From Candidatus Kuenenia stuttgartensis (GTDB lineage Bacteria; Planctomycetota; GCA-002687715; CAIWVZ01): a DNA stretch of 64,000 nt. Within the stretch, counting starts at the first letter, position 1. Each line of letters begins with the position of its first letter. The notes beneath the pieces were generated by a model, which saw only the letters and a list, made by a program, of their open reading frames with translations, did no database searches and had not been told where the DNA came from. Positions 1 to 64,000 of this stretch are shown here, piece after piece. Both the position numbers and the translations under genes were made by a program. The stretch covers positions 37,010 to 101,009 of the forward strand of contig CAMARR010000007.1 in assembly GCA_945860915.1 (NCBI GenBank), in the 5' to 3' direction.

Positions 1-18
1 CGGTGGAATCGGTTTCGG

Positions 19-1083
19 TCATCGTGGAGTTCTGCGGATGCGCTCTGAAAGTTCGTTTGCCTCCGCGGTATGTGTCTGATCCGCCGAAGCGACCTTTGCA
101 AGAAGCTCGACGAGACGGTCCACTATGGCCTTCGGCTGGGTGATTCCGGCCTCTGGAGGGGCGGGGATGCTAAGTGCGACCCGCAGCACGGACAAGCAAC
201 CAGCCACATCCTTGGCTGCAAAACGACTCTCGGCGACATGTGTCAGGCCTGGCAAAGCAGCCTGGAAGAGGGTCGTCTCAAGCGCCCCGGCCTCCCCTAG
301 TGCCTTGGCGTCGCCAAGAAGGGTTCTGAGCCGAGTTCCGGCATCAACAAGGGCCTCTGATGCACCCTTATCCAGCGCGGCATCCAAGCTTGCCCACGCC
401 TCTGCGAGGCTCCGCGCCAAGCTCTTTTCCATTCTGAGGGCCGCATCGGCGGCCTTTCGGAGTGCTTCCGAAGAAAGTCTACGATCACCGTCTCGCGACA
501 AGAGTTCGATTCCCCTCAGTCGCCAGGCCTCGACGGCCCCGACACGAATTTCACCTGACCCCGGCGCACGCCTCATACCCTCGTCCAACCAACGCGCGGC
601 GAACTCAATCGGCGTTGCCTTCAACGAACGCTCGATCCGCGCTGCAACCGCCGGATCAGACACCCAAGGCTCCATAAGGAGAACACCGGCGCTGAGGCAT
701 AGTTCGGGCGCGGTGCTACGTGCGGCTGCGCGTTCGAGGATTCGCAGGGCTTCGACGACACGAATGGCCCTCACCGATGGAGATGATTCGCGGCTTCCGA
801 TGTCATACGCAACGACATGCGCACGGAATGCCGCAGCTCGCCAATCAGCTCCATCTGCCGACTCGAGTTGACGCAATGCAGAAAGGGCATCGAGATACTG
901 ACGCGCCGCAAGTGCGCCTCCGACCTCGATCCAAAGGACGTGGCGCCAGATGGGACGAAATGCGCCCTTCGCCATGTCAATAAGCGATCCACTCATCTCG
1001 CCAGTGGGCAGTTCTTCCGTGTCGTGAGGAATAAAGGCTGCGAAGATGAACGCTGCCGCTCCGACCGTCCATGTTGACTTCAT
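19..1083 (-). CDS. hypothetical secreted protein, last gene of the ABC module (Ala/Leu/Arg-rich, helical)
   Basis: Long minus-strand ORF; an internal Met is followed by a hydrophobic signal-like segment (MKSTWTVGAAAFIFAAF). Co-directional with, and overlapping, the upstream permease ORF. No recognisable family. Confidence 0.4.
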   Translation of the reverse strand: MKSTWTVGAAAFIFAAFIPHDTEELPTGEMSGSLIDMAKGAFRPIWRHVLWIEVGGALAARQYLDALSALRQLESADGADWRAAAFRAHVVAYDIGSRESSPSVRAIRVVEALRILERAAARSTAPELCLSAGVLLMEPWVSDPAVAARIERSLKATPIEFAARWLDEGMRRAPGSGEIRVGAVEAWRLRGIELLSRDGDRRLSSEALRKAADAALRMEKSLARSLAEAWASLDAALDKGASEALVDAGTRLRTLLGDAKALGEAGALETTLFQAALPGLTHVAESRFAAKDVAGCLSVLRVALSIPAPPEAGITQPKAIVDRLVELLAKVASADQTHTAEANELSERIRRTPR

Positions 1084-2243
1084 GCGACGTCCTTCCGACT
1101 GTCGCTGCGCGGAGGGACTCCGATGGCGAGCATGGTCCATAGCATCGCGTGGGCCAACGACTCATTCACCATCCCCCAAGTCGGTGCCAGTCCCGCACGG
1201 AACTCGGTGCTCGGATCGACGGGTGTCGCCCCGGGAAGCCATCTGCCAATCAACTCAATCCACTGTGGAACATCCGCACGATGAGTCATCAGCGCTGAGG
1301 CAAGGGTCGCAACGACGATTCCAGATGTCACCGCTAGAGCGCTATGGACGTGGCCTGACATCAACATGACGAACGAAGCAACGCCGATGCCCATCGCCGC
1401 CATGATCAGGGCACCTCGGAACAAGGCTCCGAAGGTCGGCACGGGAGCTCCCGAGACAACCACGCCGCCGGGAACAGCCAAGAGACTGGCAGAAGTTGCG
1501 GGATCTGTGAATTCCAAGTGCAACTTCGTCGTTTTCTGGGTACAGCTCACGGTCTCGACGAGTCTGCCGATTCCGTCCGGACGCACGATCCGCTCCCGCC
1601 ATGGCGAGTCATCGGTTCGATAGCGCATCGTAAGGGACGGAGGCCCAGAAGGTCCGTCGGTAGCTGCCGTCACCCGAAAAGTTGCTGCAACACGAAGTGT
1701 GCCGGCAACTGTTGCCTCTCGGGCGATGGGAATAGTCAGCCTAATCGGAGACTTCTTTGCGCAACTCAAGCCCTCATGGTTGCGCCACACGGGCGTGTGC
1801 AGGATCGATGCTCCGTGAACTTCGACAGGACCATGCCGCCATCGCAGCCACGACGAAGTCTCTGCAGCACCCGCGGAGGCCACGACTGAAATCAGGAGCC
1901 AAGATGCACCGAGATGTCCAGAAACCGTGATTCGATCGCCCGCGAGACGCGCCTCAGCGCGTCTCGCATGTGCCGCACCTCCCATGATGGGGAGCAACGC
2001 TCCTGCAACTAGCGACACCCACCCAATCACACCCAGCGCGAACGAAGCATCGTCTCGCCAAGCGAGGATGTCCGAACCGATGGCAAGGCTCGGCGGAAGG
2101 GCGAGGAGCGAAAGCCCCAGCACCATGAGAGCCACGATCAAGAGCGGGCCTCGAATCCAGCGCGCAACAGCTACTCGTGCGATTCCGAGCAGAGCTCGCG
2201 TCACGTTGTTGACTCGCGTCTTGGAGCATCCGGATAGAGCCAC
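1080..2243 (-). CDS. membrane protein, putative permease partner of the ABC ATPase
   Basis: Several hydrophobic helices flank a roughly 130-aa soluble insert. Sits directly downstream of the ABC ATPase. The true start may be the in-frame GTG near 2204 that overlaps the ATPase stop. Confidence 0.5.
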   Translation of the reverse strand: MALSGCSKTRVNNVTRALLGIARVAVARWIRGPLLIVALMVLGLSLLALPPSLAIGSDILAWRDDASFALGVIGWVSLVAGALLPIMGGAAHARRAEARLAGDRITVSGHLGASWLLISVVASAGAAETSSWLRWRHGPVEVHGASILHTPVWRNHEGLSCAKKSPIRLTIPIAREATVAGTLRVAATFRVTAATDGPSGPPSLTMRYRTDDSPWRERIVRPDGIGRLVETVSCTQKTTKLHLEFTDPATSASLLAVPGGVVVSGAPVPTFGALFRGALIMAAMGIGVASFVMLMSGHVHSALAVTSGIVVATLASALMTHRADVPQWIELIGRWLPGATPVDPSTEFRAGLAPTWGMVNESLAHAMLWTMLAIGVPPRSDSRKDVA

Positions 2244-3025
2244 GCTTCCAGCTCAACCTCGGGGATTCCACACGGCTCAAGCGACAAGCCAACAGATCTC
2301 GCGCGGTCCTGAATCGCGGCCGAATCGGCACCGTCGCGCACCAAGAATCCATGGACTCCGACGCGCGAGGCGAGTTCCGTCGCATTCCCCTGCCAAGACG
2401 CGTGATGGCCTTCAATCAACAATATCTTGGTTGCAAGCCGCAATGCATGTCCAACGACATGCGTTGCGACAACAAGGCAGCGCCCCTTCAAGCGAGCTTC
2501 CTCTAGGACTGAAAGGAATACGCGGCCGCCCCCGGGATCGATTCCTGAATCGGCTTCGTCGAGAATCCACACGGGCGGGTCAACAGCGACGAGAGCAGCC
2601 AATTCAACTCGGCGGACCTGCCCCTTACTCATATTCGAGACTCGAACTCGCTCGAGTTCTTGAACTCCAGTGCGAAGCAACGCCGCCTTGACGACGTCGT
2701 GGCTCAACTTCTTGCCATGCAAATCGGCGGCATACCGCAGGTACTCAGAAGCCGTAAGGAAGCCGGGTGCCGCGGGGTGTTCGCCGACGAATCCGAGCTT
2801 GCGTCGAACATCCGCGCTCCGAGGATCGCCGCCACATATGCGGATCCGCCCCTCCTTCGGGTTCAATTCCCCTGCCAAGAGTCGAAGAAATGTCGTCTTA
2901 CCAGCGCCGTTCCGTCCGAGCACCGCGACAGCTTCGCCCGGCGCAACGGTCAGAGTCAAACCCTCTAGAACCGGAGCTTTGTACGAGAAGCTCACCGCAT
3001 CGGCGATAATTGAAGCTGCATCCAC
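2201..3025 (-). CDS. ABC transporter ATP-binding protein
   Basis: Walker A GRNGAGKTT, ABC signature SKGQVRRV and Walker B ILDEADSGID are present. Length is 274 aa. Confidence 0.88.
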   Translation of the reverse strand: MDAASIIADAVSFSYKAPVLEGLTLTVAPGEAVAVLGRNGAGKTTFLRLLAGELNPKEGRIRICGGDPRSADVRRKLGFVGEHPAAPGFLTASEYLRYAADLHGKKLSHDVVKAALLRTGVQELERVRVSNMSKGQVRRVELAALVAVDPPVWILDEADSGIDPGGGRVFLSVLEEARLKGRCLVVATHVVGHALRLATKILLIEGHHASWQGNATELASRVGVHGFLVRDGADSAAIQDRARSVGLSLEPCGIPEVELEAWLYPDAPRRESTT

Positions 3026-3076
3026 GCCGCCATGCTAGCGCAAAGGACCTCCTTCCCGTGGAGCGCCTCATCTCAT

Positions 3077-3628
3077 ATGGTGGGGGCAATGGCACGCCTT
3101 GTCGTCATCGCCGGCCCTGACTTGGGCAAGACCTTCGAGCTCTCCGACACCCAGATTCTAGGGCGTGACCGCGATGCCACGTTCCCATTGGCGGACAACG
3201 GCACGTCGCGCAAGCACATCCGCGTCTCGCGCTCCACCGACGGATATTCGGTGATTGATCTGGAGTCGAAGAACGGAACCTGGGTAAACGGTGATCGCAT
3301 CAGCCGTTCTTCGCTCTCCGAAGGCGACGTCATCGTCATCGGAGAGACCCACCTGCGGATCGAAGATGTGCGCGTCACGCCATCCGCCGTCCCGCCCCCC
3401 CGCCCTTCCCCCCAAGGAAGCCAGGGTGTCGAGGTGCGAACGGCAGCCGGCAAGATCGGGGAAAAGGCGCTCACCTCGAAGAAGGCGCCGGGCCATGGCA
3501 CGCTGGACGTTGACCTCAGTCAATACAGTCCTATGGTCCGGTGGCTCGTCATTCTTGGTGTCGCGTCAGTCGTACTTCTCATCGCATGGCTCGCCTGGAA
3601 AGCGGGCGGCGGAACCATGCCCTCCTGA
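3077..3628 (+). CDS. FHA domain protein with C-terminal transmembrane anchor
   Basis: N-terminal FHA fold signature (GRDRDATFPL...SRKHIRVS...NGTWVNG), a Pro-rich linker, then a C-terminal hydrophobic helix. Divergent from the ABC operon. Confidence 0.7.
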   Translation: MVGAMARLVVIAGPDLGKTFELSDTQILGRDRDATFPLADNGTSRKHIRVSRSTDGYSVIDLESKNGTWVNGDRISRSSLSEGDVIVIGETHLRIEDVRVTPSAVPPPRPSPQGSQGVEVRTAAGKIGEKALTSKKAPGHGTLDVDLSQYSPMVRWLVILGVASVVLLIAWLAWKAGGGTMPS

Positions 3629-3631
3629 TAC

Positions 3632-4675
3632 TCAGAGCGCCAGCGTGGCCACCGACGCGCGCAATGCAACGTCGAGAGCTGCTGGACCAAACTTCTCGGC
3701 CTGCTCTCGTGCTTCAAAACACCTTGCCGCCTGTTGGATAGAGCTCGCGTTTATCGCTCTCTCGAGTTCGACCCACGCCTGTTCGACATCGCCAGGGGTG
3801 AAGTACGACGCAGCCATTCCGAGAACTTCGCGATGTGCGGGGATTCCGGAAGCTACGACGAACCCTCCGACCGCCAGCGCTTCGAGCCCGACGAGACCGA
3901 ACCCCTCAAGCCTTGATGGACACAACACTGCCGAAGCTCTCGCAAAAAGGGCATCCCGTAGCGTGTCATTGACCGCTCCAACATCGATCCACGGCCCGTC
4001 AATGCGACCTCGTCCGGCACGCACCATGACCATCGGACTGACGAGTCGTTTGGACACCGCCGCGACTAAATCCCAGTCCTTCCGCGCTTCAGGATGCCCC
4101 ATCGCAACAACGAATCGCGGCGGCAAGTCGGGAAGATCGACGGCCCGAACTTCCTTGAGCGATCGCATCACGACGATATTCGGAACGACATCGATACGGC
4201 CAATGGAATCTGGAATCAGCTCAGCGAGCGAAGTGGCTGTCGCCGCTGTAGGCACGTGAATGCGTCTGGCTGCAACCACAGCGCGGGACGCAGCCCTGTG
4301 CCAAAGCCATCGGGTAACGCCGGGATCGACTTCCTTGCGAAGGTCGTGAATGGTGACGATCGTCGGCACTGTCTCACGTGCCATCCATGGCAACGCCTCC
4401 GTCATGACAAGATCGGCGCGCGAAGTCTTAACTGCCGAGAGAATACGCGTATCCCCCGCCCGCCAACGCGCCCACGGGCCTCGCGGAGGGTTCGGATCCT
4501 GCACCCATTCGACGTCAAGGCCTTTCCAAGTTTCTTGGTCCCGCAATGCAACGCCATGCCACACGACGACGGCGTGGCCGATGCGGTGGAGCGATTTCGC
4601 GACCGCTACGAGCCGAGTGGCACTCCCAGACGGGCCTCCGTCGAGAGCGGTGGCGTCAAGTAGGACTCGACTCAT
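3632..4675 (-). CDS. glycosyltransferase family 4 (GT-B)
   Basis: C-terminal GT4 motif EGFGLVGLEALAVGGFVV. Start taken at internal MSRVLLDAT. Confidence 0.8.
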   Translation of the reverse strand: MSRVLLDATALDGGPSGSATRLVAVAKSLHRIGHAVVVWHGVALRDQETWKGLDVEWVQDPNPPRGPWARWRAGDTRILSAVKTSRADLVMTEALPWMARETVPTIVTIHDLRKEVDPGVTRWLWHRAASRAVVAARRIHVPTAATATSLAELIPDSIGRIDVVPNIVVMRSLKEVRAVDLPDLPPRFVVAMGHPEARKDWDLVAAVSKRLVSPMVMVRAGRGRIDGPWIDVGAVNDTLRDALFARASAVLCPSRLEGFGLVGLEALAVGGFVVASGIPAHREVLGMAASYFTPGDVEQAWVELERAINASSIQQAARCFEAREQAEKFGPAALDVALRASVATLAL

Positions 4676-5823
4676 CAGAACCTCCCAACGCACGAACGAT
4701 ATGCGGCCATTGTCCGTTCGCCACAAAGTCTCCAGGTTGACGCCGCGGCAAAGGCCCGCCCAAACGACTGCGCCAGGATGCGTGCCCTTGGATCATCCAC
4801 TGCAGTCAACAGGGCCTCGACCCAGCGGGACTCGTCATGTGGGTCGCAATACACAGCGTGCGATCCGCCGACCTCGTGCAGAACGGCCAAGTCGGACAGT
4901 ACAACCGGAATCCCGGCGGCCATACCCTCAATCGCCGGCAGCCCATACCCCTCATGAAGCGTCGGGAATGCGAGTGCTGCGGCGTCTTGAACCAGCGCGG
5001 CGCAGACCTCATCGGAGACGTCCCCGAGCCATCTGACGGAATCGCGGGCAGGACTTTGACTAATTTCGTCAAGGACTTCGTGGTGTCGCCAGCCCCGGCG
5101 CCCGAGAAGCACGAGCCCGAGTCCGCCCCGGATGGCCGCCGCCCGCGCATGAGCCCGCACCAACATGCGCACGTTCTTTCGAGGCTCGAGTGTGCCCAAG
5201 TGAATGACGTAGGGCACCGACAATCCATGCAGCAAACGCGCTTGGTCGAGAGTCTCAGCTCTCGCGGGAATGGAAAACAGGGGATCTGGAGCGAGCGGAG
5301 TGACATGAACTCGATCGGGTTGCAGCGACAAGAAATCGATGAGCTCATCTCGCGCAGCCTGGCTAATCGTGATGACTTCCGGCCGGGTCGCGACGAGGTC
5401 TCGCACTGCCAATTCCATTTTCCGTGATTGACCAGAATCGACATGGCCAAGATCCGCGCGCCAGGCGGCGTCGTAGAGTGTCACGACGCGAGGTAACTTC
5501 CTGCACGGCGTCACGAAATAGTCGGTGTCGTGAAACAGCTGAGCGCGGCTCAGCATTCTGTCCGCAGAGAACCCGATCGACGCCAGCGAACCCCAAAGGC
5601 GAGCGGGAAGCGCCATCCCATGCACGGAAACGCGCGGGCTTGCGACGGGTGGATACTTCGCGATGCGCTCCGCTCGGCCACGCATGAAGACGGCGAGAAG
5701 TTCGAGTCGAATTGACGAATCTGCCTCGATGATTCCGGCGACCATGTTGCGAACATAACGACCGATGCCGAAAGCCCGAAACAACGCCGGACGCCAATCA
5801 ATGGCTACGGTGTGAAGCGGCAT
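4675..5823 (-). CDS. glycosyltransferase family 4 (GT-B)
   Basis: Motif EGYGLPAIEGMAAGIPVV. Start taken at MPLHTVAID. Abuts the previous GT4 gene. Confidence 0.8.
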   Translation of the reverse strand: MPLHTVAIDWRPALFRAFGIGRYVRNMVAGIIEADSSIRLELLAVFMRGRAERIAKYPPVASPRVSVHGMALPARLWGSLASIGFSADRMLSRAQLFHDTDYFVTPCRKLPRVVTLYDAAWRADLGHVDSGQSRKMELAVRDLVATRPEVITISQAARDELIDFLSLQPDRVHVTPLAPDPLFSIPARAETLDQARLLHGLSVPYVIHLGTLEPRKNVRMLVRAHARAAAIRGGLGLVLLGRRGWRHHEVLDEISQSPARDSVRWLGDVSDEVCAALVQDAAALAFPTLHEGYGLPAIEGMAAGIPVVLSDLAVLHEVGGSHAVYCDPHDESRWVEALLTAVDDPRARILAQSFGRAFAAASTWRLCGERTMAAYRSCVGRF

Positions 5824-7109
5824 CAGGTGTCTTCTCGTTCCTTCATCGCGGAGAGAAGTGTGACACACGCGACGACCGCCGTCAGGAGCTCGGCCACCAT
5901 GAGTCCCATCGCAGCGCCCCGGGGTCCGACGCTCGGAATAAGCCACCATGCAACGCCGATGTTGGCCAATAGAGCGAAAAGCACGAGATACATAAGTGAC
6001 TTCTCGCGTCCGATGGCAACAAGTGCGGTGGTCGCGGGTGCGCCGACACAGATAGCGCCGAAGGCAACGCCTGCGTAGGCCATGACCGAGGCTGCGTCAC
6101 CGCCCGGCGCGAGATACTTGCCACCGTACAGCCACTCAACGACGAGCCGACCGCAGAGTGATGTCACGAGAACGCCGCCGATTCCCGCGAGAAGTCCCAA
6201 TCCAAGTGCCCGACGAATCAACAGGTCGAACTTCGGCCGGTCCTTGTGCCATGCAGAGGCGAGCGCCGGGAGCAGAGGCTGCGACATTGAGGCAACCAAA
6301 AGACTAAATGGATTGGTCAGTCGGAATGCCGCCCCATACGCGCCGAGTGCGCCGGGCGCCGCAAGAGATTCGACGAGGATCACGCCGATGTGAGTCGACG
6401 CGGTGATTGCGAGCGTGGTGACGGCTTGGGACGAGGTCGCCGACAGTGTGCCGCGTAACTGCGCCGCCGGCCAAGCGCAGGCAGGACCAATCCCATGACG
6501 CAGCGAAGCCCAAGCCCCAAGCATCCATGGGCCAAGTGTCTCGCGAACCATGTGGAGGCACGCGAATGACGCTGGCGGTATTCCAACCGCGAGTCCAACC
6601 CATGCGATCACCAAAAACAACAACTGAGTGAATGAGGAAATCGCCGACACCGGTCCGAGGTCTTGCCGAACGAGAAACACCACTCCCAAAATTGAGGGAG
6701 CCAGCAATGGAAATGTTGCCGCGACTCCGATCAACCACGCCTGCTCTGCGCCCGTTTTACGTACGACTGCGTAGGCTAGGACGGCAAGGCCCACCACCAC
6801 CCCAGCACCCACCCGGTACCCCATCGCTTGCGCCAGGAGCGGGCGCTCCAAACTGGGGTCCCGCGAGACATCGCGGGTCACAATAGTCCCGAGGCCGTGG
6901 TCCATGGCCACTTGACCGAAGGCGTAAATCGATGCCACAAGCGTAATGAAGCCGAACGCTTGCTCGCTGAGCGCCTTCCCCAAAAGGGATGTCGCCACAA
7001 TCGCAAGGAAGAATCGCCATGTCTCGCGGGCGAGGATCCACCCCGAACTGCGGGCGACAGCGGCGGCGCGGGGCGTTGCAACAGGCGAAGATAGGCTCAC
7101 GAGGTCCAT
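5823..7109 (-). CDS. polysaccharide biosynthesis protein / Wzx-like oligosaccharide flippase (MOP superfamily)
   Basis: About 430-aa polytopic membrane protein with roughly 12 predicted helices. Lies upstream of the two GT4 genes. Start taken at MDLVSL. Confidence 0.65.
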   Translation of the reverse strand: MDLVSLSSPVATPRAAAVARSSGWILARETWRFFLAIVATSLLGKALSEQAFGFITLVASIYAFGQVAMDHGLGTIVTRDVSRDPSLERPLLAQAMGYRVGAGVVVGLAVLAYAVVRKTGAEQAWLIGVAATFPLLAPSILGVVFLVRQDLGPVSAISSFTQLLFLVIAWVGLAVGIPPASFACLHMVRETLGPWMLGAWASLRHGIGPACAWPAAQLRGTLSATSSQAVTTLAITASTHIGVILVESLAAPGALGAYGAAFRLTNPFSLLVASMSQPLLPALASAWHKDRPKFDLLIRRALGLGLLAGIGGVLVTSLCGRLVVEWLYGGKYLAPGGDAASVMAYAGVAFGAICVGAPATTALVAIGREKSLMYLVLFALLANIGVAWWLIPSVGPRGAAMGLMVAELLTAVVACVTLLSAMKEREDT

Positions 7110-7171
7110 CGTAGCCGTTTCGCAAGTTCTCCCGGCTTGGGGTCGTGCGACGCACCCCCTACGATCCATAC

Positions 7172-8716
7172 ATGGACTCGACGCTGACGCTCGATGGACT
7201 CTCCCTGAACCTGCGTGCCGCGTGCGCGGCTGCGCGATTAACCCGACCCAAGATTGCGATCTGCCCTGCGGCGCGTGTTCGTGCACGCGCTGCTCGCAGC
7301 CTTGTGGAACGCATCCTCGCAGAGGGGCGAACTGCGTACGGCATCAATACGGGCTTTGGAAAGTTGGCCACCACCCCAATCCCGCGCGAAAGTCTGAAAG
7401 AACTTCAGCACAACCTCCTCATCTCACACGCAGTCGGCGTCGGTCCGGAGAGCGCGCCGGAAGTCGTAAGACTCATGCTCATTCTCCGGCTGCAGAACCT
7501 CCTCGTCGGACACTCAGGAGTTCGTGACGAGACGATCGACCTTCTCGCCGCCATGCTGAGTCGCGATGTCCTTCCGTATGTTCCCGAGCAAGGGTCGGTC
7601 GGCGCCTCAGGCGATCTCGCACCTCTCGCGCATCTCGCCCTCGTTCTCGAAGGCCTCGGTGAAGCCCGCTTCGATGGCGAACGCATGTCCGGCGGAGAGG
7701 CATTGGCCCGCGCGGGATTAAAGCCCATTCGACTCGAAGCGAAAGAAGGACTCGCCCTCATCAACGGCACTCAATTTTCTACGGCCATTGCAGCGCTTGC
7801 GCTTGACCGAGCATCATCGCTCGCCGCCATCGCCGACATTGCGTGTGCCCTTAGCCTCGAGGGCTTCGCCGGCAGTATTCGCCCATTCGATGCCCGCATC
7901 GCAGCCCTCCGCCCTCACCCTGGGCATGGAGCAACAGCGCGCAACATCCGGCTGTTGATGAGTGGCTCCGAAATTCTCAATTCGCACAAGGACTGCGCCC
8001 GGGTACAGGATCCCTATTCCTTCCGCTGTGCTCCGCAGGTTCATGGAGCATGTCGAGACGCCCTGACTCACTTGCGTGGCGTCCTCGAACGAGAGATCAA
8101 CTCGGTCACGGATAATCCTCTCCTTTTCCCAGATGATGGGGATGTCATTTCCGGCGGCAATTTCCATGCTGAGCCCATCGCGCTCCCCTGCGACTACGCG
8201 ACGATCGCCGCCGCCGAGTTCGCTTCGATCTCGGAACGTCGTCTAGAGAATCTGGTCAATCCAGACCTTTCGGGGCTTCCGCCCTTCCTCGCAGGGGGCC
8301 GCCCAGGAGTGAACTCGGGGCTCATGATTATTCAGGTCACAGCCGCGGCTTTGGTTAGCGAGAATAAGTCACTGTCGCACCCAGCGTCTGTGGACTCGAT
8401 TCCGACGTCGGCCAGCAAGGAAGACCACGTCAGCATGGCCCCGATCGCGGCTCGAAAGTTCAGATCCGTCCTCGAGAATTCAGCGCAGGTTCTTGCCGCT
8501 GAACTTCTTGCCGCTCGCTTTGCGCTTCATTGGCGTCAACCCATGCGAGCCGGGCGTGGAGTCCAGCCCGCATTCGAGAAATTGCGCGAGTGCATACTTC
8601 CCCCCGGCGACGACCGCGCCTTTGGGAGGGATCACGCTGCGGCGAAAGCACTCATTGACTCGGGTGAACTTCTCGCCGCGGTTGAGTCTGCCGTGGGCCC
8701 TCTCGAACAACCCTGA
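7172..8716 (+). CDS. hutH: histidine ammonia-lyase
   Basis: MIO-forming Ala-Ser-Gly motif in GSVGASGDLAPLAHL. Full-length aromatic amino-acid lyase fold. Confidence 0.9.
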   Translation: MDSTLTLDGLSLNLRAACAAARLTRPKIAICPAARVRARAARSLVERILAEGRTAYGINTGFGKLATTPIPRESLKELQHNLLISHAVGVGPESAPEVVRLMLILRLQNLLVGHSGVRDETIDLLAAMLSRDVLPYVPEQGSVGASGDLAPLAHLALVLEGLGEARFDGERMSGGEALARAGLKPIRLEAKEGLALINGTQFSTAIAALALDRASSLAAIADIACALSLEGFAGSIRPFDARIAALRPHPGHGATARNIRLLMSGSEILNSHKDCARVQDPYSFRCAPQVHGACRDALTHLRGVLEREINSVTDNPLLFPDDGDVISGGNFHAEPIALPCDYATIAAAEFASISERRLENLVNPDLSGLPPFLAGGRPGVNSGLMIIQVTAAALVSENKSLSHPASVDSIPTSASKEDHVSMAPIAARKFRSVLENSAQVLAAELLAARFALHWRQPMRAGRGVQPAFEKLRECILPPGDDRAFGRDHAAAKALIDSGELLAAVESAVGPLEQP

Positions 8717-8744
8717 CTTCTGAACAAGGCTTAGAACCACGAAC

Positions 8745-10403
8745 ATGGCAACGAGCAAGATTTACCGCGCCCCAACGGGAAACACCCTTTCATGCAAGTC
8801 CTGGCCGATCGAAGCGGCCTATCGCATGATTCAGAACAATCTCGATCCGGACGTCGCTGAAGACCCGGCGAACCTCGTGGTGTATGGGGGGTCGGGCAAA
8901 GCCGCGCGGTCGCCCGAGGCGCTCGAGGCGATCTTGCGAACGCTGCGCACCATGAACGTCGACGACACCCTGCTTGTCCAGTCAGGCAAACCGGTTGGAG
9001 TCTTCAGAACACATGCGGACGCACCACGCGTCCTCATCGCGAATTCCAACCTGGTTGGAAAATGGGCTACATGGGAGCACTTCCGCGATCTAGAGCGTCG
9101 TGGGCTCATCATGTTCGGACAGATGACGGCGGGCTCATGGATTTACATCGGATCTCAAGGCATCGTTCAAGGGACCTATGAGACGTTCGCCGCATGCGCT
9201 GATCGCCACTTCGGTGGATCTCTTAAGCAACGACTCGTGGTCACCGGCGGGCTTGGGGGCATGGGTGGCGCGCAGCCCCTCGCCGCGTGCCTTACGGGCG
9301 CAACGTGTCTCGCAGCCGAGGTTGATCCTAGCCGTGTCGAGAAACGACTGAAGACACGCTATCTCGATGAAGCAACGCCAAGCCTCGACGAAGCCATCGC
9401 CCGTGCGCTGGCATGCAAGGCCAAAGGTGAAGCTCGTTCGATCGCCTACATCGGCAATGTGATTGACCTTCTTCGCGCATTGAAAGACCGGGGCATCACG
9501 CCCGATATTCTCACCGATCAAACGTCCGCCCACGATCCGCTCTTGGGCTACGTGCCTGACGGAACGACTCTAGCGGATGCTGTTTCGATGCGGCAATCCG
9601 ACCCAGTTGGCTACCAGAAGTTGTCCGTCGCCGGCATGGTTCGCCACATTCAGTTGATGCTTGATCTCAAGCGGCGCGGAGCGGTGACTTTTGACTACGG
9701 CAACAACCTACGCGGGCAAGCCGAGGCCGCAGGTGCCACCGAGGCCTTCGAGATTCCCGGATTCATCCCCGAGTACATCCGCCCCTTGTTCTGTGAAGGC
9801 CGAGGTCCATTTCGGTGGGTTGCTCTGTCGGGCGACCCGGCCGATATCCACAAGACGGATGAAGTCATCCTTAACGAGTTCTCGCACTTGACGTCACTCT
9901 GTCGATGGATCCGGCTCGCGCGTGAACGCATTGCGTTCCAAGGGCTGCCAGCTCGCATTTGCTGGCTCGGATACGGCGACCGCGCAAAATTCGGATTGAG
10001 AATAAATGACATGGTGCGCACGGGCGAGCTCAGCGCGCCGATCGTGATTGGCCGCGACCATCTCGACTGCGGATCCGTCGCGTCTCCAAATCGTGAATCG
10101 GAGGCAATGAAAGACGGAACCGATGCGGTGGCAGACTGGCCGATCCTCAACGCGCTCGTCAACACGGCAGGCGGAGCAACCTGGGTTTCATTCCATCACG
10201 GCGGCGGCGTCGGAATCGGCTATTCGTTGCATGCGGGACAGGTCATCGTGGCCGATGGCACCGAGGCCGCTGCCCGCCGAATTGAGCGCGTGTTGACATC
10301 GGACCCGGGAATGGGCGTCATCCGACACGCGGATGCGGGATATGAGGACGCAATCGCATTCGCCGAGAAGGCCGGGGTCCGGATCCCGATGCGAGAGTCG
10401 TAG
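8745..10403 (+). CDS. hutU: urocanate hydratase
   Basis: 552 aa. Urocanase-typical blocks ([36 protein letters not shown]). Follows hutH. Confidence 0.9.
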
Positions 10404-10503
10404 GGCGGCTTACGACCATAACCTGCGTATCTTTACGTAAATAGTTTATATACTTTAGTGCCGATACACCTCCTTGTCGGGATTCCCGGCCCTTGGAGGT
10501 TCT

Positions 10504-11658
10504 GTGAAGTCAGGCTCGATTCCCACTGTTTCTGCGTTCGCCCTTTGCTGTGGCGTCGGAGCGACGTTGGGGCTCGCCCTCTGGGCTTCGAATGCAACCC
10601 CACCTTCGACGCTCTTCGGGACGCCGACCACTCTGGTTCCGGTTGTGTCAGGCGAACGACCCACCGGTTTTCGCAGCACAACGGCGGACTCGAACCCGAA
10701 GGCCCCTGAGACCCGCCCGATCGCCTTGTCGACGGCATCGAGCCCATCGGCCATGGAAGTCGCCACTCTCGTCGCGGGACTGCTGCGGGGCGGGGCCCGT
10801 AACCCCGCCGCGCCGACCCCAGAGGAGGCGTTTCGCCTGCTCCAATCGGATGTCGAGAAATCGATCTTCTTGATTCACTCTACTTTCGCCTATGAATCGA
10901 GGGACCTCGATGGTTCGTGGATTCGTCATACGTCCTCTACCTGGGGCACGGCCTTTGTGGCGCACCGCGACGGCTACCTGATGACGAACAAGCACCTCGT
11001 GGCGCCATGGAAGTTCGACACTGAACTTTGCGCGCTAGTGAGTACCAACGATGTGAAGATCGTGCGCGAATCGACGGTGATATCGGCGTGGCCCGCTGGG
11101 ACCCGCTGTCTTGATGACAAAAAGCAACCACTTCCCGGGACTGGGTTCTCGACGATTGCGGGCACGCTTCATCTAGTGGCAGAAGCCCCGGATTCGTTCG
11201 CACTCAGGACGGGCGACTCGGAACGATCCGATTCCGCCGTCAAAGTCCACGCCCTCGACGACGCAGACTTGGCGATCCTCCGCATCGACAGCCGCGACTA
11301 CCCTGCCCTTCAACTTGCAAGTGAGGCCGACGAAGCCAAGCTCTCGAAGCTCTGCCCCGTCATGACCGTCGGGTTTCCTCGAGGGAACGGCGGGCTTGAG
11401 GGGAATCGTGCGGAAACTTCCGCTTCGACTGGTGCCTTGCGCAAGGCTGAAGCCACCCTTCACGTGACAACGCCGATCATCGCTGGAAATTCGGGAGGCC
11501 CGCTTATCACTCCCGATGGGCGGGTCGTCGGAATCGCGACACGGATCTACTCTGAGACCCTAGGAATCGGCATCAGAATTCGACATGCTCGTGCCCTCCT
11601 TGAGGAGGCGATAGTCGTCGATCGCATCACGTCCGCCGCGATCGTCGCTCCGAAGTAG
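10504..11658 (+). CDS. secreted trypsin-like serine protease (S1 family)
   Basis: Catalytic-triad contexts TNKHLV (His), DDADLAILRI (Asp) and IAGNSGGPL (Ser). Signal-peptide-like N-terminus. A GTG at 10504 is preceded by GGAGG; the ORF track starts at the TTG at 10474. Confidence 0.7.
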   Translation: MKSGSIPTVSAFALCCGVGATLGLALWASNATPPSTLFGTPTTLVPVVSGERPTGFRSTTADSNPKAPETRPIALSTASSPSAMEVATLVAGLLRGGARNPAAPTPEEAFRLLQSDVEKSIFLIHSTFAYESRDLDGSWIRHTSSTWGTAFVAHRDGYLMTNKHLVAPWKFDTELCALVSTNDVKIVRESTVISAWPAGTRCLDDKKQPLPGTGFSTIAGTLHLVAEAPDSFALRTGDSERSDSAVKVHALDDADLAILRIDSRDYPALQLASEADEAKLSKLCPVMTVGFPRGNGGLEGNRAETSASTGALRKAEATLHVTTPIIAGNSGGPLITPDGRVVGIATRIYSETLGIGIRIRHARALLEEAIVVDRITSAAIVAPK

Positions 11659-11672
11659 GACCCCGCCTGCGA

Positions 11673-12425
11673 TCAGCGCCAGGCGGCAAGCAGGATCGCG
11701 ATCGCTGCGCCAACGTTGAGCGACTCGATCTCCGCCTGGAGTGGAATGGTCACCCGGCGCGTTCCCACTTCCCCCTTGGGTACTTGAGTCCCGCCGCCCT
11801 CGTTGCTCGCGAGGAGCACCCACCGCCGACCTGGATTGAGCCGACGATAGTCTTCTCCCTCACGAACGTCCGGAACAATGACCAACCGAGTCGCTGCTCG
11901 TGACGCGTTGAGAACCTCGCTCAGCGTTCCCTCCACATGGGGAATCCGCAACAAGGCCCCGGCGGATGCGCGAAGCGCGCGCACGCCCATCGGATCAGCC
12001 GTCCCGGGTGTCGTGACCAACAAGCCAACGCCCAACGCGGCGGCCGTACGAGCCAGCGTGCCAACATTGCCTGGATCCTGCACCGCCTCGAGCACGAGAA
12101 TTGGTGCCGTTAGCCGGGCAAACATCGAAAGGTCACCCGATCTAGGACGACGAGCGATGGCAGCAACTCCCGTAGGGGTCTTTTGTTCCACGACCCGCGC
12201 CAATTCCGACTCTGTCACTTCGGTCACTCGGACATCTGGCAATCGCATCGACCACGCGCCGGCAATCGCTGGCCCAATTGCCAGAATCTCGGTCAGAAGG
12301 CCTGCCCGCGCGCCCTCCTCAACCAAATGAGGCCCTTCGAGCCGGATCAGTCCCTGCTCTTTCCTTACGCTCGCCTCGTCAAGGGACCTCCAGGCGGCGA
12401 CCACTGATTTACTCAATCGCTCCAT
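11673..12425 (-). CDS. TrmH/SpoU family RNA 2'-O-methyltransferase
   Basis: SPOUT motifs LEAVQDPGNVGTLARTAAALGV, LLASNEGGG and IESLNVGAAIAILL. Confidence 0.8.
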   Translation of the reverse strand: MERLSKSVVAAWRSLDEASVRKEQGLIRLEGPHLVEEGARAGLLTEILAIGPAIAGAWSMRLPDVRVTEVTESELARVVEQKTPTGVAAIARRPRSGDLSMFARLTAPILVLEAVQDPGNVGTLARTAAALGVGLLVTTPGTADPMGVRALRASAGALLRIPHVEGTLSEVLNASRAATRLVIVPDVREGEDYRRLNPGRRWVLLASNEGGGTQVPKGEVGTRRVTIPLQAEIESLNVGAAIAILLAAWR

Positions 12426-12472
12426 GGGTTCACGATACCGTGTTCGTAGCGTTGTCGAGTCGAATATCCATG

Positions 12473-13441
12473 AAGGACCTCTCCAAACCCATTGAGCGCA
12501 TCGAACACACGGTCACCGCAAGTGAATCGGGTGGACGCCTCGATCATGTTCTTGCGGACTGGGTCACATGGAGATCCCGGGCCGACTTGCAGAAGCGCGT
12601 CAAGGCCGGCACCGTCGTCGTCAACGGGAAACCCGCCAAGCCCCGGACCAAGGTTTTCGACGGTGACTTAATTACGGTCTTCGTTGAGAACGATGGCGAT
12701 GTCTCCGTCGATGTCAACCAGATTCCACTGAACATTCTCCACGAAGAAGAGACTTTCGTGGTCCTCGATAAGCCGTCCGGTGTCGTCATGCACCCTGTAG
12801 GCAAACATGTCTATGACACGCTGATGAATGTGCTGCATGCGCACTATCGTCGCGATGATCCGGCATTCGACGTCACCCCGATGGTCGTACATCGACTAGA
12901 TCAAGACACTTCCGGCGTGTTGCTTGTTGCAAAACAGGAGGAAGCGCGCAAACGGTTGGGGGCGGCCTTTGAGGGCCGTGAGGTCTCGAAAGAGTATCTC
13001 GCAATCGTTCACGGAAGAGTGGAGAAGGACGCATTCTCCGTTAATGAATCGATTGGACTTGATCCACGCGGTCTCAACAAGACCATGATGGCATGCATTC
13101 CGACGGGCCGTTCTTCGTTGACGGACTTCAAAGTCGAAAAGCGCTTTGCTAACGCCACGCTCGTCAGGTGCTTCCCCAAGACGGGTCGACAGCATCAGAT
13201 TCGTGTGCACCTAGCCCACGTCGGCCACCCCATTCTCGGTGACTCCCAGTATGGATCGAAGTCTGAGATTACTGCGGGAGACTTGGGGCTCGGTGGCGAT
13301 CCTGACCGCGTGGTGCTCGACCGCCAGGCGCTTCATGCATCACGACTCGTCGTACCGCACCCAGTGACCGGCGAACAAGTCGGATTCGATGCGCCACTTG
13401 CTCCGGATCTCGCGACCCTCTGCGCCGAACTCGACGCCTAG
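12473..13441 (+). CDS. RluA family pseudouridine synthase
   Basis: S4 domain followed by catalytic HRLDQDTSGVLLVAK and HQIRVHLAHVGHPILGD. Confidence 0.85.
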   Translation, partial: KDLSKPIERIEHTVTASESGGRLDHVLADWVTWRSRADLQKRVKAGTVVVNGKPAKPRTKVFDGDLITVFVENDGDVSVDVNQIPLNILHEEETFVVLDKPSGVVMHPVGKHVYDTLMNVLHAHYRRDDPAFDVTPMVVHRLDQDTSGVLLVAKQEEARKRLGAAFEGREVSKEYLAIVHGRVEKDAFSVNESIGLDPRGLNKTMMACIPTGRSSLTDFKVEKRFANATLVRCFPKTGRQHQIRVHLAHVGHPILGDSQYGSKSEITAGDLGLGGDPDRVVLDRQALHASRLVVPHPVTGEQVGFDAPLAPDLATLCAELDA

Positions 13442-13941
13442 GACTCAGACACTCCGAGGTGCTCCGAAACGAGCCGCCCATAGCGCTCGACTGTATCCCG
13501 CATCATGTCGACTTCACTCGACTTGACCGCACGAAACAGGCGCGCCGGATTGCCGACCGCCAGCATTCCATCAGGGACTGTCATTCCGGGAGTGACGACC
13601 GCGCCCGCCGCAACAAGCGCGCCCGCGCCAACTCGTGATCCAGGAAGCAATATCGCGCCCATCCCGATGAGAGCGCGATCCCCGATCGAGATCCCGTGAA
13701 CAATCGCACCATGTCCGATGGTGACTTCGCGGCCGATCGTTACATGCTCATCGTGTTGTGGATGGATGCATGCGAGATCCTGAACGTTGGTGTCCTCGCC
13801 GATCGTGATTGATGCAACATCTCCACGAATGACGACGCCATACCAGACAGACACTCGAGCGTGCAACGTTACGCGTCCAACAACGGTCGCATTGTCCGCA
13901 ATGAAGGCAGGACCAACGGCTTCCAAGTGAGGTTTTCGCAT
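13438..13941 (-). CDS. gamma carbonic anhydrase family protein (hexapeptide repeat)
   Basis: Left-handed beta-helix hexapeptide repeats; gamma-CA/YrdA-like. Confidence 0.8.
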   Translation of the reverse strand: MRKPHLEAVGPAFIADNATVVGRVTLHARVSVWYGVVIRGDVASITIGEDTNVQDLACIHPQHDEHVTIGREVTIGHGAIVHGISIGDRALIGMGAILLPGSRVGAGALVAAGAVVTPGMTVPDGMLAVGNPARLFRAVKSSEVDMMRDTVERYGRLVSEHLGVSES

Positions 13942-13946
13942 GGGAA

Positions 13947-14738
13947 TCAGTGAGGCGTGCCGCCTCTAATCCACGTTTCATAAAGAACAACAACTAAGTT
14001 GTGCATTCCGTGAGCCGCGATCGGGACCAAGAGGCTCCCCGTTCTGGCCGCCGCCAATCCCAAGAGCAAAGACAGCGCCATGACCGAAACCCAGGTCTGA
14101 GGTTCATGCAAAACGGTGAACGCGAGCGAGGAAACCACAACGGCAATTGCTCGGGATCCCGACCATCCCGCAGACGCGATGATGCCCTCGAGGCCCCGTT
14201 GCAGGAACCCTCGAACCATGAGTTCCTCAAACAGCGGAACAGCAAGCGTGACAGCCAAGGCCCTCACCACGAACTCAGCTGTCCCGGCACTCGCGACAAT
14301 CGCCTTGAGCGCATCCTGGGACTTCTGCGCGTCCGGAAACCACCTTAGAGTCAGCGCGTGCAGCGCAAATACAGATGGAATGATGAGCGCGTAGGCCGCG
14401 ACTCCACGGCCCATCTCAGCCGCGAAGCGAGGCCGACGGATCCCGATGAGATCCAAAGCGGGCGGAGATAAGAAGGCCGCCATCGCCAACAGGAACGCGG
14501 CCACCCCAAGGTGCGCCACCAGCAGCGTGAGTGCTTCCATTAGCGGGGCCGCGTTGCGACCCACTACGGTTAGGCTGCCCATCAGAAGCAACGCTAGGAA
14601 TGAACCGGCTACCAGCCGGTATGAACTCCCCGCGGGTGCGGGCGCGCGCTCGGCTGCAGGAAGAACGCGGGCCGCAACCCAGAGCGCGAAAGGCGCGACG
14701 AGGACTCCCAACGCGATGAGTGAGGTGTCGAGGGTCAA
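13947..14738 (-). CDS. CPBP family intramembrane metalloprotease (CAAX protease / Abi)
   Basis: Polytopic membrane protein with EELMVRGF, FTVLHE and HGMHN motifs. Its start overlaps the thiG stop by 4 nt. Confidence 0.7.
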   Translation of the reverse strand: MTLDTSLIALGVLVAPFALWVAARVLPAAERAPAPAGSSYRLVAGSFLALLLMGSLTVVGRNAAPLMEALTLLVAHLGVAAFLLAMAAFLSPPALDLIGIRRPRFAAEMGRGVAAYALIIPSVFALHALTLRWFPDAQKSQDALKAIVASAGTAEFVVRALAVTLAVPLFEELMVRGFLQRGLEGIIASAGWSGSRAIAVVVSSLAFTVLHEPQTWVSVMALSLLLGLAAARTGSLLVPIAAHGMHNLVVVLYETWIRGGTPH

Positions 14739-15535
14739 GGAGATGGCTTGGAGGTCGGGCCGATTGTGCCGGTCGTCGGTGACGATGGCGAGGCGGCGGT
14801 TGACCGCGCAATGCGACCCGCAAGAAACGCCATTCGTCCCGCCTCACACGCCAATCCCATGGCACGCGCCATCGAAACCGAGTCAGAGGCAAGCGCCACC
14901 GCAGTATTGAGTAAGACTCCATCAACGCCGAGTTCCATCGCAATCGCGACGTCCGACGCCGTTCCGACGCCAGCATCGACGATGACCGGGACGCGTCCGG
15001 CGACCGTATCTCGAACTAGTCGGATGTTCAGCGGGTTGAGAATCCCAAGCCCCGATCCAATCGGCGATCCAGCAGGCATCACCGCCGCAACGCCTACGTC
15101 GACGAGTCGTCGGGCGAGAATCGGATCATCAGAGGTGTACGCCATGACGATGAATCCCTCGCGGGCGAGGATTGCCGAGGCTTCAAGAGTTCCAATCGGA
15201 TCGGGTAGCAACGTGACCGGATCACCAAGGACTTCGAGCTTCACCCACGGCGTGGAAAGTGCTTCACGCCCAAGGTGCGCGGTTCGAACCGCATCCTCGA
15301 CGGTGTAGCAGCCCGCTGTATTGGGAAGCAACGAGATCTTCGCCCGGTCAATGTAGTCTAAAATCGATGGGCCTGACTTCCCGGTGAGATCCACGCGGCG
15401 CACCGCCACAGTCACCATTGAGGTCTTCGAGGCTTCGTGGCACGCGCGCATTTCCTCGTGGCTGCGGTACTTCCCAGTCCCAAGAAGCAATCGTGACTGA
15501 AACTCCACGCCGGCGATCTTGAACGGCAAAGACAT
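14735..15535 (-). CDS. thiG: thiazole synthase
   Basis: ThiG signature (FKIAGVEFQSRLLLGTGKY ... VMPAGSPIGSGLG ... VDAGVGTASD). Its start overlaps the thiS stop (TGATG). Confidence 0.9.
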   Translation of the reverse strand: MSLPFKIAGVEFQSRLLLGTGKYRSHEEMRACHEASKTSMVTVAVRRVDLTGKSGPSILDYIDRAKISLLPNTAGCYTVEDAVRTAHLGREALSTPWVKLEVLGDPVTLLPDPIGTLEASAILAREGFIVMAYTSDDPILARRLVDVGVAAVMPAGSPIGSGLGILNPLNIRLVRDTVAGRVPVIVDAGVGTASDVAIAMELGVDGVLLNTAVALASDSVSMARAMGLACEAGRMAFLAGRIARSTAASPSSPTTGTIGPTSKPSP

Positions 15536-15741
15536 CAGCCACCTCCCACCAAGGACACGACCTCGAAAACGTCGCCCGCTCCAACTTTGACTTCGGGCCA
15601 AGTCGAACGAGGCAGGACGCTTCTGTTCCGTTCGATAGCGAGCGCCATTTGCTCAGGAATTCCTAATTGAGAAAGCAGGCTCGCGACAGTAAGTCCGTCG
15701 TCGACATCGCGCGGCGTTCCGTTCACTGTAATAGGGATCAC
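15535..15741 (-). CDS. thiS: sulfur carrier protein ThiS
   Basis: 68 aa ending in Gly-Gly; MoaD/ThiS beta-grasp pattern. Overlaps the stop of the response-regulator gene by 4 nt. Confidence 0.8.
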   Translation of the reverse strand: MIPITVNGTPRDVDDGLTVASLLSQLGIPEQMALAIERNRSVLPRSTWPEVKVGAGDVFEVVSLVGGG

Positions 15742-17135
15742 GATTCGCTCTCCGGCGATGCCTCACGGATTCGCTCCATTCGATATTGAAGCGCGCGACG
15801 TGTGATACCGAGCGCTCGAGCCGTCCGCGAAAAGTTGCCCTCACATCGCCTCAGGGACTCGAGAAGAATTGAGCGCTCGAGTCCATCGAGCGTCATCTTC
15901 CCAGACAGGATCGCCTTGAGGGTCTCCTCGATGGCCGCCGGCTCCGGTGACGACTCAAGTCCTAAGTCCGCCACTTCCAGCACATCTCCGCGCGAAAGGA
16001 CCACGGCGCGTTCGACGGCATTCTCAAGTTCACGAACATTGCCAGGCCATGGAGCTGCGGCAAGTGCCTCATGAGCTGCTTCTGAAAGGCGCATGGTCGG
16101 ACGCCCATCACGCGTGGCGTATCTCGCCAAGAAGGACTCGGCGAGCAATGGGATGTCTCCCCGACGCTCTCGAAGCGCCGGAAGGCGCAACTCGACGACG
16201 TGAAGCCGGTACCTGAGGTCCTCACGAAAAGCACCATCCGCAACCTGTTTCTTGAGGTCGCGATTGGTGGCGGCGATGACTCGGACGTCGACGGGGTGAG
16301 GCCCCTCCGCACCCAACGGCTCGACCTCGTGCTCCTGCAGTACGCGCAGCAATTTTGCCTGAAGATGAAGAGGGATCTCTCCGATCTCATCGAGAAAGAT
16401 CGTGCCCCCATCCGCAAGGTCGAATCGTCCCTTGCGATCCCCTATAGCGCCGGTGAACGCGCCCTTTCGGAAACCGAACAACTCGGATTCGAGTAACGCT
16501 TCAGGCATCGCCGCACAGTTGACTCGAATGTAGGGTCCAGCGCGTCGCGGACTCGAAGCGTGGATGTGGCGTGCGAGCAGTTCTTTGCCGGTCCCCGACT
16601 CTCCCGTCAGCAGCACGTTCGCTCGACTCTGAGCTGCGCGGGTCGCACGGTCGACGATGTCCTTGAGGACCGATGAACGTCCCACGATGTCTGTCGCACC
16701 GCCTTCAGCTTCGACGGACGCGCGCAAGAGCGAGTTCTCACGCTCGAGTGTCCGAAGTCGAAGCGCCTTGCGCAGCTTGATCGCGATCTCTTCGGCATCG
16801 ACGGGCTTCGAAGCGAAATCTGCAATACCGGCCTTCATCGCTTCGACCGCCGTCTCCATCGTCCCAAATGCGGTGACGACGATTCCGACCAAATCTCGCC
16901 GCGATTCCCGCATCGATAGAAACAGTGCCAATCCAGTCATGCCGGGCATGCGCCAGTCCGTCACCAGGGCATCCGGTGGCGTTTCTTTGAACTGCTTCAG
17001 GGCGGCCTCAGGCCCATGTGCCGATCTCGCATCGAAGCCCTCTGCCACGAGAACTTCCGCAAGCAGGTCCGCCTGTGATGCGTCGTCGTCGACGACAAGC
17101 ACGGTCTTTTTTGGGGCTGGAGTGCCTGTTGACAT
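15738..17135 (-). CDS. sigma-54-dependent response regulator (NtrC family)
   Basis: Receiver domain (VVDDD, conserved Asp), AAA+ sigma-54 activator domain with GESGTGKE and GAFTGA, C-terminal Fis-type HTH. Confidence 0.9.
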
Positions 17136-17161
17136 ATGGAAAATCTACCGGGCGCGCTCCC

Positions 17162-18643
17162 CTAGGAAAACCGCTTGGGTAGCCGAACTGCAAGAACCAG
17201 GCCAATCGGGTCCCCTGACGTCACCGTGAAGGTCCCGCCGTGGCATTCGACAACGGTCCTCACCATGGCCAACGCCAGTCCAGCACCATCGCCGCGAGAG
17301 GCTGCGATCGGATCAAGAATTCGTCGTAACTCCATTTCGTCAGGCGCGGTCGCGGAATCCGAAATCGTAATCACCGCGCCATCGGCAGTACCTTCAAGTG
17401 CGACACGAACCTCGCCCCCCCCCGTTTCGACACGACTTCTATCTATTGCGTGGGCCAGCAACGCGGCAACGGCCTCGCCGAGTTTTTCACGGTCACCCTC
17501 GATCGAAAGCGACTTCATGGTTTCGGCCGAGAGCTTCACGTGCGCGTCTTGAGCCGTCGCCTGCGCGGCCTCAATTCTCTCCGTCATGAGATGCCCGATA
17601 TCGATCATGTCTAGCGTGAGGTCGCCAACACGCGTGAATCGAACGAATGAGTCAGCAACCTTGCGGATCTTGCCAACCTCGTTCGAGATGCGCGCGAAGT
17701 CGCGTTCGCGTGGATCAGTTTCCCCTCGCCGGAGCGCCCTTTCGATGACTTGAACCGAGAGGTTGATCGCATTCAACGGGTTGCGGATTTCATGCGCCAA
17801 TCCTGCGGCGACCTGGCCGATGGCATGGAGCCGAACGAATCGCTCGCGTGACCGCCCCTCCGCGTTGAACTGCGCCTCGCGGATGAAATAGGCGATCACG
17901 GCAAGCGCGTAGATCAAAAGGCCAACGACACAAACGGCCAAGATGACGAACCCGTTGAAGCCGTCCCACATGGCTTCGGTCAGGTCGAAAAGCAGAAACA
18001 CCTCGGCATACACTGCTCGCCCGGGCGTCCCACTGCTTGGAACGACGAATGCCGCAGTCACGGGAAGGCGGCTCCCGCTTCGGCGTCCCAATACCACCCC
18101 GACGGTGCCATCGCTCGGGGGCATGACCGGGGCAACGCCGCGCATCGGTGGGCCCACGACAGCCAGCGGCGTCCCGTTTGGGGCCCGAATCGTGATTCCG
18201 TAGAGGTTAGGAAGGCCGAGATAGTGATCCTCGATCTCCGGGTCCAACTCAGACCAGATCGAGGGATCATCCGGCCGAGCCGACCTTCTGAGCTCCGATG
18301 AGAGTTTCTCCCGAAAGGTCTCGCCCATAGATCGAGCCTGTGCCTCGATTTGCGAGTCGACCAATCCCTCGGCCTCCGAACGGACCATGAAGACGAAGGC
18401 AGCAAGAACTACCGCCGCAAGCAGGGCAATGGCCCAGACGAGGGAACTCGAGGCCTTCTTGGTAAGGAAAGTCGGTTTCAGCGGAAAAATCCAATTCGCC
18501 CGGTTCGGCCTGATTTCCGCAGGGAACGGAAATGCTGATGGGCCCGAGGCTTGACGCGGCCCGGGATACGGGTAGGTTACTAGACCTAGCAAGGTGCGTG
18601 CTTTAGGTGCCAGGTGCGAGGCTCGGAACGTGGGTACGCCCAC
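17162..18643 (-). CDS. sensor histidine kinase (partner of the sigma-54 regulator)
   Basis: Two transmembrane helices around a periplasmic domain, HisKA H-box (LAHEIRNPL) and HATPase_c (GAGLALAMV). The N-terminal boundary is uncertain: the ORF extends to 18790; GTG 18643 and TTG 18592 are alternatives. Confidence 0.7.
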   Translation of the reverse strand: MGVPTFRASHLAPKARTLLGLVTYPYPGPRQASGPSAFPFPAEIRPNRANWIFPLKPTFLTKKASSSLVWAIALLAAVVLAAFVFMVRSEAEGLVDSQIEAQARSMGETFREKLSSELRRSARPDDPSIWSELDPEIEDHYLGLPNLYGITIRAPNGTPLAVVGPPMRGVAPVMPPSDGTVGVVLGRRSGSRLPVTAAFVVPSSGTPGRAVYAEVFLLFDLTEAMWDGFNGFVILAVCVVGLLIYALAVIAYFIREAQFNAEGRSRERFVRLHAIGQVAAGLAHEIRNPLNAINLSVQVIERALRRGETDPRERDFARISNEVGKIRKVADSFVRFTRVGDLTLDMIDIGHLMTERIEAAQATAQDAHVKLSAETMKSLSIEGDREKLGEAVAALLAHAIDRSRVETGGGEVRVALEGTADGAVITISDSATAPDEMELRRILDPIAASRGDGAGLALAMVRTVVECHGGTFTVTSGDPIGLVLAVRLPKRFS

Positions 18644-18658
18644 GTCTCTTTTTTTTCT
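18628..18658 (+). terminator. intrinsic-terminator-like hairpin plus U-tract in the nusA leader
   Basis: ACGTGGG-TACG-CCCACGT stem-loop followed by TCTCTTTTTTTTCT, about 70 nt upstream of the nusA start. Confidence 0.45.
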
Positions 18659-18726
18659 GCGCGGCAGCGGGTCGTGCAGGGGGCCCAACTCCGGGGGTAC
18701 CCCACGTTCGCATCCAAGGACGTGCC

Positions 18727-19764
18727 ATGGCCGGCAATGCGGAACTACTTCGACTCGTGGAGGCGCTCCACAAGGAGAAGGGGATCTCAACCGAGAGGCT
18801 CCTATTCGCTCTCGAGTCCGCTATCGCTGCGGCTGTCCACAAGAAGTACTCGGAAGAAGACGACGTCCGCGTTCAGATTGATCGTACCTCGGGCGACATC
18901 CGAGCATGGCGCAACGGCCTCCTCCTCCCGATGAATTCCGGGGAGCTCGGCCGTATCGCCGCTCAGACCGCAAAGCAGGTCATCATTCAACAGATTCGTG
19001 ACGCGGAACAAGAAGCCGTCATCAGCGAGTACCAGGACCGCATTGGCGAGCTCGTGACTGGAACAATCGTCCGCTTCGAACGCGATGACGTAGTGATCGA
19101 CTTGGGTAGCGGCGGCGAAGCCGTCCTCCCCCGCACCGATCGTGTGCGTGGCGAGAATTACCACGTCGGCGATCACATTAATTGCGTCATCATTAACGTT
19201 TCGAAATACGGGCCACGCGTACGGATCATCCTCTCGCGTACAACGCCAGATTTGGTTCGTCGGCTGTTCGAACGTGAAGTTCCAGAAGTATCCGAAGGCA
19301 TCATTCAGATCGTAGCGTTGGCTCGTGAACCAGGCTATCGCTCGAAGATCGGTGTGACGTCTAGCGACCCACGCATCGACTGTGTCGGTGCTTGCGTTGG
19401 CGTTCGTGGCTCGCGCATCCGCAAGGTGACGGACGAGCTCGGCGGCGAGAAGATCGACATCATTCCTTGGAATGACTCCGCTGAAGTTCTAGTGATGAAT
19501 GCCCTGAAACCCGCCGACATCAAGAGCATCACGCTCTTTGAAGAAGAGGGTAAGGCTGAAGTCGTAGTCGACGATGAGCAACTCTCGCTCGCCATCGGCC
19601 GTCGAGGACAGAATGTTCGGCTCGCAGCGAAACTGACGGGATGGGACATCAACATCGTTTCGGGTTCGGATGACTCGGTGCAGGCTCAGGCCGCAGCAGC
19701 CGACGAGTTCGACAACGCAACAGGCTCCAATGATGAAAATCAAGGCGGGAGCCCGGGGGGCTGA
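18727..19764 (+). CDS. nusA: transcription termination/antitermination factor NusA
   Basis: NusA N-terminal domain, S1 and tandem KH domains; an acidic C-terminus is retained. Confidence 0.9.
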   Translation: MAGNAELLRLVEALHKEKGISTERLLFALESAIAAAVHKKYSEEDDVRVQIDRTSGDIRAWRNGLLLPMNSGELGRIAAQTAKQVIIQQIRDAEQEAVISEYQDRIGELVTGTIVRFERDDVVIDLGSGGEAVLPRTDRVRGENYHVGDHINCVIINVSKYGPRVRIILSRTTPDLVRRLFEREVPEVSEGIIQIVALAREPGYRSKIGVTSSDPRIDCVGACVGVRGSRIRKVTDELGGEKIDIIPWNDSAEVLVMNALKPADIKSITLFEEEGKAEVVVDDEQLSLAIGRRGQNVRLAAKLTGWDINIVSGSDDSVQAQAAAADEFDNATGSNDENQGGSPGG

Positions 19765-19828
19765 CCGCAAGGTCGGCCCTTAGTCGATCGGATCTCCCGG
19801 TCGATTCGGTTCGAACAAAGAAGAACAC

Positions 19829-22567
19829 ATGGCAACACCCAAAGTCAGGATCTCTGCGATCGCAAAAGAGCACGGCCTCACCTCCAAGGAGGTGTTGGAA
19901 CTCGCGCAGAGCCTGGGCTTCGAAGCGAAGAGCGCCTCCTCCGGTATTGAGGACTATCAGGCGGTCGAAGTCAAGGCGTATATCCAAGAACGCCTAAAGT
20001 CTCAGACGCCTGCAGCTGCCGCGCCGGTAGCGGTCGAACCGCCATCGGCTCCGCCCATGTCGGCAACCCGCGCCCCAGGCAAGGAATCCCGTACGCCGCC
20101 GCCTTTGATTGAAGTCGAAGTGCCCGCGGAGGTCGATGTCATCGAGGATGTCGCGCCGGAACCCGAGTACGTACCGGAACCTGCAACGGTCGAGCTTGAG
20201 CCCATCGCGGTGCAGCCCGCCACGGAACTCCATCCGATCCCGGCTGCGCCGGCGCCGGTGGCTCCTGCTGCCGAACAGGCCCCAGTTTCTCCACCACCGC
20301 CTCCGATCACCACGGCTCCCCCTGCGCGTCCCGCCGGTCGCACGGTGGTGGCCCGTCCTCTTGGGACTCCATCTACCCCTGCCGCCCGCGCACAGCCACC
20401 GGTTGCAACGCCGCCCCCGGAAGTTCGCGTCACGCGAACCGCGACTGCGAGCCCGATTCGCCCAGGCGACGTTCGTGTGGTGTCGCGAGATCCGATCGCG
20501 CCCGCCCCACGCCGAACAGGCGAGATCCTCGGACGCAAAGAAATCACAGTCACCCGTCCACCCGCCGGTACACCGCCGGGTCGTAGTGCTGCCGGAACTG
20601 GCGGCTCCGGTCTGATCCCAACCCGTATGGAAGGCGGTCGCCGGACGTTCATCATGACCGGACGAGGCCGCACGGGCCCCGGTTTCCCAGGTGGCGGCGG
20701 CTTTGCAGGTCGTGGCGCGCCGAATCAGGGCCCTCCAGGGGCTTCTCGCGGCCACGGATCTCGTGGCCCTGGTGGATCTCGCGAGTCAACTCCAGTCACT
20801 CCCAAGAAGCTCGAGATCGAGCTTCCGATCACCGTCAAGTCTTTCGCCGAGGCGCTCGGAGTCAAGGCCAACGTCCTCATTCAAAAGCTCTTCGTGGAGC
20901 ACAAGCGTGCGGCGAAGATCAACGACATCCTCGATCAAGACACCGTTGAACTTCTCGGTCTCGAGTTCCACTGCGAAATCACCTTCCGTGAGCCGCCGGA
21001 CGTCGAAGCCGAGGCATTTGCGGAGATGGAGAAGGGGTTCGTCGACAATCCGGCTGACCTCACGACGCGCTCTCCGATCGTCACCGTGCTTGGGCATGTT
21101 GACCACGGCAAGACCTCCTTGCTCGACGCGATCCGCACGACCGTCGTTGCCTCGAAGGAACACGGCGGAATCACCCAGCATATCGGCGCAAGCCTGGTCA
21201 AGGTCGGCAATCGCTCGGTTGTTTTCCTTGATACGCCAGGTCACAAGGCCTTCACCGAAATGCGCGCCCGTGGCGCTCAGGTGACGGACGTTGTGGTGTT
21301 GGTGGTCGCGGCCGACGACGGTGTCATGCCTCAGACCAAAGAAGCCATCGCGCACGCTCGTGCAGCGAAGGTGCCGATCGTCGTCGCAATGAACAAATGC
21401 GACCTCCACCAAGCCAACACTCAAAAGGTCAAACAGGAACTCACCAACGAGGGACTGCAGCCTGAAGAATGGGGTGGCGACACAGGCGTCTATGAAGTTT
21501 CAGCCCTCACCAAGCAGGGCATTCCCGAACTTCTTGAGCGTCTTGCCCTCGAAAGCGATGTGCTCGAACTCAAGGCCAACCCGAAGCGCTCTGCCTTCGG
21601 AACTTGTCTCGAGGCAGAACAAAGCCGCGGCGAAGGCAATGCGGCGCGCATCCTCATTCAGAATGGAACCCTCAGGAAGGGCGACATCTTCGTTTGCGGC
21701 GTGGCCTACGGACGCGTCCGCGCGATCAAGGGTGACAGCGGCAAGTTCATTCCTGAGTCAGGGCCGGCAACACCAGTTGAAATCACAGGACTGAACGAGC
21801 TCCCCCGCGCTGGCGACCGCTTCTTCGTTCTCCAGTCTCTCGAAAAAGCCAAGGAAATCGCGGACGCGCGCACACGGCAACTTCGCGAACAGGAATTGGC
21901 AAAGCAGAGCCATGTGTCGCTCGAGAATCTCTTCGAGAAGCTCAAGGGCGACACGCTCAAGATCATCCTCAAAACCGACGTCACAGGTTCGCTCGAAGTT
22001 CTCAAGAAAGAGATCATCGGTCTCGCGCATCCAGAAATTCGCCCCGAAATCATTCACGCGGCGGTCGGTGGCATCACCGAAACCGACGTGACGCTCGCTG
22101 ACGCATCGGATGCGGTCATACTTGGCTTCCACGTTTCTGCCGACCTCGCGTCGCGCCGACTCGCGGAAGAGAAGAAGGTCGAAATTCGGCTCTATCAAGT
22201 CATCTACAAGCTCACCGATGAGCTTCGCGATGCGATGGAAGGCCGGCTTGCGCCGGAGTCTCGCGAAAAGATCACAGGTCGCGTCGAAGTCCGTCAGACT
22301 TGGAAAGTTACACGGCTTGGCGTCATCGCAGGTTGCATGGTCATTCAAGGCGTCATTAAGCGCGCGAGCAAGGTTCGTGTCTCTCGTGGCGGCATCGTCA
22401 TCCACGACGGCACGCTCGCTTCGCTCAAGCGATTCAAGGATGACGCCAAGGAAGTCGTTGAAGGCTTCGATTGCGGCGTCATGATCGAGCGATTCGACAA
22501 CCTCGAACCGAACGACACCATTGAGGCCTACGAAATCGAGTCCATCAAGCGAACGTTCGAGAGCTGA
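19829..22567 (+). CDS. infB: translation initiation factor IF-2
   Basis: 912 aa. Pro/Ala-rich N-terminal region, G-domain GHVDHGKTSLLD, DTPGH, NKCD. Confidence 0.95.
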   Translation: MATPKVRISAIAKEHGLTSKEVLELAQSLGFEAKSASSGIEDYQAVEVKAYIQERLKSQTPAAAAPVAVEPPSAPPMSATRAPGKESRTPPPLIEVEVPAEVDVIEDVAPEPEYVPEPATVELEPIAVQPATELHPIPAAPAPVAPAAEQAPVSPPPPPITTAPPARPAGRTVVARPLGTPSTPAARAQPPVATPPPEVRVTRTATASPIRPGDVRVVSRDPIAPAPRRTGEILGRKEITVTRPPAGTPPGRSAAGTGGSGLIPTRMEGGRRTFIMTGRGRTGPGFPGGGGFAGRGAPNQGPPGASRGHGSRGPGGSRESTPVTPKKLEIELPITVKSFAEALGVKANVLIQKLFVEHKRAAKINDILDQDTVELLGLEFHCEITFREPPDVEAEAFAEMEKGFVDNPADLTTRSPIVTVLGHVDHGKTSLLDAIRTTVVASKEHGGITQHIGASLVKVGNRSVVFLDTPGHKAFTEMRARGAQVTDVVVLVVAADDGVMPQTKEAIAHARAAKVPIVVAMNKCDLHQANTQKVKQELTNEGLQPEEWGGDTGVYEVSALTKQGIPELLERLALESDVLELKANPKRSAFGTCLEAEQSRGEGNAARILIQNGTLRKGDIFVCGVAYGRVRAIKGDSGKFIPESGPATPVEITGLNELPRAGDRFFVLQSLEKAKEIADARTRQLREQELAKQSHVSLENLFEKLKGDTLKIILKTDVTGSLEVLKKEIIGLAHPEIRPEIIHAAVGGITETDVTLADASDAVILGFHVSADLASRRLAEEKKVEIRLYQVIYKLTDELRDAMEGRLAPESREKITGRVEVRQTWKVTRLGVIAGCMVIQGVIKRASKVRVSRGGIVIHDGTLASLKRFKDDAKEVVEGFDCGVMIERFDNLEPNDTIEAYEIESIKRTFES

Positions 22568-22569
22568 TT

Positions 22570-22968
22570 GTGGCCCACGGCGCCGAGAGGATTCAGGAGT
22601 CGATCCGCAAGAAGGTAGCTACCATGCTCCTCCGGGATCTTGCGGATCCCCGTTTGGGCTTCGTCACAATTACTAAGGTGCGCATTTCGGGCGACTTCTC
22701 TCACTGTGAGATTCACTGGTCGTGTCTTGAGGAGGGCGGCGCTCGCAGCCGCACACAACACGCTCTCGAAGCAGCTCGTGGATACGTCCAGCGAGAAGTC
22801 GCTGCGTTCGTACACACCCGCAAAGCGCCACACGTCGAATGGGTTTTCGACGAGTCGATCTCGGGGTCCACACGGGTTGACGCACTCATCAAACAAGCTC
22901 GTGCCGATGACGAAGCGCGCCGCGTGCCCCCCCCAACCGACACCCCGCCTACAACAGAGGGCGGTTGA
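22570..22968 (+). CDS. rbfA: ribosome-binding factor A
   Basis: RbfA pattern (RIQESIRKKVATMLLRDLADPRLGFVTITKVRIS). GTG start 2 nt after the infB stop. Confidence 0.85.
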   Translation: MAHGAERIQESIRKKVATMLLRDLADPRLGFVTITKVRISGDFSHCEIHWSCLEEGGARSRTQHALEAARGYVQREVAAFVHTRKAPHVEWVFDESISGSTRVDALIKQARADDEARRVPPPTDTPPTTEGG

Positions 22969-23731
22969 TTTCGGCGGAGAACGGCCCATACAGCGATGGA
23001 TTTGCAGCGACGATTGTCCCGCCCATCAGCCAGTCATCGCCTCCCTTGAAATCTGTAACGTACCCGCCGGCTTCCATGACAATGAGCCCGCCCGCAGCAA
23101 CGTCCCATGGGGACAGATGCAGCTCCCAGAATCCGTCGTAGCGTCCATCCGCGACGTAGCATAGATCGAGCGCAGCTGACCCTAACCGTCGCAACCCTCT
23201 GACCTGGCGCGCCAAGTTCACGAAGTGTTGCAGGTTGTCGTCGTCCTTCTGCTCCATCCGATAATGGAATCCGGTTGCGAGGAGTGCCTCTTTCAGTTCG
23301 TGAGTTGTAGACACGCGCAATCGAGTTTTTCCGAGATACGCGCCGTTGCCCGCAACCGCCGTGAAGCACTCCCCCATGATTGGGTTGAACACACAGGCTG
23401 CGCTCGGCTTGCGGTTCTCCCAGTAAGCAAGCGAGACGGCAACGTGAGGAATTCGGTGAACGAAGTTTGTAGTCCCATCAAGTGGATCGAGAATCCACAA
23501 ACGATCGGTCATGGCTTGTTCAGAGAGAGTTTCTTCAGCGAGGATCGACTCGCCTGGAAATGCAGCGCGGATTCGTTCGATGACGAGCGCCTCCGCCTCG
23601 CGATCCGCCACGGTGACAAGGTCCCTCACCCCTTTGCGACCAACCTCGGTGAGCCGCCCGTAGTGGCGAATAATGACCTCGCCGGCTTCGCGCGCAACGT
23701 CTTCGAGAAATCGGATCCTGTCAGACCCCAT
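22949..23731 (-). CDS. inositol monophosphatase family protein (SuhB-like)
   Basis: IMPase motifs WILDPLDGTTNF and WDVAAG. Start taken at MGSDRIRFLEDV. Confidence 0.8.
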   Translation of the reverse strand: MGSDRIRFLEDVAREAGEVIIRHYGRLTEVGRKGVRDLVTVADREAEALVIERIRAAFPGESILAEETLSEQAMTDRLWILDPLDGTTNFVHRIPHVAVSLAYWENRKPSAACVFNPIMGECFTAVAGNGAYLGKTRLRVSTTHELKEALLATGFHYRMEQKDDDNLQHFVNLARQVRGLRRLGSAALDLCYVADGRYDGFWELHLSPWDVAAGGLIVMEAGGYVTDFKGGDDWLMGGTIVAANPSLYGPFSAEINRPLL

Positions 23732-23733
23732 CA

Positions 23734-25083
23734 TCAGCCTCCACCCTCTTCGCGCATTCGACGGCGCAAGTCGATCCACCAAGCCATGCGCTTCGCCACT
23801 TCCTTTTCGTGCCCAAATGGCGACGGCTGGTACCACGTCTGACTCGAAAGTCTGTCTGGAAGGTAGGTCTGCTCCGACACGGCATTCGGCAACTCGTGAG
23901 GGTACTGGTAGCCCTCACCGTGCCCCATCGACTTTGCGAGTGCGGTCGGAGCATTACGAAGGTGTGGCGGAACCGGATCGACGGCACCCCGTTGAATATC
24001 TTCACGAATTCTCGTGAGTGCTGTGTACACCGACGCACTCTTGGGTGCGGTAGCGAGGTAGGTGGTTGCGACTGCTAATGCGAGCTCGCCTTCAGGGGTG
24101 CCAAGAAAACGGTAGGCCTCAAGCGCATCCAATGCGACGCGCAAAGCATTCGGATCCGCCAATCCGACATCCTCAGAGGCCGTGCGAACGAGTCGACGTG
24201 CAATGAAGAGCGGATCTTCGCCTCCCTCGAGCATTCTCGCCAGCCAATAGAGGGATGCCTGAGGGTCGCCACCTCGAATTGACTTCTGAAAGGCTGACGC
24301 GAGGTCGTAGTGCGAATCCCCGCGACGATCATGCGCCAACTTCTTGTCAGCGAGGAGCCGCGCCGCCTCCTCAAGCGGAAGTCTACGATCACGACCAAAC
24401 GCCGACGCAGCAACAACAAGCGACTCTAGTCGATTGAGCATCGAACGCACATCACCATGGCTCGTCGCCACCAGACTGGCGAGTGTGATGGCATCAAGTT
24501 CGATGCCTAACTTTCCGAGACCTCGATCCTGATCTTTAAGGGCGTTCATCGCAATGCGCGCCATCACGACATCAGGGACTCCGTGCAGCGGAATCACGGT
24601 ACATCGAGACATGAGGGCCGCGTTCACATGGAAAGACGGATTCTCTGTGGTTGCACCGACGAGCGTAACGAGCCCCGACTCGACGTGCGGCAGAAGCGCA
24701 TCTTGTTGGCTTTTAGAGAAGTGGTGAATTTCATCGACAAAAAGCAAGGCGCGGACACCCGTGCGAAGAAGATGCCGAGCCTCTTCGATGCGCTCTCGTA
24801 ACTCTTTCACCCCTCCGAGCACCGCGGAAAACGGGAGAAAATGCAGCGCGGTCTGGTCGGCGAGTAATCGTGCGACCGTCGTCTTGCCGCAACCAGGCGG
24901 CCCCCAAAGGATGACGGACGGAACACGGCCCGCGTGGAGAAGTGATCGGAGGAGGCTCCCTGGTGCGAGCGCCTCCTGTCCTAGAACTTCGTCGAGCGTG
25001 CCTGGACGCATTCTTTCTGCGAGCGGCGCCGACTCGCGAGGTGGAGATGACTCCGGCGGTAGATCGAACAAGCCTTGGCTCAC
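23734..25083 (-). CDS. rarA: replication-associated recombination protein A (AAA+ ATPase)
   Basis: Walker [10 protein letters not shown], Walker [10 protein letters not shown], MgsA C-terminal domain. Confidence 0.9.
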
Positions 25084-26528
25084 GAGCCGCTCGCTCCCGC
25101 GATCGCCTGAACGATGTCGTCTTGAAGGCTACCGCCCTTGTTGTCTGCCTCGGGTCCATTGCAAAGGACCGCGAACGGAATCCACTTGTTATCACGGTTT
25201 AGGACATAGCCCGAAAGCGCTTTGACCCCGTTGAGCGTCCCGGTCTTCGCCGCAAGCTTGTTCTTCAGTGCGGGCAGGCGACGTTTCAAGGTGCCATCTT
25301 CGCCAGGCTCCGCCAACATGTCGCGATATGCAGAGAACTCAGGCCTAGAGGCAACGGCTGAAAGTGACTCCCACAGGGCGCGAACCGTGACTCGATTCGA
25401 TCGCGACAGTCCAGAACCGTCCATGATCGAGCACTTGTCTAGATTGACGCCGAGAGCCAAAAGACTCATTCGGACTGCGTGGCCACCGCCGACGAAGGTC
25501 CCTCCGCTTCCCAACGCAGACCCGAGGTGCTTGAAGACCATCTCGGCACGATGGTTCTGGCTCTCTTTGAGCATGGCGGGAAGGACTCGCTCAAGAGGCG
25601 TCGCAATCGTCAGCAGCTCAGTTCCGCCAGATCGCCCGCCTAACGACGGACGCCTTACGGAGCCCGACACAGTAATCCCCTCCTGTTTGAGGGCAAGCAA
25701 CATGCACCTTCCGAAATGTAGCGTGGGGTCATGGACAGCAACCTCATGGATTTGTGGTGCCGCGCCAAAGATCCCGCCCTTCACTGTGATGTCGTTTGTG
25801 CCAATCGCACGATCAAACGTCACACCGGCGTCCTGTCGCTTACTGACGACGCGCAGATTGACTTGAAGAAACTTCACCGTTCCCACGTCCGGCACTGCCC
25901 CTACCTTCGGGGGGCCACCATCCTTCGACGGTGTCAGCACAATGCGGGATAGACCCTCGTCGATCGAGAGCGCCGCCACGCCGGCGAGGTATGACGTCGT
26001 AGGGAGAGCCTTCGGCCAATCCGGCCCCGTGAAGTCCTGATCAAATGCGCTGTCGTCGACCAGCAGATCACCATCGATCTGATGAACACCCAAACCTCGC
26101 AGACGTTCTGCGATGATTCGGAATCCGGCCAACGTTTCGCCATGATCCCGCAAGCCAAACGAAGGATCCCCGTCCCCGATGACGCGCAATGAGCCCTTCA
26201 ACACGCCCTGAGCAACAGGCCCCTCCGCGATGATCCTCGTAAGAAACTCATGTTTCAGTCCAAGCCGGGTCACCGCCGCAATCGAAGTGAGGACCTTTTG
26301 GTTGCTCGCCGGTACCATTCCACCGATGTCACCGTGAAGCAGCGAAGGCACCGCCCCCGGTTCGCCGTAGGCAACTCCAACTTGCATCTTCGAAGTCGTC
26401 GCGGTATCGACAAGTTTCTTGATACGTGCTGCGAGCGCAACTCGTCCGTCCTGGGCACTGATCGACGTTGCCAGGATGAAAGCTGCGATCCACACGGCGC
26501 CGCACCGCGCGCGTGAAGCCGATGTCAT
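25080..26528 (-). CDS. dacB: D-alanyl-D-alanine carboxypeptidase/endopeptidase (PBP4, peptidase S13)
   Basis: Signal peptide and SxxK active-site motif (PASNQKVLT). S13 fold, about 480 aa. Confidence 0.85.
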   Translation of the reverse strand: MTSASRARCGAVWIAAFILATSISAQDGRVALAARIKKLVDTATTSKMQVGVAYGEPGAVPSLLHGDIGGMVPASNQKVLTSIAAVTRLGLKHEFLTRIIAEGPVAQGVLKGSLRVIGDGDPSFGLRDHGETLAGFRIIAERLRGLGVHQIDGDLLVDDSAFDQDFTGPDWPKALPTTSYLAGVAALSIDEGLSRIVLTPSKDGGPPKVGAVPDVGTVKFLQVNLRVVSKRQDAGVTFDRAIGTNDITVKGGIFGAAPQIHEVAVHDPTLHFGRCMLLALKQEGITVSGSVRRPSLGGRSGGTELLTIATPLERVLPAMLKESQNHRAEMVFKHLGSALGSGGTFVGGGHAVRMSLLALGVNLDKCSIMDGSGLSRSNRVTVRALWESLSAVASRPEFSAYRDMLAEPGEDGTLKRRLPALKNKLAAKTGTLNGVKALSGYVLNRDNKWIPFAVLCNGPEADNKGGSLQDDIVQAIAGASGS

Positions 26529-26541
26529 GACGTTCCCCTTA

Positions 26542-27537
26542 TCAGTCGCCGTAGCCCGACGGATGAGCCTTGTGCCAGTGCCATGCGGTCTCAAGAATCG
26601 TCTTGAGATCGCCAAATCGTTGTTTCCAACCTAGGACATCTTGAGCCCGTCGGCACTGGCCGACAAGACGGGCAGGGTCGCCTTCGCGGCGTGCGCCAAG
26701 TTCGTAGGCGACCTTCTTCCCGGTCACGACCTCCGCCTCACGGATGACATCGAGCACGGAGTATCCCGCCCCGTTCCCGAGATTAAATGCCGTGCTCTCG
26801 CCACCTCGGTCGAGGTAATTCATCGCGAGCCGATGAGCTTCCGCAAGATCCAGAATATGGATGTAGTCTCTAATACACGTCCCATCCGGCGTCGGATAGT
26901 CATTACCATAAACCATGAGGCCCTTGCGCGTACCGTTCGCGACTTGAAGGACGATCGGAATCAAATGTGTTTCCGGGTCATGGTCTTCACCAATTTTTCC
27001 GTCAGGGTGCGCACCGGCTGCGTTAAAATAGCGAAGCGCGACATAACGTAGCCCATAGGCATGTGCAAAGTCGGCGAGCATTCGCTCCACCATCAGCTTG
27101 GTCCATCCATAGGGATTGATGGGACTTTGCGGATGCGTTTCGTCCATGTAATCCTGGACCGGATTCCCATAGGTGGCGCATGTCGACGAGAAGATAAATG
27201 TCTTCACTCCTGCCTCGCGCATCGCTGAGAGGAGTTCGAGCGTCGTGGCTACATTGTTGCGGTAATAGGCCTCGGGGTCTTTTACCGACACTCCGACATA
27301 GCAGGACGCGGCGAAGTGGAACACCGCGCGCACCTTGCGTTCGCGCATGACTTCGACGAGGCGGCTGCGGTCGGAAAGTTCGCCTTCAACAAACGGCGCG
27401 TCGAGCACCGCACCACGATGGCCTTCCGACAAGTTGTCGTAAGCAAACGCGTCGATCCCGTGTTCACGCAGATGTCGGAGGCAATGGCTTCCGATGTAAC
27501 CCGCGCCGCCTGCGACCATGATGGATCCGTCTGTCAC
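26542..27537 (-). CDS. galE: UDP-glucose 4-epimerase
   Basis: Rossmann GGAGYIGSH and the YGxxK catalytic pair context. Typical GalE length. Confidence 0.9.
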   Translation of the reverse strand: MTDGSIMVAGGAGYIGSHCLRHLREHGIDAFAYDNLSEGHRGAVLDAPFVEGELSDRSRLVEVMRERKVRAVFHFAASCYVGVSVKDPEAYYRNNVATTLELLSAMREAGVKTFIFSSTCATYGNPVQDYMDETHPQSPINPYGWTKLMVERMLADFAHAYGLRYVALRYFNAAGAHPDGKIGEDHDPETHLIPIVLQVANGTRKGLMVYGNDYPTPDGTCIRDYIHILDLAEAHRLAMNYLDRGGESTAFNLGNGAGYSVLDVIREAEVVTGKKVAYELGARREGDPARLVGQCRRAQDVLGWKQRFGDLKTILETAWHWHKAHPSGYGD

Positions 27538-29024
27538 CTGCCATTCTCCTTGTTCTCAAACTTCCGGTAACGGTCACGGTTTGCTTCGTACCAGGTCTTC
27601 CATGCCAGTCTAGTCTTCACCATCATTTCAATCGTCAATGGTTGGGTAAGAACAGCATCTACCATCGCGGGTGTTGAGACGACCAATGCCTGATGCGCCT
27701 CGCGGAAAACGTAGGGGTCAGATTCGTCGATGGCCCGCATGAGATGTGGCACTGCCGATGGCTCTCGGGCTTCGCCCAAAGCACGGACGGCAAATGCCCT
27801 TACGTTGCGATCCTTGTCGTCGATGAACAGTGCGAGCAGCGGGACTAATTCGCCAATGGCCGGACCATACCTATCGACCAAAGTTCGAATGGCGAGAGTC
27901 CTGACCTTTCCACTTGGGTTCTTCAGACTTCGGAGAAGCGTCTTGTGCACGTCCTCATCGATTTGCGTGTAGGCCGCCAAGACTCGGATAGCCTCAAGGC
28001 ATCGCTCCTCTTCCGTAGAATTCAGAAGAATATCGCACCATTCACGAGGAGTCTTCGCCTTGGGATTCCGCTTCTGCCTAGAAGGCCGGTCGCGAAGTTC
28101 GCTCGCATGGCGCAGAAGGTCCTCGCTGTCGGATGCTGCGCCCGCCGGCGCGAGCTCGGCAGCCTTTTCGAAAGAACTCGCAGCCGACGCATTCTCGCCC
28201 ATTCTCTCCAGGACTTCACCAAGCGCGATGTGTAACGTGTAGTCTTTAGAATTTGCAGACAATAGTTGGTCGTAGATTGCCTTTGCTCGATCTAGGCGGT
28301 CGCCCTTGCGGCACGCGAATCCGAGGAGGCGGAGCGCTTCCTCGTTCCCTGGACGAAGCTCAACCGCCTTGTCGAATGCTGCAATGGCATCGGAGTACTT
28401 CGTCCGAAATGCCTCTAGTTTTCCGAGCGTGATCCAGGCCGAGGCCTCTTCCGGGCGGGCAACGACCAATTTGCGGAGCAATGGTTCCGCTTCGCCGGCC
28501 CTGCCGATGCGCATGAGGACTCCAGCGTACGGCTCGTAGGAGCGCCAGAAATCAGGGTTGAGATCCAACGCTCGGCGATAAGCCTTCGCCGCATCCTCAT
28601 GCCGTTCGCTTGTAGCAAGGCATGTCGCAAGGCCGTGGTGGGCCCATGGCAGGAAAGGATCGACGCGCAATGCCGCTTCGAATCGTGTCCGCGCTTCATC
28701 AACCCGGCCGGCGAGCCCGAGCGCGCGACCAAGAAGGTAAAGCGAGGTCCCCGACTCCTTGACTTCAACCCGATTTTCGTAAAAGGCAATGGACTTGTTG
28801 AGTTCGGCTTCGCCACGCCCGCGTGCAAGGTCTTGTGCCGCGATCCCGTCTTCAACCTCCCGGTTCTGAGCGGGCCAACGTTGTTTCGCGCGCGAGAGGT
28901 CTTCGGAACCTTGGATTGGCCCGCCTAATTCTCTGAGCGTGTCCTCGCGCAGCCGCGACGGATCACTCTGGGCTGTCAGACTCGTGGCGACGATCCAAGA
29001 GACTATGGCGACGCGAAGCTTCAT
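27534..29024 (-). CDS. secreted TPR-repeat / HEAT-repeat protein (paralog A)
   Basis: Signal peptide, multiple TPR units, C-terminal HEAT/PBS-lyase-like repeats and a W-rich tail (AWKTWYEANRDRYRKF). Confidence 0.7.
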   Translation of the reverse strand: MKLRVAIVSWIVATSLTAQSDPSRLREDTLRELGGPIQGSEDLSRAKQRWPAQNREVEDGIAAQDLARGRGEAELNKSIAFYENRVEVKESGTSLYLLGRALGLAGRVDEARTRFEAALRVDPFLPWAHHGLATCLATSERHEDAAKAYRRALDLNPDFWRSYEPYAGVLMRIGRAGEAEPLLRKLVVARPEEASAWITLGKLEAFRTKYSDAIAAFDKAVELRPGNEEALRLLGFACRKGDRLDRAKAIYDQLLSANSKDYTLHIALGEVLERMGENASAASSFEKAAELAPAGAASDSEDLLRHASELRDRPSRQKRNPKAKTPREWCDILLNSTEEERCLEAIRVLAAYTQIDEDVHKTLLRSLKNPSGKVRTLAIRTLVDRYGPAIGELVPLLALFIDDKDRNVRAFAVRALGEAREPSAVPHLMRAIDESDPYVFREAHQALVVSTPAMVDAVLTQPLTIEMMVKTRLAWKTWYEANRDRYRKFENKENGR

Positions 29025-29108
29025 GCGGGAACTCCCCGAGCCTGACGACGCGTAGAAGCAGGCAGTGCCTAAGTTTAGCAGTCACCGAACACTGCGAGAA
29101 GCGAGGCG

Positions 29109-30518
29109 CTAGCGGAGGAATCGCCGGTAGCGATCAGAGTTCTCTGTCCACCATGCGTCCCATTCCTTGGCTATGCGTGTCATGGCCGTCCCCTCTTCGG
29201 ATCCCGTGGGCAAGATTGGGGATACGAATGCCGGAGCGCAGCGGTACAGCGCCCCGTGAACCTCGCGGAACACGTAAGGGTCCTTCTCGGCCAATAGTGG
29301 AATCAGCGCCGGCACGACCTCATCGGTTCCGATCTCACCCAGCGCGCGAATTGCCATGGCACGGACGCCACGATCGGCGTCACGCGAGAGGATTCGGAAG
29401 ATGGTGAAGAAGTCCACGGAACCCGGAAAGCGGGTCGATAGTGTTCTGATTGCAAGGACTCGGACCGCTGGAACCGGATGCCGCAATCCGGCAAGCATCG
29501 CCTTGGTTGATTCCGGCACCGAAATAGGCATCGCAGCGAGACGCATGGCGGCTTCCTGAGCGATCTTCGGATCTCTCGTGGTTGCGAGGAGCTCGGCCCA
29601 TTGCGCGGGCGTTCGTCGCATGGCCGACGTGGCATCCTGCTGGGGAAGGGAGTCGAGATCACCCGCCTTGGTGAGGCATGTCTCGCGATCTTCGGGCGAA
29701 GGCGCGAGGTCGGCGGCGGCCCTGAAGCGCTCCGCGGCAGCGCCGTTACGGCCTTGCCATTCCTCCAAATAGGCCAACTGTAAGTGAGCCCGGAAATCCA
29801 ACGGCCGAAGCGCAATTTCCGCCTCAAAAGCCTTGCGAGCCTCGTCGTAACGGCCAGCCCGCCGGCAAGCGATTCCGAAAGCCCGTCGAAGGTTGGAATC
29901 GCCCGGGCGCAGGGCAAGGGCGCGACCATAGGCATCGGCGGACGAGCCGGCCTGCCCAATCAGAAGTCGAAGTTGACCGAGCGCTGCAAATGCGCCCGAA
30001 TCATCCGCTCGAACTTTCACCAAGGACGAGAGCATTCGTTCTGCATCAACAGGCCGACCGGTCTTCAGATAAAGGCCGGACAGCGGCTCAAACGATCTCC
30101 ACCAGGCCGGGTCGAGATGCAATGTCTCTTCGAACAGGGAAATGGCTGCCGCAACTTCGCCCCCGAGGGCTTTGCATGTGGCAATTCCAAAAACGGGCCA
30201 CGGAGATGCGGGCTCGAGACTCCGGGCATCATTGAACCGAACCTCGGCGTCCGCGATTGCACCCGCCAACGCCAAGATTCGCGCATGAAGAACAACATCA
30301 GAGAATGCGCCTGTGGATTGGGCCTTGCTGGCATATTCGGGAATTGCCGCGATGATATGACCCTTACCGTCGTTTCGTAGCTCGTCCTGACGCCCGATTC
30401 CCTTATCGACCGCGATCGCCGCCATCCGCGCCCGTGCCACGAGTTCGGGCGGCGGTGCCGCCCTCTGTCCCAGCAGAAGGGCACAAAACGCGAGGAGTGT
30501 CAGCAGGGTCCTTGGCAT
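29109..30518 (-). CDS. secreted TPR-repeat / HEAT-repeat protein (paralog B)
   Basis: Same architecture as the neighbouring gene, with matching C-terminal tail (WDAWWTENSDRYRRF). Confidence 0.7.
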   Translation of the reverse strand: MPRTLLTLLAFCALLLGQRAAPPPELVARARMAAIAVDKGIGRQDELRNDGKGHIIAAIPEYASKAQSTGAFSDVVLHARILALAGAIADAEVRFNDARSLEPASPWPVFGIATCKALGGEVAAAISLFEETLHLDPAWWRSFEPLSGLYLKTGRPVDAERMLSSLVKVRADDSGAFAALGQLRLLIGQAGSSADAYGRALALRPGDSNLRRAFGIACRRAGRYDEARKAFEAEIALRPLDFRAHLQLAYLEEWQGRNGAAAERFRAAADLAPSPEDRETCLTKAGDLDSLPQQDATSAMRRTPAQWAELLATTRDPKIAQEAAMRLAAMPISVPESTKAMLAGLRHPVPAVRVLAIRTLSTRFPGSVDFFTIFRILSRDADRGVRAMAIRALGEIGTDEVVPALIPLLAEKDPYVFREVHGALYRCAPAFVSPILPTGSEEGTAMTRIAKEWDAWWTENSDRYRRFLR

Positions 30519-30611
30519 CGGAGGGAGGCTAACCGACCCGTAAACCCGCCGAAAGGCGATCGTTCACATGGACGGCGCTTAAGAAGAACGGCGGGCGCGT
30601 CGATAGCCTCC

Positions 30612-30971
30612 ATGAGGTTTCCTCATCGCATGATGCCCTACGACCGACGCAGTGCCCCCCGCCAAGACTCAGGAAATCTGATCGTCGATTCAGATCCTGT
30701 GGCATCGGATCGGTTCGCTTGTCTCGGAATGGGTGTCACTCTCGACCTCAACGAGCACGGTGTCCGGATGCAATACGCCAAGCCGTTCTCCATGGGAGAA
30801 CGCTGGCGGTTCAGCATCGCCCTTGGCGAGGCGGTAGTGGACGTCGTCGGGCGTGTAGTCCACGTGAGCCAGACGCTGAACGGCACCTACGAAGCGGGCG
30901 TCGAGTTTCTTGAGATCAGCGGGTCTGATATCCGCAAGATCCGAGACCACCTTTCGCGCAAGGCTTCCTAA
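30612..30971 (+). CDS. PilZ domain protein (putative c-di-GMP receptor)
   Basis: N-terminal RxxxR (DRRSAPR) and downstream D-x-N-x-x-G (DLNEHGV) motifs typical of PilZ. Stand-alone, about 115 aa. Confidence 0.5.
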   Translation: MRFPHRMMPYDRRSAPRQDSGNLIVDSDPVASDRFACLGMGVTLDLNEHGVRMQYAKPFSMGERWRFSIALGEAVVDVVGRVVHVSQTLNGTYEAGVEFLEISGSDIRKIRDHLSRKAS

Positions 30972-31018
30972 GCCCACGAGAGGTCAGGACGCGGCGACGC
31001 TGGTAGCATGCGCACATC

Positions 31019-31930
31019 GTGCAAGCCCTTGCAACCACCCAACTGGACGGACTGAAGCCCTTTCACCGCGGCAAGGTACGCGACGTCTACGAAGTCGACG
31101 CCGACCACCTCTTGCTTGTTGCCACCGATCGAATCTCGGCCTTCGATCACATTCTTCCGGATCCGGTCCCAGGTAAGGGCATCGTTCTCACACAGCTCTC
31201 GTTGTTCTGGTTCGCCTACCTTGGAAGTTCAATCCAACATCAGGTCGTCGAAACCGATCCGAATTCGATGCCCGCGTCCGTGCGTCGCCATGCCGATGTC
31301 CTGCGCGGGCGTTCTGTGCTAGTGAAGCGGACTCAGGTGTACCCATTTGAGTGCATTGTCAGGGGCTTCCTACTCGGGAGCGGATGGAAAGACTATTCCG
31401 CCACCGGGAAGGTCTGTGGAATCAACCTTGATGCCGGCCTAAAGAAGAACGCCGCGCTCAGGCCTCCGCTCTTTACACCATCGACAAAAGCTAAAGAGGG
31501 GCATGACGAGAACGTCAGCTTTGCACGGATGGAATCCGAGCTGGGCTCGGCTCGCGCTGCAGAGCTGAGAGACCAGTCGCTTTTCGTCTACTCTCGATGT
31601 GCGGATCATGCCAAATCACGCGGCATCATCATTTGCGACACTAAACTCGAGTGGGGTAACCTCAACGGTCGCACGCTCCTCGTCGACGAAGTTTTGACTC
31701 CGGACTCAAGCCGGTTCTGGAAAGCGGATGACGCCGCCCGGTATCTGCCAGACGGTGATCCGCCGTCGTACGACAAGCAAGTGGTGCGGAACTGGCTCGA
31801 AACGCAGCCTTGGGACAAGCAATCTCCCCCCCCGCGCATCCCGACCGACGTACAAGCGCTCGCACAGGCTCGGTATGTGGAGATTTACGAGACGATCGTC
31901 GGAAGGCCGGTGCCGGAGCTGCGAGGGTGA
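31019..31930 (+). CDS. purC: phosphoribosylaminoimidazole-succinocarboxamide synthase
   Basis: SAICAR synthetase motifs (RGKVRDVY, VATDRISAFD). Confidence 0.9.
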   Translation: MQALATTQLDGLKPFHRGKVRDVYEVDADHLLLVATDRISAFDHILPDPVPGKGIVLTQLSLFWFAYLGSSIQHQVVETDPNSMPASVRRHADVLRGRSVLVKRTQVYPFECIVRGFLLGSGWKDYSATGKVCGINLDAGLKKNAALRPPLFTPSTKAKEGHDENVSFARMESELGSARAAELRDQSLFVYSRCADHAKSRGIIICDTKLEWGNLNGRTLLVDEVLTPDSSRFWKADDAARYLPDGDPPSYDKQVVRNWLETQPWDKQSPPPRIPTDVQALAQARYVEIYETIVGRPVPELRG

Positions 31931-32955
31931 ACGAACTCCCGCACGCAGTTCAGCTCCTGTCGAACACGCTGCGAATCATCGACCAGACTGCGCTCCCGGA
32001 CGTTGAACGATGGTTGACACTCGGTTCGTCAACCGAAGTGATTGAGGCAATCCAACGCCTAGCTGTACGCGGAGCCCCGGCAATCGGGGTGGCGGGGGCC
32101 GGGGCTGCGTGGCTTGCCGCCATGGAATGCCGGGATTCGACGTTCGCTGAGGACTTTGAACTCAGATGTAGGACTATAGCCAACGCCCGGCCCACGGCGG
32201 TCAACTTGCGGTACGCAGTCGATCGTGTTCGCGCTTCCGTCGCAGGTGCCGCCTCGCCCAACGAAGCCCGCGCACTCGCACGCAAGACAGCAGAGGATCT
32301 CATTCGTCAAGAAGCGCTCGCTTCGGAATCCATGGGACGCATTGGCGGAGCACTGATCGAGGCGAATGAGCAACTTCTGACTTATTGCAACACGGGCTGG
32401 CTTGCGACGACAGGTGATGGCACGGCCCTCTCCGTGATCTATTCAGCGCATCGCGCGGGGAAGAACATCTCCGTCTACTCTTGCGAGTCAAGGCCACTCT
32501 TGCAGGGCGCACGCCTCACCGCATGGGAGCTGACGCGAGCAGGGATTCCGGTCACGGTCATTTGTGACAACACTGTCGGAATTGCCATGGCTATGGGACG
32601 GGTCAATCGCGTTCTCGTGGGTGCCGATAGGATCGCAGCAAACGGCGATACGGCGAACAAGATCGGGACCTACATGGTTGCCGTACTGGCCAAACGCCAC
32701 GGCGTGCCATTTCATGTTGTTGCTCCGACAACCACCTTTGACCTGACCACGCCTGATGGAACCGCAATACCCATCGAGGAACGCGACGAAAGCGAAGTCC
32801 TTTGCATGGCAGGTCGACGGGTCGCCGCGGCCGGTGCCCGAGCATTCGCCCCGGCTTTCGACGTCACACCCGCATCTCTCATCACAAGCATCGTCACCGA
32901 ACGTGGTGTGATTGAAGATATCAGCGAGCGCGGCGTTCGAGCACATTTGGCCTAG
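31927..32955 (+). CDS. mtnA: S-methyl-5-thioribose-1-phosphate isomerase (eIF-2B alpha/beta/delta family)
   Basis: VRGAPAIGVAGAGAAWLAA and the conserved C-terminal Cys/Asp region. GTG start overlaps the purC stop. Confidence 0.8.
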   Translation: MNELPHAVQLLSNTLRIIDQTALPDVERWLTLGSSTEVIEAIQRLAVRGAPAIGVAGAGAAWLAAMECRDSTFAEDFELRCRTIANARPTAVNLRYAVDRVRASVAGAASPNEARALARKTAEDLIRQEALASESMGRIGGALIEANEQLLTYCNTGWLATTGDGTALSVIYSAHRAGKNISVYSCESRPLLQGARLTAWELTRAGIPVTVICDNTVGIAMAMGRVNRVLVGADRIAANGDTANKIGTYMVAVLAKRHGVPFHVVAPTTTFDLTTPDGTAIPIEERDESEVLCMAGRRVAAAGARAFAPAFDVTPASLITSIVTERGVIEDISERGVRAHLA

Positions 32956-33041
32956 CTCCCCAAATTCCCAAAGGCACGCGAAAGTGACTCAAAACCTCGC
33001 GAGCACTTCTCTCCGATAGATCCTGTCGGAGTACCCCCGAA

Positions 33042-33233
33042 ATGCGCCCACGGAAAACGCCAGACAAGATCGAAAAGCCCGAACGCGTGTCCCAATTCAC
33101 GACTGCCGTCGATGATGAGACACTTGAGTTCATCCGGGCAATCGAGGCATTCAAGGCATCCAAGCGCCGGCCGTTCCCGTCTTGGGGCGAAATCCTGCAA
33201 GTCGTGAAGGACATGGGATACAAGAAAGTCTGA
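33042..33233 (+). CDS. small hypothetical protein (63 aa, charged/helical)
   Basis: ORF only; no recognisable family. Confidence 0.35.
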   Translation: MRPRKTPDKIEKPERVSQFTTAVDDETLEFIRAIEAFKASKRRPFPSWGEILQVVKDMGYKKV

Positions 33234-33275
33234 TCGACTTTCATCCACGTGCCCCCGGCGCTAACACCGGGGAGC

Positions 33276-34046
33276 ATGAAGGTCCTGATTGCTCTCGCTG
33301 TACTCTCAATCTTCGCCTCCGCACAAAAGCCCGAGGTGACGGCGGAATCACGTCCCGCGCCCCGCGGATCGTTACGAGTCAGCATATCGTGGGTTGGAGA
33401 CGCACCTGCCACACGACCAGCCTCCATCCCGAAGGATTGGAAGGCTCGCAACCCCGACGACGCGAAAGTCTGCGAATCCTGCGAGACACGAGGGACGCTC
33501 ATCGACGAGTCTCTCCTCGTTGACCCAAAATCCAAGGGAGTTGAGGGCATCGTTGTTTCACTGTCCCAACTCGTGGACGGTGTTCAGGATCTCCCCGCCA
33601 TTCCGGCGAAGCCCGTTGTTCGCAACGAAGGGTGTCGATTCTCGCCGCACATCGTGCTCTCCACACCATCAGATCCGTTGACTGTCACCAACGAGGACCC
33701 ATTCACGCACGCCATTTCGGTTGCGGGACTCGGCGGTGCATCGCTCACCTCGGAAGTCATTCAGCCGAAGGGCAAGGTTGAAATCGGCAAGCTCTCAGCG
33801 CGTGGCATCTACGTGCTCACCTGCCCGCTGCACGGTTGGATGCGTGGATATGTCGTTGTCCTCAAACAGGGAGCCGCCGGCGTGACATCGCGCGACGGGA
33901 CTACCTTGCTCAGCGGCCTAGCGACCGGTCGAAGGACGGTCTCGATCTGGCATGAGACCCTCGGTTCCAAGCGTGTGGAAGTGGATGTGTCTGTCGACAA
34001 GGAAACCGTGCTTTCCTTGACGCAAAAGGACTTCCCCGCACGCTAG
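33276..34046 (+). CDS. secreted cupredoxin-like (type-1 copper-like) protein
   Basis: Signal peptide, beta-rich sequence, and a C-terminal C-P-L-H-G-W-M block resembling the Cys/His/Met ligand loop of plastocyanin/azurin. Confidence 0.5.
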   Translation: MKVLIALAVLSIFASAQKPEVTAESRPAPRGSLRVSISWVGDAPATRPASIPKDWKARNPDDAKVCESCETRGTLIDESLLVDPKSKGVEGIVVSLSQLVDGVQDLPAIPAKPVVRNEGCRFSPHIVLSTPSDPLTVTNEDPFTHAISVAGLGGASLTSEVIQPKGKVEIGKLSARGIYVLTCPLHGWMRGYVVVLKQGAAGVTSRDGTTLLSGLATGRRTVSIWHETLGSKRVEVDVSVDKETVLSLTQKDFPAR

Positions 34047-34100
34047 AAATGCTGCAATCGCGTCCGGCGTCGGGTTGATCGTCACCAAGCAGACCCGTAA

Positions 34101-35507
<1,407 letters not shown>

Positions 35508-35522
35508 ACGACAAGGAAACCC

Positions 35523-38042
35523 GTGACAAACCCCAACGTGGCGACACCCGACGCTCCCGCCCGCAAGGGCGGCCTGATTGACGCGGGGCCACGCACCCTG
35601 TCACCAGTTTTTGCGATATTGATCGCTTTCCTTGCGATCGATACCGCGGTGATTGTCCTGCCTTGGTTCCTCAATCGTGCAACCGACGGCCCGTGGGCGT
35701 CGCCGGATCGTTTGGGCTTCCTAGCGAAGTCGATGGCCACCTCCCTTGCCTTTGGCGTCGTAGCCGCGCTGGGTGCAGAGACACGTGGCCGCTCACCTTG
35801 GTGGTTCCTAGGTGGCCATCTGGGGTTCTTCGTGGCGATTGCCCTCGCGATGCTCGGGATCGATCGCGACCAAAGCACGACCTCGATGCTGGCGTCGATT
35901 GCAACCGGATTTGCCGGAACCATGTCAGCACTGTGGGCCTCAGGCAGCCCAGCCATCACACCATGGAGAGTTGGGCCTTTAACTCGAACGCTCGGGCGGT
36001 GGACCTATTCGATCGGCAATCTCTGGTTCGGCATTCTACTCTTGGCGTCACTCACTGCGATATCTGCCTACGGCACATTCTACGAAGAGAACTACGGCAC
36101 CAAGGCAGTTCAACACACCGTCTATCGATCATGGTGGTTCGGCACCCTGTTCTTCGCAACAGGAATGGCGATGCTCGCGGCGACATTCCGCAAGTGGCCC
36201 TTCCGTCTCGAGCAGGTTGGTTGGCTTGTTGTGCACACGGGACTCGCCCTGCTGACTATTGGCTCGATGATGTCACTCCTCCTCGGGATGGAAGGATCAG
36301 TCGCGATCAAGGAGGGCTCAACCGCTCGATCGATCGGCCTCGCCACGAGATCTCAGATCGTCGTTGAGGAGAGGTCCCTCACCCCAGAGGGCCGCATCGA
36401 TTCAAAACGGGTCCTCGTGGCGACTCCGTCCTTCGATCTCAACCCTGCCAAACGCGAGGTATCGGAGCGATTCACCATTCAGAATGAAGGCGGAGAGCCG
36501 TTCCAACTGGTCTTCGACCGATACTTTGGCACGGGGCAATATCGTCAGGACTGGAACGGCACGGGGGACCGTCGCCGCCTCGGCATCGAGGCCCAGATGA
36601 CGATGACCAACTCCGGACGGTCCGAGCAGATTCGTCTAGACGAAGTTGACAACCCTGCTGCGAATCTTGGCTTTGGCAGCATCCGCATGGAGGCTTACCT
36701 CCTCGCTGCGCCGCCCCCAATGTTTCAGGCGCTTTCTCGTACCGAGCCCTCGGAATGGCCTGCGAAGCTCGACATCATCGATGAAGCCGGCAAAGTCCTC
36801 ATCACGATCGACATCCCAGAGCAGTCGGACAATCGATCAGAAGGCGACGCCGCACCGTTAGCTCTTTCAGGCCGAGTGCCCGGAACAGACATCGACGTCG
36901 CATTGACCGCATGGGCCGATAACCTCGCGCCTTCCGAAGACGCCACGTCATTCAAGGATTCTTCCCCAGGCAATCCCTCGAATCCTGGGGTCTCTGTCGT
37001 CCTGCGTTCACCTAAGGGCGAGGATCGCATGCAAGCGATGTCGTTCTTCCCGCAGTCCGCTCCTGAGATCCCCACCAAGCATCCCTATACCGCCAGATTA
37101 CGCTTCAACCCAAGGATCGTTGTTCCACCGTCGACATTGCTTTTTGTGGATGTCGACGGAGCCATGAAATGGATATGGGCGTCATCTTCAGGCGAACGGC
37201 CGAATGGCAATGTCACGCCGGGCGAACCTCTTCCGCTACCGATGCCCGCGTTCAAGATCACTCCGACGGCAATTCACCGGAAGCTAGCGATCGAAGAGTC
37301 TTTTGACTTCGTCGGCTACAAGGCCGACCTTCAAGCCACCCGCTTTCGCGTGGAACGCGACGGCAAGGAAGTCGCGCCCTCAAGATGGCTCAGCCTAGAC
37401 AAGCCGGACCTCCAGACTCGTGGATTCGCGCTCGGCAACCGTGTTTATCGCGTCACGTGGTCCGCAAAGCCAGTTGATCTTGGGTTCTCATTAACATTGA
37501 CCGACTTCCACCGTGACTTCTACCCAGGATCAACCCAGGCGAAGACCTATGAGTCGTATTGCGTCCTGACCCACCCGTCCAAGTTCCCGTCAGGAGCGGA
37601 TATTAAGATCGACATGAATCACCCGCTGCGAATCGACGGTTGGAGGCTATACCAAGCTCGCTACGCAGGCGAAGGGACGATGACGATCTTGCAAGTCAAT
37701 CGTGACCCAGGTTTGGCACTAATTTACCCTGCAACCGCTGTGGTTTTCTTGGGATTCATCGTGGTGTTCTTCATGAAGCGGCCGTTGACTAGGCTCCGAC
37801 TCGATCTCGAAGCACGTAAGGCCACGACTGCTTCTCATGTCGCGCACGCACTCGCTACCATCGGTTTGGTGGGATCCGGTCCAATGGTCTTCGGAATCGC
37901 AGTCGCATTCGACATTAGCCCGTCCGGAACAATTGGTTTCGCTGCGGGATTAGGTCTACTCGTGGTCGCGCCCATTTTGGCGATCCTTCGAACCCATCGC
38001 CGATGGCCGGCCCCACCGCTGGCGCAAGGGAGCACCGCATGA
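35523..38042 (+). CDS. cytochrome c biogenesis protein, ResB/CcsB family (system II), unusually long
   Basis: N-terminal transmembrane helices, large periplasmic domain, and the ResB C-terminal signature (MNHPLRIDGWRLYQARY ... NRDPGL ... final transmembrane helix). 839 aa. Confidence 0.8.
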   Translation: MTNPNVATPDAPARKGGLIDAGPRTLSPVFAILIAFLAIDTAVIVLPWFLNRATDGPWASPDRLGFLAKSMATSLAFGVVAALGAETRGRSPWWFLGGHLGFFVAIALAMLGIDRDQSTTSMLASIATGFAGTMSALWASGSPAITPWRVGPLTRTLGRWTYSIGNLWFGILLLASLTAISAYGTFYEENYGTKAVQHTVYRSWWFGTLFFATGMAMLAATFRKWPFRLEQVGWLVVHTGLALLTIGSMMSLLLGMEGSVAIKEGSTARSIGLATRSQIVVEERSLTPEGRIDSKRVLVATPSFDLNPAKREVSERFTIQNEGGEPFQLVFDRYFGTGQYRQDWNGTGDRRRLGIEAQMTMTNSGRSEQIRLDEVDNPAANLGFGSIRMEAYLLAAPPPMFQALSRTEPSEWPAKLDIIDEAGKVLITIDIPEQSDNRSEGDAAPLALSGRVPGTDIDVALTAWADNLAPSEDATSFKDSSPGNPSNPGVSVVLRSPKGEDRMQAMSFFPQSAPEIPTKHPYTARLRFNPRIVVPPSTLLFVDVDGAMKWIWASSSGERPNGNVTPGEPLPLPMPAFKITPTAIHRKLAIEESFDFVGYKADLQATRFRVERDGKEVAPSRWLSLDKPDLQTRGFALGNRVYRVTWSAKPVDLGFSLTLTDFHRDFYPGSTQAKTYESYCVLTHPSKFPSGADIKIDMNHPLRIDGWRLYQARYAGEGTMTILQVNRDPGLALIYPATAVVFLGFIVVFFMKRPLTRLRLDLEARKATTASHVAHALATIGLVGSGPMVFGIAVAFDISPSGTIGFAAGLGLLVVAPILAILRTHRRWPAPPLAQGSTA

Positions 38043-39784
38043 TCCGTCCGCTTGTACTACTCGCCATCGCCCTCGGATTTGTGGTCCCTGCTGTAGGCCA
38101 GATACCGCAGGCTCAATTGGACTTAACTGAAATCAAGAGATTGCCTGTTCTTGACGGCAATCGCTTCAAACCATTTGATGCTTTCGCGCGGGATTGGGTT
38201 GTGACGATCACCGGTGAACTCTCACCGAAAAAGCAGGTCGCTGGCGCCGCCCCCATCAAGATCGACCCCATGTTGGTCTATCTCGAGTGGATGTTTGAAC
38301 CGGAAGTAGCGAGGCAAGATCCGTGCATCCTCGTCGATACTCCGGGTGCTCGAAAGATGCTCGGGTTGCCACCGGACAAGATCGAGAGCCAAAAAGTCTC
38401 ATTCGGTTGGCTAGAGCAGAGCTCCGACTATTTAAGGGTCACAATGTCCTTGCGAGGCCGACCCATGGCCTCGTTGAGCAAGGATGAGTCTGAGGTCCGT
38501 CAGGTAACCGATCGCAAGAACCGCCTCGGCGAGGTCGCCGGGATCAATCCAGGTTGGGACAGCACACCAATCGAGTTCCGCGGCGGGCCCACCTTTGTTG
38601 CCCCGAAGGGCGCGCCTGTACCGGGAGAAGAGTACCACTGGGCCACCATCGCTTCGCTGCCGTCGCTTGAATACGGCGAAGCACAGTCCACCGCTCTCCT
38701 CGAGTCATGGCGAAGTCTTCGCGCCGCTTGGAAGGCCAACGACCAAGCTGGTTTCACTAAGGCGTCAATCGCCCTCAGACAATCAGCGGCTGCTCTTGGA
38801 AGCGCTGGATTCGAACAGTCGAAACTCGATCGCGAGGTCCGTTATCTCGCCGCCAATCCCTTTAGTCATGCGTCTTGGCTCTACACGTTGACCGGCATTC
38901 TCGCGATCATCGCGCTCGCGTGGCGAGTCAGATGGTTTCATTTCGTCGCAGCAATTCCTGCAGTCGCTGGCCTTGCCTATCACGCATGGGGTCTCGCAGA
39001 GCGCACGGCGATCTCTGACCGCGCTATGATCGGAAACATCTACGAATCGCTGATCTACGTTGCTGCAGTCGTGGTCCTTATTTCCGTCCTTGCCGAGGCG
39101 TACTTCAAGTCCCGTTGGTTCCTAGTCTTTGGCAGCCTGCTCGGGATGTTAGCCCTCAAAGTCGCTCTCGAACATCCGACGTTCATGCCTCCCGGCATCA
39201 CGACCCTACAGCCAGTCCTCATCAACAACTTTTGGATCCACATTCATGTCCCTGTGATTGTTGCATCCTACGCGCCGCTCGCGCTCGCCGCCGTGCTCGC
39301 GAATGTGTGGTTAGTCATGAGTACCTTCCGGCCTGAGTCGTCTCCGGGTCTCAAGGAGGTCGCGCGAATCCAGACTTTCATTGTGGCCCCGGGCGTAATC
39401 CTGTTGTTCGCCGGGCTGATTCTTGGAGGAATTTGGGCCGATGCCTCGTGGGGTCGCTTCTGGGGTTGGGATCCCAAGGAGACCTGGGGCCTCATCACGA
39501 TGTTGATTTTCGTTATCGTCATCCATGGCAAATGGGTCGGATGGCTCCGAGATTTTGGCGCCTCCGTTGGCAATGTGATCGGAGGAGCGTCGCTCCTGTT
39601 CACCTACTATGGCGTCAACTTCTTCCTCTCCGGACTTCACTCGTACGCAGGTGCCGGTGATGGCGCGTCTTCCGTTCCGATTTGGCAGAAGGTCCCAACG
39701 TGGATGTGGATTTACGTAGTAATCCAGTTAGTCATTCTGGCCACGGCATCACTTCGTTCGAAACTCGCGCCTGCATCACCATGA
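38039..39784 (+). CDS. cytochrome c assembly protein CcsA/ResC family with N-terminal periplasmic extension
   Basis: Trp-rich WWD motif WGRFWGWDPKETWG and conserved His residues in the C-terminal 280 aa. Signal peptide plus about 300-aa extra N-terminal domain. ATG overlaps the ccsB stop. Confidence 0.85.
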   Translation: MIRPLVLLAIALGFVVPAVGQIPQAQLDLTEIKRLPVLDGNRFKPFDAFARDWVVTITGELSPKKQVAGAAPIKIDPMLVYLEWMFEPEVARQDPCILVDTPGARKMLGLPPDKIESQKVSFGWLEQSSDYLRVTMSLRGRPMASLSKDESEVRQVTDRKNRLGEVAGINPGWDSTPIEFRGGPTFVAPKGAPVPGEEYHWATIASLPSLEYGEAQSTALLESWRSLRAAWKANDQAGFTKASIALRQSAAALGSAGFEQSKLDREVRYLAANPFSHASWLYTLTGILAIIALAWRVRWFHFVAAIPAVAGLAYHAWGLAERTAISDRAMIGNIYESLIYVAAVVVLISVLAEAYFKSRWFLVFGSLLGMLALKVALEHPTFMPPGITTLQPVLINNFWIHIHVPVIVASYAPLALAAVLANVWLVMSTFRPESSPGLKEVARIQTFIVAPGVILLFAGLILGGIWADASWGRFWGWDPKETWGLITMLIFVIVIHGKWVGWLRDFGASVGNVIGGASLLFTYYGVNFFLSGLHSYAGAGDGASSVPIWQKVPTWMWIYVVIQLVILATASLRSKLAPASP

Positions 39785-40188
39785 TGTTCATCAGTCGCAG
39801 GGTCCGATTTTCGGCCAGCCACAGACTTAACAACTCTGAACTTTCGGCAGAGGAAAACAGAACTCTATTCGGCGCCTGCAATAACCCTCATGGCCATGGA
39901 CATGACTATGAAGTTGAAGTGGTTGTTCGCGGCTCGCCCGATCCACGAACCGGTATGTTTCTGAATCTTCGGCAATTGAAGGAGATCCTGGCGATACATG
40001 TCGTCGCCCCGGCGGATCGACGGAGCCTCGACCATGAGGTACCCTTCATGCGTGGGAGGATCTCGACCACCGAGAACCTTGCCGTGGCGATCTGGGACGA
40101 GGTAGCGCCGCGCCTCCCGGGTGGGACGCTTCACCTCGTTCGCGTTCGTGAATCCGAAAACAACGTTGTGGAGTACACCGGACCATGA
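39781..40188 (+). CDS. queD: 6-carboxy-5,6,7,8-tetrahydropterin synthase (6-pyruvoyl-tetrahydropterin synthase family)
   Basis: CxxxHGH zinc motif ([15 protein letters not shown]). ATGA overlap with the ccsA stop. Confidence 0.85.
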
Positions 40189-40757
40189 GCGAGCAAGATC
40201 CTCTAGTTGAAATGTCTAGTCTTGTGCGTCGACAACTTGAACTGCTCGGAGAAGACACCGAGCGCGAGGGCCTCAAGAAGACGCCAGACCGCGTCGCGAA
40301 GTCTCTCGCGTTCCTAACCTCGGGCTACAAGGCCGATATCACGAAGATTGTCAATCAGGCAGTCTTTCGTGAGGGTGGCGACGAAATGGTCGTCGTCAGG
40401 GACATTGAGGTCTACAGCATGTGCGAGCATCACATGCTCCCATTCTTCGGCAAGGCGCACGTGGCCTACCTTCCCGATGGCAAAGTCATCGGACTCTCCA
40501 AGATCCCTCGACTCGTCGACGCCTTCGCCAGGCGGCTTCAGGTTCAAGAGCGACTGACGAATCAGATCGCACAGGCGCTCGAATGCGCGCTCAAGCCCAA
40601 GGGCGTAGGCGTGATTATCGAGGCCAACCACCTCTGCATGATGATGCGAGGCGTAGAGAAGCAGAACTCGTCGGCCTCGACCTCCGCGATGCTCGGGCTA
40701 TTTCGAACCGATTCCAAGACACGCTCAGAGTTCTTGAGTTTGGTCCACCGTCGGTGA
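40185..40757 (+). CDS. folE: GTP cyclohydrolase I
   Basis: FolE signature [10 protein letters not shown] and [12 protein letters not shown]. 4-nt overlap with queD. Confidence 0.9.
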
Positions 40758-40767
40758 GTTCCTGAGA

Positions 40768-41466
40768 GTGGGAGTTACTCGAAAAACTTCTGCCGTTGCG
40801 GACGCGACCCGAAGGCTTGACGTGCTTGCGCGGCTGAGCAAGGCTTATCCCAACGCGCATTGCGCGTTGGACCATAAGACGCCATTCGAACTTCTCGTAG
40901 CGACGGTTCTGTCTGCACAATGCACCGATGTTCGCGTCAACAAGGTGACGCCTGCGTTGTTCGCGGAGGCGCCAACGGCTGTCGCACTCGACGCCATGGC
41001 GGACGACCGTTTGCGACATCTGATCCGCTCGATCAACTTCTTCAACAACAAAACAAAGGCGCTCAAGGGACTCGCTCGACGCCTTGTTCTTGAATTCGGA
41101 GGCGAAGTCCCCCGAGACATGAAATCGCTTCTTACCCTCAGAGGCGTGGCAAGGAAGACCGCAAACGTCGTGCTCGGCAACGCATTCGGAATTGCCTCGG
41201 GGGTCGTCGTTGACACCCACGTCGGGCGACTGTCTGGGCGTCTCGGTCTCTCGAATGAGAAAGACCCAAAGAAAATCGAGGCAGATCTCACGGCCTGGGT
41301 GCCGCAAGACGCATGGATCCGGTTGTCCCACGAACTCATCGATCACGGCAGGGCCATCTGTTCGGCCCGGAAGCCTGATTGCGCTTCCTGCTTTCTCTTC
41401 GACCTCTGCCCATCGGCCCAAGCCCTCACGAAGCCCTCGAAGACGCGGAGTGCGGGGGGCAGCTAG
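40768..41466 (+). CDS. nth: endonuclease III (DNA glycosylase/AP lyase)
   Basis: HhH-GPD motif (LRGVARKTANVVLGNAFG) and C-terminal 4Fe-4S loop Cx6CxxCx5C. Confidence 0.9.
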   Translation: MGVTRKTSAVADATRRLDVLARLSKAYPNAHCALDHKTPFELLVATVLSAQCTDVRVNKVTPALFAEAPTAVALDAMADDRLRHLIRSINFFNNKTKALKGLARRLVLEFGGEVPRDMKSLLTLRGVARKTANVVLGNAFGIASGVVVDTHVGRLSGRLGLSNEKDPKKIEADLTAWVPQDAWIRLSHELIDHGRAICSARKPDCASCFLFDLCPSAQALTKPSKTRSAGGS

Positions 41467-41541
41467 GCCTCGTCGTTCTTACTTAGACGGGCGGGCGACG
41501 ACCACGGAGTGCTTGGAGTCTCTTCTCCGGAGACCACTTAA

Positions 41542-41949
41542 ATGCAAGCACATCCCATCATGGCCCTCGTTCTGGCTAGCCTTCTCTTGTCCGTGCCTGT
41601 TCATTCGCAAATGCCATCCGACATCAAAGTCGAGGGAACTCGACTCGTCGAGTTCAAGCGCTCGAAGGGTGCTTCCCTCGCAGGCAACGACATTTCGTGG
41701 AATGTTCCTGCAAGGACATTCGAACGCCCGTTATGGACTCGACGAGGATTCACTCTCTATCTGAGCGATGGGATCGGAGTTCTCGTGCCAGCAGGGCACG
41801 ACGCACTCGCCGAACTGCGTCGCCGGGGAGGGGTCGCTCTAGTCCGCGGAACGGTAAAACCTCATTCGGATGCAAAACCCGGCGAACCCGCGTACGTCGT
41901 GATCGTGCGCGATCTTAACCGCAGAAAGCTGCCGAAGCGCAAGTCCTAG
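41542..41949 (+). CDS. hypothetical secreted protein
   Basis: Signal peptide (MQAHPIMALVLASLLLSVPVHSQ). No family recognised. Confidence 0.4.
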   Translation: MQAHPIMALVLASLLLSVPVHSQMPSDIKVEGTRLVEFKRSKGASLAGNDISWNVPARTFERPLWTRRGFTLYLSDGIGVLVPAGHDALAELRRRGGVALVRGTVKPHSDAKPGEPAYVVIVRDLNRRKLPKRKS

Positions 41950-43322
41950 ACCTCCTCATATAGAGGGCCTGTGTCGACATGATGAGCACTGAGCGCCGCG
42001 GCAAGAACGTCACGGCCAACAAGCAGAGATGCTTTGTCTGGAGCCTCGAAACGCACGGTGAGGTTCGGGGTCGTATTGCTTGCGCGCACAAGAAACCAAC
42101 CTCCCGCAACACGCACGCGGGCGCCATCGATCTCCACGACTTCGTGCCTACGTTTCAGCTCCGAGCACAGCGCATCAACAATTCCAAATTTCACATCGTC
42201 TGCGCAGGGAACTTTGATTTCTGCAGTCGAAACCGACCTCGGGATGTCGTTGAAGAGGTCACTGCAATGTACGCCGGGCGAGTCCATCAGCTTGAGAACC
42301 ATCAACGCTCCATAGAGCGAATCGTCTATCGGGAGATAATCGCGGTTGAAAACGATGTGGCCGGAGAGTTCGCCCCCGAGCACGGCGTCAAGCTCCTTGA
42401 TATCACGCTTCAGAAGCGAGTGTCCAGTCTTCCCCATGACGGGTATCCCGCCGCACTTTCGCACCCAGTCTTCGAGAAAGTCGCCGCATTTCACATCGTA
42501 TCGAATGACGCCAGCGGGATACGTTTTCAGCATGGCCTTAGCAAATATCGCGACGAGCCAATCCGCGGAGATCTTCTGGCCGCGCTCATCGATGACCCCG
42601 ACACGATCTCCATCGCCATCAAATCCAAGACCAAGATCCGCCCGCGTCTCGACGACCTTCGACATGAGGTCTTTCATGTATTTCGGGACCTCGGGATCCG
42701 GCAGATGATTCGGGAAATCTCCGTCCGGATTGCAGTACAAGGGAATCGTGTCGATGCCAAGTCGGTTGAAGGCATCAAGAACCGTCGGTCCCATCACGCC
42801 ATTTCCGCAATCAACGGCTACGCGGAATTTCCTCGTGAATCGGAAGCGCGAGCAAACATCCTCGAGGTAACGATCCATGTAAGCGACCGCGTCGACACGC
42901 CCAGTACCCGCAAGGAGATCACGCCCGTGTGCCTCAAGGTTCAGACTCCGTATCGCATCTCCGTGGAGACCGCTGGTACCTAGGCAACATTTCAATCCGT
43001 TGTCGGGCTTGGGATTGTGGCTTCCAGTCACCATCACGCAACCACCCGCACGGAGCCTGTGAACCGCGTGGTACGTCACCGGTGTGGGCGCCACCCCGAT
43101 GTCGAACACTGTCAGCCCCGTTGAAGCGAGGCCTTCGGCAACGGCATGAGCAAGCATCGGCGATGTATGGCGCACATCTCGACCAACCACTGCATTCGTG
43201 GCGCCGCCACGGACAATTCGACTTCCGAGTGCCTTGCCTACGCCGCGAGCCACTTCCGCGGAAAGTGGCACCGGTGACTTGCCTCGAATGTCGTACTCTC
43301 GGAAAAGATTCGGGTCGAACAT
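41946..43322 (-). CDS. phosphomannomutase/phosphoglucomutase
   Basis: Alpha-D-phosphohexomutase active-site loop TGSHNP plus Mg-binding and sugar-binding domains. Confidence 0.9.
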   Translation of the reverse strand: MFDPNLFREYDIRGKSPVPLSAEVARGVGKALGSRIVRGGATNAVVGRDVRHTSPMLAHAVAEGLASTGLTVFDIGVAPTPVTYHAVHRLRAGGCVMVTGSHNPKPDNGLKCCLGTSGLHGDAIRSLNLEAHGRDLLAGTGRVDAVAYMDRYLEDVCSRFRFTRKFRVAVDCGNGVMGPTVLDAFNRLGIDTIPLYCNPDGDFPNHLPDPEVPKYMKDLMSKVVETRADLGLGFDGDGDRVGVIDERGQKISADWLVAIFAKAMLKTYPAGVIRYDVKCGDFLEDWVRKCGGIPVMGKTGHSLLKRDIKELDAVLGGELSGHIVFNRDYLPIDDSLYGALMVLKLMDSPGVHCSDLFNDIPRSVSTAEIKVPCADDVKFGIVDALCSELKRRHEVVEIDGARVRVAGGWFLVRASNTTPNLTVRFEAPDKASLLVGRDVLAAALSAHHVDTGPLYEEV

Positions 43323-43369
43323 GCCTCAACCATAGCGACACGCCGACCGTTCGTCGCTAGAATCAGGCC

Positions 43370-44938
43370 ATGAGCATGCCGTTTTCTATCGCCTTCGTGA
43401 TTCTCTTTGCCGGGGTCCCCCTCGTCGCCCAAGACAGTCGCCCTGCTTCACATCCATCGACCGTGAGAGAGGTCGCGATCCTGCACACGAACGACATCCA
43501 TGGAACAATCAGGGCAATGCCTGATCCCCGCTCGCGCGAGGGTACCCCCAAGTTGGTGGGCGGCATTCAAGAACTCTGCGCGGCAATCGATGACGAACGG
43601 TTCAAGTCCCCGAACAACCTGCTCCTCGACGCCGGCGATTGGTACCAGGGCACGCCCGAAGGGACCCTGTCAAAAGGGCTTTGCTCCGTCGAGCTCATGA
43701 ATGCCATCGGATTCGATGCGGCTGTCTTGGGAAATCACGATTTCGACAATGGGGCATCCAATGTCGACACCCTCCTAGGGGTAGCCAGGTTCCCCGTGTT
43801 TGGGGTCAACATCATGGTCCCACCCGGTGCAAGTAAGCCTCCGTACCTCGAGCGCATCACACCAGGGAAGTTATTCATTACAAACGGAGTGAAGATCTTC
43901 GTAGACGGCATTCTGACGGAAGAAGCGCCACGACTCCTGAATCCTGGCGCAATGGGTGGAGCGCTTGTGGAGGCGGAAATCACCGGCGCGCAGCGTGCGG
44001 TTTCCCGCGCGCGGCAGGCGGGTGCCGAGGCACTTGTGCTTGTCAACCACGTTGGAAAAGACCGGCACTTGGTGATTGGTCGTGACGTTCAAGGCATCGA
44101 CGTCCTCATTGGCGGACACAACCACCGAGACGTTATGGATGAGCCCGTGATCATCCCCTCCACTGGGACCTTGATTGCTCAAGCTGCACCCAACGCCGGC
44201 GCGCTCGGAGTCGTTACCTTCGGCTTCGACACGGTCACCCGCAAAGTCGCCTGGAAAAAGAGCCGCCTTCGCCGAGTCGTTGGCGACCCGAGTCTGTCCA
44301 TTCCACGGCTTAAGCCCATCATCGACCTACACGAGAAGGCGGTCGCCGAGAACATGGATCGTCGGGTAGCCGAAGCCCCCGTAGCCATTCTCCGCAGTTC
44401 CGACCTCCGGCGGCCAACGCCTCTCGGCAACCTGCTTACAGAACAAATGCTGGCTGTTTCTGAAGCAGATATCGCTGTTCACAACATCAACGGGATTCGT
44501 GCAGATCTTCCAGCCGGGACGATCCGAGTCCGAGATCTTTTCATGGTCTCCCCATTCGGAAACACGGTCGTCACCGTGAAACTCCCTGGAAAGCACATTC
44601 GAGCACTCGTGGAACGTCACCTCGCCAATCCATCGCGGGGATTTGTTTTCCGGGGCATCACTACGGTATGGCGAGAGTCCGATGGACGCCGCGAGATCGT
44701 CTCGATCATGCACGATGGCAAGGACCTCGACGACGAGCGTCAGTATTCAGTCGTAACAACTGACTATTTGGCGAACGCAGCTGACGGCGCCTCGCCATTT
44801 TCTGCGGCCAGAGAGCGACGTGACCTCGGTATGACGCTGTTGGATGTTTCGATACGCAAGTGTCAGGAGGCTGGACGGCTGAACATTGACCTCGATGCGC
44901 AATGGGTGGAAGCGCCGAAGAAGCCCACTCAGCCGTGA
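43370..44938 (+). CDS. secreted bifunctional metallophosphatase/5'-nucleotidase (UshA-like)
   Basis: Signal peptide, calcineurin-like motifs (ILHTNDIHG, GNHDFDNG), 5'-nucleotidase C-terminal domain. Confidence 0.85.
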   Translation: MSMPFSIAFVILFAGVPLVAQDSRPASHPSTVREVAILHTNDIHGTIRAMPDPRSREGTPKLVGGIQELCAAIDDERFKSPNNLLLDAGDWYQGTPEGTLSKGLCSVELMNAIGFDAAVLGNHDFDNGASNVDTLLGVARFPVFGVNIMVPPGASKPPYLERITPGKLFITNGVKIFVDGILTEEAPRLLNPGAMGGALVEAEITGAQRAVSRARQAGAEALVLVNHVGKDRHLVIGRDVQGIDVLIGGHNHRDVMDEPVIIPSTGTLIAQAAPNAGALGVVTFGFDTVTRKVAWKKSRLRRVVGDPSLSIPRLKPIIDLHEKAVAENMDRRVAEAPVAILRSSDLRRPTPLGNLLTEQMLAVSEADIAVHNINGIRADLPAGTIRVRDLFMVSPFGNTVVTVKLPGKHIRALVERHLANPSRGFVFRGITTVWRESDGRREIVSIMHDGKDLDDERQYSVVTTDYLANAADGASPFSAARERRDLGMTLLDVSIRKCQEAGRLNIDLDAQWVEAPKKPTQP

Positions 44939-46221
44939 TGGAGCGACTCCACTCGTTCCTCGGCACCCTAGCCATCCTAGGGATCGCTTGGGCACTATGT
45001 CCGAAATCACGTCGGCGTCACGTCAACTATCGAACGCTGTTGTTCGGCCTCGGCCTGCTTTGGGTTTGCGCGTTGCTCGTGCTTATGACGCCGATCAAGA
45101 GCGTGTTCCAGTCGGCTCAACATGGCGTTGATACGCTCATGAGTTTCTGTGATGCAGGAACGGAGTTCGTCTTCGGCAAGGAACTGGTCAACCCCAATGG
45201 AAAACTGGGATTCGTATTCTTAGTGCGAGCACTGCCGCCGATCCTCTTTTTTTCCGCGATCATGTCGGTGCTCTACTACCTCCGTGTTCTGCCCATGATC
45301 GTTCGGTTCCTTGGCCGCACTCTCTCGTCAGTACTTGGCACAAGCGGCGCAGAGTCATTCTCCACGGCTGCGGACATTTTCGTTGGTCAAACGGAGGCTC
45401 CGCTCACCATCCGCCCCTACCTAGCGAAGGCGACACGATCCGAGATTCATGCGTGCATGACCGCAGGATTCGCAACAACGGCGGGCGCAGTGCTTGTTAC
45501 CTACGCGACGATGCTGAAGTCTCTTGTCCCTGGCATCGCAGGGCATCTGATCGTATGCAGCGTACTCTGTGCTCCGGCCTCACTGATCATTGCAAAACTG
45601 ATGTACCCTGAAGATTCAACGCCTGAAACCGCTGGCAAGACGGATCTCGAGTTGCCTCGAACGTCCGTCAACCTCGTCGATGCCATCACATCAGGGACAA
45701 CTGACGGGCTTCGTCTAGCCGTCAACGTTGCGGCCATGTTGATCGTTTTCATCGCGATGACTGCGCTCCTTGATGCGGGACTCATGGGCCTGTCAAAGTG
45801 GTTGGCGTCGCTAGTTGGAGACGGGGGTGGCTTGATACCTCCCGAAGGATGGTCGCTCGCAGGACTCCTTGGGATCATTTTCCGCCCACTCGTCTGGTTG
45901 CTTGGCATCGCCCCCGGCGACGTGCCCCTCGCCGCAAGTCTCATCGGGAAAAAGACTGTTCTCAACGAGTGGATCGCATACCGCGATATGGCCACCACTC
46001 TCGCCGACAATCCGAGCGCCCTATCCGAGCGAGGCCGACTCATCATGTCCTACGCCCTATGCGGCTTCGCCAACTTTGCCAGCATCGGAATTCAGATCGG
46101 TGGTTACTCTGCTCTCGAGCCTTCGCGGAGAAGTGACTTCGCGTCCCTTGCCGTTCGAGCCATGTTCGGTGGACTCCTAACCACTTGTTTGGTTGCCGCC
46201 GTCGTCGGCGTTCTGACGTGA
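44938..46221 (+). CDS. nupC: NupC/NupG family concentrative nucleoside transporter
   Basis: CNT-family polytopic membrane protein, 427 aa. ATG overlaps the ushA-like stop. Confidence 0.85.
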   Translation: MERLHSFLGTLAILGIAWALCPKSRRRHVNYRTLLFGLGLLWVCALLVLMTPIKSVFQSAQHGVDTLMSFCDAGTEFVFGKELVNPNGKLGFVFLVRALPPILFFSAIMSVLYYLRVLPMIVRFLGRTLSSVLGTSGAESFSTAADIFVGQTEAPLTIRPYLAKATRSEIHACMTAGFATTAGAVLVTYATMLKSLVPGIAGHLIVCSVLCAPASLIIAKLMYPEDSTPETAGKTDLELPRTSVNLVDAITSGTTDGLRLAVNVAAMLIVFIAMTALLDAGLMGLSKWLASLVGDGGGLIPPEGWSLAGLLGIIFRPLVWLLGIAPGDVPLAASLIGKKTVLNEWIAYRDMATTLADNPSALSERGRLIMSYALCGFANFASIGIQIGGYSALEPSRRSDFASLAVRAMFGGLLTTCLVAAVVGVLT

Positions 46222-47222
46222 GCTCCTTCGATTCCCATCCGAAGGTGGAGCTTCACCTTCACCTAGATGGCGCCCTTCGGACGGCAACACTCTTCGACAT
46301 GGCAACCACCTTCGGCCTGTCCATGCCTCATGGCGGGATTGAGGCCTTTGACTCATTGGTTCGCGCAAGTCCCGACTGCACCTCACTTGAGCAGTTTCTG
46401 AAGCCATTTGACGTGATCGCGCCCATCCTCTCGCACCCGGACACGCTGATTCGGGCCACGAGGGAGGTCATCGAAGACTTGCATGCGCAACACGTTATCC
46501 ATGCTGAGCTTCGATTTGCGGCTAGCCTCATGACGGGACCAAAGCGCCCTCTCGAAGCCGTCGTCGAGGAAGCTCTGACCGGCCTTCATCAAGGAACTTC
46601 GCAAACCGGGATGTCCGCCGGCATCATCCTGTGCGTGTTTCGAATTGGAAGTGTAGACGAGGCACTCCACACCGCGCGGGTCGCTGCGCGTTATCGAGAT
46701 CGTGGCGTTGTCGGAATCGACCTTGCCGGCCCCGAGGCGGCCCCTGCACGACCCTACTATGAAGCATTCCGTCTCGCACGAGATGCGGGGCTTGGCATCA
46801 CGTTGCATGCTGGAGAAGCATGTGGCCCCGAGAACATCCGTGAGGCTATTGACCTGTTCGGTGCCACTCGAATCGGTCACGGGCTAACGCTCGAGCGAGA
46901 CTTAAGACTCATGCGCCAAGTCATAGATCAAGACATCGCCATCGAGTCCTGTCCCACCAGCAATATTCACACCGGCCAAATTCGATCACTCGCCGAGCAT
47001 CCATTTCGTCGCTATTTAGATGCAGGCGTTGCAATCACGCTTTCCACCGACGACCCGTCGCTCTCTCGCATCACACTCAACGGTGAATGGGAGAATTGCA
47101 GGCGCGCGTTTGGACTTGACGCAATGGACTTCGATAGAATCAATGAGAATGCGATTCGTCATGCCTTCATCCCTGCATCCGAGAAAGCGCGCTTCGCCAA
47201 GCGCCTTGAAAGACGCCCATGA
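46218..47222 (+). CDS. add: adenosine deaminase
   Basis: Metal-binding HxH (VELHLHLDG) and SLSTDDP motif. GTG start overlaps the nupC stop. Confidence 0.85.
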   Translation: MSSFDSHPKVELHLHLDGALRTATLFDMATTFGLSMPHGGIEAFDSLVRASPDCTSLEQFLKPFDVIAPILSHPDTLIRATREVIEDLHAQHVIHAELRFAASLMTGPKRPLEAVVEEALTGLHQGTSQTGMSAGIILCVFRIGSVDEALHTARVAARYRDRGVVGIDLAGPEAAPARPYYEAFRLARDAGLGITLHAGEACGPENIREAIDLFGATRIGHGLTLERDLRLMRQVIDQDIAIESCPTSNIHTGQIRSLAEHPFRRYLDAGVAITLSTDDPSLSRITLNGEWENCRRAFGLDAMDFDRINENAIRHAFIPASEKARFAKRLERRP

Positions 47223-47605
47223 CTCCTGATGAACTTGTCCAGCTCGCAGCCAAGGCTCGAAAGTTGGCGTACGCGCCATACTCCCACTACAAAGTGGGTG
47301 CCGCCATCCTGGCAAACGATGGACGTGTTTTCACCGGCTGCAATGTTGAAAACGCTTCATTTGGCCTCACCTGCTGTGCAGAACGAACGGCCGTGTTCTC
47401 CGCAGTTGCTGCAGGAGCGAAGAAATTCGCAGCGATTGCCATTGTGACTTCCAACGGTGGATCACCGTGCGGAGCGTGTCGACAAGTGCTCCGCGAATTC
47501 GGAACGTCTACGCTCGTCATCATGTCCCGACCAAAAGGACGACCAACCGCAGCCTTGCTCGGGGACCTGCTTCCGGGATCTTTCGGACCGGAGCAACTGC
47601 GATGA
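47219..47605 (+). CDS. cdd: cytidine deaminase
   Basis: Zinc motif CAERTA ... PCGACRQ. 128 aa. Confidence 0.9.
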   Translation: MTPDELVQLAAKARKLAYAPYSHYKVGAAILANDGRVFTGCNVENASFGLTCCAERTAVFSAVAAGAKKFAAIAIVTSNGGSPCGACRQVLREFGTSTLVIMSRPKGRPTAALLGDLLPGSFGPEQLR

Positions 47606-49179
47606 AGGCCGCACTGTTTATCGTGCTGATGCTCATCGGAGCCGTCTCGCAGGCTCAGGAGACGCTTCCGGCGCGACCCGAAATCCCCGAATTCCCCACA
47701 GAATCCGTGTGGATCAACACCCCCCGCCCCTTGACGCTCCACGGCGACCTCAAGGGCCACGTCGTACTCCTCGACTTCTGGACCTACTGCTGCATCAACT
47801 GTCTCCACATTCTTCCCGATCTCGAGGACCTAGAGACTCGCTTCCGCGACGTTCCATTCGTCGTCGTCGGAGTTCATAGCGCGAAGTTCGACAACGAGAA
47901 TGTGCCGGAGAACGTCCGGGCAGCAGTCCGTCGTCACCACATCTCACATCCGGTCGTCGTCGATACGAAGCAAGACTTGTGGCAACGACTGGGAGTTCGC
48001 GCATGGCCGACTCTCATTCTCATTGACACCGAGGGGCGTGGATTCCGCGCCTGGTCCGGCGAAGGCAACAAGGAGTCCATCGCGGAGGCGATCACAAAGC
48101 TGGTTGCGGAAGGCCGAGCCCGCGGAACACTTGCCGACAAGGCGTGGAAATCCGAGTCTCTGCCTCCACTTGAAACTGCGACTGGCTTGTCCTTCCCCGG
48201 AAAAGTGATCGGATCACCCACCAGCGATAGGATTTTTGTTGCGGATTCAAGCGCCAACCGAATCATTGAGGCAACCTGGCCCAATAAGGAAGGAAGGTCA
48301 AAACTGGTGCGCATCTTCGGGACGGGTTCCCCGGGCTACGCCGACGGGGATCAGCTGCGCGCCCAGTTCCGCTTTCCACAAGGGCTTGCGCAAGTAGGCA
48401 ATGATCTATGGGTCGCGGACACGGACAACCACGCAGTCCGACATATTGATCTCGCGTCGGGAGTTGTCTCCACGCTTGTAGGCAATGGAACGATGGGCAA
48501 CGATCGTTCCGGCGGAAAGCGAGGCCGAGAACAATCGTTAAATTCCCCATGGGATCTCGCTGCGTCACCTGGGTCCTTGGCCGTCGCGATGGCAGGGACG
48601 CACCAACTCTGGAAGGTCGATACGACGAATGCGCTCGCCCGCAGGTTCTCCGGCTCAGGCCGCGAGAACATCAAAGATGGGGCGCCCGATGTAGCGAATT
48701 TTGCGCAACCATCTGGTCTCGCGTGGCTCGGGGTTGATTTATTGGTCGCCGACAGCGAAACCAGTTCCATTCGTCGAGTTTCACCGGATGGTCGTGCAAG
48801 CACTTTAGTTGGAGAAGGCCTGTTCGAATTTGGAGATACCGACGGACCCTTAGGCAGCGCACGACTTCAACATGCACTCGGTGTTGCTGTTCTCGGCAAG
48901 TCGATCATCATCGCGGATACGTACAACTCTAAACTCAAACTCATCGATACCGGCTTAACTCGCGTTGACACGTTGCCTCTCACATTCGCCAGCGAGCCCA
49001 AGTCGTTAGCGGAGCCAGGCGGAGTCTCTTCAGCCGGAGATAGGTGGCTTGTCGCAGACACAAACCACCACCGCATTCTCCAAGTCTTCGAAGATGGGAG
49101 AGCTATCGAGGTTCAAATTGCTGGGATTCGCAAGCAGGACTCGCGCCCCGCTCCGGCGCCTGAATCCCGCCCTCGTTAA
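47602..49179 (+). CDS. secreted thioredoxin-like (TlpA/redoxin) domain fused to NHL-repeat beta-propeller
   Basis: Signal peptide, a CINC redox motif in a thioredoxin fold, then at least 5 NHL repeats (VADTDNHAVRHID, VADSETSSIRRV, IADTYNSKLKLID, VADTNHHRILQV). ATG overlaps the cdd stop. Confidence 0.8.
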   Translation: MKAALFIVLMLIGAVSQAQETLPARPEIPEFPTESVWINTPRPLTLHGDLKGHVVLLDFWTYCCINCLHILPDLEDLETRFRDVPFVVVGVHSAKFDNENVPENVRAAVRRHHISHPVVVDTKQDLWQRLGVRAWPTLILIDTEGRGFRAWSGEGNKESIAEAITKLVAEGRARGTLADKAWKSESLPPLETATGLSFPGKVIGSPTSDRIFVADSSANRIIEATWPNKEGRSKLVRIFGTGSPGYADGDQLRAQFRFPQGLAQVGNDLWVADTDNHAVRHIDLASGVVSTLVGNGTMGNDRSGGKRGREQSLNSPWDLAASPGSLAVAMAGTHQLWKVDTTNALARRFSGSGRENIKDGAPDVANFAQPSGLAWLGVDLLVADSETSSIRRVSPDGRASTLVGEGLFEFGDTDGPLGSARLQHALGVAVLGKSIIIADTYNSKLKLIDTGLTRVDTLPLTFASEPKSLAEPGGVSSAGDRWLVADTNHHRILQVFEDGRAIEVQIAGIRKQDSRPAPAPESRPR

Positions 49180-50642
49180 AGGACAATCGTCGCGCGAACA
49201 ACGGCGCTGCGTCCAAGGTAACCGGCGTAGCCGATGCTCGGATTAAACGCGATCGAGACAATGTCGAAAGTGAAGGTGCCAAAAGATCCAGCACTCGGAA
49301 TCGTCACGCTAAAGTCACCTGATCCGTCCACCATGACGTGAAAGGGTGCCACTCCCACAGGCAAGGTGAAGGGGAAGAACAGGTCTCCTGACCCAGCACC
49401 CGCCCCGAGCCCAAAGAAGGGACCTGTCCCCAATGGCTGCGTCGTGACGAACGACAGCGCATTGACCACTTCGCTAAATGGCGGCGCGTCCGTCACGGCA
49501 ACCGTAATCGGATTTCCTGCCGCACCAATTTGGGACACGGAAACCTGATGAATTCCGGGAACCTGAATGATGGTTGCAAGGTGCGCTTGGAGGCCGGAAT
49601 TCAAAATGGAAGTTCCCGAGTTTGCACCTCCCGAAGCCGTGCATCCGGCATTGGTATGGATCCCGAAGACCAACTGCGAAGCCTCGTTGACGACGCAAGA
49701 ACCGGAATTTCCGCCAGTGGTATCGACGGTGTATTCCAAGCGTGTTCCAGAGACTAAGGATAAACCACCCGTGTGTGTCGTTGGAGCCTGATTCTGAACG
49801 CCCGCGCCGGTTCCAAATCCTGAGATTCTGGTGGTCGAACCGATGAGCGGGATCGATGTTGCGCGATTGTAGAATCCCTGAACCGAGGGCGCTGAAAGTC
49901 CCGACGTGGTGTTTGAGAATAGTCGAAATGCTGCCCAGTCATTGCCGATTCCACCATTGGTGTACGCGAGTGACGCGGAATCCGCGGGGTACTGATTAAT
50001 GGGCGAAGGGTGCACGACTGCGCCCGATACGGTCGACGGCGGACAGTTGAATTCGACTGTGTACTGATTCCCACCGATGCAGTGACCGGCTGTCATGAAA
50101 ACACCGTTTGCGCTGATCAATCCCCCGGAACAAATCGCGCTTCCTCCGCTATTGAGAAGCCTTCCGATTCTGGTTTCGGCCGTAGGAACGCGATCGTCTG
50201 TTGCGCCGCATATCGAGTCAATGCCAACCACCGACGGGAACCCGGCGTCGACACCGCTGATCGTCACGAACCCGGTTGAAAATGGTGGAAGTTGGAGGCT
50301 AACTCGGACAGAATCACCGTTGAAGTAGCAAGACGTCCCCTCCCACTTCTCATAAGCATCCACATCCAAGTCCTGATGAAAACCATCTAATATGCCCTCA
50401 ACGCGCACGAATGATCCGTTGGGTAAGTCAGCCCCACCAAACCACACCTTCATCCAAGCAGACCCTGGCATGGTGAGAGTAATCGGGGGCGTCGACATGG
50501 AGAGGCTCGATGCATTCACCACCTGTCCGGTTGTCACGAATTGCGGTACATGGGCGCCGTAGGCAGGCCCTACCTGTCCGAATGCAAACGCAGATCCGAA
50601 GATCGCAAGGACAATTCCGAAGGTCGCGTGCTGTAGTTTCAT
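49176..50642 (-). CDS. secreted trypsin-like serine protease with large C-terminal beta-rich domain
   Basis: Signal peptide; His context TAGHC and Ser context GGNSGS; Gly/Thr/Ser-rich C-terminal half. Confidence 0.6.
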   Translation of the reverse strand: MKLQHATFGIVLAIFGSAFAFGQVGPAYGAHVPQFVTTGQVVNASSLSMSTPPITLTMPGSAWMKVWFGGADLPNGSFVRVEGILDGFHQDLDVDAYEKWEGTSCYFNGDSVRVSLQLPPFSTGFVTISGVDAGFPSVVGIDSICGATDDRVPTAETRIGRLLNSGGSAICSGGLISANGVFMTAGHCIGGNQYTVEFNCPPSTVSGAVVHPSPINQYPADSASLAYTNGGIGNDWAAFRLFSNTTSGLSAPSVQGFYNRATSIPLIGSTTRISGFGTGAGVQNQAPTTHTGGLSLVSGTRLEYTVDTTGGNSGSCVVNEASQLVFGIHTNAGCTASGGANSGTSILNSGLQAHLATIIQVPGIHQVSVSQIGAAGNPITVAVTDAPPFSEVVNALSFVTTQPLGTGPFFGLGAGAGSGDLFFPFTLPVGVAPFHVMVDGSGDFSVTIPSAGSFGTFTFDIVSIAFNPSIGYAGYLGRSAVVRATIVL

Positions 50643-50704
50643 GATGCCCTCTATTCTAACCCTCTCTGATCGTAGTATGCGGAACTCTGTACGCTGCAAA
50701 GAAC

Positions 50705-52351
50705 ATGACCCAGCCCGTCTCTAGGTTGCTCATAACGTTCGCGCTCCTTGTTGCACAAATTGGCGCTCAGATTGCGTTCCCGTATCCACCCCCAAGTCCC
50801 GGCAACACAACACCATGCGACATCCTCATCGCCGGGGGCACATTTGGCGGCGTTGCTGCGGCAGTCGGCGCATCGGGTCTCGACACCTGGGTCATCGAAG
50901 ACTCGGATTGGATTGGCGGACAGGTAACCTCGCAGGGCGTCTCCCCTCTCGACGAACACCGCTTTATCGAGACGTTCGGGGGCACATTCGCCTACGACAC
51001 GTTTCGAAAGCGTATTCGAGACCATTACGGCGAAAAGAACCCGGGGCGAGGATGGGTCAGCCGCCTTTGTTTCGAGCCTCGAATCGGCCTGAAGGTCCTT
51101 GAGCAACTCGCTCGGGAGTCACGTACCAAGGTCCTGCTCAACGCTCGGGTGACTGCAATCACCCGTCAGGCCGAGAAAATCACGTCTGCGACCGTGACCC
51201 TCAAAGACGGCAGCACGCGCGTGTTTAAACCGAAATTCATTCTCGATGCAACCGACCTCGGTGATATCTACCCACTCGCTGGCATTCCCTTCCGCATCGG
51301 CAGCGATGCAAAGGCCGACACCGGAGAGCCACACGCAGACACCGTTGCTAATCCGCGCCGAACTCAGAGCTTCACTTACTGTTTCGCGGTCGACTTCGTC
51401 AAGGGCAACAAGGAACTGATCAACAAACCACGCGACTACGAACGCAACCGTGACAATCAGCCCTATTCTTTGAGCATCGGCGGAGCTGAGCGGCCTCAGG
51501 TTTATCGAGTGTTCGAACACGCGAAGGGCACCGGAGGACCATTCTGGACCTATCGCACGCTGACTCCTGACATTGCGATGATCAACTGGCCCGGCAACGA
51601 CTATCGAGGAACGGAGGTTCTTCTTGCCAACCACGACGACGCAAAAAACCTCGCCTTGGGATTCTTGTACTGGCTTCAGAACGAATGCCCCCGCGATGAC
51701 GGTGGCCGTGGCTATCCTGAGATGCGGCTCCGAAAAGATGTCATGGGTACCGAGGATGGGCTCTCCATGCGCCCATACTACCGTGAAGGTCGTCGACTCA
51801 AGGCAATGACGACCATTGTCGAGCAAGACATCGTCGCAGGGGCGCATTCTAGTTCAGGGAGTTCTGCCCGAGCGGCCCTATTCGCCGATTCCGTTGGAGT
51901 CGGGTACTACCCCATTGATATTCACGTATGCCATGGGGACACCAAGGAAGAACACAGCTCTGGACTGCCCACAAAGCCGTTTCAAATTCCGCTTGGGTCC
52001 TTGATACCTATCGGTGTCACGAACGTACTTGCTGCAGGAAAATCGCTCGGTGTTACGCACGTTACAAACGGCTCATATCGCCTACACCCCGTTGAATGGA
52101 ACACAGGAGAATCAGCAGGCCGCACTGCTCGATTTTGCATCGATAAGCAGAAATCACCAATCGAAGTACGCGCGAACCCCGCCCTCATGCAAGAACTTCA
52201 ACGAAGCCTGCTCACGGATGGCGTACCAATCTTCTGGTATGTCGACTTGAAGCGCGATTCGGCGGACTGGATCGAGGCTCAGATGACAGCCGTCAAATCA
52301 GGAACTGCAGTTGATCCGACATCACTTGGACTCAAGGCGAAGGTGCAATGA
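50705..52351 (+). CDS. secreted FAD-dependent oxidoreductase (FAD_oxidored-like)
   Basis: Signal peptide followed by a dinucleotide-binding motif (ILIAGGTFGGVAAA). Confidence 0.65.
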   Translation: MTQPVSRLLITFALLVAQIGAQIAFPYPPPSPGNTTPCDILIAGGTFGGVAAAVGASGLDTWVIEDSDWIGGQVTSQGVSPLDEHRFIETFGGTFAYDTFRKRIRDHYGEKNPGRGWVSRLCFEPRIGLKVLEQLARESRTKVLLNARVTAITRQAEKITSATVTLKDGSTRVFKPKFILDATDLGDIYPLAGIPFRIGSDAKADTGEPHADTVANPRRTQSFTYCFAVDFVKGNKELINKPRDYERNRDNQPYSLSIGGAERPQVYRVFEHAKGTGGPFWTYRTLTPDIAMINWPGNDYRGTEVLLANHDDAKNLALGFLYWLQNECPRDDGGRGYPEMRLRKDVMGTEDGLSMRPYYREGRRLKAMTTIVEQDIVAGAHSSSGSSARAALFADSVGVGYYPIDIHVCHGDTKEEHSSGLPTKPFQIPLGSLIPIGVTNVLAAGKSLGVTHVTNGSYRLHPVEWNTGESAGRTARFCIDKQKSPIEVRANPALMQELQRSLLTDGVPIFWYVDLKRDSADWIEAQMTAVKSGTAVDPTSLGLKAKVQ

Positions 52352-53171
52352 CCCATCGGGGCGCCTTACCACGTTCCTTGTCCATTCTGGCGAGGAACTG
52401 CAACGCCCCAAGTCCGACATCAATTGCGTGAGATTCAGCCTTGGCGCGTTGTCCGGCTTCGAGAAAGACGTCCGTCGCCCGATTCGCGAAAACCGCGCAA
52501 ACAGCGCCTGCGCGGCACCCGAGGAGATGCGCTAACACGAGAAGGGACGATGCCTCCATCTCAAGATTGAGGACCCCCTGATCGGCTAATTGTTTTGGCA
52601 GTTCCGAGAACCGCCCCTTGAGCACTTCATGGTCACGCCCCTGCCAGCCGTAGAAACCTGGTGCGGTCGCAGTAAGACCTACGTGGTGCCGGTGGCCGCA
52701 AGACGCGGCTGCAGACGACAACGCGAGGACAACCTCATGGTTCGCGACAGCCGGAAACCCTGGCTCGACGAAGGCTGCTGTCGTGTTCTCAAGGCGAACT
52801 GCTCCCGTTGTGATCACGAGATCGCCTGGCTTCATGTCCGCGCGCAACGCGCCGCATGTCCCGACCCTGATGATGTCCGGCGTTTCAACGCATCGGAGAA
52901 GTTCAACAACCGCGATTTCTGTGTTGTCGGGGCCCATTCCCGTCGCCATGACTGTGACGTCAAGCCCCTTCCAAATGCCCGTGAAGGTCACAAACTCACG
53001 GTGGGTTTTGGGGAACCCAGGGCGAATGGAATCGAAGCGCTTGGCAATCGCGGCCGCGCGGGCCGGGTCGCCAACAAGCAGAATCCGACGAGCCACATCT
53101 TTGGGCTTCAGGCCGATGTGATATTGCTCACCGGCAGGACCCTTCGGTCGATTGGCACGTTGCTGGCTCAT
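52332..53171 (-). CDS. nucleoside phosphorylase (PNP/UDP family; DeoD/Udp-like)
   Basis: PNP_UDP_1 fold ([26 protein letters not shown] ... [15 protein letters not shown]). Overlaps the deoC stop by 4 nt. Confidence 0.8.
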
Positions 53172-53938
53172 CCTTCTCCCCTAACGATCTTCACTCCGGC
53201 ACTCGCGCCGACGCGCGTTGCGCCGGCGGCGACCATGCGCTCGAGCGTCGCGCGATCCTTGACGCCTCCGGAAGCCTTCACGCCGAGAGAAGGACCCACT
53301 TCGGAGCGCATGAGAGCGATATCAGCAACGGTCGCACCGCCGGTTGAAAACCCGGTGGAAGTCTTGACGAAATCAGCGCCGGCCTTGACAGAGAGTCGAC
53401 ACGCACGGCGTTTCTCATCATCAGTCAGAAGGCACGTTTCCAAAATCACTTTGACTGTGATTCCCGCACGGCGCGCTGCGGTAACGGCCTCGATATCCCT
53501 AAGGACATCGTCATCCCGATTGGACTTGAGTAGGCCGATGGCGATGACCATGTCAATCTCGGTCGCCCCAAGTTCAATAGCCAATCGTGTCTCAGTGGCC
53601 TTCACGGCCGCCAATGTCGCGCCCAACGGGAATCCAACGACGGTGCACGTTTTAACGCCTGTGCCCGTGAGGCGGCGGGCGCATCGCTCAACCCAGATGG
53701 GATTAACACACACCGACGCAAATCGATGTTCCGCAGCCTCATCGCAAAGCCGGTCAATCTCATACTGCATAGCGTCGGGCTTGAGAATCGTGTGATCGAT
53801 CAGCGCCGCTACACTTGGAATTGCGTTCTTGGGCGATGGAGTAGTTCCGATGCGATCAGCACCCGCAACCACAAGCGCGTCGGTGACCGCATCAACCAAG
53901 CGCTCAAATGCGGCCGGATCCATGGCTCGACGGGTCAT
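53168..53938 (-). CDS. deoC: deoxyribose-phosphate aldolase
   Basis: Class I DERA. Schiff-base Lys context (FVKTSTGF) and catalytic Lys (VGVKASGG). Collinear with Thermotoga-type DERA, with about 12 extra N-terminal residues. Confidence 0.9.
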
Positions 53939-54216
53939 GTTGGTCGGCTCTCCATGTCGAGCCCGTCAACCACGGCAACGATGACTGCTTGGACAGGTGT
54001 CGACTCACTCCCGATCATCATGCGCGCGCTGCCGCCTTCCTTCAGGATGACGACGAGATCTCCTTCGCCCGAGTCCACATGATCCACGGCCACTAACGCG
54101 CGTCCCGTGGGTGTGCCATCAGGATTTACAGGCTGGGCCAAGAGCAAACGCGCCCCCGCCAATTCACCATCGGCGATGGTGGCGTATACGGCACTCTGAA
54201 TGCGCGCAAGAATCAC
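53935..54216 (-). CDS. bacterial microcompartment vertex protein, EutN/CcmL/PduN family (BMC-P), copy 3
   Basis: [30 protein letters not shown] ... [17 protein letters not shown] ... SARMMIG ... AVIVAVVD matches the Pfam PF03319 pattern. GTG start overlaps the previous stop (GTGA). Confidence 0.78.
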
Positions 54217-54503
54217 CGAACGTCTCCGGGTAGAGGAAGTCGGTCTAGGATCGCAATGACTGACGCATCCGTCGCCACGAGATCCGTGGCATAGAGCCGC
54301 TTCCATGGAATCGCAGCCTCGCTTGCTGTCACATAAAGGACAATTTGCCCGGGACCTGCTCCAACTGTGTCAGTGGCGGCGATGACAGCACCATGCGGCG
54401 CTCCGGCTGCATTGAGAGGCTGCAGCATCAACATGCGACCGCGTTCAAGCGCTGCTTGCTTGGCCGTTGCCCAAACGGAACCAACGACACGAGCAATTTC
54501 CAT
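54213..54503 (-). CDS. bacterial microcompartment vertex protein, EutN/CcmL/PduN family (BMC-P), copy 2
   Basis: MEIARVVGSVWATAKQAALERGRMLMLQPLN ... ATDTVGAGPGQIVLYVTASEAA ... ASVIAILD is the canonical BMC-P pattern. 96 aa. Confidence 0.85.
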   Translation of the reverse strand: MEIARVVGSVWATAKQAALERGRMLMLQPLNAAGAPHGAVIAATDTVGAGPGQIVLYVTASEAAIPWKRLYATDLVATDASVIAILDRLPLPGDVR

Positions 54504-55207
54504 CAGGAACCTTCGATGAGCGCCACACGTCGGGTGTGGCGTCCCCCTTCAAAGGCCGTGTCGAGGAATGCGTCGACGATAGCCACCATCTCTTGCTCTT
54601 TCACGATTCTCGAACCAAGGCACAGGACGTTCGCGTCATTGTGGCTTCGAGCGGAGATGGCCTCGGCTACGACGGCGCAAGGCGCCGCGCGGACACCAGC
54701 ATGCCGGTTGCATGCCATCGCCGAAGCGACACCGGACCCATCAATGACAACAGCGCGTGCAACTCTTCCGGAAACTACCGCAAAGGCCGCTTGGTGGGCA
54801 AAGTCCGGCCAATCGACGGCTTCCGTCGAATGTGTTCCAAGATCGATGACCGTAATTCCTTTTGAAACAAGCAGAGGCTTCAGCGCCTCCTTGGCAGCGA
54901 ATCCTCCGTGATCTGATGCCACGGCAAGCAGATTCTTCACGGGCAATGGCCCGGCCTTCATGGCGACGCCGAGACGGTCAGCCGTCTCCCGCGCCAGCGG
55001 CGTCACCAATGAACCATCCGGCACTATTACAGGACTTCGAGCGGTGTACGCCGCCAAGACATCGGCCTCTGTTACGAGTAGACGTTGACGCCTATCTGCG
55101 GCGTCATCGAAACGCCTCCATCCGGCCACGCTCGCGGGCATCGAGGTCGGAGCGAACTTCTCGACAAGCGCGTCGCGGACGGCACGGCGGATCGCTTCAC
55201 GATCCAT
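54503..55207 (-). CDS. ribose-5-phosphate isomerase B (RpiB/LacA/LacB family) with about 85-aa N-terminal extension
   Basis: The C-terminal 149 aa align along the whole of E. coli RpiB (SDHGGF ... VIDGSGVASAMACN ... SHNDANVL ... FEGGRH). The N-terminal 85 aa have no RpiB counterpart and begin with an amphipathic helix. Confidence 0.8.
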   Translation of the reverse strand: MDREAIRRAVRDALVEKFAPTSMPASVAGWRRFDDAADRRQRLLVTEADVLAAYTARSPVIVPDGSLVTPLARETADRLGVAMKAGPLPVKNLLAVASDHGGFAAKEALKPLLVSKGITVIDLGTHSTEAVDWPDFAHQAAFAVVSGRVARAVVIDGSGVASAMACNRHAGVRAAPCAVVAEAISARSHNDANVLCLGSRIVKEQEMVAIVDAFLDTAFEGGRHTRRVALIEGS

Positions 55208-55529
55208 CCGGCTGTACTCCTAGATCAGTAACGCCCATCCTGTCAAACACTGCCCAATCACGGTCGACGATTTCTAGATCATCGACGATCGCAACGATCA
55301 CGGCATCAACCGCCTTATCCTTGGTGGCCTCCGTCTGACGTGCGCTCGACCCCTGAGTGACGAGCACAGTTTCACCCATCCCCGCGCCAATGACGTCGAC
55401 GGCGATCACGAACCCATCCCCCAGCGTTCGATCGGGCTTCAGCGCGCGTACAATCATCCACTTGAACCCCGAGACACGGGGATCTTTGCGGGTGGCCCAC
55501 ACGGTTCCTACAACTCTTCCAAGCAGCAT
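55197..55529 (-). CDS. bacterial microcompartment vertex protein, EutN/CcmL/PduN family (BMC-P), copy 1
   Basis: MLLGRVVGTVWATRKDPRVSGFKWMIVRAL ... VDVIGAGMGETVLVTQGSSARQ ... AVIVAIVDDLE. Start taken at the internal Met. Confidence 0.8.
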   Translation of the reverse strand: MLLGRVVGTVWATRKDPRVSGFKWMIVRALKPDRTLGDGFVIAVDVIGAGMGETVLVTQGSSARQTEATKDKAVDAVIVAIVDDLEIVDRDWAVFDRMGVTDLGVQPDGS

Positions 55530-55594
55530 GTTGTTTGACGGCTTGCGCCGGCCTTCCAAAGATAGAGGATAGTGCACGGTCCGCAAGCGTCCCC

Positions 55595-56287
55595 ATGAAG
55601 TCATTCCCCCGCGATCTTCTCGGTTCCTCTCGGCTCATCCTCCTCGCGATGGCCGTCTTCGCGTGGCTTTGCAAGGGGGTGCCCAACTTCATGCAAGGCG
55701 CCCCAGAAATCGTCGTGGATATGGCTGATTACTGCGGTGAGTTTGCGCCTCGGCTCCTAGCTGGGTCAGCAACCGTAGCCGGCGTCATTCACTTGCGCGG
55801 CGTTGAGCGATGGCAGTCACTGATCATCCCTTTGACGTTGCTCTTGGCCCTATTCGGGCTGCATCTTCGCGCCATTAACGCTCCAAACGATGTGGGCCAG
55901 CTCGAAGACCTTGCGACCACGGTCCTTACTCTGGCTTTCCCTTTCGCTGTTCTGATTCCTCTCGCCCGACGGGGCCCCGGATGGATAGGTTCCTTCGTCG
56001 TTTCTGCCCTTTGCTTTGGCATCGGACTGGCAATGGCATTCACTCGGCCGAACCGAGCAGCGTCGTACCTGAGTTCCGGCCTGGGCCTTCCCCCAACCGG
56101 AATCTACGCGCCACTGGCGGTCGCGATTTTGGCCGCGTTACTCCCGCTGGCACTCTCTCGAAGGTACGGACTCACGGTCGCAATTGCGACGTTTGCGTCG
56201 GCGCTACTGCCCCCTCTATGGGGCGACGGAGTTCGGCTTGCAATCTGCGTTATAGGAATGGCGCTCAGCTCAGCGCCGACGATCTAG
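55595..56287 (+). CDS. hypothetical polytopic membrane protein
   Basis: About 6 hydrophobic helices. It is the only long ORF in an otherwise gene-free 0.7-kb segment between the BMC-P operon and the BFN gene. Start taken at MKSFPRD. Could be an antisense artefact. Confidence 0.4.
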   Translation: MKSFPRDLLGSSRLILLAMAVFAWLCKGVPNFMQGAPEIVVDMADYCGEFAPRLLAGSATVAGVIHLRGVERWQSLIIPLTLLLALFGLHLRAINAPNDVGQLEDLATTVLTLAFPFAVLIPLARRGPGWIGSFVVSALCFGIGLAMAFTRPNRAASYLSSGLGLPPTGIYAPLAVAILAALLPLALSRRYGLTVAIATFASALLPPLWGDGVRLAICVIGMALSSAPTI

Positions 56288-56850
56288 GATTTCTCGTCGT
56301 CTGACGACTCATCAGAGAATTCGTCGTCGTCGAGCTCATCATCATCATCTTCGTCGTCGCTTTCCGCTCCGTCATCTTCCTCGTCCGCCTCGTCTCCATC
56401 CTTACTGTCAAGCATCGCCAGTTGCTCAGTGAAATCCTCCACGGTCTCAAGAACGCTCGTTGTGACCATAAGAGGAACTCCCCACTTCAACGCGAAAACC
56501 ATAGCGTCAGAAGCACGGGTATCGAGTCTTACCTCATTGCGATGCGAGTCAAGCTGTTGGCTCAGAATCAACGACGCACAATAGACTCCATTGTGAACAC
56601 TTGAGATCACAGCCCGCGTTACTCCGATGTCGAAACCGCGCAGAGCAAATTCCATAAGATCATGGGTCATCGGTCGATCTGCTCTGACTTTTCTGAGCTC
56701 ACGATCGATTGCCGCCCCTTCTACCTGACCGACGAAGATGACGAAGAGTTTGGTCGGATGCTTGATTGCAACGCCCACGGTCCCGCTTTCGCGAAAAACC
56801 AGAACGCGGTCGATCGATACCTCGACTGGTACGTTGGGATCAGTTGCCAT
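56284..56850 (-). CDS. bifunctional nuclease (BFN/DUF151) domain protein with poly-acidic C-terminal tail
   Basis: BFN-domain pattern (RPMTHDLMEFAL ... RASDAMVFAL) followed by about 45 residues of almost only Asp/Glu/Ser. Confidence 0.65.
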   Translation of the reverse strand: MATDPNVPVEVSIDRVLVFRESGTVGVAIKHPTKLFVIFVGQVEGAAIDRELRKVRADRPMTHDLMEFALRGFDIGVTRAVISSVHNGVYCASLILSQQLDSHRNEVRLDTRASDAMVFALKWGVPLMVTTSVLETVEDFTEQLAMLDSKDGDEADEEDDGAESDDEDDDDELDDDEFSDESSDDEKS

Positions 56851-56890
56851 GGCCTATGATGGTGACGCTAGCGAGGCCTCGAATCAAACC

Positions 56891-57508
56891 TCAAGGGACA
56901 ATCGAGACGGCCGTGCCGATTGGCGCATGTCTCCACAACTCAATGACATCGGCATTAGAGAGCGCGATACTGCCATCGGTGCAATGAGACGTCGAGACAG
57001 GAAAGAAGTTCCCCTGAATGCCAAACGGGCCGCCAATCTCCGGGGGGCATTTAGGGCGTTCCCCTCGTCGACGAGCGCGAATAATGCCGTCAAATGTCTC
57101 GCGATCGATGAGCCCGTGGTCGAATGCCCGGATGGCGTCGTCTTCTGATGGGAAGTCGATCTCCATCCACCGCGAGCCGCGCGCCAGAATCTCCTCGTGC
57201 ACGGCCACACGCGTGATGACATAATCCCCAAGTGGAGTGCTATCCCGTCCCACCCCGAGCATCCCGGGCACCCTCGCACGGCCGAATCCGGCAGGATAAC
57301 GCTTTACAAGGGTTTCGCCGTCGTAGAGTTCAACGACTCCGCGCGAAATCGTCGCAACGATTCGAGGTTCGCCGAGAGGCACCATGAGTCCTGCGACGGC
57401 TGCCGCCTCGGGAAGCGTGTCATCGGCGCCTTCTCGAAGCCATGCGCTTGTAACAAGCACGTAGCCGATCACGCTGAGAATCGAAGCTTGTATTAGGAAT
57501 CGAATCAT
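56891..57508 (-). CDS. L,D-transpeptidase (YkuD) family protein
   Basis: N-terminal membrane anchor. The C-terminal catalytic region contains a His ... SHCTDGSIALSNADVIELW stretch resembling the YkuD active site. Confidence 0.55.
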   Translation of the reverse strand: MIRFLIQASILSVIGYVLVTSAWLREGADDTLPEAAAVAGLMVPLGEPRIVATISRGVVELYDGETLVKRYPAGFGRARVPGMLGVGRDSTPLGDYVITRVAVHEEILARGSRWMEIDFPSEDDAIRAFDHGLIDRETFDGIIRARRRGERPKCPPEIGGPFGIQGNFFPVSTSHCTDGSIALSNADVIELWRHAPIGTAVSIVP

Positions 57509-57575
57509 GGCCTATCGAACGGATCGACACGATAGGCATCGGGCTAAAGTTGCATGCGATCTACGGATTAAATAT

Positions 57576-58724
57576 CTAGCCGCCGGGGTTCAACGAACGC
57601 AATTTCGCGACAGCCCTGCGCGTGATATCGACGGCAAAATCAACTTCCTCCGATGTGTTTTCAGCGCAAAGCGAATAGCGAACTGCGCCGAGAAGACGCT
57701 CGTATCGAAAGCCCATGGCCTCGAGAACATGGCTGCCGCCAAACTGTGCAGCGCTGCAGGCAGACCCCGCAGAGAGGCAAAGCCCCTCACGCGCCGCAGT
57801 CAACACAACGGACGACCCCTCAATCCTAGGGAACGACACGTTGACGGTACCAGGCATCCGTCCATCACCGCGACCGTTGACCACGCAACCTTCAATGGTC
57901 AACAGGGACTCTTCTAGTCTGGCTCCAATTCGAACAAGAGCTGCATTCCGCGATTCGATGTCCGTCGAGGCGATTCTGGCTGCGACCCCCATTCCGACAA
58001 CTCCGGGAACATTCTCTGTACCTGCGCGACGGCCCGATTCGTGTGGAGCGCCGTGGAGCAGCCTCCGGAATCGAGCGTCGCGTCGGACAAAAAGTGCACC
58101 CACACCCTTCGGGCCGTGAAACTTGTGCGCTGAGATCGAGAGAAATTCACAACCGATGGTAGTGACATCCAGCGGAACCTTGCCTGGCGCTTGAGTCGCG
58201 TCGATGTGGAAGGGCACGCCATAATGTTGGCAGAGGCTTGCGACCTTGCCGACCGGGAGAATCGTCCCGGTTTCGTTGTTGGACCACATGATCGAACACA
58301 ACGACGCCCCCTTCGCGAGCTCTGAATTGAGCACCTCGAGGTCTAGTCGACCTTCTCCGTCCACAGGAATGGAAACAGGTTCCACGCCTTCGCGACGAAG
58401 CGCAGCAGCCGTCTCAATCACGCATTCGTGTTCGATTGCCGAGTAGATCACCCGACGCGTACCGCTCCGGTCCGCCGCGACCGCCGCTCGCATCGCGGTG
58501 TTGACGGATTCCGTCGCACCGGACGTGAAAACGACCTCGGTTTCCCGGCAATTCAGAAGGCGCGCGACATCCAATCGGCTCGACTCAACGAGGACCCTCG
58601 CCCTAGCACCGGCGCCGTGAAGTGAGCTCGGATTCCCCCACGATTCCGACAGCACCATGTGAACCGCACGCACAACTTCGTCGCGAGGCCGTGTCGTTGC
58701 ATTCGAATCGAAATAAATTTCACG
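57576..58724 (-). CDS. iscS: cysteine desulfurase (class V aminotransferase, IscS/NifS-like)
   Basis: PLP Lys context (SISAHKFHGPKG) and active-site Cys loop (LSAGSACS). Confidence 0.9.
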   Translation of the reverse strand, partial: REIYFDSNATTRPRDEVVRAVHMVLSESWGNPSSLHGAGARARVLVESSRLDVARLLNCRETEVVFTSGATESVNTAMRAAVAADRSGTRRVIYSAIEHECVIETAAALRREGVEPVSIPVDGEGRLDLEVLNSELAKGASLCSIMWSNNETGTILPVGKVASLCQHYGVPFHIDATQAPGKVPLDVTTIGCEFLSISAHKFHGPKGVGALFVRRDARFRRLLHGAPHESGRRAGTENVPGVVGMGVAARIASTDIESRNAALVRIGARLEESLLTIEGCVVNGRGDGRMPGTVNVSFPRIEGSSVVLTAAREGLCLSAGSACSAAQFGGSHVLEAMGFRYERLLGAVRYSLCAENTSEEVDFAVDITRRAVAKLRSLNPGG

Positions 58725-58983
58725 CATGCGAGTTTCCCACGAGGCGACGCCACAAACGGATGAGCACATGCGGCCTTAGGGCTCGCTCTTGCTGAAGAAC
58801 CGTCGCGATGTCGGGAAGACAAGACTTGCATCCGGTCCCGGCCTTGCAGGCGCGCGAAACTGCCTCTAGCGAATCAGCACCTGACGCTCGGATGATCTCT
58901 CTGACACGACCGGCGCTCACATTGTGGCAATGGCACAACGTTCGAGTTGGATCATTCCACTCCTCAGCGCTAGGGGCATTCAT
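58720..58983 (-). CDS. BFD-like [2Fe-2S]-binding domain protein
   Basis: CxC ... CKAGTGCKSC four-cysteine pattern typical of Bfd/NifU-N-type 2Fe-2S domains. Overlaps the iscS start. Confidence 0.6.
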   Translation of the reverse strand: MNAPSAEEWNDPTRTLCHCHNVSAGRVREIIRASGADSLEAVSRACKAGTGCKSCLPDIATVLQQERALRPHVLIRLWRRLVGNSHA

Positions 58984-58987
58984 GGCA

Positions 58988-60046
58988 TCAGATTATCAGC
59001 GGTGATCTAGCAAGCACTGCCGCGACCTGGAGGGGAACATGCACTACCTGCCGACCTCGCGAGGCTCTGGTTCCGAGAATCTTGGGGATGGAAACGACCC
59101 CTCCCTCACGGAGCACCTCGGCGCGGAAGAGCATGGACTCGAGCGGAGTACCATCAATCGCAAGTCCACCATCGTCCGGCCGCCAACCCACAGCAGCCAA
59201 TGCCGCTGCGCGACGTTCCAGCGCAAGCCCAAGCACTGCATGGGCGTTCGGGCCAAGTCGTGCGCCGGTACGAACGATCGCCACGAGCGGCGCTGCAACG
59301 CCGCCGATCGCGTCATTGATCGCGGTTATGGCCTTCTTTCGCCGCTTCGGGAAGAGCGCAACTTTGGTGAGCGAAGAAGGCCGAATTCCAAAGAGATTGG
59401 TGGGCAATTTGGAGGAAAGCGGTGCTCCGTCAAGGACAAGCACCTCCATCGGAGGAAGCCACGGTCTTGCTAGGATGTCTACTAAAGTCTCGGCAGCGTA
59501 GTCAAGCGAAGTCGCTGCATCATGCCAGACGACGACGGAGACAGGCAATGGTCCTGGCGGACTCTCGGTGGCCGGCATGGGCTCACCCTGTCGGCGTCGA
59601 CCTAGGAGAGATAGTCTTCCTGTTTCGCTTCCGTCGATGACTCCAGGCAGACATGCGGCCTCGATGAATCGGCGCGCCCGGCGCGCTTCGGGCAGGGATG
59701 GCATAGGGACGTCGAGCAGGAACAGTCCCTCGCGACAGACTCGGCGAAGCACGGTTTCAATACGGTCGATCGCGTCTGTTCCAATTTCCGAGAGTATGGC
59801 CAGTGAAACGATATCGCCCTTGTCGCGAGCGACGGGCACGGGAGTCTTGCGCGCCAACGAGCGCAGGACGTCCGGTGGCACGTCCTCTGCGACCCAGACT
59901 TCGGACGCCGACACGGCCACGTTGTCAGAAACATCCGGCGCGGGATTCCCAGCGAGACGGGCCGGTCCGACGTGCTCGCCAAATGAGATCGTCTGCAACA
60001 ATCCCGCCCGCGGCATGAGGACAAAGTTCGGTGAATCAGAAGACAT
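58988..60046 (-). CDS. hypothetical protein, possible GT-A (family 2-like) glycosyltransferase fold
   Basis: Weak GT-A-like blocks (VSVVVWHD ... VLVLDGAP). The start is uncertain: the ORF extends to 60118, overlapping uppP. Confidence 0.4.
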   Translation of the reverse strand: MSSDSPNFVLMPRAGLLQTISFGEHVGPARLAGNPAPDVSDNVAVSASEVWVAEDVPPDVLRSLARKTPVPVARDKGDIVSLAILSEIGTDAIDRIETVLRRVCREGLFLLDVPMPSLPEARRARRFIEAACLPGVIDGSETGRLSLLGRRRQGEPMPATESPPGPLPVSVVVWHDAATSLDYAAETLVDILARPWLPPMEVLVLDGAPLSSKLPTNLFGIRPSSLTKVALFPKRRKKAITAINDAIGGVAAPLVAIVRTGARLGPNAHAVLGLALERRAAALAAVGWRPDDGGLAIDGTPLESMLFRAEVLREGGVVSIPKILGTRASRGRQVVHVPLQVAAVLARSPLII

Positions 60047-60866
60047 GCAAGACCAAATGACACGTTGAGACGAGTCCCAGTGCCAAGCAGTAGAAGCCAA
60101 AAGGACGCAAGCTTCCACGTCGCACGAATGGGAGCAGCCACCTAAGTGCTGCCACTCCCACGGCGAACGCCACGGCGCTTCCGATGATCACCGCTGTGTA
60201 ATTGACGACATTTCCCTCTGCATTGAATACGTCTTTTCCCTTGAGAGCAGCAGCACCAAGATTTGGGGGAAGTGACATGAGGAACGCGAACGGACCGACG
60301 ATTTCTCGCCGAACACCGCAAAGAAGCCCAGTTCCAATCGTGGCACCCGATCGGGAAAAACCTGGGAAAAACACGGATACCGACTGCGCAAAACCCATTG
60401 CGATCGCTTCTCGCACCCCAGCGTCTCTAGGTCCTGGTCGAAATCGGCTGGCAACTAACAACCAAATTCCCGTCCCAATCAAAACGACCGAAACGACGTC
60501 AGGCCGTTCGCGAAACCCCTCGAGGAATCGTTTAAAAATCACTCCAACAAGAACGGCCGGAATCGCGCTCATTGCGACGAGCACCAACATCCGAAAATCG
60601 TGGTTTTCGGACATGGATTTACGCCACCGCATCGGTTTGAGCAGGACCGGCACGCCTCTGACCATTGAGAGGACCTCTCGCCGAAACACCACAATCACGG
60701 AAAGAGATGTTGCGAGGTGAAGCAGGGCATCGAACGCCAAATTCTGCGGAACTCGATCCCCGCCGAGCCAAGCGCGGGCCAGCACGAGGTGCCCCGACGA
60801 GGATATCGGGAGGAACTCTCCGACACCTTGGATGAGTCCAAGCAGGGCAGCGTCGATCCATTGCAT
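60036..60866 (-). CDS. uppP: undecaprenyl-diphosphatase
   Basis: BacA motifs (GVGEFLPISSSGHL and FPGFSRSGATI). Start taken at MQWIDAAL. Confidence 0.85.
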   Translation of the reverse strand: MQWIDAALLGLIQGVGEFLPISSSGHLVLARAWLGGDRVPQNLAFDALLHLATSLSVIVVFRREVLSMVRGVPVLLKPMRWRKSMSENHDFRMLVLVAMSAIPAVLVGVIFKRFLEGFRERPDVVSVVLIGTGIWLLVASRFRPGPRDAGVREAIAMGFAQSVSVFFPGFSRSGATIGTGLLCGVRREIVGPFAFLMSLPPNLGAAALKGKDVFNAEGNVVNYTAVIIGSAVAFAVGVAALRWLLPFVRRGSLRPFGFYCLALGLVSTCHLVLHVF

Positions 60867-60899
60867 GAGGAATGCTAGCGAACGGGGTAGGATGCCCCC

Positions 60900-62285
60900 A
60901 TGAGTTCTGCCCCCCGCCCTGTCATGAAACCCGTCAACAGCGTCCTCGAGCTCATTGGGTGCACCCCCATGGTGCGTCTCCGACGAGTCGCCGACGGCAT
61001 AAGAACTCAAGTAATCGCGAAATGCGAGATGTTCAACCCTGGAGCAAGCGTCAAAGACCGAATCGGCCTTTCGATGATTGAAGCGGCCGAGCGTGATGGC
61101 CGTTTACGTCCAGGTGGTCTTGTCGTCGAGGCAACATCCGGCAATACCGGGGTTGGATTGGCCTTGGCTGCAGCGATCAAGGGATATCGAACGCTATTCA
61201 CGATTCCCGACAAGATGTCCATGGAGAAGATCAAGCTTCTCAAAGCCCTCGGAGCCGAGGTTATCGTAACGCCGACGGTTGCCGCCACACATCCCGAGTA
61301 CTACGTCACCGTTGGGCGCCGCATCGCGTCAGAACACACCAACGCGATCTTCATTGACCAGTTCTACAACGAGGTCAACCCCGCGACGCATGAGCGCTCC
61401 ACCGGTCCCGAGATATGGGAGCAAACGGATGGCCGCATCACGGCACTCGTCGGAGGAATGGGCACGGGTGGCACCATGACGGGATGCAGTCGTTATCTGA
61501 AATCCAAGAACCCGGCGATCCGAATCATCGGCTCCGATCCCGACGGCTCGACATTTAAACATGTGAAGGACACCGGACATTGCGGTACCGGGCAGCCCTA
61601 TAAGATCGAAGGCATCGGCGGAGACAAAGTCCCTGGCACTCTCGATCTAAAGTCGATCGATGAGATTCGCAGAGTCAACGACAAGGACTCGTTTCTCATG
61701 GCCCGCCGTTTGGCTCGGGAAGAAGGACTTTTCGTTGGTGGTTCGTCGGGAATGGCAGCCGTTGTTGCACTCGACGTAGCGCGAGAAATTGACGATCCCG
61801 CGGCAATTGTCGTTGTCCTGCTCACCGACACGGGCGAACGCTATTTATCGAAGCTTCACAGCGACGAGTGGATGACAGAAAATCGATTCCTCGATCCGAC
61901 GGACGTGAGGGTTCGTGACCTTTTGGGAAAGAAGCGCGGGGGCGCACTGATTTCTGTGACTCCCGAGAAGACTGCAAAGCAAGTACTGTCAATCTTTACT
62001 CAAAACAACATCTCGCAAATGCCTGTCGTGGACGGGGATCGATGCGTCGGCTCCGTGAAGGAAGGCGACCTGATGGCGCGCATCATCGAAGTCCCAGCAA
62101 CCCTCGATGTTTCCATCAGCCGATTAATGGGCCCTCCGTACCCCGTGGTCACGGAGTCTGATCCCGTGGATCATGTCGCCCGGCTCTTCACGCGAGAGAA
62201 CGAGGCTGTCGTTGTCCAATCGGCAGGAGCGCTCAATGGCATCCTGACTCGTTACGACCTCATCCAACATCTGACGGGTCGCTAG
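60900..62285 (+). CDS. cystathionine beta-synthase (PLP fold-II domain plus tandem CBS domains)
   Basis: PLP Lys in GASVKDR, TSGNTG glycine loop, C-terminal CBS pair. Confidence 0.85.
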   Translation: MSSAPRPVMKPVNSVLELIGCTPMVRLRRVADGIRTQVIAKCEMFNPGASVKDRIGLSMIEAAERDGRLRPGGLVVEATSGNTGVGLALAAAIKGYRTLFTIPDKMSMEKIKLLKALGAEVIVTPTVAATHPEYYVTVGRRIASEHTNAIFIDQFYNEVNPATHERSTGPEIWEQTDGRITALVGGMGTGGTMTGCSRYLKSKNPAIRIIGSDPDGSTFKHVKDTGHCGTGQPYKIEGIGGDKVPGTLDLKSIDEIRRVNDKDSFLMARRLAREEGLFVGGSSGMAAVVALDVAREIDDPAAIVVVLLTDTGERYLSKLHSDEWMTENRFLDPTDVRVRDLLGKKRGGALISVTPEKTAKQVLSIFTQNNISQMPVVDGDRCVGSVKEGDLMARIIEVPATLDVSISRLMGPPYPVVTESDPVDHVARLFTRENEAVVVQSAGALNGILTRYDLIQHLTGR

Positions 62286-62307
62286 TCTCCCAGTCGCGAA
62301 ATGAAAT

Positions 62308-62347
62308 AGGCCGCGTCTTCCGTCGAAGGCGCGGCCTGCTTTTGTGT
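62308..62347 (+). terminator. intrinsic terminator downstream of the cystathionine beta-synthase gene
   Basis: AGGCCGCG ... CGCGGCCT perfect 8-bp stem (inner CTTC/GAAG pairing) followed by GCTTTTGTGT. Lies between convergent genes. Confidence 0.45.
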
Positions 62348-62363
62348 ACTCAACTCGCGATTG

Positions 62364-62567
62364 TCACATCGCGTCGCGAGCGCGCGAAGCAAGTCGAATA
62401 GTCTTGATGCGTTCCTTTTCCTTGCGGCGACGACGCTCGCTCGGCTTTTCATAGTGCGACTTGAGCTTCATCCCGCGGTCGAGGCCTTCAGCATTGCAAA
62501 GGCGCTTGAGACGGCGCATGGCCTTCTCGACGGGCTCGTTATCACGAACTTGGACGCGAATTCCCAA
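62364..62567 (-). CDS. rpsU: 30S ribosomal protein S21
   Basis: 67 aa, basic, S21 pattern (VRDNEPVEKAMRRLKR ... YEKPSERRRRK). Confidence 0.85.
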   Translation of the reverse strand: MGIRVQVRDNEPVEKAMRRLKRLCNAEGLDRGMKLKSHYEKPSERRRRKEKERIKTIRLASRARDAM

Positions 62568-62645
62568 ACGGCTTCTCCGAAATGTTCGATTTGACCATTC
62601 CCCGTATGAGAATGGACCGCCATGTTGGCACGTCTTTCGATGAGT

Positions 62646-63017
62646 TCAACCGCCTGCCGCATTCTCCATCGGACGCGGAGCAACGACGGCGGGCGCCTGG
62701 GGTGCCTTCGCGGGAGCCTTTGCCCCAAGCAGGTGCTTCTGTGCCAAGTCCTTCATCATGCGACCGGCTTTGAAGTGAACGACCACTTTCGCGGGCACGT
62801 CAACCCGAACGCCGCTTTTGGGGTTACGAGCTTTTCTTGCAGCACGTGTCTTGATCTCGAAGACACCGAACTCGCGAAACTCAAGGCGATTACCGCGAGC
62901 GAGTTCGCTAATAATCTCCGAGATAAACTGTTGAATCACTCTCTTAACGATGACTTTCTTCTGGCCTGTCCGCTCGGCAATGCGGTAGGCGAGTTCCTTC
63001 TTGGTGACCGTATCCAT
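62646..63017 (-). CDS. HU/IHF family DNA-binding protein with Ala/Pro/Lys-rich C-terminal tail
   Basis: HU fold motifs (GFGVFEIKTRAARKARNPKSG), 123 aa. Confidence 0.8.
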   Translation of the reverse strand: MDTVTKKELAYRIAERTGQKKVIVKRVIQQFISEIISELARGNRLEFREFGVFEIKTRAARKARNPKSGVRVDVPAKVVVHFKAGRMMKDLAQKHLLGAKAPAKAPQAPAVVAPRPMENAAGG

Positions 63018-63190
63018 CGCAGCATCTCCACAATATCCACAAGAGCAGTCATCTGCCCCCGCATGGATCGTAATGCTAGACCAAATAGGGATCTAGGGCA
63101 AATTTGCGATATCAATTCCGAACATTCCCAACGTCACAAGTCGTGATTCTCCACAGCCAGCGCGTAGCCGTTCCGAGCACGAGGATTCCC

Positions 63191-63658
63191 CTACTGGACG
63201 CTCCATGCCGAAATGAGGTCGTCGGGAGTCGTCGCTTCCATAACCATCTGGCGCACTTGGGGTTGCATCCATGCCTCTGCAAGCTGCGCAAGAAAACCCA
63301 GGTGCCGCGACCTTGCCTCGGGCGTTGAAGGCTCAACCAAGACGACAGCGCAAACCGTGGGTTGCCCATCCATGGCTTCGAAATCAACGGGGTGCATCAA
63401 GGTCACAACAGCGGCAACCGGCTCACTAAGGCCGACGCAAAACCCGTGCGGCACCGCTAGCCCATGCTCCAGCCCTGTGGCGAGGTCCCTCTCCCGTTCA
63501 AGGACTGCCTGCAGGGCAATTGTTCTTAGTTCCTCGGAAATCGCGCCCGCCTTGCATAGCTGCGCAACCGCCTGAGTAGCGACATCAAAACGATCCACCG
63601 CAGTTACATGCAAAAGGGCATGTTTGGGGACGAGAATATCCGCGAGCGACGTGGGCAT
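63191..63658 (-). CDS. ptsN: PTS EIIA type-2 protein (nitrogen-regulatory PtsN-like)
   Basis: EIIA-2 fold with the conserved His in GLAVPHG. 155 aa. Confidence 0.7.
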   Translation of the reverse strand: MPTSLADILVPKHALLHVTAVDRFDVATQAVAQLCKAGAISEELRTIALQAVLERERDLATGLEHGLAVPHGFCVGLSEPVAAVVTLMHPVDFEAMDGQPTVCAVVLVEPSTPEARSRHLGFLAQLAEAWMQPQVRQMVMEATTPDDLISAWSVQ

Positions 63659-63831
63659 GGTTGGAACCTAGCGGATGGGGTACCGCATCCAAGGGTGTTG
63701 ATCGAACCGGGAAGTCTACGAGGTCAAGTGACGTAGATGCACAAATCGGCCTCGACGAACCCTGCTCCAACACGCACAATCCAAACCGCTGCAACTTCGA
63801 GATTATGCCTGAGCTAGGCAAGTTGACGTTG

Positions 63832-64000
63832 ATGCCGCTTCGAGGAGACATCGTGGTCCAACGCTTGCGTATCCCCGTATCTGCCAAGGCACTTGTGACT
63901 GTTTTGTGCATCGCATTTTCTGCGTTTGCGCAATCACGTCCTGCCGAAGACACCTATACCTATTCGATCAGCGCCGAGGGCATCCCCCTCGAAACGCTCG
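63832..64000 (+). CDS. 5' fragment of a secreted protein (runs off the window)
   Basis: ATG followed by a signal-peptide-like sequence (ALVTVLCIAFSAFAQS). No stop codon before the window end. Confidence 0.3.
   Translation, partial: MPLRGDIVVQRLRIPVSAKALVTVLCIAFSAFAQSRPAEDTYTYSISAEGIPLETL

Follow-up and report, generated by a model that had tools for sequence, protein, structure and literature searches.

Why is a gene of the ribose-5-phosphate isomerase B (RpiB) family placed among genes for the pentameric vertex proteins (BMC-P) that belong to a bacterial microcompartment (BMC), and what might its product do there? Such an arrangement is found in the window, i.e., the whole 64,000-nucleotide stretch of DNA analysed here, whose relevant features are collected in Table 1. 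The open reading frame proposed in an earlier, sequence-only reading is real and lies on the minus strand, which had been left unstated; it encodes 234 aa, starting with ATG and ending with TGA. The start cannot be moved upstream because a stop codon is located four codons 5′ of the ATG, and a GGAG sequence is present 9 nt 5′ of it. The gene belongs to one overlapping operon together with three BMC-P genes and the genes for a DERA with an N-terminal extension and for a nucleoside phosphorylase. The stop codon of the first BMC-P gene overlaps the start of the RpiB-like gene by 11 nt, while the RpiB-like TGA and the ATG of the second BMC-P gene share one base (TGATG). The RpiB-like gene, the three BMC-P genes, and the extended DERA are joined in a translationally coupled operon; scanning of this operon for promoters and terminators gave results at or below chance. 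The N-terminal extension of DERA comprises about 41 aa and holds an amphipathic-looking helix, and both catalytic Lys motifs are present in the enzyme.

Table 1. Features of the window discussed in the text, in window coordinates
Feature	Position	Strand	Basis or remark
PGM/PMM-family mutase	41946-43322	-	gene call; adjacent deoxynucleoside-catabolism set (41946-47605)
5′-nucleotidase	43370-44938	+	gene call; same set
CNT nucleoside transporter	44902-46221	+	gene call; same set
Adenosine deaminase	46185-47222	+	gene call; same set
Cytidine deaminase	47219-47605	+	gene call; same set
PNP/UDP-family nucleoside phosphorylase, final operon gene	52332-53171	-	Pfam; ATGA overlap with DERA
DERA (DeoC)	53168-53938	-	Pfam; homology to solved DERAs from residue 42, E=1e-77
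BMC-P gene 3	53935-54216	-	Pfam, gene call; GTG start as called
BMC-P gene 2	54213-54503	-	Pfam, gene call; directly downstream of RpiB-like gene
RpiB-like (SPU-type "RPI") gene	54503-55207	-	ORF, gene call, profile matches
BMC-P (EutN/CcmL) gene 1	55197-55577	-	Pfam E=5e-27, gene call; directly upstream of RpiB-like gene
Amphipathic encapsulation-peptide-type helix, residues 3-18 (REAIRRAVRDALVEKF)	55154-55201	-	AF2, family position statistics, shell-gene association
Flexible linker 1, residues 19-42	55082-55153	-	pLDDT below 50 for residues 23-37
Clade-specific WRRFDD motif, residues 30-35	55103-55120	-	in linker 1
Conserved b-a-b-b-a-b module (VTEADV...TPLAR..A..LGV), residues 43-85	54953-55081	-	conservation, AF2, hhalign
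Short linker 2, residues 86-93	54929-54952	-	family alignment
RpiB-fold domain, residues 94-234	54506-54928	-	Pfam, alignment, AF2 superposition
Asp156 codon (E. coli RpiB Cys66 position)	54740-54742	-	alignment
Ser158 codon (E. coli Thr68 position)	54734-54736	-	alignment

By profile and by predicted fold, the protein belongs to the RpiB/LacA/LacB family. Pfam LacAB_rpiB (PF02502) matches residues 95–231 (E=7e-47, 159.2 bits vs a cut-off of 24.7), and solved RpiBs align without gaps to residues 94–231 with E of about 1e-32. The scores for TIGR00689 (142 vs 88.3) and NF004051 (146.9 vs 135) are both above the cut-offs, and the AF2 model superimposes on 3he8, 1o1x, and 2vvr with TMt of 0.94–0.96 and an rmsd of 0.7–1.0 Å over 141–145 columns. 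The sequence-only reading had divided the protein into an 85-aa extension and a 149-aa RpiB part; the extension and the RpiB homology are confirmed, while the lengths need correction, the domain covering about 141 aa and the extension about 90–93 aa, as follows from the RpiB alignments and the AF2 superposition.

The E. coli sequence “ilicgtgvg” aligns with “vvidgsgva”, so that the position of the catalytic Cys66 is occupied by Asp156. This substitution, recognized already in the earlier reading, is invariant (99 of 99 relatives), and no correction of the frame or start restores a cysteine. The position of Thr68, the proton shuttle, is Ala, Val, or Met in 96 of the 99 relatives; Ser158 of the window protein keeps a hydroxyl. 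The residues for sugar-phosphate binding and ring opening are all retained (D99, H100, H189, N190, R223, H224, and R227), and the equivalents of D9, H10, H99, N100, R133, H134, and R137 do not vary among the 99 relatives. Thus, the window protein shares with E. coli RpiB/AlsB and Mycobacterium tuberculosis (Mtb) RpiB the fold (rmsd 0.8–1.3 Å) as well as the phosphate-binding and ring-opening residues, but differs from the former in having Asp for Cys66 and Ser for Thr68 and from the latter in having Ser162 for Glu75. Judging from the sequence, it would not be an E. coli-type ribose-5-phosphate isomerase B: the catalytic Cys66 is replaced, and the score for the TIGR01120 equivalog, which describes E. 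coli-type RpiB, is below the cut-off (131.2 vs 138.65). The mycobacterial type was also considered and rejected, and with it the suggestion of a Glu/Asp base of the mycobacterial kind. In the alignment, the counterpart of Mtb Glu75 is Ser162, six residues past Asp156, and this residue (the GSGNGE position) is an invariant Ser in the family; Mtb RpiB itself carries Gly at the Cys66 position, and the TIGR02133 (RPI_actino) score is 102.8 vs a cut-off of 168.2.

An Asp at the same position is known in LacA, which relies on the Cys of LacB (PMC11585597), and weak NCBIfam matches to LacA and LacB were obtained. It is nevertheless scarcely conceivable that the protein belongs, as a non-catalytic subunit like LacA, to a heteromeric isomerase in which the catalytic cysteine comes from the partner subunit. 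Both scores are far below the cut-offs (76 vs 164 and 81 vs 234), and the characterized homologue is a homotetramer. A LacA/LacB-type heteromer was rejected since the partner gene is absent from the window, where no second RpiB/LacB homologue is encoded (the next best tblastn match has E=0.38).

In fact, the gene encodes the already described RpiB-like RPI of sugar-phosphate (deoxyribose) microcompartments (SPU), which has a helix for packaging and no catalytic cysteine. According to Dwyer, Sutter & Kerfeld 2024 (PMC11585597), SPU RPIs bear an N-terminal encapsulation peptide (EP) and a linker of ~75 aa, and Cys66 is replaced by Asp in all RPIs of SPU microcompartments. A Chloroflexi homologue, when purified, had only negligible activity as a ribose-5-P isomerase and was a tetramer (homotetramer), the RPI forms a 1:1 complex with DERA, as shown for the Chloroflexi pair, and RPI–DERA fusion proteins have been reported as well (PMC11585597). 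In the same work, the role of RPI was called enigmatic and no pathway role was found, and a 2025 preprint on archaeal compartments, in which RPI bound shells without a predicted EP, describes the role as unexplored. The SPU RPI of Chloroflexi bacterium GWB2_54_36 agrees with the window protein in the RpiB fold (pfam02502), the N-terminal amphipathic EP, the Cys66-to-Asp replacement, the retention of His99 (here H189), and the ~75 aa that separate helix and domain (here residues 19–93). The agreement extends to the locus, where the gene is close to that of a DERA with an N-terminal extension, two genes upstream of it, and to a BMC-P triplet and a predicted deoxyribose-5-P/nucleoside context. 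Unlike the GWB2_54_36 protein, that of the window bears the clade-specific WRRFDD motif and has Ser, in place of Ala, where E. coli RpiB has Thr68; it is ~44% identical to the nearest relatives in species genomes. The finding as first written, therefore, re-discovers a published feature of SPU microcompartments and is ordinary on its own.

Could the packaged protein be an enzyme after all, as a broadened form of the earlier reading would have it? An active sugar-phosphate isomerase with Asp156 as a carboxylate base would need a substrate other than ribose-5-P, such as another pentose, tetrose, or triose phosphate, or it would act in ring opening or anomerisation of deoxyribose-5-P feeding DERA. 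The invariance of Asp156 and of the binding and ring-opening residues (99/99) is hard to explain in a pure scaffold. Moreover, when the loci of 53 relatives with this Asp (Asp-type) were compared with those of 26 Cys-type RpiBs, DERA was found in 34 of the former and none of the latter; such a tight, BMC-independent pairing fits a linked reaction. RpiB enzymes are promiscuous (PMC4207490), and TPI is prominent in SPU1 and SPU4 while RPI is rarer in SPU4 and absent in SPU5, which hints at a possible functional overlap. Still, we consider an active isomerase rather unlikely in view of the negligible ribose-5-P isomerase activity of the purified Chloroflexi homologue, the replacement of Thr68 by Ala, Val, or Met in 96 of 99 relatives, the absence from deoxyribose-5-P of the 2-OH, which precludes aldose–ketose isomerisation, and the failure of the authors of PMC11585597 to find a pathway role for RPI.

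The opposite extreme, an option in the discussion of the 2024 paper, is a catalytically dead pseudoenzyme that binds no ligand and whose sole use is structural, in nucleating the cargo core. The loss of both Cys66 and Thr68 and the formation of a complex with DERA by a protein devoid of ribose-5-P activity agree with this idea, for which CcmM and the defunct AldDh of GRM loci provide precedents. But neither the substituted Asp nor any of the seven pocket residues varies among relatives whose identity averages ~45%, which indicates selection on the pocket, and even though some of them sit at the dimer interface, where conservation could serve assembly, a dead scaffold appears quite improbable. 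The invariant Asp156 and the intact pocket speak for a remaining chemistry or for specific binding of a ligand.

How the protein might be packaged is suggested by its N-terminus. In the AF2 model, residues 3–18 form a helix with pLDDT of about 90, followed by a linker in which pLDDT falls below 50 (residues 23–37). In the 67–68 helix-bearing relatives, positions 6, 10, 14, and 18 are hydrophobic in 97–100% and positions 3, 4, 7, 11, and 16 are charged in at least 82%. The Eisenberg moment of the window helix is not above that of shuffled sequences at 100 degrees (17 residues, p=0.57) and is significant only at 85–90 degrees (p=0.002–0.03) because the period of the hydrophobic stripe is about 4; for this reason, family-level position statistics and moments at 85–90 degrees were used in place of the 100-degree moment (17–18 aa). 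The hydrophobic periodicity ascribed earlier to the first 18 residues is thus upheld by the family stripe and the AF2 helix, although the moment of the single sequence at 100 degrees is not significant. Canonical EPs (the N-termini of PduP, PduD, and EutC; Aussignargues et al. 2015) likewise are terminal amphipathic helices of ~16 residues, precede a poorly conserved linker to the catalytic domain, and are absent from non-BMC (here Cys-type) homologues. In contrast to them, the helix in question has a stripe period of ~4 and a strongly conserved Arg ladder (3/7/11), and it is joined by a second, folded association module. Linker 1 varies from 5 to 43 aa across the family, with the WRRFDD motif present in 21 of 67 helix-bearing relatives, and linker 2 from 8 to 43 aa. 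Possibly, the helix packs against the rest of the protein.

The one new point concerns the supposed linker, which, as conservation and modelling indicate, holds a conserved folded module related to the end of EutQ that binds the shell. While PMC11585597 describes the 75 aa as an unstructured, less conserved linker, 43 of them (residues 43–85) make up this module in the window protein. T69 and A72 are invariant, T46, V50, P70, R73, and A76 are conserved in at least 90% of cases, and conservation of the module as a whole equals that of the catalytic core. A compact unit is predicted with helices 47–55 and 70–79 and short strands, having pLDDT of 87–98 in the full model and 94.4 when folded alone. 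Consequently, the view of the extension as a helix with a nondescript tail has to be corrected; the idea that the N-terminus might be an integral folded domain applies to residues 43–85, whereas the first 18 residues form a separate helix on a variable linker of low confidence. The module is also found in the Chloroflexota relatives L007 and L008. The earlier statement that the extension has no counterpart in stand-alone RpiB holds for the Cys-type proteins, which lack the module and any N-terminal extension (0/26 for each), and fails for Asp-type RpiBs, which have the module and no helix at 21 loci away from shell genes. In the papers covered by literature searches, no description of the module was found.

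The relationship to EutQ emerged from profile comparisons. hhalign aligned the module profile with residues 2–47 of E. coli EutQ (94.5%, E=8e-8), and positions 2–48 of NCBIfam NF012001 (EutQ) matched one relative (P0123) with E=2e-7; the window module alone gives only E=0.034 against the EutQ model, so that the homology rests on the profile. Residues 9–41 of EutQ bind the shell, and residues 1–99 target GFP to Eut BMCs (PMC12487888, PMC4827028). Both are BMC proteins in which a flexible linker joins a small two-helix element (H1/H2 in Salmonella and E. coli EutQ) to a domain with an enzyme fold. H1/H2 of Salmonella EutQ binds EutM and EutL of the shell, and the module would do the same by homology. 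In EutQ, however, H1/H2 is followed by H3/H4, which bind cargo EPs, whereas here an 8-aa linker leads to the RpiB domain; furthermore, an EP-type helix precedes the module, and the enzyme domain has the RpiB rather than the cupin fold. Two other assignments were discarded. The PSBD/E3-binding domain (PF02817) gave 25.3 bits for a relative (P0122) and no match for the window protein, the match being only local (profile positions 2–21 of 36) and the predicted fold a/b, unlike the all-helical PSBD. A Foldseek search of the PDB retrieved the b-a-b-a-b sub-element of IF2/eIF5B domain III (TMq 0.75–0.83, E at least 0.09), a likeness that, on the predicted structure, is that of a generic small a/b unit and is uninformative for fold assignment.

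Is the protein indeed cargo, as its position between vertex genes had suggested? This is supported by the BMC-P/DERA operon, by the match to SPU RPIs, and by an association of the helix with shell genes. Among the 53 Asp-type relatives, shell genes neighbour 12 of 31 helix-bearing and 1 of 22 helix-less loci (Fisher p=0.008; p=0.003 when limited to loci with full flanks), a test weakened because 9 loci in all were classed by eye, namely seven shell-embedded RPIs whose divergent EPs were missed by the helix HMM and two loci without shell genes (L029 and L086). In 19 helix-bearing relatives, the sampled flanks contain no shell gene. One may imagine that the protein is not encapsulated and is a cytosolic DERA partner or regulator that uses its helix and module to oligomerise or to interact in some other way, the adjacent BMC-P genes being incidental or encoding pentamers in a non-shell role. 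No hexamer gene is present in the 64 kb, DERA persists at 22 of the 40 Asp-type loci that lack shell genes, and module-bearing forms occur in loci without any BMC genes. We regard this as very improbable, given that the gene and three BMC-P genes are interleaved, stop codons overlapping starts, with the synteny kept at 49% identity, that helix-less forms adjoin shell genes at only 1 of 22 loci, that the other carriers of the module are BMC proteins inside BMC loci, and that DERA carries an extension too.

The window, searched with canonical sequences, real locus-derived sequences, and iterated HMMs, contains no gene for BMC-H, BMC-T, AldDh, PTAC, or PduS in its 64 kb (tblastn and HMM), so that a complete compartment is assumed rather than seen. 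Without a hexamer, AldDh, or PTAC gene over this distance, the locus is of the satellite type, in keeping with the definition in PMC8217296, by which a locus without BMC-H and AldDh is a satellite locus; in lacking BMC-H/T and AldDh, it differs from the curated main SPU loci. At the same time, the operon is flanked by a full gene set leading from deoxynucleosides to deoxyribose-5-P, which matches the substrate supply proposed for SPU compartments and is syntenic in a 49%-identical relative. The locus thereby wires genes for nucleoside uptake, deamination, and phosphorolysis and a candidate mutase beside a packaged aldolase, and such wiring supports the DNA-scavenging role proposed for SPU organelles.

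The question of function is probably best answered by a packaged SPU-type RPI, encoded in a satellite-type operon of a probable planctomycete, that acts mainly as a multivalent shell–cargo adaptor and DERA partner and not as a ribose-5-P isomerase; it is proposed because the characterized homologue, a tetramer, associates 1:1 with DERA and shows no isomerisation of ribose-5-P. Residues 3–18 would form an encapsulation helix of the canonical amphipathic kind, flexibly tethered, and residues 43–85 would dock onto shell proteins, as homology to EutQ H1/H2 suggests. The RpiB fold of residues 94–234 keeps the whole sugar-phosphate-binding and ring-opening set, having presumably lost both residues of aldose–ketose isomerisation (the invariant Cys66-to-Asp change and Thr68 to Ala, Val, or Ser). 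RPI would then recruit DERA into the compartment, where deoxyribose-5-P from the neighbouring nucleoside pathway would be cleaved to acetaldehyde and G3P. The anatomy, conservation, homologies, gene context, and context statistics were observed in this work, and the EP assignment of the class, the absent ribose-5-P activity, the DERA complex, the tetramer, and the shell binding of EutQ H1/H2 are taken from the literature; shell binding by the module, the adaptor role, and the ligand are what we infer. The role proposed here, that of a multivalent shell–cargo bridge with short modules on flexible tethers, is the one of the linker proteins CcmN, CsoS2, and PduB(1-37), to which the window protein has no sequence relationship.

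The module is neither confined to BMC loci nor indispensable within them. Seven BMC-embedded RPIs are devoid of it, so it is not required for packaging, and module-bearing helix-less forms are found in BMC-free loci (e.g., the Asp-type RpiB of L005, adjoining malic enzyme and PEPCK genes), so the module may have a role not specific to microcompartments. Helix-less carriers may also be packaged by the module alone.

The contribution of this analysis lies in how the linker is built: its 43-residue module, conserved to the same degree as the active site and attached to many different cargo enzymes, ties the SPU RPI to PduM and to that end of EutQ for which experiments have defined shell binding. 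It offers a concrete candidate answer to the role of RPI, that of an adaptor or docking protein, as well as a candidate general targeting tag for engineering. It is tentatively proposed, as a quite possible though not favoured extension, that the encapsulation helix and the EutQ-H1/H2-like module form an unrecognised mobile shell-docking unit of SPU-type and other microcompartments, carried by RPI, TPI, class II aldolase, PTAC, flavoprotein, EutQ, PduM, a pentamer, or a stand-alone adaptor. The Asp-type RPI would then be the SPU shell–cargo linker, a functional analogue of EutQ, CcmN, and CsoS2, and its tetrameric RpiB domain a sugar-phosphate-binding hub that brings in DERA rather than an isomerase. 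The profile search yielded 2,500 module matches, many of them outside RpiB proteins, and fusions among the top 143 matches involve RpiB (28), Flavoprotein (7), PTAC (3), TIM (2), Aldolase_II (2), EutQ (1), and EutN (1); NCBIfam matches of the module type lie at the N-terminus of EutQ and at the C-termini of PduM and TIGR02536. Two of these carriers sit inside full BMC loci, and at two BMC loci with a module-less RpiB, a separate small protein consists of the module and a C-terminal amphipathic helix.

The minus strand encodes the RpiB-like protein of the window (RPI), 234 aa long, in an ORF that runs from an ATG at 55207, with GGAG 9 nt upstream, to a TGA at 54503–54505; an in-frame stop four codons 5′ of the ATG makes extension to an earlier start impossible. 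Residues 95–231 match Pfam LacAB_rpiB (E=7e-47), and ungapped alignments with the solved RpiBs of Thermotoga, Clostridium thermocellum and E. coli span residues 94–231 (E ~1e-32). Thus, the N-terminal extension described in the sequence-only reading is present, but it comprises about 93 aa rather than 85. The gene does lie between vertex genes, as proposed there: pentamer (BMC-P) genes are called on both sides on the same strand, and overlaps of 1–11 nt at all five junctions indicate a single translationally coupled operon. The first pentamer protein carries an N-terminal extension of ~16–25 aa, depending on the start codon chosen, and ~27 aa past its 83-residue EutN/CcmL domain, while the second and third are close to minimal length.

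Features of the RPI operon, its surroundings and the RPI protein, with two module proteins from other loci
Feature	Position	Strand	Description
Flanking gene set	41946–47605		PGM/PMM-family mutase, 5′-nucleotidase, CNT nucleoside transporter, adenosine deaminase, cytidine deaminase
PNP/UDP phosphorylase	52332–53171	-	last in same-strand order, after DERA
DeoC/DERA	53168–53938	-	follows BMC-P gene 3
BMC-P gene 3	53935–54216	-	precedes DeoC/DERA
BMC-P gene 2	54213–54503	-	follows RPI gene
RPI	54503–55207	-	RpiB-like protein
WRRFDD motif	55103–55120	-	RPI residues 30–35
BMC-P gene 1	55197–55577 (55197–55604 with the longer start)	-	first of operon, precedes RPI gene
250-aa ORF	55535–56287	+	many hydrophobic segments, no Pfam match
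Bifunctional-nuclease-domain gene	56284–56850	-	long, highly acidic C-terminal tail; upstream of operon
RPI helix	residues 3–18		AlphaFold2 helix, pLDDT ~90
RPI linker 1, central part	residues 23–37		AlphaFold2 disordered, pLDDT <50
RPI module	residues 43–85		AlphaFold2 compact β-α-β-β-α-β unit, pLDDT 87–98
RPI RpiB domain	residues 94–234		AlphaFold2, pLDDT high
Stand-alone module protein, locus L044	15501–15881		N-terminal module, Pro/Ala linker, C-terminal amphipathic helix
Stand-alone module protein, locus L054	15243–15581		N-terminal module, Pro/Ala linker, C-terminal amphipathic helix

The name for loci of sugar-phosphate-utilising (SPU) microcompartments, which contain DeoC and RpiB, dates from 2014 (PMC4207490), and a 2021 catalogue lists them (PMC8217296). 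A purified SPU RPI is a tetramer with negligible ribose-5-phosphate (R5P) isomerase activity, which forms a complex with DERA at roughly 1:1; SPU DERAs bear N-terminal extensions, and BMC-P triplets are typical of these loci (Dwyer, Sutter & Kerfeld 2024, PMC11585597). The same study describes SPU RPIs as bearing an encapsulation peptide at the N-terminus, then a ~75-aa linker, with Asp replacing Cys66 throughout. The window protein agrees with that RPI in every sequence-level criterion, and the window DERA is likewise extended, by ~41 aa, since its homology to solved DERAs begins at residue 42 (E=1e-77). The earlier observation is thus right at its core, though already published and explained in the literature. 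What is new is a predicted EutQ-like docking module concealed in the “linker” and common to many cargo proteins, a moderate and testable advance that bears on an acknowledged open question, the role of RPI in these organelles.

An AlphaFold2 model built on a 99-sequence alignment (mean pLDDT 89.5) resolves the extension into three parts instead of the two envisaged earlier, with the expected initial helix among them. Superposed on solved RpiBs, the modelled RpiB domain deviates by 0.7–1.0 Å; residues 1–93 have no counterpart in any solved RpiB or LacAB. Among helix-bearing relatives, helix positions 6/10/14/18 are hydrophobic in 97–100% and positions 3/4/7/11/16 charged in at least 82%. The hydrophobic moment of the window helix alone is unremarkable at the classical 100° (p=0.57) and significant at 85–90° (p=0.002–0.03), because the period of the stripe is ~4. 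Linkers 1 and 2 (residues 19–42 and 86–93) vary across relatives from 5 to 43 and from 8 to 43 aa. The WRRFDD motif within the otherwise disordered linker 1 is retained by 21 of the 67 relatives with the helix, chiefly those closest to the window protein, P0016 being the only carrier confirmed to have a pentamer-only operon like that of the window; the motif may serve as a short linear element for interaction. The module occupies its alignment columns in 99–100% of relatives versus 69% for the helix; T69 and A72 are invariant, conservation is ≥90% at T46, V50, P70, R73 and A76, and the module modelled in isolation reaches pLDDT 94.4.

Module-bearing proteins give weak but consistent NCBIfam matches to regions of EutQ (P0123, profile positions 2–48 of 233 at the N-terminus, E=2e-7), PduM (P0262, C-terminus, E=4e-5) and TIGR02536 (C-terminus). 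Compared with E. coli K-12 EutQ, the module profile gives a probability of 94.5% (E=8e-8), EutQ residues 2–47 aligning with module columns 2–45. In Salmonella, EutQ residues 1–99 are enough to direct GFP to Eut compartments, with H1/H2 (residues 9–41) binding the shell proteins EutM/EutL and H3/H4 (residues 62–99) the encapsulation peptides of cargo (PMC12487888); without its first 100 residues, EutQ no longer binds EutM (PMC4827028). By this homology to a shell-binding region, residues 43–85 would dock on shell proteins. Neither the EutQ paper (PMC12487888) nor the SPU papers mention the element on other cargo. Foldseek gave no significant match for the module, the best being a sub-element of IF2 domain III (E=0.09). 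An E3-binding domain was rejected, as the TPLAR..A..GV likeness is local and confined to the motif, and the predicted fold is α/β.

Searched against 1.84 billion representatives, the profile matched 2,500 proteins (E≤1e-3) of 45 to ~450 aa, with the module N- or C-terminal and at times repeated. Among the best 143 of these matches, Pfam families comprise LacAB_rpiB (28), Flavoprotein (7), PTAC (3), TIM, Aldolase_II and PDU_like (2 each), and EutQ and EutN_CcmL (1 each). Two carriers other than RpiB proteins are encoded within complete BMC loci (PTAC, BMC-H, BMC-P, AldDh, PduS-like protein): a 160-aa protein with a helix and two modules, and a flavoprotein with a helix N-terminal and the module C-terminal. 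In two Anaerolineales SPU loci, RpiB has the helix without the module, which is carried, together with a C-terminal amphipathic helix, by a separate protein of ~110–125 aa; helix plus module thus behaves as a cassette. The small proteins of L044 and L054 may correspond to the “hypothetical proteins” described for SPU6 operons. Other arrangements include the helix, two modules and an Asp-type RpiB in P0125 (405 aa), a PduL-type PTAC with two C-terminal modules (P0173, 367 aa) and, in alignment A4, one EutN/CcmL pentamer protein that also matches the module. Two giant proteins, P0121 (4767 aa) and P0128 (1813 aa), give 32 and 14 partial matches to profile positions 4–24, probably through an unrelated repeat resembling the module's first helix.

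In a census of 80 species-genome loci and the window's own contig, 42 of 53 RpiBs with Asp at the E. coli Cys66 position carry the module, and 34 of the 53 have DERA in the locus, versus none of 26 Cys-type RpiBs in either case. Shell genes adjoin helix-bearing forms in 12 of 31 loci and helix-less ones in 1 of 22 (Fisher p=0.008), or 6/11 versus 0/13 where only full 8-kb flanks are counted (p=0.003), nine helices having been typed by eye, flanks reaching at most 10 kb and the loci lacking phylogenetic independence. By these counts, the helix tracks microcompartment context. The module is not confined to shell-adjacent loci (in the Gemmatimonadales carrier P0067 it adjoins malic enzyme and PEPCK), nor is it necessary for packaging, seven shell-embedded RPIs being without it. 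The Asp-type RpiB–DERA pair is a unit occurring also beyond shell-adjacent loci. Asp-type RpiBs with the module, without the helix and adjacent to DERA, in loci lacking any shell gene within 10 kb, are mostly from Acidobacteriota (L016, L019, L021, L024, L026, L027, L068, L077, L083, L086 and others). That the window RPI is a non-encapsulated, cytosolic DERA partner is decidedly improbable.

In the active site, E. coli “ilicgtgvg” pairs with “vvidgsgva”, so that Cys66 is indeed replaced by Asp (Asp156), which is invariant among 99 relatives of ~45% mean identity to the window protein (alignment A2). The Thr68 position holds Ala/Val/Met in 96 and Ser in three, including the window protein; both isomerisation-step residues are thus replaced. 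The equivalents of Asp9, His10, His99, Asn100, Arg133, His134 and Arg137 are invariant, and by this conservation the phosphosugar pocket and ring-opening histidine are still under strong selection. The mycobacterial-type base suggested earlier did not survive a three-way alignment, with the Mtb sequence checked against PDB 2vvo: the partners of Mtb Glu75 are window Ser162 and E. coli Ile72, and the Mtb residue opposite Cys66 is Gly. On this alignment, likening the catalysis to that of the M. tuberculosis enzyme is mistaken. The window protein also scores below the NCBIfam equivalog cut-offs for rpiB (131.2 versus 138.65) and RPI_actino (102.8 versus 168.2).

We consider that the window RPI, packaged in the compartment, probably acts as an adaptor and as a partner of DERA. 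Each subunit would contribute two association elements, the tethered helix and the EutQ-like module, hence eight per tetramer, while the RpiB domain would bind DERA and probably a sugar phosphate, without isomerising R5P. An active isomerase or ring-opening enzyme is possible though unlikely; it is favoured by the invariant pocket and Asp, but its substrate would be other than R5P, since both the assay in the literature and the replacement of Thr68 speak against the latter. A pure pseudoenzyme scaffold seems quite unlikely. A LacA-like subunit is barely credible, and the 64-kb window holds no second RpiB/LacB gene for a LacB-like partner.

The 64-kb window contains no BMC-H/T, AldDh, PTAC or PduS genes, making this a satellite locus as defined in the catalogue (PMC8217296); the remaining shell would have to be encoded elsewhere. 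Among named sequences, the nearest ThiC relatives, at ~80% identity, come from Planctomycetota MAGs. The order bifunctional-nuclease-domain gene, BMC-P, RPI, BMC-P, BMC-P, DERA, PNP and nucleoside genes is shared with a 49%-identical relative, where the deoxynucleoside-catabolism genes are syntenic. The flanking genes and the phosphorylase account for the release, uptake, deamination and phosphorolysis of nucleosides, and the PGM/PMM-family mutase is only a candidate phosphopentomutase (deoxyribose-1-P to deoxyribose-5-P); a nucleoside-to-deoxyribose-5-P route has been proposed for SPU (PMC8217296) and archaeal SPU-like compartments. The 250-aa ORF, on the opposite strand, is flanked by the first BMC-P gene and the gene for the bifunctional-nuclease-domain protein, and the relative's locus also has a gene with no Pfam match at this position. 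The bifunctional-nuclease position 5′ of the operon is filled in both loci, and its product could be related to DNA scavenging.
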